64,000 bases of DNA, from contig NW_018407390.1 of assembly GCF_002113885.1 (NCBI RefSeq), forward strand, positions 2,971,208 to 3,035,207. The letters run 5' to 3'. This document shows, piece by piece, positions 1-64,000 of the stretch. The stretch's first letter is position 1. Each line of letters starts with the position of its first letter. This DNA comes from Mizuhopecten yessoensis (Eukaryota). Below the pieces are notes generated by a model. That model had not been told where the DNA came from and did no database searches. It saw nothing but the letters and a program-made list of their open reading frames with translations. A program made the translations under genes and the position numbers.

Positions 1-506
1 ATGTCTAAACGTAGTACAAATCTGGGACCAATCACATGTCTAAACGTAGTGCAAACCTGGGACCAATCACATGTCTAAACGCAGTACAAATCTGGGACCA
101 ATAACATGTCTAAACATAGTACAAATCTGGGACCAATCACTTGTCTAAACGTAGACGAATCTGGGACCAATCACATGTCTAAACGTAGAGCAAACCTGGG
201 ACCAATCACATGTCTAGACATAGTGCAAATCTGGGACCAATCATATGTCTAAACGTAGGACAAATCTGGGACCAATAACATGGCTAAACATAGTACAAAT
301 CTGGGACCAATCATATGTCTGAACGTAGACGAATCTGGGACCAATCACTATCTAAACGTAGAGCAAACCTGGGACCAATCACATGTCTAAACGTAGAGCA
401 AACCTTGGACCAATCACTTGTCTAAACGTAGTACAAATCTGGGACCAATTACATGTCGTTGGCCGTTTTATTGGTCATGTCTAAACGTAGTAAAGATCTG
501 GGACCA
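1..506. repeat. ~35-bp minisatellite (ACATGTCTAAACGTAGTACAAATCTGGGACCAATC), ~14 copies, in TARS intron 19, runs off window
   Basis: Directly visible tandem periodicity. Confidence 0.95.
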
Positions 507-581
507 GAAGGCCTAGAAGTAGTAGACCTTTGATTAATTATTCAACAAATTATACTTGAATATTTGTCGTAACATCTTTAC

Positions 582-696
582 CTAGGATGAAGTTGTACTG
601 AGCCAGCTGACAATTGCGGACCTTCTTATTGAGCGTGGTACCCTCGTCAACATCAACATCACACATGAAGCCAGCATCATGGATTTGCTTCTTCAC
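582..696 (-). CDS. TARS1: TARS exon 19, [15 protein letters not shown]...[17 protein letters not shown]
   Basis: tttataag acceptor, G|gtaaag donor; anticodon-binding domain. Confidence 0.96.
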
Positions 697-3600
697 CTTA
701 TAAACAAGAGCAGAATATATATGAAGTGCTGAGAATTAATTCTCAAATTCAGATAACAGTTGTTTAGCATGCCATCAAATCCCTGGGGTAAGTGAATGTT
801 TAAGATGTTTTCTATTCTCTGGTGACGAACATATATTAAGTCATTTTTTGTTATCATGCGCTTAGGATATCTCAAAAACATTTCTGAGATTTCCCTCTGA
901 TCACAAATTATAACTATCTATAATAATCATAGTAACTGATATGGTTATGCAACTAATTTTCAATTATTGTCTACTTTGAAAACACTATGTATCAATGTCA
1001 AAGGTTTATGTCGGTATAATGCTGTAAATGAATGTTTGTCTGCGGCTTGACTAATATACCTTGCTTTGTCCTCTAAAATCCTCATACATGCCATATCTAA
1101 CGATTTGAGTGTGAGACTCACAAAAAATACACATCTGTCCCAAACTTTAATCAGTCCCACAAAATCAACCGATTTTGGTTCATCTAGCTACAGTATAACA
1201 TAAACCATAACACTATGGTAAGTGCAATATTATTTTCGTTTTTAATGTCATAAATTCCTCACTAATTCAGGGTAAAAATCTCAACTGATCTCACTACTTT
1301 GCACCAGAAAGTATTTGCCTGTGAATCCTGCTTTGATACAACCACATGCCTAAAGACAGTAATGACCTCTGTACAAGTCACTCTTTACGTCAAGTACCTA
1401 CCTCATTGGCGTAGTCATTGTACGTGGCTGCCACTGGAATCACAACAGCTTGGCGTGGAGACAGCCAGAAAGGCCTGGACAGCAATATAGAACAATGTTT
1501 AAAAAAATACCTGCATGTTCTTCTACTCGATTTGTCTCGGTGAGAAATATTATTTAGTTACGTCTTGATATAGCTATTGAGCAAGAATTTTCCAGACTGG
1601 ACAAATATTGTTCAACATTGATGCATAATTGGTATTTCTGGAAATGAAAATATGTGATCCCTAATTTAAAAAAAAAATCTTACATTGAAAGTTTCCTTTT
1701 TTCGTTACTAAGATATGTTTCACCATTTTTACTAATACTATGTAAATGACATTAGTTTCATTATTTGCCTACTGTGTTAACTTACCACTTGCCACTATAA
1801 TTCTCACACAAGATGGCGATCATCCTCTCCACAGAGCCAAGGACAGCTCTGTGGATTATCACTGGCCGCTTCTTTTCTGCAGCGTCCTCACCGCTGTGAT
1901 ATACACAAAATGATTTTCTTAGCTATTTTACATATGACAATCAGCATGTAGGCTAGTCCTATACTACAACAAACCTCGATATTCATGCATGAATTCAGTT
2001 ACATGTGTTCCTGCATAGGTTTCTTTAAGCAGATCAGCAAAACTTTATATTGAAAAATGGAAATTGTGTTTTTGGCAACTCACGTGACATAAGAAAGGTT
2101 GAAGCGGAGAGGTAGTTGAAAGTCCAGCTGTATCGTGGCAGTCTGGTGAGCACGCTTCAGTGCATCCATGATTGTAATATCAATCTAAAAAAAACACATT
2201 ACAGCTTTACCCAGATAACAAAAAACACAATTGTAAAGACCAGTCAGATAATCTGGGTCCAGAAAGCAGTCGAATTGGTAAGAAACAATGTATTATTCTA
2301 TCTCAAGATATAGAAATAATTTTTGAACATACCTTTGGTCCATAGAAGGCACCGTCCGCGGGATTCAGCACCCATCCTTCTCCGAATTCATTCAAACATT
2401 CCTCAAGTTGCTGATAACAAATTAAATGCATTTATTTAATTTTCATACTTAAAGTGTGAAAGCTTGTACACAAAATTTATACCTATTAAATGTTATTGTG
2501 AAATCAGATATATTGGGGGGGCCAATTTCGTGGTGTCCCGAAAGTTATCGGGGTACATGAATTCGTGGATCACCAAATACCCATTCAAACGGAGAATGCT
2601 GTTAGTCAAGCTTGTAATTACATCTTAATTTTATAGATTACCGATGATATCAGCAGAATTGAAGAAAAAAAAACCCAGGAAAATTAGTGATTTTACAGTA
2701 ATAACAAGACTTCTTGTTGGTGAGGAAGATCAATTTCTTGCTACAAACATTATTTATACATTGGTATGTAAGGGAATTCTACTATGAAGTGATTAATACA
2801 AATGGGATCCAAACACATTTTCAATTAACTTCTTTCTATTTTACTTTTAAACTTGAAATCTTAAATCTATGTGGATTCTTCCAATATTCACTGATCTATA
2901 TGTATACTTTTTGGGCTTGTTTAACCCAAATCATCAATCAAAATGTGATCTCTCAGGACATAGTCACATTTTATGAAATATATATTACTTATTGAGTGAA
3001 CAAGGTTTGTCAAATAAATTTACTTTTTACACAACTTTTATACACAGTATATTAGATAATTTTAAACACATAATTGTAGGTCGAAAGAAACATTCACCTT
3101 CTCTGCCTCATTCCAAATGGAAATATCTCCCAAAAATTTCTCAGGACGAGTGGACAGATTGAGTTTGAAGGTAAATCCAAACACACCATACGCATGCCTC
3201 AGGAAGTCGAGACAACCAGCAATCTCCTCCTTGATCTAAATACAAAAATAAAATATGGATGACTTTGGGGTGTGAAAATAGACAAGTGTCTGAAATAAAA
3301 CAAAAGGCCAAAAGGCCTGAATAGCTCTGACACATGCTTTTAGCCACAATTATATTGATTATGACACATGTGTATCAAATGAGGGAAATAAAAACAAACT
3401 AGAATCCAACAGAAACTTAGTAATGAATCTCTATAAATATCTAACCTTATTCGTATATTAGGTCTAAAAATATCCTCAGACTGTTGGACATTATTATCCT
3501 TATTTCTGTTGTTTCGCCCAGCCCTACTCAGTGCCTTTCTGCCTACTTAGTCCCCTTAAACCAAGGATGTTCTATACCAACTTATATCAAAAGGCTGTCT

Positions 3601-6600
3601 ATAAAATCATACTCTACTTTACCTATATGTGGCCCTGTCCTGCCCCTCGAAGGTCACAGCCTTCATTTATATCAAGTCCCAGCAATACTCCCTATCAAAC
3701 TTGGTCAAAATCTACTCCATTCCAACTAGTTAAAAAGTTGTCAAATTGGCAGAAGGATAATGCAAATAACCAACTTATGAGACCATAGTGTGTGAGATTC
3801 CTATCTCCCACATACACCATAAATCAATGAACTTATTCCTTTGTAAAGAGCAAACCGTTTAGAGGGTATATGGTTCAGACCGCCCAAATACAAAGTATAT
3901 AGAACCAAGTCTTGACAACAACAAAGTGCTGGAATCTGACCTGGTCTGGTCTACAGAATATGTGGGCGTCATCCTGCTGGAACCTTCGGACACGGGTCAA
4001 GCCGCTAAGTGCACCCTTGATCTCGTTTCTGTGTAATACACCAAAGTCGGCCATTCTCACTGGCAGCTCTTTCCAGGAACGTGGACGTACATCAAACATC
4101 AAACTGAAACAGACAAGTATAAATAAATTACTTAACCTATAGAGAACTTTTAAATGTTTGAATTACAAGGACATCCATTTCTTCTTTTAATTAATATCTT
4201 TAACTCAACCTGAATAAATATGAACCCTTTGATTAGAGCTCCTCGGAAATAAATGTGAAAGTATATACTGGTATAAACAGTAAACTGACAATAACTTGTT
4301 GTGTTTATTAATATTTAATCTATGTAGTTTAACTAGACAAAGGTAACATCACATAACTGATATTGTTTTGCAGCTGTTAACTTAAGACAGATGTAAATAC
4401 AAGTATTCATAAGTTGTCAATTGAAAATGAAGTTTTGAGTGTAATAACTTTCAAATCATTTAAGAATTGAGGAAATACTGTTATCACATTAACAAGAGGC
4501 CCAATGGGCTTGCATCATTCACCTTTTATTAATCTCACACTTGTGATCTTAAAAGTGAACTAAAATAAAGCTAAAAGCAAAATATCTAGAACCTGTTAAA
4601 TGATTTAAACACACACAACCCTGGGTCTTTGGTTATTTAAGGGAACTTGTTCAAAGGTTTTCAAGATAACTGACCCCTGTAACCATGAAAATGGGTGAAG
4701 GTCATTCATTTGAACATTTTGGTAGACGTTTCTCCCAACATTTTACTGGTCAATTATCATCACCCTGGAACTATTGGCTATTCAGAAGAAGTTGTTTAGA
4801 AATTCCACATCTTTGACCTCTGTGACCTAAAACTCATACTGTTTTGTATGAAAACCAAGAGTCACATCAAAGTGTGTGTCTGAAATATATGTCAGCATAT
4901 AAAAGGATCTAAACATATTGCTATGATATGTTCTTAAACCAGGTTGTTGTGCATTTTTCATAGGTCTCAAAGCGGTTCACAAATTATTATCCGTGGTTAT
5001 AGGGCCTTTGCAACCAGCCAATATTTTTCTCAACTTCCTGGGGAGCATACAACCGGAGCTGCCATTTCGGTGCTTACAGCTAGCATTCAACAATGTACTC
5101 ATTTACAGCTAAGTAGACTGGAACAAGCGGAGTAAAGTATCTTGCTCAAAGATACAACACAGTGCCGTGCCATGACTCGAACCAGCAATCCTTCGATTAC
5201 GAGCCTGGCATCCTACCACTAGACTACCATGCCTCCAGATGGGTTGATATACAGAAGTCCAAAAAAGTTCTTGTGAGGACTGTGGAGTGTGCCATATGTA
5301 CACAAAGTTTATCACAGACCTTGTTCATGATATGTGTCACAGTCTGCTAGTTATGCTTGTTTATTGTTCAATGTCCTTGTAATAGCTAAGGTAATATATG
5401 TATGAAGATTGACTTGTCAGAAATGAAATGAGAATAAGTTAATGGCACCTATCACCTGATAGTGGCTGCCTGTAATTTCCATTGTAACACATAAATGAAC
5501 TATAAACATCATTCATAACTAATCAATTGTTATTTCACAAATTTCGTAAATCTGCTACTCTGAAGTCTTACCAGTGGCCAGGACAGTTCATGGGTTTGAG
5601 GGCAAACTTTTCCTTGTCAACGTCACACACGAACATGTTGTCCTGTTTAAAACAGCAAACACACAATGTCATAAAAGTATGGAAACCATGTGAGTCTGAC
5701 CAACTCTATACTGTGTTGGCCTGAACACTATACCGTGTTGGCCTGAACACTATACCGTGTTGGCCTGAACACTATACCATGTTGGCCTGTAGGTGTTTAG
5801 ATATAATGAATTCTGTAACTTAGCTACCAATCAAAACCTCTGGCATATGATAGATTTCATATTTAAACAGCAAAATTGCTTTACTTCAATTATAAAGTAT
5901 TTATGTTTATCAGAATATCCACATATAATAGTTCTAATACAAACAAATTAAAAAATGCTTCCATATTGAAATAGCCATCAAACTGTTCATGTTACTCAAG
6001 AAAAAGAACAGCCCCTGGGAAATACCATCACTCTTATAAAGTCATAAAAGTTAATATTTACACCACATTGTATTGCAGAGCTATGAATAAATTGCATCAA
6101 CGTATGATGTAAGTGTGACGGGAATGTAAATATTATGGTATATTTCTGCTATAAACATAACCATGTGAAAACGTAATTTCTACAAATAATGTGGATAACA
6201 CACTCTGTTGGACATGATATTTTTAACTTACATCATTATGTTGCCAGTCACCGGACTGTTGCCAGAGCTTGCTGTTGTAAATATTAAACCTACATCATAA
6301 TGTTGCCAGTGACCGGACTGTTGCCAGAGCTTGCTGTTGAAAATGTTGGGAGACACAACTTCTTGGAAACCTCTCTTTTTGTATTCACCCTGAAATTGGA
6401 GAAATCAAACGTTCCTGTTATCAGATTAAAATGTTGCTTTTTTTCAATTTCCAAGAAAACAGTAAGGGTTGTTTCGTTATTTATTGTTAAAACCAGATCC
6501 ACCTACCATTCCTTATATTAAATGCTTAAAATTTTATGGATGGTTTGGACCCTGAAAAAGTGCCCTCATTCCTAATGTACTGTTAATTCTGGAACACCCT

Positions 6601-9600
6601 TTAAATATGTACTACACATGTATTACAGCCTTACCCATATAGATACCTACTACACATGTATTACAGCCTCACTCTTATATATATCTACTACACATGTATA
6701 ACAGCCTCACCCTTATATATATCTACTACACATGTATTACAGACCCACCCATATAAATATCTACTACTCATGTATTACAGACTCACCCTTATAAATATCT
6801 ACTCACATGTATTACAGCCTCACCCTTATAAATATCTACTACACATGTATAACAGCCTCACCCTTATAAATATGTACTACACATGTATTACAGCCTCACC
6901 CTTATAAATATCTACTACACATGTATTACAGCCTCCCCCTTATAAATATCTACTACACATGTATAACAGACTCACCCTTATAAATATCTACTCACATGTA
7001 TTACGGCCTCACCCTTATAAATATCTACTACACATTTATAACAGCCTCAACCTTATAAATAACAACTACACATGTATTACAGCCTCACCCATATATATAT
7101 CTACTACACATGTATTACAGCCTCACCCATATATATATCTACTACACATGTATTACAGACTCGCCCATATAAATATCTACTACACATGTATAACAGCCTC
7201 CCCCTTATAAATATGTACTACACATGTATTACAGCCTCACCCATATATATATCTACTACACATGTATTACAGACTCACTCTTATAAATATCTACTACACA
7301 TGTATTACAGACTCGCCCATATAAATATCTACTACACATGTAAAACAGCCTCACCCTTATAAATATCTACTGCTCATGTATTACAGACTCACCCATATAA
7401 ATCCCTACTACACATGTATTACAGCCTCACTCTTATATATATCTACTACACATGTATAACAGCCTAACCCTTATAAATATGTACTACACATGTATAACAG
7501 CCTCACCCTTATAAATATGTACTACACATGTATTACAGCCTAACCCTTATAAATATCTATTACACATGTATTACAGCCTCACCCTTATAAATAACCCTTA
7601 TAAATATCTACCACACATGTGTAACAGCCTCACTCATATAAATATCTACTACACATGTATAACAGCCTAACCCTTATAAATATGTACTACACATGTATTA
7701 CAGCCTCACCCTTATAAATATCTGCTACACATGTATTACAGACTCACCCATATAAATCCCTACTACACATGTATTACAGCCTCACTCTTATATATATCTA
7801 CTACACATGTATAACAGCCTCCCCCTTATAAATATGTACTACACATGTATAACAGCCTCACCCATATAAATATCTACTACACCTTTATAACAGCCTCAAC
7901 CTTATAAATAACAACTACACATGTATTACATACTCACCCATATAAATACCTACTACACATGTATTACAGCATCACCCTTATAAATATCTACTACACATTT
8001 ATAAAAGCCTCAACCATATAAATATCTACTACACATGTATAACAGACTCACCCTTATAAATATCTACTACACATTTATAAAAGCCTCAACCATATAAATA
8101 TCTACTACACATGTATAACAGACTCACCCTTATGAAGTCTACAAGAGTGTTGTATATATGAGCTCCTTTGGGGAGGAAGAAACAGCTCCCAGGACTCCAC
8201 TCGTGGAAGAAAAACAATTCTTGTTCCTGAAAAACAGAACATAATACCATGATCATTTTGAAAAGAACTGATTTCATAATTTCCTTAAATAGTTCTTGTC
8301 ATATATGTCATAAATTTAATGGAAGCTACATGTAAGATGTAAGATTAAGCTAGATTCAAATTTTAAATTTCTGAATATAAAAGAAGAAAGAGATCAGCTA
8401 GATAAAGGGTGAAAAGTTAGAGACCATGGCATAAAATTCCCTTCCATGTAGCATTTTGTATGACCTACCCTCCCAAGTTTACGATGGTCCCGTTTTGCGG
8501 CCTCCTCCTGGATGTGTTTCCACTCCTTAAGCTGTTTGGGATCGGGGAAAGAAATACCATACACTCTCTGCAGATTCTCAGCATCAGCCTTACCTTCCCA
8601 GTATGTGGAGGAATTCTAGAAAACAAAGGCCATGTTAAAGGCATGACTTAAAAACTTTTTTCCAGCGTCAACAAAAATGTAACAAGTGTGTTGAAGCAAA
8701 GCTCACTAACCTGAAGAATATTAGAAAAAAAAAAAATTGTAAATGGTAATTAAATTGTAACCGTCATCAGAACAATGTACATAAAGTCAGCAATTAAACC
8801 ACACAAGAACAGTCACATCTGAACTGTGGGCGTTGTCCTTTACAAGAATTTTGTTGGTTTTAATTTCCTCTGCAAGAAAACTTATTCTTTTTTTGTCATA
8901 ATTTAGCTGATATGAGCAGCACTAGCACAGCTATAAGAACTGTTGTAAGACACCATCTTCATTTCTGGAATACACCTTACAAAACAGAAGTTTGCTATTA
9001 AAATGACATCGGCCAGGGCAAAATCTATCTTCTTGCTCAGACATTAGTGGTCATGTTTGATCCCGTTATTGTATATATGTATGTATATTGGTAATGTGGC
9101 ACTATCTATATCTAAAGACACTACACAGGTGTTGTATAATAACTAGTTACCTTGGTCACAGCCATAGCCTTGATTTTGCCCGTGTGTCGGACATGGGGAC
9201 CTCGACACAAGTCAATCAGGGGACCACACCTATCAACATAACACATCATTACTTTCTGTGTAAAACATGTAATCATAAAAAAATCAATTTATTAGTTTCT
9301 TTTCAAAGAAACCGTCGATATTTATATTTCTTCTTCTTTTTATAGTGTGCTATTTGTGCTGATTATCAACAATTTATTACTCCCAAATCTAGTTTATAGT
9401 TTAAAATGTAAGTGTCTCTCTATCCAGCAGTGTCTTCTACACTTACTTGTAGACAGTGGTGGTGGGAGTGGTCACTTTCTCGTTTAAGATCCTCTGCTTG
9501 AATTTGTTATACTGTAAAGACAAAACATAAATAGCATTACCATTTACATGAATTGAATTGACTCTCCGGGAGAAAACAGACATGCATAATTGTAATTCAA

Positions 9601-12600
9601 CTTAACCTTTATAATCTGAATGAGTCACTTCTATTATGATGGTAACATGTTTAAGTTACATATCAGGAAGACACAATGGTAAAACTATTGATGGTGATGT
9701 AAACAACGACAAGTATGAGAAAACTGATATGGATTCTGCCAAGTCGCACATTCTGGGAGGGAGAAATACATAATTTAATGTCTTCTGAAGTTCTTTCCTC
9801 TTGATGCCACATATTTCCCCTTCAATATCATGTAAAGTGACAATGAGTAGGACCTTCAATACAAGAACTCTGATAAACTAGTCATCAGTTGTATGCTGAT
9901 GCAGTGACATGACCACCACAGTGGTGTGTACCTCAAGGGACCTGTAATTAGTGGGGTGACCGACTGGCTAACAGGTCAACAGGTGTTCAGCAAAGAATCT
10001 GAGGAGAACACCGAAATAGTACAGTTACAATTGGTAGATTAAACTTAACTTAACTAAAACATCTATTTAATATTATAACTGTGAAGTAGTCCTGGGAAAA
10101 AATTCTACTTTGTTAACATGTTGTTGTTTCAAATTTCCTACAATGAAAATCAGTGGATGGAAATCTAGTATAAATCTATATAGCTACCAGATTGGCATCT
10201 CTGGAGGTTGGCAGCCCTGTTCCTATACTATAGTTCAGTTAAGTATCGGTCAAAGTGTACTTTAATATAGAGTCAAGCCGTTACCAGATTTCTCACATGA
10301 TTCTACATTCATTCATGAACTTACAGCAAACATCTTCAGAAGGTTTTCCTTGGTCATAACAAGGCGTTCAAAGGGCTGCTTCTCCTTCACGATGCTCTTC
10401 ACCATCCCATCCATCACAGGGTAGTCCTCACTGGACACCGTCCTGTAAATACAAAACACACAACTCACCACCAAATCTGCAAACTTTTTCACACACTTAA
10501 CCATTCATCCGAGATCTGGAATACGATAGATTTCAGGGTTTGTTGGTGTTTATGTCCTATCAACAGTCTTGGGTCATTTTAGGGCGTGTTATATTTTGAT
10601 GGTGGAGGAAAACCAGAGTACCTGGAGAAAAAGCACCGACATACAGGCAGTACCTGGCGACTATCCCAGGTAAGCATTGAACCTGTGACCTAGTGATCAA
10701 GATTAACAAGGGGTTAATGACTGTAGACGGTCAGAGGCCTTAACCACTCGGCCAACGCAGCCCTATGAGGTTTTAGATATTGACACATATATGCACTGAT
10801 CTGAGAATATTTACCAACGCCAAATGCAGACTAGGTTAAAATATGGTTTAGATGAGGCGTATTAATTACAGACCCACTGTAACTAAGGTCCACAAAAGTG
10901 TTGAATCACTCTTAATCAAAAGCCATTAATATTCCTATATACTTTCAAAAGGGACCCCAGATATACTCACAAATCCATTTCAAGCTATGCATAAATATGA
11001 CTTCATTTGTAAAATACCTGGTTTTCATTCATATCAAAGTTCTATATGACGTTTAACAGTTCTATACAAAGATTGGGGTGTGATTGGAAGCACATTTGTA
11101 AAATCTATAACAACCTGTTCTATTGTTAGAACAGCATCTGTAACCTATTTACAGACTCCGACCCAGTGGTGGGTACACTGTAAAGATAATACACCATGCC
11201 AATACACCTGATGACTTACTTGTCGCCTGACCACATGTCGTAATAGAAGCCTCCCTCTATAGGGGGACCATAACAAAGATGTCCCCCGTAAAGTCGCTCC
11301 ATTGCTTCTCCCAATATGTGAGCACTGGAGTGCCGGAAAACATATTCACCTTAAAAACAAGACATGTTTGTAAGAAAACAGACTTTATCACAATTTACAA
11401 ACATGTATATCATGTACTATTCATCGCAACAGAGAACTAGTAGATTTTGTGTCCGGTGAACATTTTTAATACTTACTGGAACATATATGTTTCGCTAGTA
11501 GAATTTATATAGTTATTCCTACAGGCTAGTACTTGAAATACATTTTTTTCAATTGAAGCAATTATGGTCTTATAACCCAGAATGCCAAATTAATCAGTTT
11601 GTTTTAAGCACAATTTGTTTAATAATATTTATTTGAAACATTAGACTTCACACAAGGTTGACCTGTGCATGCTTGTTGTAACAAGAGGCTGAAAAGGCCT
11701 GTATCGCTTACTTGTTTCTCTTGTAATCATGACTGAACTAGAAAAGTATCTACAATGCTTCTGCTAACTAGAGACCACACGAGTCATCTCAGGTTTCTTG
11801 TTTACCCAATTATAAACACTTTGTAAGGACTATAACAAAAACATTTGTATGAAGATTGGCTTGAAACTAATCTGGTTGAATAGTAACCTTGCTTAGCTCT
11901 TCTGTTAAAGGGGCTGGTCGGGGAAAAAATGTCATATTTGCTAAAATGGCTTACACATGTTTAAAATACCTTCTTATAAAATAAACAGATACAAATTTTG
12001 CTGAAATTCACTCCCAAAGAGAAAAAATTATAATTATATTAAAGAAATCCTAAATCGTCACCTAACAGTCTAAAACTCTCAATTGACTCAGATCAGTGAT
12101 GTAATTTTACCGCACGCGCGTCATCAACAAGGCCAAATGTAAACATCTCGGAGAAAGAAAAAGATGCACGCAAAAGTCATGACAGGCACGAGGTATCAAT
12201 ACCGTTATATTTAACAACATATAGGTAGGAATACTACACTTCCATCATACATGACCTTTGAAAACAATTATTTACGTATAGTATTGCTGTCTTGTCCGAC
12301 ATGGCACATGACGGCGTGCTATTGTTGTTATCTTCACTGCCTCACTTTCGAAACAACCTCGTGACATATATAAATAGATCTGCGCTAAATTTACGCGGGG
12401 CTTCCCCGATATTTCAGTGGTCAAAACTCAACATTGCAAGCACAACTCGGCCATCATATTGCCGTGGTATAACTTTTGGAAGGCCAGAGACCGCATTTAG
12501 ACCCATTTATTTTGTAATTTTTTCCCCAACCAGCCCCTTTAAGGGGTCAGAAGAACACGCTATTTACTGGATCTGGTACAGAAGACTACTATAAATAATT

Positions 12601-15600
12601 TCCTCCAGCCCCACAGTTTAATCGTGTTATTACATGTAGCTATTTAGTCACCTTCTGGGTCATCAAACTTGAGGAGCTGTAGTGTGGCATCACACTCGAA
12701 TGGCCTGTCGAGGTCCCATTGCACATCATTCACCTTGGCAACCACACAGCTGTCGGCCAAGCCTTGACTACAACACAAAATGTCAATCATTATTGAATCT
12801 AAAAATAGATGTGGCATAGACAGCCTGTCCAAAGGTACCCTTGGATATCGAAGTATGATAGAATTCCATCACACTAATACAATGTACTGGGACATTTCTG
12901 GGTCAAGGACTTTTTCAGTCAAGAAAGCCTTGGTCATGACATAGTTTCTGAAGGTCTTCCCGCAATATAACGGTCAACGATTAATATTATTTAAAAATAA
13001 ACATATGGGCTTGACAACACGATAATCATTTTCTGACAACTTTGAAATATGTAGGTCTGACTTTTTACCATACTTTTAGCTAGATCCGCTAGTCATAATT
13101 TTGGGTCCCAGATCTCAAACTTAAAGATTTTTTTTTATCTTGTCTGATCTCTTCTCATACTACCGATAATATTCTCCACAATTTGAAATTATTGATGACT
13201 ATTTGCTACAAAGAAATTATTGCTTTTCCTAAATAGTGCAAAACTGTTTTGAGAGAAAACAATTTGTCAAATCAACAACATTCCAACCTCTGATTTAGAT
13301 AATCTGTTATGTACTGTCATTCTAATTAAGATCGATGAGGCATATCTACCTCTGTTGATCAGGTCAAAGGTGTGCATGTTTATCACTGCAACTGAGGAAG
13401 TGGAGATTGAAAAAGTTGGATCATTAAAATGTTTGAATATGCTTCACATACTCTCTAAGCATTGAATTGATACAGATCTATGCAAACAATGTGCAGTACT
13501 GATTCCAATATCATAAATGACCTCAGCTGTTGCTAGGAAACTTTGAAATAGGTTAAGCAGAGATTGTATCATTGTGTCCAGTACTGTTCTGTATTATTGT
13601 CCACGTGTCAATTGTTAACAAATAAATTGTGAAAAAATGACACTCGATTATAAACTTATATGACAATGCAAAAAATTGATGGCAGATCTAGAGCAACACA
13701 TACCTGATGCCCTTTGCGACCTCATATGGTGTGGTCTGCCAAGACTGACCATCCACCACTTTTCCATCAGGCAATGTTATCTTGATGGGTGCAGAAGGCA
13801 TTGCAGCTAATTGTTCATCAGCCTCCTTCTTTAACTGGTCCCACAGAATCTGCCGCTCGGCCAGGAACTCTGGAGGGGGCATCATCTAAGGGGGAAATTA
13901 GCAAGGCATTATGTATGGCAAAAAACAAACAGGAATTGAGAGTAACAACCGACAGAAATCGTCTTTGGGTAACAACAAACAATTTATTTAGGGGCCCTAA
14001 CAATAGGCAAAAACCGTCCTAAGTTAACAACAACAGTCAGGAATCGTCTTAGTATTGGTAACAACATACTGGAATCATCTATTATCTCTCTTAACAAAAG
14101 AGAACATGTACACACACTGTCACAGGAATTAATTTAGTGATTTAAACGGACAGGAAACATCTCGTGACTAAAACAACTCATTTACAGAATGGCCCACTTT
14201 AAATTTACAATTATATGTAATTATACACAATGATACAAACGTTTAAGATATAAAATCAGTGCTTTAAATAGTGGGAGACCTTGGGCCAAATATGCTTGTA
14301 TATTTAATATGAGGTGCCATGCTCTTTGCATTGCAGGCATTCACATTCTCCAAATGCAGGACCCTAAATTGCATTAATATATGCCACTTCACAATGTTTT
14401 AATCAAAATTCTGCAAATAAATCATGAGTTCAGACTATTATTTATTTATTTTGAACGGGATGCTTGTGTAATGACCCTTGATGACTTAATCAACTAGCAA
14501 GAATATTATGCAATACAAAGTCAGATGTGTACCACTTCGAAGAAGTCCTTACAGTTTTGCTTTGAACTCTGTGTACAATGAAAAGCATGATTGATGATAG
14601 TCCTATATTTATTGGTCAATGGAATACCAGGTACTATTCAGTATATATATCTTGTTGGAAAATGAAATGAAATGAAAAGAAATCTGCATGCTGGTTTTAC
14701 CACTTCTCAATGTATGTGCTACACCAATAAATTACCTGTAGTATAAATATAGATACCTATTCCATGCACATGGCTGTACACATAAAGTGTAGCTAAAGTG
14801 AAAGTACCCTGGTACATGTACCAAACAAGTAATAAACAAGTGCTGACAAAGCTTTTCCCTAAAGGTTGTATCTAAGCAATCTATTTATTTTGTCAGCAGT
14901 ACTTCAATCAGTTTGTTAAAAAAATCTAGATTAAAATTGAAAACTTAATGTTTAGTTTCAATTTTTTTTCTTTCAGAAATTGGAACCTTAAACATTTTTT
15001 TTATATTTAACATTTTATGACAGCTTATGCACTTAGGTAACATAATAATTAATTAAAAAAAAACCTGTTCATTTTTCTCCCCATGCAATACCTTTTTTAT
15101 AAGGCAAAAAATAGTTGTTTTCTGGTAACCCTGCTACCTATCCTAATTTTTTGTGTATATAGTCAATACCCTAAATGTTTTGGCAATTTTCAAGGAATCA
15201 CTGTTGAAGTAAAGTTTACTCTCCAATATAAACTTCATAAAAATAAGTTTAATTTTAATACCTAGCTATACCTACCCTCAGTGATTTGTTTAGTGGTGAA
15301 TTCAGAGCCTAGTTATAAAGTGTAGCAACTCTTATTGAATATTTTTGGTATTGTCCTTCATTTAATAATTATTACTGAAAAATTCAAATACTTGTTAGTG
15401 ACTAATTGAAGTGACACACATTAATGCATATACATATATATATCAACTCTGGTATTAAACAAACCTCTTTTAACTTGTCTCCAGATCCAGTTTCAGCAGC
15501 AGCCTTTTTACCCTTTTTTCCTCCCTAGTAAAAAAAGCAACAGATTAGTTGTAAACCCTCATCCTGAAAGGACTAAAAGCTAACACTTATAAGATCAGTA

Positions 15601-16537
15601 AAACTAATTAGCACTAACATTTAAATCTAACAAAATGTAATCATAACATACAAATGTATATAGCTACAATGTACTGACGAGTGATTAGGGTGCCACATTA
15701 TTAAAAATTCACATAAGTGAATTAGGATTTACAACAAAATAAGATCAATATCTACCTCATCCTCCTCATCAGAGCTACCGGAGCGAAAATGCTCCATTTT
15801 TAAACAACTATTGCTAGAAAGCAGCGTTCACTTGCACATTTAAGTATAATTCCGGCCAAAGTCACATGCACGCTAACGGTTTTATATACACAGTATATAA
15901 TAGAATGAACTGTTCCTATAATAGTCCTTATAATTATAATTCATATATTTAAAACCACGGCAAGAATGAGCTGTCCTTAATAATAATATAAACTTTACTA
16001 AGAATCTATGAGCTGACTCCAAAAACAGATTTCATGGAATTCGCGCTGTTCTTTAAATCACGATGATATTGGATCTCTAGTTTTCGGTTTAAATAGGCCT
16101 ACGATACACTGTGTGCATTCGTGTAACGTGTAGATGATGCAATAGACAGCTGATAGAAAGTAGGTCTAAAATTAGTCCGGTAAATTGACATATATTCAGC
16201 CAAGGTATATCTCTAGACTCTCCAAGTCAAACAAATTCCACATTTAACTCAGGTAAGTTATAACAAGAGAGTCAATGTAATGTTAAATAAACATGAATCA
16301 TATTATAATTTTTGTTTACACTACTATATATGTTACTATATCACTCAAGCGATAACCACAAACCGTGGATGCATATCTGGAGAAAGTATGGCATATCCTC
16401 TTGGAAAGACGTGTTATAATAAACTTGGAAAACATGATGGCTGTAAGGATCGAGTACTAAAACTATTGTATCCGTGCCTTTTCGGATTTTTCAGATATGT
16501 CCATCTTTTTGAGCTGTTTTTCCACGTTTTCTGCCAT
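582..16537 (-). CDS. TARS1: Threonyl-tRNA synthetase (class II aaRS, cytosolic-type), spliced gene of 19 coding exons in window, 3'-partial (last exon(s) beyond position 1)
   Basis: Exons join in frame (1,999 nt). They give the TGS domain (IKITLPDG...WDLDRP), editing motifs HSSAH and [23 protein letters not shown], motif 2 HRNE...[37 protein letters not shown] and the start of the anticodon-binding domain. All introns are GT-AG except intron 1 (GC-AG). Confidence 0.97.
1402..1474 (-). CDS. TARS1: TARS exon 18, [24 protein letters not shown]
   Basis: gtccag acceptor, gtaggt donor. Confidence 0.97.
1786..1893 (-). CDS. TARS1: TARS exon 17, [35 protein letters not shown]
   Basis: cacag acceptor, gtaagt donor; motif 3. 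Confidence 0.97.
2084..2184 (-). CDS. TARS1: TARS exon 16, [33 protein letters not shown]
   Basis: tttttag acceptor, gtgagt donor. Confidence 0.97.
2333..2410 (-). CDS. TARS1: TARS exon 15, [26 protein letters not shown]
   Basis: ttatcag acceptor, gtatgt donor. Confidence 0.97.
2494..2700. mobile_element. Degenerate Tc1/mariner-type MITE
   Basis: TATTGTGAAATCA...TGATTTTACAGTA inverted ends bounded by TA, with internal ATTTCGTGG/ATTCGTGG motifs. Confidence 0.55.
3098..3235 (-). CDS. TARS1: TARS exon 14, [12 protein letters not shown]...[20 protein letters not shown]
   Basis: tttag acceptor, gtgaat donor. Confidence 0.97.
3941..4103 (-). CDS. TARS1: TARS exon 13, [14 protein letters not shown]...[18 protein letters not shown]
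   Basis: gtttcag acceptor, CAG|gtcaga donor; motif 2. Confidence 0.97.
4946..5236 (-). mobile_element. tRNA-derived CORE-type SINE with tRNA-Thr(CGT)-like head and L2-like 3' tail
   Basis: A-box-like TAGTCTAGTGG, B-box GGTTCGAGTC, loop CTCGTAA, CORE-like TTGAGCAAGATACTTTAC...GCTGTAAATGAGTAC, tail GTGAACCGCTTTGAG. Confidence 0.75.
5572..5642 (-). CDS. TARS1: TARS exon 12, [23 protein letters not shown]
   Basis: aaacag acceptor, gtaaga donor; Zn-ligand Cys. Confidence 0.97.
5714..5789. repeat. 22-bp tandem repeat (TGTTGGCCTGAACACTATACCG), ~3.5 copies
   Basis: Directly visible. Confidence 0.9.
6226..6281 (-). repeat. Tandem duplicate (62-bp offset) of the 3' half of TARS exon 11 including its splice donor
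   Basis: CAACAGCAAGCTCTGGCAACAGTCCGGTgACTGGCAACATaATGAT|GTAAGT versus exon ...GGTCACTGGCAACATTATGAT|GTAGGT. Confidence 0.92.
6294..6389 (-). CDS. TARS1: TARS exon 11, [32 protein letters not shown]
   Basis: aatttcag acceptor, gtaggt donor; motif 1 region. Confidence 0.96.
6596..8133. repeat. 38-bp minisatellite, ~40 copies, derived from the TARS exon 10/intron 10 junction
   Basis: Unit CACCCTTATAAATATCTACTACACATGTATTACAGCCT; the terminal copy overlaps the last nucleotides of exon 10. Confidence 0.95.
8128..8226 (-). CDS. TARS1: TARS exon 10, [33 protein letters not shown]
   Basis: tttttcag acceptor, AGG|gtgagt donor. Confidence 0.97.
8469..8615 (-). CDS. TARS1: TARS exon 9, NSSTYWEG...[10 protein letters not shown]...RDHRKLGR
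   Basis: ttttctag acceptor, gtaggt donor. Confidence 0.97.
9151..9229 (-). CDS. TARS1: TARS exon 8, [26 protein letters not shown]
   Basis: gatag acceptor, gtaact donor; editing motif DLCRGPH. Confidence 0.97.
9447..9511 (-). CDS. TARS1: TARS exon 7, [21 protein letters not shown]
   Basis: ctttacag acceptor, gtaagt donor. Confidence 0.96.
10325..10442 (-). CDS. TARS1: TARS exon 6, TVSSEDY...[21 protein letters not shown]
   Basis: tttacag acceptor, gtaagt donor. Confidence 0.96.
10536..10763 (-). mobile_element. tRNA-derived V-domain-type SINE
   Basis: A-box TGGCCGAGTGG, B-box-like GGTTCAATGC, V-like TTTCTCCAGGTACTCTGGTTTTCCTCCACC, tail CTGTTGATAGGACATAAAC...AAACC. Confidence 0.7.
11220..11349 (-). 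CDS. TARS1: TARS exon 5, [38 protein letters not shown]
   Basis: tttttaag acceptor, gtaagt donor; editing-domain HxxxH. Confidence 0.96.
11909..12538. mobile_element. Kolobok-type non-autonomous DNA transposon (630 bp)
   Basis: TTAA|AGGGGCTGGTCGGGGAAAAAAT...ATTTTTTCCCCAACCAGCCCCT|TTAA: ~22-bp TIR, TTAA TSD, RR termini. Confidence 0.8.
12652..12767 (-). CDS. TARS1: TARS exon 4, [15 protein letters not shown]...KFDDPE
   Basis: tgttgtag acceptor, G|gtgact donor; TGS domain. Confidence 0.96.
13704..13885 (-). CDS. TARS1: TARS exon 3, [11 protein letters not shown]...[10 protein letters not shown]
   Basis: ccccttag acceptor, AG|gtatgt donor; start of TGS domain. Confidence 0.96.
15465..15524 (-). 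CDS. TARS1: TARS exon 2, [20 protein letters not shown]
   Basis: tttttttactag acceptor, GAG|gtttgt donor, phase 0/0; resembles the Lys-rich N-extension of animal ThrRS. Confidence 0.88.
15756..15797 (-). CDS. TARS1: TARS putative alternative first exon 1b, [14 protein letters not shown]
   Basis: aaaATGG start, 14 codons, GC-richer than flanks, phase-0 donor GAG|GTAGAT, 231-nt intron to exon 2. Confidence 0.5.
16135..16143 (+). promoter_or_regulatory. C/EBP-ATF composite (CARE/AARE, ATF4) element TGATGCAAT in TARS intron 1
   Basis: Exact match to the canonical amino-acid-response element; aaRS genes are established ATF4 targets. Confidence 0.5.
16364..16435 (-). CDS. TARS1: TARS alternative exon 1m, [24 protein letters not shown], putative mitochondrial targeting presequence
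   Basis: gccatcATG start; 24 codons with five K/R, no D/E, Ser/Thr-rich, RYAS processing-like motif. Phase-0 donor ACG|GTTTGT has the same GTTTGT as the exon 2 donor. Confidence 0.75.
16478..16537 (-). CDS. TARS1: TARS exon 1a, [20 protein letters not shown] (cytosolic-type N-terminus), ends at non-canonical donor AAG|GCACGG
   Basis: ATG in good context (agcATGG). The frame hits TAG at 16465-16463 unless spliced. The GC donor is phase 0, matching exon 2. Confidence 0.75.
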
Positions 16538-16539
16538 GC

Positions 16540-16840
16540 TGTTCTGTCTTCACGCATGAACGGAAGTAGAAACAGTAAACTAATAAACAAAGTCGAAACA
16601 TTCCGGATGAAATGGCCTACTTACTACATACTTGCCAATTTTTTGAAATTTCCATGGGGGAGATTATGCGTGCTCAAAATTAAAAGCATCAATAACATGT
16701 GTTTATGTACACCATAGGGAAAAAATGACACTTATAAATGGCATCGTTTGGACTGTTCCATCAAATCTTAGAAAGTAAGAACAGTTTAACAAATTCACTG
16801 GATAAAAATGCTCACTTTTGGGGTCCGAAATCGGAAGTCT
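16540..16840 (-). promoter_or_regulatory. Putative TATA-less housekeeping promoter of TARS
   Basis: ETS cores CGGAAGT (16561-16567, ~16832) and CCGGATG (~16603), plus AAATGGC YY1-like motifs directly upstream of the exon 1a ATG. Confidence 0.5.
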
Positions 16841-16851
16841 CCCTTCTAAAT

Positions 16852-18821
16852 AGTGACACTAGTTGTAGTATCACTGACCGAACAGTAACACTAGTTGTAG
16901 TATCACTGACTGAACAGCGACACTAGTTGTAGTATCACTGACTGAACCAGGGGCGTAACAAACGGGTTTTCAATGTGTAAGCCCAATGATGAAATGTGCT
17001 GCCGAAGGCAACACACTGAAGCGCGTAGAGCGAGGAGGGGGAGGGGATGGGAGGCAGGCGCGTAGCTGGGCTTTTTCGATATGCATGCAGAAATTTAAAG
17101 TCGCACCAAAGGTGCGTGTGCGAGCGCCGAAGGCGCGAATCCATTCTAGGGGGGTACGGGGGCATGCCCTACCGGATTTTTTTTTAGATCTAGAAGCTCT
17201 GTTGTGCCATCTGGTGGCTTTTTAGATACATTTTTGAGTGTTTTAATTTTTAATTTTGGTTGATTCATTCACTTTGTTATTGGAAAGCATCGCAAAAATT
17301 CAAATGCATTTCAAATGCGAAAGACAGCTCTCCTTGTTTTTCTCTACGCCAAAAATGTGTCGATTGTTGGAATTCCTCGATAATATCCGTTGCGTCATAT
17401 CTCTTTCCTGATGAATCTAAATTAACTAGATATTTAAAATGTCGGAGCCAATATAAACAGATTAATTTCAGATTTTTTGCTGTTGTGTCCACCAAACCCT
17501 TTTTATATCATCAACATTTCTCAGAACATAAGATGACGGTAGCTCCTATATCGATGTTTAGATATATGTATAGATCTACATATATATCCAGGAGCCCTAC
17601 TGAAGATAGACCTAGGACTACTCTTAAAAACATACTTTATAAGTTCATGACGGGGAAAAATGAATGTATCTAACTACGTGTATCTATGATGTGAAATTCT
17701 CAATAGACCTATATAATGTCACAGATAAGCAAAAGCTAGGGGGTCTTACCCCTTCCCATCGATGTGGGTTGTGGGGGTCTCCCCCAGGAGATTTTTTTGT
17801 TTTCTAGAACGCCTGAGACGCGTTCTCCCGTGTTCTGGCGTCAGTTTCAATGGCCATTTTAAAGCAAGAAAATATTATTTTCCCCTATTATTTTACAAAT
17901 ATTTTGCTTTTTAATATTTTGTATCATATTGTCTTTGTCGCCTTTTTATTATTAAAATGATGTGTAAGCCTGGGCTTTTTTGCTACATAGGTTGTTACGC
18001 GCCTGTGAACAGCGACACTAGTTGTAGTATCACTGACTGAACAGTGACACTAGTTGTAGTATCACTGACTGAACAGCGACACTAGTTGTAGTATCACTGA
18101 CTGAACAGCGACACTAGTTGTAGTATCACTGACTGAACAGTGACACTAGTTGTAGTATCACTGACTGAACAGCGACACTAGTTGTAGTATCACTGACTGA
18201 ACAGCGACACTAGTTGTAGTATCACTGACTGAACAGTGACACTAGTTGTAGTATCACTGACTGAACAGTGACACTAGTTGTAGTATCACTGACTGAACAG
18301 CGACACTAGTTGTAGTATCACTGACTGAACAGCGACACTAGTTGTAGTATCACTGACTGAACAGTGACACTAGTTGTAGTATCACTGACTGAACAGTGAC
18401 ACTAGTTGTAGTATCACTGACTGAACAGCGACACTAGTTGTAGTATCACTGACTGAACAGCGACACTAGTTGTAGTATCACTGACTGAACAGTGACACTA
18501 GTTGTAGTATCACTGACTGAACAGTGACACTAGTTGTAGTATCACTGACTGAACAGCGACACTAGTTGTAGTATCACTGACTGAACAGCGACACTAGTTG
18601 TAGTATCACTGACTGAACAGTGACACTAGTTGTAGTATCACTGACTGAACAGTGACACTAGTTGTACTATCACTGACTGAACAGCGACACTAGTTGTAGT
18701 ATCACTGACTGAACAGCGACACTAGTTGTAATACCACTGACTGAACAGTGACACTAGTTGTAGTATCACTGACTGAACAGTGAGACTAGTTGTAGTATCA
18801 CTGACTGAACAGTGACACCAG
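16852..18821. repeat. 32-bp minisatellite (GACACTAGTTGTAGTATCACTGACTGAACAGY), ~28 copies, split by a MITE
   Basis: 3 copies before 16948 and ~25 near-identical copies after 18005. Confidence 0.96.
16948..18005. mobile_element. 1,058-bp non-autonomous DNA transposon with CAG termini and 5-bp TSD (hAT5-like)
   Basis: TGAAC|CAGGGGCGTAACAA...TTGTTACGCGCCTG|TGAAC. Removing the element and one TSD copy restores an intact 32-bp unit. Internal GCCGAAGGC hairpins. Confidence 0.85.
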
Positions 18822-19957
18822 TTTGAGGTGCTGAATCTGTGTTAAAAAGGCGCAAGTAACATTTTTAAACGAGACATGCGTGATATAAATCATTTTAATG
18901 AAAATACCAATCAACACATATCAATGCTGGGACAAGAATGTTCCTTTCAACTGTTGTCTACATAGGCCCACAAGTTTCAAGTTATACTTCAAGTTGACTG
19001 AGTTTGATATGCTACACACAATTACAAAAAAAACGGTTTAGAGTGAGAAAGATCTACAAAAAAAAGCAAATAGTACAAGGGCGCATGTACAGAACAAATG
19101 CGAGATGAAATAAATATTCGTCCTTTTATGTAACAAACAAACTGACTCAAAGGAAGTTTTACTGCAATAAATTATAACTGCAATAAGTTTGAACATAACA
19201 TACAAGATATTACACGTGTTTAAGCATTACAGGTGAGTGATAAGGATTCAGAGTCAGGGATGCGCGATATCGATATACTTGGTTCCCGCATTGATGTTTG
19301 TTTCATGATCACCACTGGGTAAATATGTATGTCTTAATGTATCACGAAACGAAAGAAACCACACAGAAAGGTGAAATACATTTTCAAACACTATTAGGTT
19401 TAAAATATATCTTTAAACGCTGATTGCATCATCAATAGATCACTGAATAATCAATATCTACACTGCTATATACAGGAATTTCGTACAAGGCCATAACGAT
19501 TTCATCATCCGGGCTATCAAGATAGGTTAACGTGGTGGGCGGTAAGTTAGCCTCGTCCGTCGATACACCTGTAATATAAATAGACGAGGCAAGTATCTGT
19601 GATCAGACGACAAAATAAACAAATTTAAAGTATGGGGATGACGGGTTCTTGTTAAAACTAACTTGAATGAAAATGAATGTAAAGAACACGGTTTAATTAA
19701 ATGTAATATAATCCCAATGTCGGGCCATAGCTATTTCAAAAACAAGGAAAATTGAACGCTGTTGAGTGTTGCTCAATTCCCTTTTAATCAAAGTGTAGGA
19801 CAATACCATATATATATATATAAGTAGATGTGTATTGGAAAAAGAGATCTATATGCGCCGCTAAAAACATATGATTATAAAATATCAAACACGACAATGC
19901 TGGAATAATTATTGATAACCTCGTTATTAAAAATGTAACATGGAGTGTAGGTCTGAT

Positions 19958-20127
19958 CATAGGGACCTGATAATTTGTTGCAGCTATATTTGGACCTAAA
20001 CTAAGGTGATCAGGGTAATTTTACATGTTTTACGAGTTTAGATATAAACCCATAAAACATGTAAATTTACTATAAACACCTTAGTTCAGGTCCAAATATA
20101 GCTGTAACAAATTCTCAGGTCCCTGTG
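19958..20127. mobile_element. ~170-bp foldback (palindromic) MITE-like element
   Basis: CATAGGGACCTGATAATTTGTTGCAGCTATATTTGGACC...GGTCCAAATATAGCTGTAACAAATTCTCAGGTCCCTGTG; no clear TSD. Confidence 0.7.
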
Positions 20128-20279
20128 GGCCCGATAATAAGTAACAACAGATACACACGTTGTACAATATACCTCTAACCCAGGATATATTTTCATTAAA
20201 ATCCATTAGAAATAAAATCAACAATATGTGAAACATTTTAATTACTTATGTAATTGAGAGTGGACATTCTGAATGATAT

Positions 20280-20342
20280 CATCCTCGATATCCAGAGGTT
20301 ACCCTCACTTACGCTGAGCGTAACCCCTGGATATCGAGGATG
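20280..20342. mobile_element. 63-bp hairpin micro-MITE with 9-bp TSD (Mutator-like signature)
   Basis: GAATGATAT|CATCCTCGATATCCAG...CTGGATATCGAGGATG|GAATGATAT. Confidence 0.8.
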
Positions 20343-20392
20343 GAATGATATAGGTCCTTCATAAAAAGTGGAGTGTCTTTGAATTAGCAAGA

Positions 20393-22305
20393 TTTAGTTT
20401 AAACAGTATTTTATTCAATATATGTCTGTANCTTTATAGAGTTTAGTGCTTATTTGACAAAATTTATTCGCGTTTCTAGTATCGTGAGAATGAATGTCAG
20501 AATGACGAGCGGGGAGTATGTTAGTTAAATAGGAGGGACACTGACCGTGAAAATCTTATGAAGTTGTGTTATTTTATGTTTTCGTCTTCTTTCAATAAGA
20601 GGGTCCCAACCAGTTTCTTAATACAATCTCTCATGACTAGTTAATTTAGTGGCCCCATTTACAATCCTGGCTGCTTCGAGTTGAATATTTTCTAACAGTT
20701 GGCTTTGACCTATCGTTATATTGTCCCATATCACGTCCCCATATTCGAACAAAAGTTGAATAAAAGTAAAACAAATAGTTTGAAGCGTTTTTCTGTCAAT
20801 GGAAAATTTCAGTATTCTTAAAAGGCCTATTTTTTTAAGCTTTGTTAATTATATACTGAACATGATCAGTCCACCCTCCATTAGACGAGATAAAGACACC
20901 AAGGTGTTTGTGGCATGTTACCACTGTTAGTGGTTGTTGTTCATAGACAAAGGGGGATGAAGTGGTTTGACATTTTTTCTACTTACTGTCATTGACACTG
21001 TCTTACTAGGATTGAAATCGACAAGCCATGTTTTTGACCATTCATGAATTTTGTTTAGATTATCATTCAAGAGATTAGCGCTCCGATCCGGCAAATCCAC
21101 TATAACGTATAGAGACGTATCATCAGCAAACAACTTTATAAAACAATTAACATCTTCGACGATGTCATTTATCAAAAAATAGAAAAAATAATGGACCTAT
21201 AATTGACCCTTGAGGAATTCCAGCAGAAATGTAAGTTAAGTTTGATTGTTTACCATTGATGACAACATGTTGGCAGCGATTACGTAAATAGCTCGAGAAC
21301 CAATCAAATAATTTACTTGTGATGCCAAAGTTTCGGAGTTTAGAAAGAAGGCCACGATGCCATACTCGGTCGAAAGTATTACTAATATCGCAGAAGACCA
21401 TTCTAATTTCTTTACCATTATCTAAAGCGGAAAATACATCATTAGAAATAGATACAAGTTGATTTATAGTAGAATCACCGGATCTGAAACCCGGCTGACA
21501 AGATGAAAGTAGGGACTTGTCAGTTAAATAGTTATAAACATATTTATATATACAACTTTCCATCATTTTACATATAATAGACAAAAGAGAGATAGGACGG
21601 TAATTTCCGAGAACAGACGGATCATCTTTTTTTGTGCACGGGAGTATCATTCGCCCTCTTCCATTTCGACGGGAACTTATAAGCAGAAAAGAGTGGTTGA
21701 ATAATGTTTGAAGTGGATAACTAAGAACTTCGGCTGCTTCTTTGATTAGACGAGGGTTTATGAGGTCAGGACCAACAGCTTTTTTGCAGTCAAGAGAATG
21801 TATTACGTCAAGAACATTTTGTCGGGATATGACAATGTTAGAAAGAGTATGATTATGTGAGTTTGTGTAGATCAGGAGGGTCAACATTAGTGTCGTTAAT
21901 ATTATAATGTGAGCTGAAGAAAGTGTTAAAGACATTGGCTTTGTCTAAGTCGTCGTGTATAAAGTTACCGTTATAGGAAATAGGAGGAATATGGTGTTTT
22001 TTTGCTTGAGTTAGACATTAGACGATTAACAATCTTCCACCATTCTTTGCTACTGGTATTAGAATGATTAAGCTTTGTTCATACTTTGTTAAAATAATCA
22101 CGTTTGGATTTACGAATGGCATTTATACACATGTTACGAGCTTTCCTGAAATTCGACCAGTCGTGAGCATTCTGTGACTGTTAGGCTTTGCGGTGTATAT
22201 ACGTCCGTTTACGAATCAATTTTCTAATTGCACTATTCATCCAAGCAGCATCATTCTCTATTACAATTATGTCTTTATTAGGTATGCACTCATTGGCAAT
22301 TATAA
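20393..22305 (-). mobile_element. 5'-truncated, frameshifted CR1-clade LINE (RT pseudogene) with apparent 3' terminus, flanked by 80-bp direct repeats
   Basis: ORF2 motifs NYRPISLLS, GFRSGDSTINQL, FCDIS..FDRVWH, GIPQGSIIGPLFF, LFADDT, WLVDFNPSKT. 3' end AATAAAATACTGTTTAAACTAAA. Assembly N at 20431. Confidence 0.9.
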
Positions 22306-23049
22306 GCTGAGCGTAACCCCTGGATACCGAGGATGGAATGATATAGGCCCTTCATAAAAAGTGGAGGGTCTTTGAATTAGCAAGAGTTACTTCCCTTCTA
22401 TCAACTAGCTGTTCATTAAACACTCTTGTTCTAATTGAATGGATTAATTCACCGTTATATCAACTTATCGAAACTTGAAATAAAGTTCATACTTTAGACG
22501 CATAAATCAGCCTAAGCTTTAAAGATTTTTTATAAAGATTGACGTGTATGTTTAAGAAAGTTACCTATATTTTTTTTTATACCTGGGACGTTTAATTAAA
22601 ATATATTGATATATAGGATATTGATTCATAATACCATCCGCTATGCATTTGTTTGGCATTAGCATATATTTATAGGTAAAGAAAAAAAGTTTTTTTTTTA
22701 GTTTTCAAAGAATCAAATTCAAAATATACATGCCCACATATTTTCCTTGTTTAGTTTTAACAAGTTTCAGCTGCCACGCTGTTTATGCGGCCCTATCGAG
22801 CTACTAAACAGGTAGTATTTACCTGTGTAATTTTACTGTACAGGTACATTGTATGTGCACATGTAACACCTGTTTTACTCTCGTTAAAATTACTTTGTTT
22901 GTATCCACTTAAACAATCTTATAGCGACGACAAATTTTAAACCTAGCCAGTGTTTTAAAACACAACGAAGTTTTTCAGCCCTTTGAAAGTGCATACCAAC
23001 TAAAGACTATGCCAATGACTCTACCACTCACACACAATAATCACCTCTG

Positions 23050-23298
23050 CAGGCTGGGGATCGGGAACAGAATAATGTGACCGGGCGGAATGCTGTGCTT
23101 GGTGCCTTCGGCATGGCATTTCAGTGAGATAGCACTATAAAGTCGGCATCAGATCCGCGCTGTCACAAGGAGGCAAGCACACCAACATACACTGGCTCCT
23201 GCATACACACACGGAAGCACGTATACACTAAACACATGGAGGCACGTCCTTAAATGACCTTAACTGTTAACGTTAAACAAAATCAAACCAAACCAACC
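23050..23298 (+). mobile_element. 5'-truncated SINE related to the element at 37362-37920 (Meta-like core, (AAACC)n tail)
   Basis: Shares TGTGACCGGG...TTCAGTGAGATAGCACTATAAAGTCGGCATCAG and GACCTTA.CTGTTAA...CGTTAAACAAAAT...AAACC. Confidence 0.75.
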
Positions 23299-24033
23299 AT
23301 ACACACTACAATGGTATCAAGTCATGACGTTCGATCTGTGACAAAATAATGAAACCATCTGTGATTCAGCTTTGGGATCGTACTGTCTGCTCCACATTCT
23401 GTGACTATCGATGTCTTGATTCACACCACTTTGGCCGTGAACTGGTCATTGATTTGAATTATGGAACGATGATATTTTACTACTTGCTTTGTCCAACAGT
23501 AATATTAGGTTGAGGAGGTTTTGTAGAGTGTTTTGGTCAAAATTGAATGAAACTGAATGGCTGACCGCACTGTATTCAGATAATACAGCTCAACATGTTC
23601 CAATCAATATATTACTTGTAGGAATGTTTTGTGTTTTGTTGCTATTCTCTGTGTCGATTTTTACATAACTTTTTTTCGTTTCTATTCAACATCTGGACAT
23701 AAAAAATAGAAATTGTGCGAATAATCATCTGCATGTTGTAAGATCAGATTGGTTGAGGGCCTTCTGGGTCCTCTGCTAAGGGACACTGAAGAATCCAAAA
23801 TCGATATGATGCCAACATTGCACACTAGAGATCTACTTTTCTGTTCTTTCTTTCCCACTCTTCCTCTACGGCAGTGTTCCCCTAGGCACCCATATTCATA
23901 TGACCTTGATTGTGCCAAGGACATTTAACCCCAAACAAAGAAGCCTGACCATTTTTAACGAGGAGCATATTTATAGCAAGGACAATAAGTAATCATCCAG
24001 GGTGATAACAGAAGTGCTATGAGTATCTGGTTA

Positions 24034-25163
24034 AACAAGGACACAGCTGAAACAAAGTCACATGTTATTGTTCTCGGTCACAGCTTCAACAAGGAAACAG
24101 CTCGAAACAAAGTCACAGGTCATTGCTCTCGGTCACAGCGTTAACAAGGAAACAGCTCGAAACAAAGTCACAGGTCATTGCTCTCGGTCAAAGCTACAAC
24201 AAGGAAACAGCTGAAACAAAGTCACAGGTCATTGCACTCGGTCACAGCGTCAACAAGGAAACAGCTGAAACAAAGTCACAGGTCATTGCCCTCGGTCCCA
24301 GCTTCAACAAGGAAACAGCTGAAACAAAGTCACAGGTCATTGCACTCGGTCACAGCGTCAACAAGGAAACAGCTGAAACAAAGTCACAGGTCATTGCACT
24401 CGGTCATAGCTTCAACAAGGAAACAGCTGAAACAAAGTCACAGGTCATTGCTCCCGGTCACAGCTTCAACAATGAAAGAGCTCAAAACAAAGTCACAGGT
24501 TATTGTTCTCATTCACAGCTTCAACAAGGAAACAGCCCGAAACAAAGTCACAGGTCATTGCTCTCGGTCACAGCTTCAACAAGGACACAGCTCGAAACAA
24601 AGCCACAGGTCATTGCTCTCGGTAACAGCTTCAACAAGGAAAAAGCTCGAAACAAAGTCACAGGTCATTGCTCTCGGTCAACGCTTCAACAAGGAAACAG
24701 CTCAAAACAAAGTCACAGGTTTTTGCTCTCGGTAACAGCTTCAACAAGGAAACAGCTCGAAACAAAGTCACAGGTCATTGCTCTCGGTCACAGCTTCAAC
24801 AAGGAAACAGCTGAAACAAGGTCACAGATCATTGTTCTCGGTCACAGCTTCAACAAGAAAACAGCTCGAAACAAAGTCACTGGTTATTGTTCTCGGTCAC
24901 AGCTTCAACAAGGAAACAGCTCGAAACAAAGTCACATGTCATTATTCTCGGTCACAGCTTCAACAAGGAAACAGCTCGAAACAAAGTCACAGATCATTGC
25001 ACTCGGTCACAGCTTCAACAAGGAAACAGCTCGAAACAAAATTACAGGTCATTGCTCTCGGTCACAGCTTCAACAAGGAAACAGCTCGAAACAAAGTCAC
25101 AGGTCATTGCTCTCGATCACAGCTTCAACAAGGTAATAGCTGAAACAAAGTCACAGGTCATTT
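24034..25163. repeat. 54/55-bp minisatellite, ~21 copies
   Basis: Unit CACAGCTTCAACAAGGAAACAGCT(C)GAAACAAAGTCACAGGTCATTGCTCTCGGT. Confidence 0.95.
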
Positions 25164-27039
25164 CTCCAAAACACAAGAAATGTGTTTTTTAAGTAAAAAG
25201 ACATCGTGGGATAAGTATGAACCTTTCACAAATTAAATATCACTAATATCTATGCCAAGTTGCATGCTTATCCCAAAATGCCAAAATTATGTACAATTAG
25301 CCCTTATTATTTGAAATAGGCAGAACAATTGTTAAAACAATGAAATGGGTTAACTGTAACGATTAAAACAGTCACTTTCTTTGAGGCTAGGACAATTAAA
25401 ATTACCAGAAAATAAACCTTCATATATTAAATTCATCATTTTACAGTTTTTGTGGTGGCAAATGCCATTTTTCATTTGTAAGTTAACTTTGATAAGTAAA
25501 AAAACAAATCAGGACCTGGAACTCACTATATATAATATCCAATATTAACAATTAATATCTTATACTTATAGCATATAAAGGATGACCTGCACCTATTAAT
25601 TCACTTAAGATTTAGAGATGTTTGAAATAGCCAAGTTTGAGATGTGACCAGAAGCGATAATTCAGTATAAAACACAAGGAAAGTGTGTAGAGTATTTGCA
25701 CTTTATTGAAAGTTTACTTAAATGAGTAAAGTTGTCATTTCAACTCCAGTTTCTTAATTAATGGATATTACACTGTAACAGTACTAGTTGTATGTTTGTC
25801 TAAGGATTTTACAAAGGAAATTTAGATATTTTAATACGATACATTTTTGCGCATTTAAATTGTTCACAAAATGACGTTTCCAAGCATCCAATCACGTTAC
25901 ACATCTATTGAAACAAATTTATGAGATGCGCATCATCTGTCAAATGATCATTTTCAAAGTACAAAATGAGGTGATACTTTCTCACGCTCAAAAATTGAAT
26001 CCACAAAAATGCCATTGTACAACCTCGCATATAAAGTGTATCCGCCGTGCCTAAAGTGAATTACTATTCTGTTGCTATGATGTCTCAAGCCACGGCAATC
26101 AGCCACAGGATTGGCTGGGTTTGACATAATCCTAGTTTTTTTGTAGAAGGGGAATTCAACAGTAATGCATCAAGAAAAACTTCGATTACATTCGAGTTTA
26201 CTTTGACATTTTGATGAATAGTTTTCCTTCCCTGTGAAATCCACAAAGCGACATCTCCTGTCTCTTGGGAAGAACCACGGAACATTATCCGTCATATTGG
26301 AAATCAAGTCAGACTCGGTCCGTGTATAAAGCTTACGAGAGGTATTAGCGGCTGCTGTATCATAGCGATTGGTTAATCAAATCCACACGATAACTGGCAA
26401 AAAGTCACTTGTCCTGCTCCGCGATTTGGTGGACAAAATACAATTTGTAGTCGCTGCAGCGGGCTAATTATGGCGTCAGTTTATCGTGGGCTGTTACCGT
26501 CTAGATCTCATCATGGCGACTTACTCCAGTCTCCAGTAGCTCTTGATGTCATCTCTCAAATGTAGCAGACCAGCGCCGGCACGTGAGGGGCGTGCCAAGG
26601 TCTACGTAGGCTGTGATTCTTCTAATGCTTCGCGAACGTTTCATTCATATCTAAAAGTTCGTATTTTTAACTCTTTAATCTGTTGAATGAGATATAGTTA
26701 AACAGATGAGTGTCTTCGCTTGTGTTCCTTAATTTTTCCCGAGGAGTTACTTTCACAAATATTTATTTCGCGAAAACATGTAGAATAATCGCGATTTTTT
26801 AACTCTTTATCTATATTTTAGGTAGTGTTTTGGCGAAGTAACGCAACACGAAATATTTATGATCTTTAAAACACTTAACAAAGTTTTCAGAGATTTCGAT
26901 GAAACGACCGAATGCGTAGGTATAACCTACGTTATAATAATGATGATTGTCTACTACTACTAAAAGGTATGCTCCGTTCTAACTATTTGTTATTGAATAA
27001 TAAACTTTGTGTTAATACACATAGCATCATGTTTACTAC

Positions 27040-27601
27040 ATTTGATAACATCATTTTTGAGTCACTTCGTCTGATAACATTATGTTTGAGTCACAATGTG
27101 AGATAACATTATAATTGAGTCACTTCGTGTGATAACACTTTGTTTGAGTCACTACGTATGATAACATGTTTCAGTCACGTCGTGTGATAACACTTTGTTT
27201 GAGTCACTGCGTATGATAACATGTTTCAGTCACTTCGGGTGATAACACTTTGTTTGAGTCACTGCGTATGATAACATGTTTCAGTCACGTCGTGTGATAA
27301 CACTTTGTTTGAGTCACTACGTATGATAACATTATGTTTGTATCTCTACGTGATATACCACTATATTTGAGTCACTGCGTGTGATAACATGTTTCGGCAC
27401 TTCGTGTGATAGCATCATGTTTGAGTCACTGCGTGAGATAACATTGTAATTAAGTCACTCTGTGATATACCATTATACTTGAGTCACTGCGTGAGATAAT
27501 ATTATAATTGAGTCACTCCGTGATATACCATTATACTTGAGTCACTTCTTTTATAACATTACATTTTAGTCTCTACCTGTTATACCTTTATGTTTGAGTC
27601 A
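27040..27601. repeat. Degenerate 26/29-bp tandem repeat (TGAGTCACTRCGTRTGATAACA...)
   Basis: Visible periodicity, with a 55-bp dimer in the centre. Confidence 0.85.
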
Positions 27602-27922
27602 TGTGTATTCTGATATCAATATATTTGGTGACACAGGTTGCACTTTTTAATAATAAAGGCTGCAATGGTATATTTTATATTTATTTTTATTTTGGTCTTA
27701 TTTACTCTATTACAGATACAATCTATTGTGAACAGATTATTTTTGTTGGCCTTGGCATTTTTCTAAACTTGTAAACAGAAAAGTTTGCGATTGGTATATA
27801 CCTCTGTGTCCTGGAAGATGAATTTGTTTTAAAAATAAAAAATAGAAAAATACTAGCCCATGAGCTATGGGGTAGGGAATATTTGCTAACGTTGATCTAA
27901 CACTATTTATTTTATTTTTTAA

Positions 27923-28036
27923 AGGGCTGGCAACATTATAAACACATCCAGAACACATTTACGGCTTGTAAGGTATGCAAGCCTACCTTACAAGCCTTAT
28001 ATGTGTTCTGGAGGTGTTTATAATATTGTCAGCCCT
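27923..28036. mobile_element. 114-bp palindromic Kolobok-type MITE
   Basis: TTAA|AGGGCTGGCAACATTATAAACAC...GTGTTTATAATATTGTCAGCCCT|TTAA. Confidence 0.8.
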
Positions 28037-28971
28037 TTAATATATATATATTTAAAATAACGCAAAAGAAGACCTTTTTCATATACATCACGACTCTTCC
28101 CCGAGCGACAAACCACAGACCACAAACCAATCAGTATTTTTTTTTACCAATCTCGATGTTTGGCTTCGGTGTGAGCGCGCGAACGCCTCGTCAGAAATGC
28201 TGATGAAGCTGTCACTGACAGACACTGCTATTGATGTAACCAAATTGAATTTTGAACTGGTGACTTTGTCGTTTTTCATTAGCTGATGTCTAAATGGACG
28301 TTTTTAGCCTAACAGCGGACAAAATCTCCGGAAATGGTGCCAAAATAGACTTGAAGAATTGTATACCAGCCGTCGACCTTGTACCAAAGACTACGTCTGG
28401 TATCGGAGACAGAAAACCGCGGGCGAAAATTGACGGGACATCGGTCGAAATTGGTACAAAATCGACTACTACCACGACACCATCATCGAAAATAAACAGT
28501 TTTGCATTTAGAATGAATTTCTCAAGCATGTTTGTATCGGTCATCTAGTCATTGTGTACCATCTACTTAAACATGTAACACACCAACGAATGACCTCGTA
28601 AAAAAAGCTTTTTCAGACATTATGTAATGGCGATCGTTTTATTACGGAACAATACTAAATCATACTATTTTACATTTAATACTAATTATCATCCAATAAA
28701 TAAGTGTTAGGATATTACTACATATTCCGAAGACAACAAGTGCTCCGAAAGCATATTCCGAAGACAACAAGTGTTCCGAAAGCATATCCTAGTTGTAGTA
28801 CCACGCAGTTAATTGCCTTCTACAATTGTTAATCAGAGCCACACACAAGTCGTCTTCAGCTTTCTGAAGGGCCCTCCACATCAGTCGCCTCCTATGATCA
28901 CAGTGTCCCAAATTAGTTTAGACAAAAATGACTTTAATTTTTGGAGAGACCGAAAATCAATAAAAAGTGAC

Positions 28972-29512
28972 AAAACAAGCATACTGAGTATTGCTAAAGC
29001 AATACATGTCCCCTACCCGCCCCCGCTAGCTATTACACTGTAATATTTTATAAAAATGGTGCCCTTTGGTGTTAATTTGGGATAATGAAAAGTATACGAT
29101 TAGCTTGTAACTGATTTCAATGTAATAATAACACAAGAAATTGTAATATTGGTATTATGATAGAGGAATTATGTAAAATAAAATGATTGACGACCCTGAA
29201 ACTCAAACTTGTCCCAGATATTATTGTCCTTTGTATTTGTGTGAAGTTTGGTCAAATGAGAAAGAATGAAGCCGCTGGAGCGCTGACAAGGATTTTCTAA
29301 AAATAGTAACCTTGACCTTTACCAAACAACCATGACATTCGAAATTGTACGAGCTATTATGGTCCTTTGTATTTGTGTGAAGTTTGATAACAATCCTTCC
29401 AGGAATGAAGCCGCTAGAGCGCTGACAAACATTGGTGTTACATACGTACATACACGTACGGACGGAGAGGAAATCTATTGTCCCTCCGGTTTCACCGGTA
29501 GGGGACTAATAA
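28972..29512 (-). mobile_element. Helentron-associated non-autonomous element (HINE / DINE-1-like)
   Basis: Subterminal inverted repeats GTCCCCTACC (29008) and GGTAGGGGAC (29497), adjacent CCGG hairpin, (ACGK) microsatellite, two ~135-bp core repeats, terminal palindrome GTATTGC-TAAA-GCAATAC, T-rich ends. Confidence 0.75.
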
Positions 29513-32435
29513 GATAAAAGAAAAGAAAAGAACATATATGCATTAGTCCCCCCCTCCAACGTTCATTCTGCAGGAACGCCATGTAAGTCGCCCGGTAATA
29601 CTTCTACAGAGTCCAACATAAGTCGATGTCTACGATTATTAAACAGGGTCACTTATACCATGTAAGTTTATGGAGACATTCTACAGCCATTCTGCAGCAA
29701 CCCCACATAAGTCGCCAGGGATACCTACATAAGATGTGAGGGACATCTTCGACAGGTCCACACATTTGTCACTTCAGCAATCATTCTATAGAGACCCAAA
29801 TATCAGTCGCGTCCTGCGATTATGTAATTGAAGCAGATTCGTCTGTCACCGAAACCTGCGTGATGTTTATCCATGCAGCAAAATAGAGTGATATCCAATT
29901 TAGTTATTTAATATAAATATCAAAAGTAAATCATTAGACTTCAAGCAAAAACATTGACAATTCAGTTTTATACGTGCGCTAATGCTTAGACCGAAACTTT
30001 CAGCAACTTAACATAGTGGTTTGATATCCATGTAAAATATTAACTTTTTGTATGCTTGTTTTAAGTAAGCTAATTCTGGAGAAAAGAAAAGAAAAGTTAG
30101 CTAACACTGTACTTAACGTTTATACGATATACATTGACCGTGTTTAGTTAATGCTGACAATACCTTTCGAAACTTGAACTGACAGAGTTGGTCGTGGTCA
30201 CAACCTTTTTAATCGTCAGCGATCTGTCTAGAGAATTCGACAATATGTGGTTCTGGAATCATGACGAGACCAACACGACATTGATGGTAACGAGTCAAAT
30301 GCTCTGTATGATAGCAAGCTCGCGCGCGTCTCTCCTATTTGTGTCGAGTGGAGAAGTTGTAAGCTGAATCATAATTGACAGCTACAGTCAACGGCAATCT
30401 GATATTGAATTTGACAAGATGTGTACTTTCGCTTTACAATGCTTTCACACTGCTTACTCAAGTCAGAGAAATAAGGTAATATGGAACAACAAAGAGTAGA
30501 AGGAACAGCTTTTTGTCAATCCTTTCACAACACTAATGGACTGTGAGTAGGACTAAATGGCCTTAACAGTTAATGTACACATATTGCAATGACGTATTGC
30601 ACATCTCCTATGGTTTCAGATCGGACACACTCTGCCATTGATTGGCCGCTGAAGGCATGAAATATTGGATTAAATTCAATGAATAATATTTCAATTAATT
30701 TACGGTTTACGCTATAATAAGGGCGGTCACCTCCTCAGCGGAACCTGTTGGCATTTCCCCGACATAATGGAGAGATGAATTTCTTCCTGCAGAGCTCTCT
30801 GAAATGATTATCCACTTTTGAAAGCACTGCGCTGTCGAATCCAAATCAATTGGATTTTAATACCAAAATATCTTTGATAAATGAAGGCCGAGAAAGCTGG
30901 TAAAGGAATAGCGCGATGGAAGCGTCGCTCGACACTTATTACAGGCAAATCGTGTTACAAATGCTATTTATCTATATAACTGTTAAAGGCTCATATAATA
31001 GATATTAAATTAAGGTCTCGGAAATAGGGAATTTATTAGGTTGAGATGGATTTCAGTGATGCTGTAAGCCTACGTAGCACCTGAGTCAGTCACCTATCAC
31101 CTTGTCTGCTTTTGTTTGATGATATCTCTCCTGATCGAATCATCGCCAATCGGATTAGGGGGCTGAGCATTACCACCGAGAAATGTATTCTCTGGTTGAA
31201 AACTGCTCCACATGCATCGGCGCGGAAATCTCCTAATCAAGATTTTCTATTTTTCATATCGTTTAGATTTGTTTGTGATTTGGTATCGGATAGGAAGGCT
31301 GGACGAGTAATATCAGACCCCATAGCCTCATCAGGGCAAGGAGCACCCAAGCGCGTGATAACCCGATCTGTTAATATAGCAACGTAATAATGGGAAAATC
31401 TGTCTTAAGGGCTTCTCGTCTATACCAGTTTGACTAATATTCTTAAATCTGTGATTTGTAAAATATCAATTGGACACACAGCACACGGCCAAACATATGA
31501 CAAGGCATACTGTCGAATATTCCCTTCATGTGGCCATTAGTTCTGGTTAATAGATTCGCCTGCCGCAGTGCTCTTGTATTAGACTTTAATGGTATGATCG
31601 CTAGGCTGGTCCTGACAAAGGGCGTTTGCGGCGTATTGGCGAACACAGCCTCTTCATGTAACGGATTAGGTGCAAGAAATTAGTTTTATTAGTGATTTTA
31701 GTCTTAACGATTGTCATTCGCCGTGTTTTCCAATTTCTCCCTTCAATGTGCCAGAAAATAGAGAGATATAAACGCAAAAATAGTCATTTGTTCTAACGGG
31801 TAACGTTGTCGTCTGCCCGTATCATAAGTCAAACAAATAGTGTTCAATCGGCGCTTGTTTCGTTGATGTGGAACGCCCAAACGCTCGTTTTGACAGTATT
31901 TATAGACGTAACGCCGCAAGAGGCATGGCGCAGGGTTAGCTTTGTGACACACCAATTTTAAATTATCGTCAGCAACTTTTTATTTTAATATTGAAATATA
32001 AAAAAAAATGTGAGCATTTTATGAACGAGAATTCTAAAATATTTGAAAAAATAAGAGTCAATAAAAGAGATGCATAACGTGTATATAATTTCAGCTTAGG
32101 TTAGTTGATGATGCGTTATGAAATCTGATTGTGTAATTCATGTCTCTTTAGGGAAATTGCTACCTTAAAATAGTTTTTAAAAGTACATCATCAAATCATC
32201 TTTTTTACTCTAGCATGCTTTTTGATTTTATAGTTGTATGTTGTTTAGTTAGGAAATCTCGTCAGTATGAAGTTAAAGTACTAACAGCAATAAGTGGTTA
32301 TATATTTTACATGTAATAATTAATATTTCATATAATATCTTATTTTGGTAATACAATAGACTAAGCAGATTACCATTGTACAACTATACACAGTTATATA
32401 GGAATAATAATAATGATAATAATAATACAACCAAT

Positions 32436-33063
32436 ACAATTAGCATATCCATTATTTTTTAGGAATTCACAGGAGCTGCCTTATCAGGCGCTAACTACTA
32501 TTCCTATGCCACCTGGCTAGCATCTTCCTTTGTGTGAATGCCTGCTTGTGTGCTGGAGATGTATTGTGTTCTGTTTTGTAGTGGGGCCGTGCTTCCAACA
32601 GTATCTCTTAAAGTGCCACCTCACTTGAATGTTACAGCACAGATACCGCAACATCCACCCCCGACCATTTTATACTCCACCTGGGTTGTTAAAGTTGTGT
32701 GGGCAGGAGAAAAACGCTTTCTCTGATATTCCATGGAATGTGTGTACTGTAATTATATCGGTCAGTACAACTGTACGGGGATATGAGTACAATACAAGGA
32801 CGCTACACCTACTTCTTTACAACTTCTACATCAGCCGCTTACCTCTATCTTTACTTATAACATGAAAAACAGGTTCGTTTTATGCAATCTCTATACTGTA
32901 AAATGTAGTTATTCAACATGTTTGTCAAGATGGATGTGGCATAGAGGTCCAGTGACATTTAATCCCTGACGAAGGGCTAAGCCCGAAAGCTTGAAAAGAG
33001 TGACTTACAAGTTCATTAATATTATTGCGTTCCCTATAGGAACATATGTTTATGGACAATTAG
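32436..33063 (+). mobile_element. ~620-bp non-coding element bounded by ACAATTAG direct repeats and carrying a minimal hammerhead (Penelope-like / retrozyme-like)
   Basis: GC-richer island in AT-rich flanks, 8-bp terminal direct repeat, hammerhead core near the 3' end. Confidence 0.5.
32961..32998 (+). ncRNA. Minimal type I hammerhead ribozyme motif (stem I degenerate)
   Basis: CTGACGA-A-GGGC(TAA)GCCC-GAAA-GCTT: core, 4-bp stem II and palindromic AAGCTT stem III typical of Penelope-associated minimal hammerheads. Confidence 0.6.
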
Positions 33064-33428
33064 TGTAAAATGTATGTTTTAATTGTAAAACCTTCGGTTA
33101 TATTTTCTTCATCTTGTTGTTTTTGTATTCAATATTTATATATTTATGTTCAAAATCATGTGATATATATTCAGAATATTTTAATGAATAATAATCCCTA
33201 GAAATACGAAGCAATAATGCACCTATTTGAAATGTTGTCTGTAGATGCCGAGAGACAAATTAAACACTTAACATTACCATATGACCATTACTTTATTTAG
33301 GATTCATCACTGGTACTAAGGTCGAAAGAATGAAAACTCTGTGACTAAAGTGTTTCGAATAATATATAGAATACAGCGAAAAGGGAAATGTGTCTATTAA
33401 ATCCTTTATAACGTTACAGACCTACAGC

Positions 33429-47000: not shown

Positions 47001-48884
47001 AAAGGTAACATTATATTGCTATGTTTTACAGATGACAGCTATTGATACATATTTGTCAATTTTTAGTACACACCGAGCTGAAAACAGCCATATCATCATA
47101 CCGTTTGAAAAACTCTCAAGTTCTCTTTATAATTATTTCACTCTTTGATTTCATGATGCTAACATCTTATCATTCTAAAGTGTATATATATCAAATGGTT
47201 AGAGCTAGAAATAATAATATTTGAGAAATATTTGATTGTCTGTACGACCATGTCAAATTATTAAGTACAAAGTAATATAAAAGTATCCTATCATTGACTT
47301 TGTCACAAATTAATAAGAAGACAAACCGGAAGTAATAGCAACTGCTGAAAAAATATTATCTAAACATACCAAATACAAACGGAGTTGTGAATAAAACTGA
47401 AATCGATTACGTGCTCCGTGATACTATAACACTAGTTTCTTTTCATAATTCGATATCAATGCAGAAAATCATAAATGAATTGTCAAAACAAGCATGAATG
47501 CATTCTTGTTGAATGATTAACATGATTTACATTACAATTTTTCAGGTAAGTAAAAACTGTGAAACTACAATAATAATATATGCTAACTAACATATCGTAC
47601 GGGAGGAAATAATCCGTATTGTCCCGGACAGTTACAGATGGTAACAGACTTTCTTGTACACATTTTTTCTATATTACAAATGCTAAATTCCGTTCCATTT
47701 CATTTCATGCCACAGACAAATGACACACACGTTATTTGTGAGGAAGTTTCTTTCAGTGAGTATAATATGAGATTATTTTTTATTAGATATTTTTTGGTCT
47801 TGCCGTGTTTATTGTTTAATTATCCAACATGTCGTCCTTTAAGCAACCAACCATATGAATACAATCTATGTAAGTTCGGATCGCCTTTATAATGAAATGC
47901 TTGTTTCAGTTAAGTGACATAATTCGTACGGGATCTAAGTAGATATCTAGGCATAGTTATCTTACCACTACAGAGTATGTATTACCTTAAACATAAATAA
48001 TATGATTAACTTAGAGTTAATAAGTAGTGTAATCAGTACATGAAGTGTGCTACGTAAAACGTGTCACGTGTGTTTACGTCAGAGTTAGCTCTATTGGTAT
48101 TTTTATGATTAGTATTTGATAATGATACAGTTTTTCATTTACCTTTCAAATGTGTCATAAATCTACTTTGTATAGCGTGAAGTTTTGTGTTAATGTTACT
48201 GTACACCGGGAAGTTTTCGTGTTACTATTATTTTCGCCCTTTAAGCGAAAAGATTCAAGAATACAACGAACGTGTCAAGTTCCTTGAATTATTGAGATCT
48301 GGCTTGAGACTACATACAGTTTGCTTTATTGACAAATTATAATTGCATTTAATTTACGATATAATCATGCTTTACTGTTGAAATGAACGCATCAAAATGT
48401 TTCACGAATATAAATTGCCACATCAGCATTTCCAAGTTGTGAAAATCCAAAAGATTACTATAGGACCGCAATAAAAAGAAATATGAATTTCTCTGTGTTA
48501 ATATATTAAAGACCAACCACTTCTACTCCGCACGTAATATCTATTTCCTGGGGAAACCATAGCCTTATGCAGTCAATCAAGTCTATATTGCTCTACAGAG
48601 TGAAATTGTTTTATCAGGAGCTACAGAATATCGGTAGAATGACAGTTTTTGAGTGGAGCACTGAGTACATTCCTGTTGTTAAAAACAATAAAAACGATAA
48701 GAAATTATTGAATCGAAGGGATAAGTGATGGTTATTTAAATTTGGTAAACATAATAGTCATACATGGCTATCAAACATGACCTTTGTTAAAATCATATGG
48801 AGCTCTATGAATACACAATTGTCAATGTTCCAGAATTGAAAAATCAAAATTAAATTAACATGTATTAGTGTTTTATAAAATAAT

Positions 48885-49000
48885 GAGAATGACCTTGATG
48901 CACCTGATGGTATTCTTAACGATGATCTTTTGGGATGGGATGACCAATTGTAAATCCACTTTAATCCAAATAACACTGTAGCAGTAACCTTCACTCGTCA
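48885..49000 (+). mobile_element. Short decayed CR1 RT fragment
   Basis: Translates GILNDDL..W.DQL*IHFNPNNTVAVTFTR, matching LLNDNL...WLVDFNPSKTVSMTVSR of the LINE at 20927-21175. Confidence 0.55.
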
Positions 49001-50988
49001 TCACTCTTCGACGCCATCTGTTTGTGACATTCATGTAAGCTTGTTGATGTCCATGCCTACTAATGTTTCGATTCTATATCAAAATGCATAGATAAATAAA
49101 TGACACACAGTTTATGTTTTTGGCCTCCGACCCTTTAACAAATCTGAATATATGTTCATTATAAGATATGGTAAAGGTACAAGTAAAGCATATATATTTT
49201 ATTATAGCAAGTTTCATCTTTCTAAAAATATGTCTTTCATACACAATACTGTCTTATAACATTTACAGTATGAAGTATCATGTCTAGACGATTTGGTAAG
49301 TCTTTATAGTGAAATAGATGCTAGACATATCTTCTATTCTTCATTTCTAATGCTGTCAAGGTAAGGGAATTAGATTGAACCCAACTATATCATAGCATAC
49401 ACAATTACCTATAACACACATCTACTGTCATGGTTTACATTATGACAAATGTTACAGCAATAGTTATATATAGACATACAGTGTTTTCGCCTTCTTATCG
49501 TTACGCGTTAACATAGATGAGACGATCGCTATAAACACGAATTAATCGAAAAAAACATTAAAACAGATTCAAATCATATTTCCGCGTCTTGAAACACACA
49601 ATTTAGAGACCCTGTATGGAATTAAAGCGATTAGTGTTATCCCGATAGGGTAATTGGATATCTGAGGTCTGCTGGGAGCCTCTGTAACACACTCCCGTTA
49701 TGTATGCAGGCATTGGTCCAACGCTGTAGGCAGCGAGAAAAGGTCCCTGTCATGTCATTAGCATATTCAACAGCAGATTAACGCCCTAATTCATTCCTGT
49801 TTGATTCCGCAGCTCGATAAATACAGCTCGAATGGTCCAGTGCTGCATACTTCTCAAAGTTGTCTCAATCACGGTAGACCGCAAAGATGATGAGCGATAC
49901 AATTGATAGTCAGAGAATTATCACAGAGTCATCAAGATTGGGTAAGTCACATATTTTTATAAGACTTAAAAATCATTTCAATGATATAAGATTGTTACAA
50001 AATATTTTGTGTGTTTATTTATCTATTTATTCTAGTTTGGTTTCAAAGAGAGTTTTTTTGTCTATAAATTTTGAGGAATTACGTGTCGTTTATTTTATGC
50101 TTATTGTTGCATTTGCCTTTTAAAATATTTGTTTAGTCTCATTGTGTTGTTCACTTTTATATATGGTTGTGGATCCCATCTTTTTAGGACTTAGAGAAAT
50201 CATTTTCATCAATTGAACTTTTTTCTTATGTTTAATTAATGCACGAATATTGTTGTCGTTATGAGATTATGTTTATATCTTCTCGTTTAATCAAATTAAA
50301 CAGCACATGTTTGATGGCAAATAAACTTTGTGCCAAACTTAGTCAACTGATGCCAGATACTTTTAAAGGAAAATAACTCTATCTGCTTTTAGGAAATATG
50401 ACTTCAAGTAAATCGTCATAATTGATAAATCAGTGTTAAGTCCAGCACTATTTTGCCGCTATGACGTAACCAGTGAAAAGGCTGACACGAAATTGTATTT
50501 ACCTTAGACTCTTATTTGTTAACTTAAAGTTAAATAAATCATCAAATTAAATCGACACGTCTTTATGTTTGATTAGTACATTATGATCTGTTATGAAAAA
50601 TACTGCGAATAAATAACCGTGAGATTAACAAATACATAAAGCAGTATATATCAAAACATATCTGTAAAAATGTATCTTAATGCCAATAACATATCTGGTG
50701 AATGATAAGACCACAAAGGGTATGAATTGTTTGTGCGCTTTATAAATGAAGAAAAGGTTTTAGCGAATGTAATATAAATAATTCATCATTTCTGACAGCG
50801 AAAGATTGTGAAAGTAATTTAGTGACAGTTGATAGGGGAAAAGTAACTATGAAATACATGCCAACGATTCTTTTAGTAAATTTGAAATTTAAAATATGTT
50901 CTCTGAAAGAACAGACATATACATCTTAGACATTCGTGATTAGTTTGATAGATAAGTTTAAAGAGTCCAAAGAACCTAACTTCAAGAT

Positions 50989-51377
50989 AAAATGTGGAAT
51001 TTGTACAGCCGAATAGGGAAATATAGAGAGCAAAAACAAAAAAACATAAAAACACACAAAATGTGGTGTTTGTACAGCCGAATAGGGATATAGAGAGCAA
51101 AAACAAAAAACATAAAAACACACAAAATGTGGTGTTTGTACAGAAGAATAGGGTTATAGAGAGCAAAAACAAAAAACATAAAAACACACAAAATGTGGTG
51201 TTTGTACAGAAGAATAGGGATATAGAGAGCAAAAACAAAAAACATAAAAACACACAACATGTGGTGTTTGTACAGAAGAATAGGGTTATAGAGAGCAAAA
51301 ACAAAAAACACAAAAACACACAAAATGTGGTGTTTGTACAGCCGAATAGGGATATAGAGAACAAAAACAAAAAACAA
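50989..51377. repeat. 66-bp A-rich tandem repeat, ~6 copies
   Basis: Unit AAAATGTGGTGTTTGTACAG...GAATAGGG...AAAAACACAC. Confidence 0.93.
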
Positions 51378-54300
51378 AATAACCCACAAAAGAACTGCAT
51401 GGTTTTGATGAATATTTTGATGAAATGTGGCGTTAAATTGTGTAAAGATATGCGCTAACTGACGACTCGGAGTACAATAATGGGACATACGTCTTGGACA
51501 GTTGCTCATAATCCATAATCCATACCAGAACTAAGAGGCAGAATTTCTTTATATTTTTGTTTTGTTTTTGTTTAGTAAAATTTCAAACTTTCTTACACTG
51601 TCGTTTTGTTGCTTTGTTTTAAATAAACTTTGTGGCACTAATTTGAACATGTGGCTACATGGCACGGATGTATTAAGCTTTGCATACTAGCTATACGACC
51701 AAATAATGTTTCATCAGCGAGTCGTTGGTATCTTTATAACGTATATCCCGGAAGAATTTTTACACTTTTAAGATTTTATCGCGCCGTTCACGATCAATAA
51801 ATACATCATCATTGAGTTATATCTGTTTGAAGCGACCCTTGACCTGGTGTTGTCCTACCATATGTAATTAAGACATTTTTAATTTTAATTTTTAATTCGT
51901 TTATGAAGTTATGAATAATGAGATAATATAATATATAATAGGTGAGGTCGCATTCTAGTGATATTAATTCACGATTACTTTAACATGTATAGTATATGAT
52001 TACTGCACTTATTCGATTAATCATATTGACTTAGAATTAGTGATTGATTTGTCAATATTGTATTTGGTAAGGATAAGTCCTTGATACAGAATAGAAGCAA
52101 GCATACATGTATATAACTACAATTAATTATTGTTTCATATGTGCCCTTGTTAAAAAATTAATATTTTCAAATCATAATTCACAAAAGCTTAAGTATGTAT
52201 GAAAATATATTTTCTTTCATTAAGTTTAATTTTCTATAATAAATTATGTTATAACCTGAAAGGTATAACACGTTTTGTATACATGACAGTATCAAGGAAT
52301 GGAACCTAAATTATTGTTATCTTGTTTTTTTGATCTTGTATCTCAATTAAGAAACTTAATCATTGAAATAAGCTCGGCTTGTATTAATTACTTAATCATT
52401 GATATGTTTGCAACCGTCCATATAGCACCGCATACCTGAAGTAATTGACGTTTTTGCACCTGGCCTATGAGCAATCACCCGTGATGATACCCAGGATCAG
52501 CTCCGTGTATATAAACCGTCTTCCCATCAGTTTATAAATAAGTAATGTTCCCTAAACATTAAGAACTGCTGTCGTCTGCTCTACCTAAAGATTCTCTAAT
52601 TAATGACTACCATGCCACTGTTGTAAACGGGAAGTATCCCGCTTGTGGCAAATATCAGAACATTGAGGCTCAAACGTGAGACAAAAGGTGTGTAGAATAC
52701 CTAATAATGTGTCTGGGGGATACGTCTAGTAGAAGTCTGTAATACGGATCTCTTTAACACCGCATCGATTATTTTATAAATTGATCCAAACAATCGTTTC
52801 GTATGAATATTGAATGTGCATTGAAACACCCTTGACTGAATGTTCATCTTGTGTTATTGAATGGCTGAGTTCATTATAAACACATTTTTACATGATGTGA
52901 TTTTAAAACTTTTTTGATATTTATTATTTAAATATTGTGAATTGTGTTATACGCATTTTTATGGAAACATCCGATCGAGATGCGTTTCGTATCAATTCTT
53001 TTTCTAAACCTACCTGGAGAGCATCTAGACACTTTCTTCTGTGGTTATAATGTTAACATACCGTTATAATGATGTAAACGTAAGCGGTCTACTGATACAT
53101 TATAGTCTTAAGAAAGTCTAAATGTTTCTTTATTCCCTTTACTCATTTTCACGGTTTAACAGACACTACAAACAAATCGAAATTGAAAACAAGCGTTCCA
53201 TGTTTACTATAGTTAAAGTAATATGAAGTCATATTGCAGAAACAGCATTTTGGTAGAACGAAACAAATTGTCACCACAGTAATCTTTGACTCTGTATCTC
53301 TACGGACAAATGAATGTTAGGTATCTCCATGGGTTTTTTCTCGACATGTTTGTTTAAGTTATATCATTTGAATTCAGTATACGTACATATATATAACACA
53401 CATGATCAAAAAGCAAGTATACTTATACTCAAAACAAAGCAATTAGTACATGTATATACAAACAAAATCATACATTAAGTTCTAATATACTCAGACATGA
53501 TCATACAGTCAATACAGATATATACATACACACAGTTTCTTTTATTTTCCATGTAAGTACCTGAGCTTATTTTCAAACGTTTGTATTTATAGTCGGGTAT
53601 ATATTCACGTGATTGTATTATTTAGTAAGAAAACGGGGTCCATACTATAGCGTTTTTTCTGCTTGTATGTATGTTAACATTTAAAACATGATTTTTTGTA
53701 ATTAAGGTTAACACCGACACATCATTATTACACAATTCTTTCTGACACTTTTCTTAAGTTGCTAATCAAGTACATTTGTAAATCTCATCATCTGGCATAA
53801 TCGAATACATAGACTGCTGATATATCGATAAATTCCCTCGATGTTTTGGTCGTCTCCTCTCTGTTTTACTGTCGATATTACGTAATTAAATGAAACATTC
53901 AAACGAATTTACGTTATTTACTCTTATTTCAGGAAGGTTGTGACAAAAATTAATAAGCTTTGAGTTAAATAGAATAGGAAAAATATTTTCTATGTACGTT
54001 TACTCGCATGCATATTTTTTTTTGAAATTTATGTTTTTTCGTGTTTTTTTTTCAATTTGCTTCTACAGCTCCGATGTGGTTAGGCAAATGCGAAAAAATA
54101 ATTTGAAAACTGTTAAAATCATTTGGTTTTCAATCACAGTTTCAAAGTTGAAATAAGGTATCATAGGCTAGTCTATCAATAAACAAAGTTGCGTTAAAAA
54201 GAAAACTTTAATCATTCAATTCGTTTAAAAAAGTCACCTATTAATTTGGTGCGTGAATGACAAATCTATATCTTCTGTTGAATATTCTGCCTCTTACTGA

Positions 54301-57300
54301 TTAGCACTTGCAGTGACAAACCGCTTCCACCATTTTTCAGATTTCGATAAATCATTTAACGCATGGGGGTGAGCGTTGGAATTCTGATGTCGTGAACTGA
54401 ACTAATTTGTCAACATTGATGACATTATCTTATTTCTGCTATTTCCACGAGATTGTCCTCTAACAACACTTGAATTAATCAGCGCAAACACAATTTCTAC
54501 CCATTGTCGGTATAATGAGAGTCGGTAACTTTATTAAAGTGTCATCAGTTAAGCTAAAATCCAATCGTTACCATCTCGCTTGATACGGTGATTATTTCCT
54601 CCTCGATACAACTCGGCAATGAAATCAACCTCAATCCTGATTCCGATCCAGGCTGACGACAAATGGACAACGTCGTGAATCACAGCTGCACGGAGAATTC
54701 TCGATGACTCTTGTGTGATTCTTCTTGACTACACCCCGACGTATCATTGGCAATTGGCGGTCCTTAATTGCCCAGAATTAGATCTAAAGGACGGAAGGTT
54801 GACGCTGCTAATTTGTTTCCAGCATAAGTGCTATGGAAGTCAGGAAAATAGAATAATTCAATTAGGTGCTGGGTCTTTTATTTGATTTTTCGATTTCCTG
54901 GAATTTTACAGAATCAAATCATACCCTTGTCAAGTTTTTGGGATCTTCTCGGTGTTGCCGAATTCTTTCGCGCGGCTGATCTAGGTACCGAGAGTTCTCG
55001 GTGAACCATGCACGAGATCCACTGGCGTGAAAACATGCCATTGGCGCTGTAATCCCGTTACGTATCCGGGGTCCATGTAGTCGCTTACTGATGGTCGGGA
55101 ATATCAAACAGTCTTCTTTGATTGTGAACATTACATGTTTTGCAATAGCAATAGGCTGAGATGATTCTGAGGTATCTTAGCTGCTCATATCCTCGAGTTT
55201 TAAGCATGATTATTTGATTGTTGAAATTTGTGTTCCGTGAAGTCTGTTAAAGATGTTGGTGAATTTTAAATGGTTTCTGTGTTTATGTCTCTCTGAAAAC
55301 ATGATGATTTGGTTCACAATTCACCAGAAAGTGTTTGTATGAAATACTTCACATCTTTGATCAAAACGCATTTTTGAGAAAACAATTCGATCATTTCATA
55401 ACCCTATTACCTTATTAATGGTATCGTTGTTGCTTGTGATCAACTGCGAGAAAAGAACTAAAGGAGAACACCACCGTTGCTTTTATTGATTTATGTAGAT
55501 TTTTCCTGTTGGAGTTTGCGTCAATTAACACTGACTTTTGATAAGTGGTACCCCGAATTTGCTATATTTGCATATTTAAGATCACATGGTAAACACACGT
55601 CACCAATTCAAAATCAAAAATGTGGTCCAATGATGTTAGAAGCTGTTGGACATTGTTATGTATTTTCCCCTTTGTATATGTTACATACGGATGATATTCT
55701 TTTCTTACATTCAGAAAACTGGCAAAACATCTCTAATCGCTCCTTTGATTACACTGTGTCGGAAAAAGAAGCGCCCAAGCATGGTAAGGAAAATATTAAT
55801 TATTTTGTTTTATTAATGATGCTTTCAAATGCAAATCAAGATTTTACAATAAATTGAATAAATCTTTGAAATGTTTAAAGAAATGCTGATGGAATTAATA
55901 TTTCCCCTATAGAACGTATAGGATGATCAGCGATCACAGCAATATAAGTAAATATATAAAATGTGCTGATTATGGACAGACATTTTACTTAAACTAAAGT
56001 ATAATCCTCAATCAACAAGTTATTCTTCTGTTATTCAATAATTTCATACAAAGCAACATCTTTTCCATAACAAAAGTGTAAAAATTTCAACATAACATAA
56101 CGTGCCTAACACATTTTTCTTGGCCAGATGTTGCTCCTGAATTTTAGCTAGACAGTTGGTGGTATAAAGTCATAGGCTGGTGGTCAACCGGTCAGTTATA
56201 TTTGGGTGTAAACACAATTTATTGTTCGAGATAATGATATTTCCTCGTCATAATGTCCCTGTTAGGCGATCTCTGTGCTATGACATAAATTAATGCCCTC
56301 TGTACTCAACCTCCTCGTTCCCCTGACCGACGGCAACGACTTTCATCAGGCCCTGTGTGGCAAGACTTATAATTAGTTTGATATAGCTTGTAAAAGTTTA
56401 AACATAACGTGGTATATTTAAATCTTAAAAATGTTGAAGTTGACACAATTAATTAAACAATGCTTGCCTCCTTTTGATTCCTTAAAAAACTAAATGTAGA
56501 ATTTTATTCAAGACTACATTTTTAATTCAAAATGTTCTGTCACAAGTGAGTAAGGTAGCCTAACAATGCTTGTTAATGCGGGCTAGAAACTGGGGGAAGG
56601 TTAGCTCTCAGATAGTACATCACCACGCAGAAATGAGAAAATAAATGAAGGCGGATGCCGAAGCTGACTTTCTCTCTGATCTTCTATATAACGTCTGAAT
56701 CAATTGCAAAATTTCATTTCCGTTATTTTGAAATATTTAAGTATTTATGGTGATGTGTAATGTCTTTTTATTTTGTTGCGTTTGAATCCCTGTGATAGAT
56801 GTGACATTTAAGGAAATGATGAAAAACCTGTATGGACATGAGATACTACATACTTTCATGTTTGAACGTACAATTAATTAGTTTATAAATGTTTTATGTG
56901 GCCAAGTTAAACTTTCCTTAAAATTTCATGACATTTAATCGATTCAAAATTTAATTTCCGAATTCATAAAAAAATCATCGCTCATACATATTTAATGAGC
57001 TTCTCTGTCATGTGATACCATTTAAAAGAAATATGATGAGATTTTACTTTATTTTATGTTTGTTTTGCATAATTATATTATTTTGTAATTAGAAATGTTA
57101 AATAGAAAACGAAATGCTATTAAAATTGATCAGCTGAAACATAGTATAACTTGTTATTGACACCTAAAACACACCTCATGTGACAGACACTTTTGTTGTG
57201 CTTGTTTCCAATAGAAAACTAATATTTATTTTGATCCTTTGCATTTTGTATTTAACTACGGATAAGGTATGACGTCACGTTACTTAGGGGCATTGACCAG

Positions 57301-57570
57301 TGTGTGTAACATCCTAGTAAAATGCAGGCGGTACACATTTTTTATAGTAATGAGAGCTACCTCAATTAAGTAAAGCAACAAGCAAGTAAAACAAGGGGTA
57401 TCAAATTTGATTAAAGTCACAGGAGGTATCCATTTTGTATTTTTGAGCAGGAAGTTCTAAATCAAGTTTATCTTCATTCTTTTTGTGTGTGTGTTCATGT
57501 GTCTTGCCTGCTGTTTTGGTATTCCTTTTGTTTCTCACCCTTCTGTATTGACGTTGTGTTTTCTTAATGC

Positions 57571-59003
57571 CTGGGTATTAATACGGTACCATATTGACTC
57601 TGAACTACTTTGAGTGTCTGAGTGTTAATATGGTATCATATTGACATTGAACTACCTTGGGTGTCAGGGTATTAATACGGTACCATATTGACTCTGAATT
57701 ACTTTGAGTGTCTGAGTGTTAATATCGTATAATATTGACATTGAACTACCTTGGGTGTCATGTTGTTGATACGGTACCATATTGACTCTTAGGTACTTGA
57801 GTGTCTAAGTGTTGATACGGCACCATATTGACTCTAAAGTATTTTGAGTGTCTAAGTGTTGATACGGTACCATCTTGACTCTGAAGTACTTTGAGTGTCT
57901 GAGTGTTGATACGGTACCATATTGACTCTGAACTACCTTGGGTGCCAGGGTGTTGATACGGCACCATATTGACTCTGAACTACTGTGAGTTTCAGGGTGT
58001 TAATACGACACCATATTGACTCTGAACTACTGTGACTGTCAGGGTATTGATACGGTACCATATTGACTTTGAACTACTGTGACTGTCAGGGTGTTGATAC
58101 GCTACCATATTAACTCTGAACTACTGTGAGTGTCAGGTTGTTGATACGGCACCATATTGACTCTCAACTACTGTGAGTGTCTGGGTGTTGATACGGTACC
58201 ATATTGACTCTGAACTACTGTGAGTGTCAGATTGTTGATACGGCACCATATTGACTCTGAACTACTGTGAGTGTCTGGGTGTTGATACGGTACCATATTG
58301 ACTCTGAACTACTGTGACTGTCAGGGTGTTGATACGGTACCATATTAACTCTGAACTACTTTGAGTGTCAGGGTGTTGATACAGCACCATATTGACTCTG
58401 AACTACTGTGAGTGTCAGGGTGTTGATACAGCACCATATTGACTCTGAATTACTGTGAGTGTCAGGGTGTTGATACGGCACCATATTGACTCTGAACTAC
58501 TTTGAGTGTCAGGGTGTTGATACGATTCGGTTATGACTCTGAGTTGCATGCACATGTACTTTTAGTGCCAGGGCGTTACACGATAACGTATTTTCTATGT
58601 GATCCTTTGAGTGCTGGTGGTTGACACGGTAACATATTGACTATGCGTTTCTTTGAGTGTTCGGTTGTTGACACGGTAACGTATTGACTATGAGTTCCTT
58701 TTAGTGTCTATGTGTTGACACGGTAATGTCTTGACTATGACTTCCTTTTAGGTCTAGGTATTGACACGGTAACGTATTGATTATGAGTTCCTTTGATCTC
58801 TAGGTGTTGACATGGTAACGTACTGACTATGAACTCCTTTAAATCTCTAGGTTTTGACACGGTAACGTCTTGACTATGAGCTCCTTTGAGTGTCTGGGTG
58901 GTTGACATGGTAACGTATTTACTATGAGCTCCTTTGAGTGTCCGGGTGTTGACACGGTAACGTATTGACTATGAGCTCCTTTGAGTATCTGGGTTCTGAC
59001 ATG
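57571..59003. repeat. 47-bp minisatellite grading into a related ~46-bp variant, ~30 units
   Basis: GGGTGTTGATACGGTACCATATTGACTCTGAACTACTGTGAGTGTCA (to ~58525), then GGGTGTTGACACGGTAACGTATTGACTATGAGCTCCTTTGAGTGTC. Confidence 0.93.
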
Positions 59004-62000
59004 TTACCCCGTTTTGTCTATAAGGTACTTGATTGTGTATAATCAACAGTTTGATTCTCTTTCACATGATTTTCTGTTGAATTGTAATATGTTAACCAAC
59101 CAATCAACTTTTCCCGTCGCTGCTTATTTCAATACAGTGATAACTTTTCCCCCCGTAAGTGTGTAAGAAATGCATTAGAATTTAAATACTACATTCAATA
59201 CTTCCAATACTTGTTACATTGTTTCATGCTTACTTGTGATGCAGTATTTCACTCTTCCTGTTCATAAAGTATCATCATGATGTTGTCGCAGGACTTATAA
59301 CAACATATCAGTATATATTGAAAATGTCAACACTTTATGATGGCATTTCTAGTAAAAAAGCCATGGTAATGTGTATTTGATTGATGACGGTGTGGTTCAG
59401 ATAAAAAATATCCGGACCATTTGGTCAGTCTCCGGTTTTTGAGAGGGTTCCTTATATTTCTTCCATTTGTTTGATCTTGCCATTTCCTGTCGTTAAATTT
59501 TTGTGTGATATTTTGAGTTCTGACTTTAACATGTAATTTAACGTTATACTATTTTCTCTTTATTTATAATAGATAGGTAACTTAATAATTTCAGAACCTG
59601 ATACGTTTTACGTCAAGCATATTCATTAAAGTGTGTATGATAACGTTAGGTATGATAATCGCTGTATGAATGGTGTTTGTATGGAGTACAGTTACAACTT
59701 TAATTAGATGGTCTAATTATAATCATTAAAAGCGTTGTAGACTTAACGACAACGCAACACTTTCACCTTTTTGTTAGAAGAAACACATTAATAAATTAAA
59801 ACTGTCCATAGAATTTGAAAGGACGACTTGTAGACAGGAAACACAAAAATATTCCTTTTGAGAAATTTCGAACATTTTTATTTTTATCATTTTTATTTTT
59901 TATATATATTTGATAATGATTCGTTAAACTTATCATCATTTTAAAAATTGAGATTGTATAAGAATATGGTGTCCAGGACGCAATTGTATTATTACATTAC
60001 ATTCAATTGATGTAACATTTGAATCAGGTTTAAATGAGTTATCAAAACTAAAAACAAAAATTGCCTTACGATACAAAATGACCGGATAATATTCATAACA
60101 AACATTTTCGTTCCGTTTTCATTTCCATTTCCGTTCTGTTAAAAAAGATTACTAACAACTGTTATTTGATTAATGATTAATGATTAGGCTTATAATGTGT
60201 TACACAACTGGATTTATCATACCAATGAGACTCGTAAAGATTCTTGTAATACCTGGAATGACATTCCGATTTTTGAGTCGTAGAATGCCTATACATGTAA
60301 CATCGGTATAATAATGATAACGATGATCGCGGATATTATATGCACCAATCACTGTTGAAACACACACATTGTGTCTATTGATTTATCAGCAGTACACATA
60401 ATAAATTCTAAATTTCGAATTATTGAGATTGTATGTATTGAATTTTGTACATTGAGGAATCGAGAAAAAATAATTATTCTGTATATCTATTATGTTTAAC
60501 AATCTATGTCGAAATATCAGTATTACGCATTTTCCATTCTATATTATGTAATGTATACAGAGATATCAACGACATAAACATTGTTTTCTTTGCATCGAGT
60601 TGTCGAGAAAACATAAATTATATTATATATTGAGATATTTTAACTTCTCATAATTGATTTTGTATACTGAGTTATCGACAATACACATATTCTACTACTG
60701 TATATGATATGTAACGATTAACCAAGATACGCTTACTGTATTGGTATATCAAGTAATCGAGAAAACATTTAATTATTCTGTATGCTAAATAATCAAAAAT
60801 ATTTCATCATATGTTTTGTGTATCAAGGTATAGAGAACGCACATAACTTATTTGTATAAGGAGACGTGGAGAATACACAAAATTTATTCTATTTATTGAG
60901 ATAATTTCGCTGCAATGAACAATTTTCGCAGTAAGGTCTAAATTTAACACGAGAACAAACATTTCTAATATATTGGCGGAAGTATGCAGCACAATCTACA
61001 TGTAGTTTTATTTTTATCGCAAAACATAAAAGGACATTTGTTATCATTAGACAAAGACTATGGAGTACGATAATATGCCATCCTGGTGATATGATAGTTA
61101 TACTTGTGTATTGCTATGGTGTTATATGTATGGTGTTATATGTATGGTGTTATATGTATGGTGTTATATGTATGTACTACTGTAACAACATAACCCTCCT
61201 TGTGTCATTTCTTGTTTGAATATTAATGATAATAGAAATTATAGATGACGCTTATAAACTCCCTTATATCTTTTTTGTGATCGTAGCTTCGTGCGCAGAA
61301 GAAGGTTAGCATGCATAGAATGTCATAAAATCAGTTAATAAAGTATAGACGCCATTTGCAATCGTCGGTGAAATAATCACTAACCTTCATATGGTAATGC
61401 TAGGAACTGCAAATTAAGACCATTTGATTTTATAGACTCTCTTTTTTCATGGTTTTATTTTTTTCAACTTGTTAAAAAGCGCAACAATGGAAAGAGCGTT
61501 TCATCATTGACAAACGATAAACTGGACATCTGCGGGTGTCCACCTCAATTGGGGATATAAAACGATTGACAATACCACAGTCGCTGACCAAAGGGGTTTA
61601 ATCAGCAACATTAGTCCAACAAAAACAGCTTAATTGGTGCACGTGTTACCGTAAAAAAGAATTGGTTTGTCAGGAATCCCGCGGGAGCCCAAGTTAACGA
61701 CAATGCTACAGGAAAAAGTATTCTCTAATCCGACACGTGTGAGAGACCATCACGGCTATGTGACGTCAGCATACATTTAAAGGGACCTGTGATGACAGTT
61801 CAATTCAGTTGATATAGTCATATAAAACAGTTGATTTGCATTTGTGTCGACACATATTCGAGGGAATTGTCATGCTAATTTGATGTTTATACATTGCCGC
61901 TTTCTGAGATATCATGTTATATATTCAATTTGTGACATAAAAAGTCATACGAGTATTAAAGGGCGTAACCTGCAAGAAATATCGTGTATATTAAAGTAAT

Positions 62001-64000
62001 TTCTTATTCATTACAACGTCAGAACTCTGGAATAAATGTAGTCTGCGAAACAGGTTAAATTTCAGCGTCAATCACCGTTTACACAAATGTGTAACGCATT
62101 ATCGTTTTTGAAGTAAGAATATTCACTTCCCAACCAATTAACAATCTCCCTCCGAATACATTGCTGTTCCCTCCATTCACCTCTGAAAACGACACACACC
62201 ATTTCAAGATGCTTGTAAAACCTACTTGCATGAGATAAAATAATAAAATGTTTTTTTTTCCAATCTGTCAATAAATCCTATCATGTCAGATTATATTACT
62301 TTGATATACATATTTTTCTTTTTTATTTCGACATATTGTGAGTTTTTTTATACGTTTTTTAACGAAAATATTGGTTTCGCCACCTGGTAGGGTGTTTTAA
62401 ATCTAAAATCACAACTGCGGATAAGTTACATGCTGCAGTTATTTGGGTTGATGATATAGAAAATGGCTGTTGTCAATATCTATAGTAATAACGACATATT
62501 TGATATATCTATTGTTTACAGCTTCCTGAATATATCCCGGTTAACGAGTACATATCATTGTTCTTGTGGGAGTCCCCTGAAAATCGTACACAAAGATTAT
62601 CTGATATATTCATAAGGTCATTAAAACGAAAACACGCTTGGTCTGCATTTTTTTCAAAGCTGTGTTTCTCTCTGCGCATAAACATGTAGACTTATAGTGA
62701 ATATTTTACGATATGGATTGGCCCTACGGACACTCCTATAGAACAATGTGATGTTAATTTGGCGATAATGAACTTGAAGTCGAACTACATGTGCCTAATA
62801 TATAACAGAGGAACTATATCGCAAAGGGTCAGAACTTGACGTTTTTATAAACATGCGGATAAAAGGATTAAGAAAAATAATGATCAAATAGATTAATAAA
62901 AACTTCGTTCTGTTCTATCAGATTATTTGTGCTGTAAACCATGTGTCAAAGCCCTATCTGATGTTTTACAAGCACGATATGAAATTATGTACACAGGATG
63001 AAGTGTATTTAATGAAAACAATCCGTAAATAGACGTGCAATCATTTATTGCGAAAATTACTTGGCAGTAGGGTTAACCATGTGTAGATACATGTTTATAT
63101 AGTAACGATACATACTCTTATCGATAACAATAGAATACTTCAGGAGTAACAATTTTGCATGCTAAACTGATTTTGATATAAATATGTGTATCTTGTTTTA
63201 CTAAGTCTGTCATAACTATTTTAGAGGGAATTTTGGCAGTATTAAATGAATGATGGTTTTATGACATCGAGCTATCCCTTTTGGATATACGGGCTGCATT
63301 CATATTTTAGATTTATTTTTGTGTTTTCTGCTTAGAGTACAGTGAAGATATCAAACTTGATCTGTTGTCCGAAATGCAAAGTTGGAGTCTTGATAATTAC
63401 TTCCTTTCCTTTTTTAACAGTTGTTTCTTCTTTTTTTCACGTCCACAACATTTCTCGGCAAATTATTCGTTTATCTTTTCCTACTTTTTGGCCGCTCTCT
63501 ATGACCTAAATTGTTGACGGGACACGAGCAATAGTATAAGGGATGTAAAAATATATCAGAACAATATGGATTAAAAACAGTTGTATTTGACACGGAGAAG
63601 CAAATAATAATACAGTTTTTAATTAGTTTCTTATATTTAAATTGGCATCATACCAAGTTAATGAAGTTGAAAGAACATGTCATTTTAATGATAGAATACT
63701 TGTAACACATCTTCATCTCGTAACGAACCGTTATTCCACTCTCTTGAATTTTTATCACAGATCCTATGTGGACGTCTTAATCAATGTCTCCATGCCAAAC
63801 ATCTATTAACTTCGGACAGCTGCCTCGGACTAGAGATCCAGCTATAACCACAAAGTTTAAATTTAGAAAATCACCATCAAATATTCAACAGATTTGTTTA
63901 GAAAACAAAACGATCAATCAATCAATGGACAAGAAATCATTTACTTCAGATCTACACCGGAAATAATTGTCGCCGCGATCGTACAGAGCACGCATTGGAT

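What the first reader, a model, noticed from the sequence alone, without database searches (positions are those of the whole stretch)
16364..16537. Weak GC donor may switch one ThrRS gene between cytosolic and mitochondrial products
Seen: exon 1a (ATG 16537) can continue only via the non-canonical donor AAG|GCACGG. If that donor is skipped, the frame stops at TAG 16465-16463. A second ATG (16435) 27 nt later opens [24 protein letters not shown] (five K/R, no acidic residues, RYAS motif), ending at a phase-0 GT donor compatible with exon 2 or exon 3. Established: these are hallmarks of mitochondrial presequences, and some invertebrates such as Drosophila use one dual-targeted ThrRS gene. Inference: competing 5' splice sites (weak GC versus downstream GT) turn the cytosolic start into a 24-codon uORF and let the mitochondrial isoform be made by reinitiation or leaky scanning. 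An alternative TSS between the two ATGs is the other possibility. This exon is below the ORF-track size cut-off and easy for gene models to miss.
Basis: partly seen in the sequence, partly recalled or inferred. Interest (0 to 1): 0.85.

Follow-up and report, generated by a model that had tools for sequence, protein, structure and literature searches.

The report
Scallop ThrRS gene, two destinations
The single threonyl-tRNA synthetase gene of the Yesso scallop makes a cytosolic or a mitochondrial enzyme according to which of two splice donors in its first exon is used; both forms are already in public annotation, but the unusual GC donor is conserved from molluscs to annelids.

Summary
The window is Mizuhopecten yessoensis. 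Exon 1a (16537-16478) joined to exon 2 through the GC donor is RefSeq isoform X2. The presequence exon 1b (16435-16364) joined to exon 2 is isoform X1, which is also the original GenBank model OWF46960.1. So gene models did not miss the exon.

The 988 Mb assembly holds only one ThrRS gene. A second match is a 99% identical redundant contig.

Nine other sequences share the layout: five genomic contigs and four transcript contigs, from bivalve-like taxa and siboglinid annelids. Each has the cytosolic start exon ending in AAAAAG|GCATGA. The spacer that follows is not conserved. Then comes a homologous presequence ORF (consensus MLSxxxLxRLxKRIGxxYxR) ending in a phase-0 GT donor.

Transcript contigs of the mitochondrial isoform from four RNA-seq runs run through the unspliced GC donor out of exon 1a. 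That fits competing 5' splice sites with the cytosolic ORF left as an upstream ORF. How that mRNA is translated, and where it starts in the scallop, is untested.

Single-gene dual-localised ThrRS is known in Drosophila and C. elegans. The conserved GC-donor layout appears undescribed. Interest is moderate.

The parts
16478..16537 (-). Exon 1a coding part: the cytosolic start, [20 protein letters not shown], with a strong start context (A at -3, G at +4)
   Evidence: Identical to residues 1-20 of XP_021360533.1, isoform X2. Homologous starts occur in L015, L018, L019, L020 and L021.
16472..16477 (-). GC 5' splice site GCACGG (AAG|GCACGG). It is the donor of the GC-AG intron 16477-15525 used for the cytosolic isoform.
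   Evidence: The X2 junction SEK|GGKK fits only this donor and the acceptor at 15525. The orthologous position reads AAAAG|GCATGA in 9 other sequences.
16436..16477 (-). Spacer that remains in the mRNA when the GC donor is skipped. It holds in-frame stops TAG 16465-16463 and TAG 16459-16457, so ORF 1a becomes a 24-codon upstream ORF.
   Evidence: The spacer sequence is not conserved beyond the first 6 nt.
16364..16435 (-). Exon 1b coding part: mitochondrial presequence [24 protein letters not shown]
   Evidence: Identical to residues 1-24 of XP_021360532.1 / OWF46960.1, isoform X1. It has 5 K/R, no D/E, 7 S/T and hydrophobic moment 0.77. It aligns with 20 orthologous N-termini.
16358..16363 (-). 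GT donor of exon 1b (ACG|GTTTGT), phase 0. It has the same hexamer as the donor of exon 2.
   Evidence: The X1 junction is AST|GGKK.
15756..15797 (-). Exon 1c: a third alternative first coding exon, [14 protein letters not shown], with donor GAG|GTAGAT
   Evidence: It is the N-terminus of XP_021360534.1, isoform X3. Pecten maximus X3 has a counterpart.
15465..15524 (-). Exon 2, shared by all three isoforms: [20 protein letters not shown], with a strong polypyrimidine acceptor
13704..13885 (-). Exon 3: MMPPPEF..., the start of the TGS domain
550..13703 (-). Remaining ThrRS exons: TGS, tRNA_SAD, class II core and anticodon-binding domain. The 3' end probably lies beyond the start of the window.

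Best explanation
The window carries the only threonyl-tRNA synthetase gene of Mizuhopecten yessoensis.

Its first exon holds two start codons, one behind the other:
- The upstream one (16537) opens the conserved cytosolic N-terminus. It reaches the shared exon 2 only through a GC donor at 16477.
- If that donor is skipped, the cytosolic frame stops after four more codons. Splicing then uses the GT donor at 16363, which joins a 24-residue mitochondrial presequence (ATG 16435) to the same exon 2.

So the choice between two 5' splice sites, 114 nt apart, decides whether the mRNA encodes cytosolic ThrRS (isoform X2) or mitochondrial ThrRS (isoform X1). A third first exon (15797-15756) gives isoform X3.

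Shown here:
- the sequence features;
- both annotated isoforms;
- the single gene;
- conservation of the GC donor and of the presequence exon in molluscs and annelids;
- read-through of the GC donor in mitochondrial-isoform transcripts of other species.

Inferred:
- The scallop X1 mRNA starts upstream of ATG 16537, so the cytosolic ORF acts as a 24-codon upstream ORF.
- ATG 16435 is reached mainly by reinitiation. The context of ATG 16537 is strong, which argues against leaky scanning.
- The relative strength of the two donors sets the ratio of the isoforms.
- The presequence directs import.
For: - Identity of the locus: X2, X1 and X3 of M. yessoensis begin with exactly exon 1a, 1b or 1c followed by exon 2 and exon 3.
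- Conserved GC donor: AAAAG|GCATGA follows the homologous cytosolic exon in five genomic contigs, including Lamellibrachia satsuma, and in four transcript contigs. The sequence after +6 is not conserved. The L. satsuma GenBank model KAI0229291.1 also splices at this GC.
- Presequence exon: a basic, amphipathic ORF with a phase-0 GT donor lies 30-64 nt after the GC donor in every one of these sequences. Twenty-one N-termini from bivalves, gastropods, cephalopods, a siboglinid and a nemertean align to the consensus MLSxxxLxRLxKRIGxxYxRxxS. The composition is rare among random ORFs of the window.
- Transcripts: L022, L024, L025 and L027 run from exon 1a, through the unspliced GC donor and the spacer, into ATG 1b, and then into exon 2. 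Three of them start 30 nt before the point of divergence. That is the k-1 overlap of Logan's 31-mer graphs (PMC12424806), so the assembly graph branches at the GC donor.
- Single gene: the thrS profile and exon queries hit only this locus, a 99.1% identical redundant contig, and one isolated weak fragment.
- Precedents: Drosophila ThrRS is listed as cytosolic plus mitochondrial (PMC4826098). C. elegans tars-1 makes both forms (PMC10196762).
Against: - I could read no RNA data from the scallop itself. The 5' end of the X1 mRNA is unknown, so a start site inside exon 1a or in the spacer is not excluded for this species.
- The transcript contigs of other species end at the graph branch. They therefore do not show ATG 1a and ATG 1b on one molecule, and reads from unspliced pre-mRNA could contribute to the read-through path.
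- No presequence predictor was on hand, and there are no import data.
- The assembly is fragmented (82,659 contigs), so failing to find a second ThrRS gene is not proof that none exists.
- A GC donor upstream of a GT donor should favour the mitochondrial form, yet the cell needs far more cytosolic enzyme. Donor strength alone may therefore not set the ratio.
Confidence: 0.72

Rival explanations
1. Alternative promoters rather than splice-site competition. The mitochondrial mRNA starts at its own transcription start inside exon 1a or in the spacer. It then carries no upstream cytosolic ORF, and the GC donor is simply the constitutive donor of the cytosolic transcript.
For: No TSS data exist here. 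The transcript contigs stop 29-30 nt upstream of the GC donor, so a start further inside exon 1a cannot be ruled out. Exon 1c shows that the gene has further alternative 5' ends.
Against: Three independent RNA-seq assemblies place at least 29-30 nt of exon 1a directly in front of the spacer and ATG 1b, and a fourth, cut off by an adapter, 7 nt. Three of the four end exactly at a graph branch, as expected if exon 1a is shared by both paths. A start in the 30-64 nt spacer would leave a very short leader.
Confidence: 0.2
2. The invariant GCAYG at the donor is conserved mainly as a binding site for a Fox-1/Rbfox splicing factor. In most taxa it also supplies the TGA stop of the upstream ORF. On this reading it is not conserved merely as a weak donor, and the isoform choice is regulated by tissue or state.
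For: Nine sequences read GCAUGA and the scallop reads GCACGG, so the part common to all ten is GCAYG. GCAUG and GCACG are both functional FOX-1 motifs in C. elegans (PMC7787662). The T at +4 and the A at +6 are not splice-consensus bases, yet they are invariant in the nine.
Against: A single pentamer can be conserved for other reasons. A at +3 and G at +5 are ordinary donor consensus, and TGA is a stop codon. A factor sitting on the donor itself would compete with U1. There are no binding data, and I did not look for an Rbfox gene in this genome.
Confidence: 0.15
3. Isoform X1 is a minor, non-functional or decay-targeted transcript, and mitochondrial ThrRS comes from an unassembled second gene.
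For: The assembly is fragmented. An mRNA with an upstream ORF can be a target of nonsense-mediated decay.
Against: Exon 1b is homologous and kept open, with a phase-0 donor, across at least three phyla. No second ThrRS locus was found with the thrS profile or with exon queries.
Confidence: 0.04

Closest known systems
C. elegans tars-1, a single gene giving cytosolic and mitochondrial ThrRS (PMC10196762)
   Same: One ThrRS gene supplies both compartments. The two forms differ only by an N-terminal presequence. Translation control involving two start codons is invoked.
   Different: In the worm a single mRNA carries the presequence ATG upstream of, and in frame with, the cytosolic ATG, and no splicing choice is involved. 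Here the order is reversed, stop codons separate the two ORFs, and two 5' splice sites produce two mRNAs. The presequences are not homologous.
Drosophila ThrRS (CG5353), listed as dual-localised (PMC4826098)
   Same: A single gene gives two polypeptides, one of which is predicted to be mitochondrial. Arthropod RefSeq isoform pairs (Eurytemora, Anthonomus) look like the scallop pair: an MA.NV-type or a basic N-terminus on a shared lysine-rich exon.
   Different: Localisation in the fly rests on prediction only. I did not examine the fly gene structure or its donor type, so whether it shares the GC donor is unknown.
Human KARS1 (alternative splicing) and GARS1 (alternative initiation), as summarised in PMC10196762
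   Same: Dual-localised aminoacyl-tRNA synthetases made from one gene by changing the N-terminus.
   Different: They are different enzymes. No GC donor or upstream-ORF layout is reported for them in the text I read.
GC-AG introns as regulators of alternative splicing (PMC2490688, PMC3167603, PMC7242645)
   Same: A GC 5' splice site, about 1% of introns and enriched at alternatively spliced donors, competes with a nearby GT site.
   Different: Those are genome-wide surveys and a human disease case. Here one GC donor is fixed at an orthologous position in molluscs and annelids and decides the subcellular destination of the enzyme.

Membership tests
Dual-localised aminoacyl-tRNA synthetase encoded by one nuclear gene | Only one gene for this synthetase in the nuclear genome | tested here: met
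   The thrS profile TIGR00418 and three exon queries against the 988 Mb assembly hit only this locus, contig C81642 (99.1% identical over 2071 nt, so redundant) and one isolated weak fragment on C5531. Caveat: the assembly is fragmented.
Dual-localised aminoacyl-tRNA synthetase encoded by one nuclear gene | Two products that differ only at the N-terminus | tested here: met
   X2 (715 aa) and X1 (719 aa) differ only in exon 1a versus exon 1b. Both continue with exon 2 and exon 3.
Dual-localised aminoacyl-tRNA synthetase encoded by one nuclear gene | One N-terminus has the properties of a mitochondrial presequence | tested here: met
   It has 5 K/R, no D/E, 7 S/T and hydrophobic moment 0.77, against 5 acidic residues in exon 1a. 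Its composition occurs in 1.8% of background ORFs, and composition plus moment in 0.5%. A basic residue followed by x-x-S sits near the end in most of the 21 orthologues. No dedicated predictor was available.
Dual-localised aminoacyl-tRNA synthetase encoded by one nuclear gene | The longer or alternative form is imported into mitochondria and charges mitochondrial tRNA-Thr | not testable with these tools
   Needs a GFP fusion, cell fractionation or a charging assay.
U2-type GC-AG intron | GC at +1/+2 and AG at the 3' end, with the exon junction confirmed by a product | tested here: met
   AAG|GCACGG ... TACTAG|GGA. The X2 protein reads SEK|GGKK across the junction.
U2-type GC-AG intron | The donor is conserved at the orthologous position | tested here: met
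   AAAAG|GC is identical in all 10 sequences, and GCATGA in 9 of them.
Upstream-ORF or reinitiation control of a downstream start codon | The upstream ORF and the main ORF lie on the same mRNA | tested here: inconclusive
   Transcript contigs of other species carry 7-30 nt of exon 1a, the unspliced donor and ATG 1b. They end at the assembly-graph branch before ATG 1a. No scallop transcript was available.
C. elegans tars-1 type (two in-frame ATGs on one ORF) | The presequence ATG lies upstream of the cytosolic ATG in one uninterrupted frame | tested here: not met
   The cytosolic ATG is the upstream one, and TAG 16465-16463 interrupts the frame.
Fox-1/Rbfox-regulated splice site | A GCAUG or GCACG motif next to the regulated splice site | tested here: met
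   GCAUG is present in 9 sequences and GCACG in the scallop, both at +1 to +5 of the donor. This is the presence of a motif only.
Fox-1/Rbfox-regulated splice site | The factor binds, and the splicing choice depends on it | not testable with these tools
   Needs CLIP or a knock-down.

The most novel reading that the evidence does not exclude
The six bases after exon 1a form a multi-purpose switch kept since the common ancestor of molluscs and annelids. They read GCAUGA in nine taxa and GCACGG in the scallop.

They would combine three roles:
- a deliberately poor GC donor;
- a Fox-1/Rbfox-type GCAYG motif;
- in most taxa, the stop codon that ends the cytosolic ORF at once when the donor is skipped.

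Together with reinitiation after the resulting short upstream ORF, this would let the cell tune mitochondrial against cytosolic ThrRS by tissue or by stress.
Probability: 0.2. Interest if true: 0.65.

Novelty: new member of a known kind. Interest (0 to 1): 0.4.

Why it matters
Most invertebrates lack a separate mitochondrial ThrRS gene. How one gene serves two compartments has been shown by experiment only in C. elegans, which uses a different mechanism.

The scallop locus and its relatives show a second solution, probably widespread in protostomes: two 5' splice sites in the first exon. A non-canonical GC donor is fixed at the same position in at least two phyla.

That gives a compact, easily mutated element for testing:
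- how GC donors set isoform ratios;
- how upstream ORFs gate a mitochondrial isoform.

It also warns annotators that proteins named 'threonine--tRNA ligase, cytoplasmic-like isoform X1' in molluscs are very likely the mitochondrial enzyme.

Tried and rejected
- tblastn of the 20-24 residue exon peptides against L012 and L013 gave only noise.
- In L012 and in L016/L017 no exon 1a homologue lies within the 10 kb upstream that could be fetched. These loci say nothing either way.
- The in-phase canonical donor AAC|GTGGAA at 16525 was considered and rejected. The codons after it are conserved as protein (for example MDIS with synonymous changes in L020), and they are present in X2.
- Joining exon 1a to the AG at 16442 would give an intron of about 36 nt. 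This was rejected as too short.
- An alignment of the window's exon translations, each given by reference, to P0096 (A1) was misaligned and was not used for any search.
- Contig C81642 looked like a second ThrRS copy but is 99.1% identical including introns. The C5531 hit is a lone 28-residue match with no other ThrRS exon nearby.
Full-length comparisons used database proteins (P0282, P0291, P0292).
- No structure prediction or complex prediction was run, because neither bears on the question.
- The search of earlier findings returned nothing relevant.
Full report
**1. The observation**

On the minus strand, ATG 16537 opens [20 protein letters not shown]. This is 60 nt, ends at 16478, and is followed by AAG|GCACGG. 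Read through, the frame stops at TAG 16465-16463 and again at TAG 16459-16457.

ATG 16435 is in the same frame. It opens [24 protein letters not shown], 72 nt, ending at 16364 before ACG|GTTTGT, a phase-0 donor.

Exon 2 (15524-15465, [20 protein letters not shown]) is phase 0 at both ends and has a strong pyrimidine tract. Exon 3 starts at 13885.

One detail is not. An in-phase canonical donor, AAC|GTGGAA, sits at 16525. It is not the donor used, as section 3 shows.

**2. What the locus is**

A search with exon 3 against protein representatives returned mostly short N-terminal fragments. A full-length search started from one named hit, P0152. It returned more than one hundred metazoan ThrRS proteins, many of them named.

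P0282 is XP_021360533.1, 'threonine--tRNA ligase, cytoplasmic-like isoform X2 [Mizuhopecten yessoensis]'. It begins with exactly exon 1a, then exon 2, then exon 3 of the window. Its cluster also holds two other isoforms:
- X1 (XP_021360532.1, which is also OWF46960.1, 719 aa) begins [24 protein letters not shown] followed by GGKKGKK. That is exon 1b joined to exon 2.
- X3 (XP_021360534.1) begins [14 protein letters not shown] followed by GGKKGKK.

I located the X3 exon at 15797-15756, with donor GAG|GTAGAT. Residues 1-24 of X1 map at 100% identity to 16435-16364.

So the window is Yesso scallop, and the presequence exon is already in both the original GenBank annotation and RefSeq.

I did not build or search a joined spliced model. 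Exons were searched one at a time by reference, and full-length comparisons used database proteins.

**3. The GC donor**

The X2 junction SEK|GGKK can be made only by the intron 16477-15525, which is GC...AG.

I fetched genomic contigs that carry close relatives of exon 3. Four unnamed ENA contigs score best against bivalve ThrRS (L015, L018, L019, L020). A fifth contig is from the annelid Lamellibrachia satsuma (L021).

In these five loci a homologue of exon 1a (MEANVEKQMNNMEISSKKK, MADSVSEGVEKMDINEEKK, MAENVAEKLEDMSLGDGQK, MAENVEKKVAKMDISDKKK, MADNVAEKMNDLGISDAKK) ends in AAAAG|GCATGA. The L. satsuma GenBank model KAI0229291.1 splices at this GC.

With four transcript contigs added, ten sequences can be lined up on the donor:
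- The five exon bases AAAAG and GC are identical in all ten.
- GCATGA is identical in the nine that are not the scallop.
- Nothing beyond +6 is conserved.

The exon 1a codons downstream of the AAC|GT site are conserved as protein and show synonymous differences. This rules out the early GT donor.

**4. The presequence exon**

In each of the nine sequences an ATG lies 30-64 nt after the GC donor. It opens a basic, amphipathic ORF of 23-34 codons that ends in a phase-0 GT donor: G|GTGTGT, G|GTTCGT or G|GTGCGT.

Named RefSeq isoforms show the same pairs of N-termini on a shared lysine-rich exon. Examples are Pecten, Mytilus, Crassostrea, Ruditapes, Mercenaria, Dreissena, Patella, Haliotis, Pomacea, Littorina, Biomphalaria, Physella, Argonauta and a nemertean. 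Copepods and a weevil show them too.

Twenty-one such N-termini align to the consensus MLSxxxLxRLxKRIGxxYxRxxS. The exon is therefore homologous, not merely similar in composition.

Properties of the scallop peptide:
- 5 K/R, no D/E, 7 S/T, hydrophobic moment 0.77;
- exon 1a, by contrast, has 5 acidic residues;
- among 628 ATG-ORFs of at least 24 codons in the window, 1.8% match the composition and 0.5% also match the moment.

From established knowledge of presequences, the R-x-x-S ending fits the R-2/R-3 cleavage motifs of the mitochondrial processing peptidase. I had no dedicated predictor.

**5. Transcripts**

Four Logan RNA-seq contigs encode full-length mitochondrial-type isoforms: L022 (a siboglinid), L024 (Mytilus), L025 (mytilid-like) and L027 (a bivalve). 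Each reads from the 3' end of exon 1a, through the unspliced AAAAAG|GCATGA and the spacer, into ATG 1b, and then straight into exon 2.

Three of them begin 30 nt before the base at which the GC-spliced path would diverge. In L024 this is 29 nt plus a shared G.

Logan contigs come from 31-mer graphs in which every 31-mer is unique and k-mers seen only once are discarded (PMC12424806). A start k-1 bases before a divergence therefore marks a branch in the graph. Reads leave exon 1a both ways, spliced at GC and reading through.

This is what competing 5' splice sites predict. It does not prove that ATG 1a is on the same molecule, because the contigs stop at the branch. Pre-mRNA reads could also contribute.

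**6. One gene**

- The thrS profile found exon matches only on the window's contig and on C81642.
- C81642 is 99.1% identical to window 8093-10163, introns included, so it is a redundant contig.
- Exon queries added one 28-residue match on C5531, with no other ThrRS exon within several kb on either side.

The assembly has 82,659 contigs, so absence of a second gene is strong but not final.

**7. Mechanism**

Shown:
- two mRNA types defined by the choice of donor;
- a single gene;
- deep conservation of both the donor and the presequence exon.

Inferred:
- The mitochondrial mRNA carries the cytosolic ORF as an upstream ORF of 21-24 codons.
- ATG 1a has A at -3 and G at +4 in all six genomic sequences, so leaky scanning should be poor.
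- Reinitiation across a gap of 24-58 nt is the likelier route.
- The TGA that directly follows the donor in nine sequences would end the upstream ORF at once.

A start site of its own for X1 remains possible.

The part common to all ten donors is GCAYG, and both versions are functional FOX-1 motifs in C. elegans (PMC7787662). This is a lead, not a result.

**8. What is known**

- Drosophila ThrRS is listed as dual-localised on the basis of prediction (PMC4826098).
- C. elegans tars-1 makes both enzymes from one mRNA with the presequence ATG upstream. Its authors call this the first experimental case for ThrRS (PMC10196762).
- GC donors are about 1% of donors and are enriched at alternative sites (PMC2490688, PMC3167603, PMC7242645).
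- I found no paper on mollusc or annelid ThrRS isoforms or on this GC donor.

**9. Verdict**

The scallop gene is a new, unpublished but already annotated member of the known class of single-gene dual-localised synthetases.

The element worth following is the GC donor and upstream-ORF layout, fixed across two phyla. Interest is moderate.

Noticed in passing
window 15756-15797 (minus strand): A third alternative first coding exon, [14 protein letters not shown], acidic and serine-rich, with donor GAG|GTAGAT. It is the N-terminus of isoform X3, and Pecten maximus X3 has a counterpart. An acceptor-like TTTCTAG lies 21 nt upstream of its ATG, followed by CAA TAG. It could therefore be a cassette exon rather than a true first exon.
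   Followed up: partly
window 16552-16560 (minus strand); L015 1655-1665: A CATGCG(T/C) motif lies 15-30 nt upstream of the cytosolic ATG in the scallop and in L015, and TGCGCA repeats lie upstream in L018. These resemble half-sites of NRF-1/Erect wing. The ATG inside the motif (16557) is out of frame and would overlap both starts, so the transcription start probably lies downstream of it.
   Followed up: no
G000 contig C81642:1906-3976 (L004): A short contig 99.1% identical to window 8093-10163, introns included. It is a redundant or haplotype copy of part of the ThrRS gene in the assembly.
   Followed up: yes
window 6596-8133: A tandem array of tyrosine- and isoleucine-rich ORFs repeats inside a ThrRS intron.
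   Followed up: no
L021 6001-8190 and 11519-14190 (Lamellibrachia satsuma JAHXPS010002908.1): The GenBank annotation splits one ThrRS gene into two models. KAI0229291.1 (135 aa) is the N-terminal exons reading on into an intron. KAI0229292.1 (638 aa) is the rest.
   Followed up: partly
proteins P0015, P0217, P0234, P0285: Some copepod and other arthropod ThrRS isoforms carry a long extra N-terminal domain of about 100 residues ahead of the lysine-rich exon. It resembles the GST-C/eEF1B-gamma-like appendices of other synthetases. This is a third kind of N-terminus on the same gene.
   Followed up: no
L013/L014 10001-12150 (ENA ERZ26858995): In an intron-poor eukaryote the ThrRS ORF starts with a presequence (MLLRFVRASSAAQRVGFRFKSS...), followed in frame by a second Met (MAEAASYPLE). 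This is the opposite order from the scallop and resembles the C. elegans and fungal layouts.
   Followed up: no
L015, L018-L021, L024, L025, L027: +3 to +5 of the GC donor: GCATGA creates an out-of-frame ATG right at the donor. In most of these sequences it opens a tiny ORF of 3-8 codons in the spacer (for example MKN* in L025). The scallop has lost this ATG (GCACGG).
   Followed up: no
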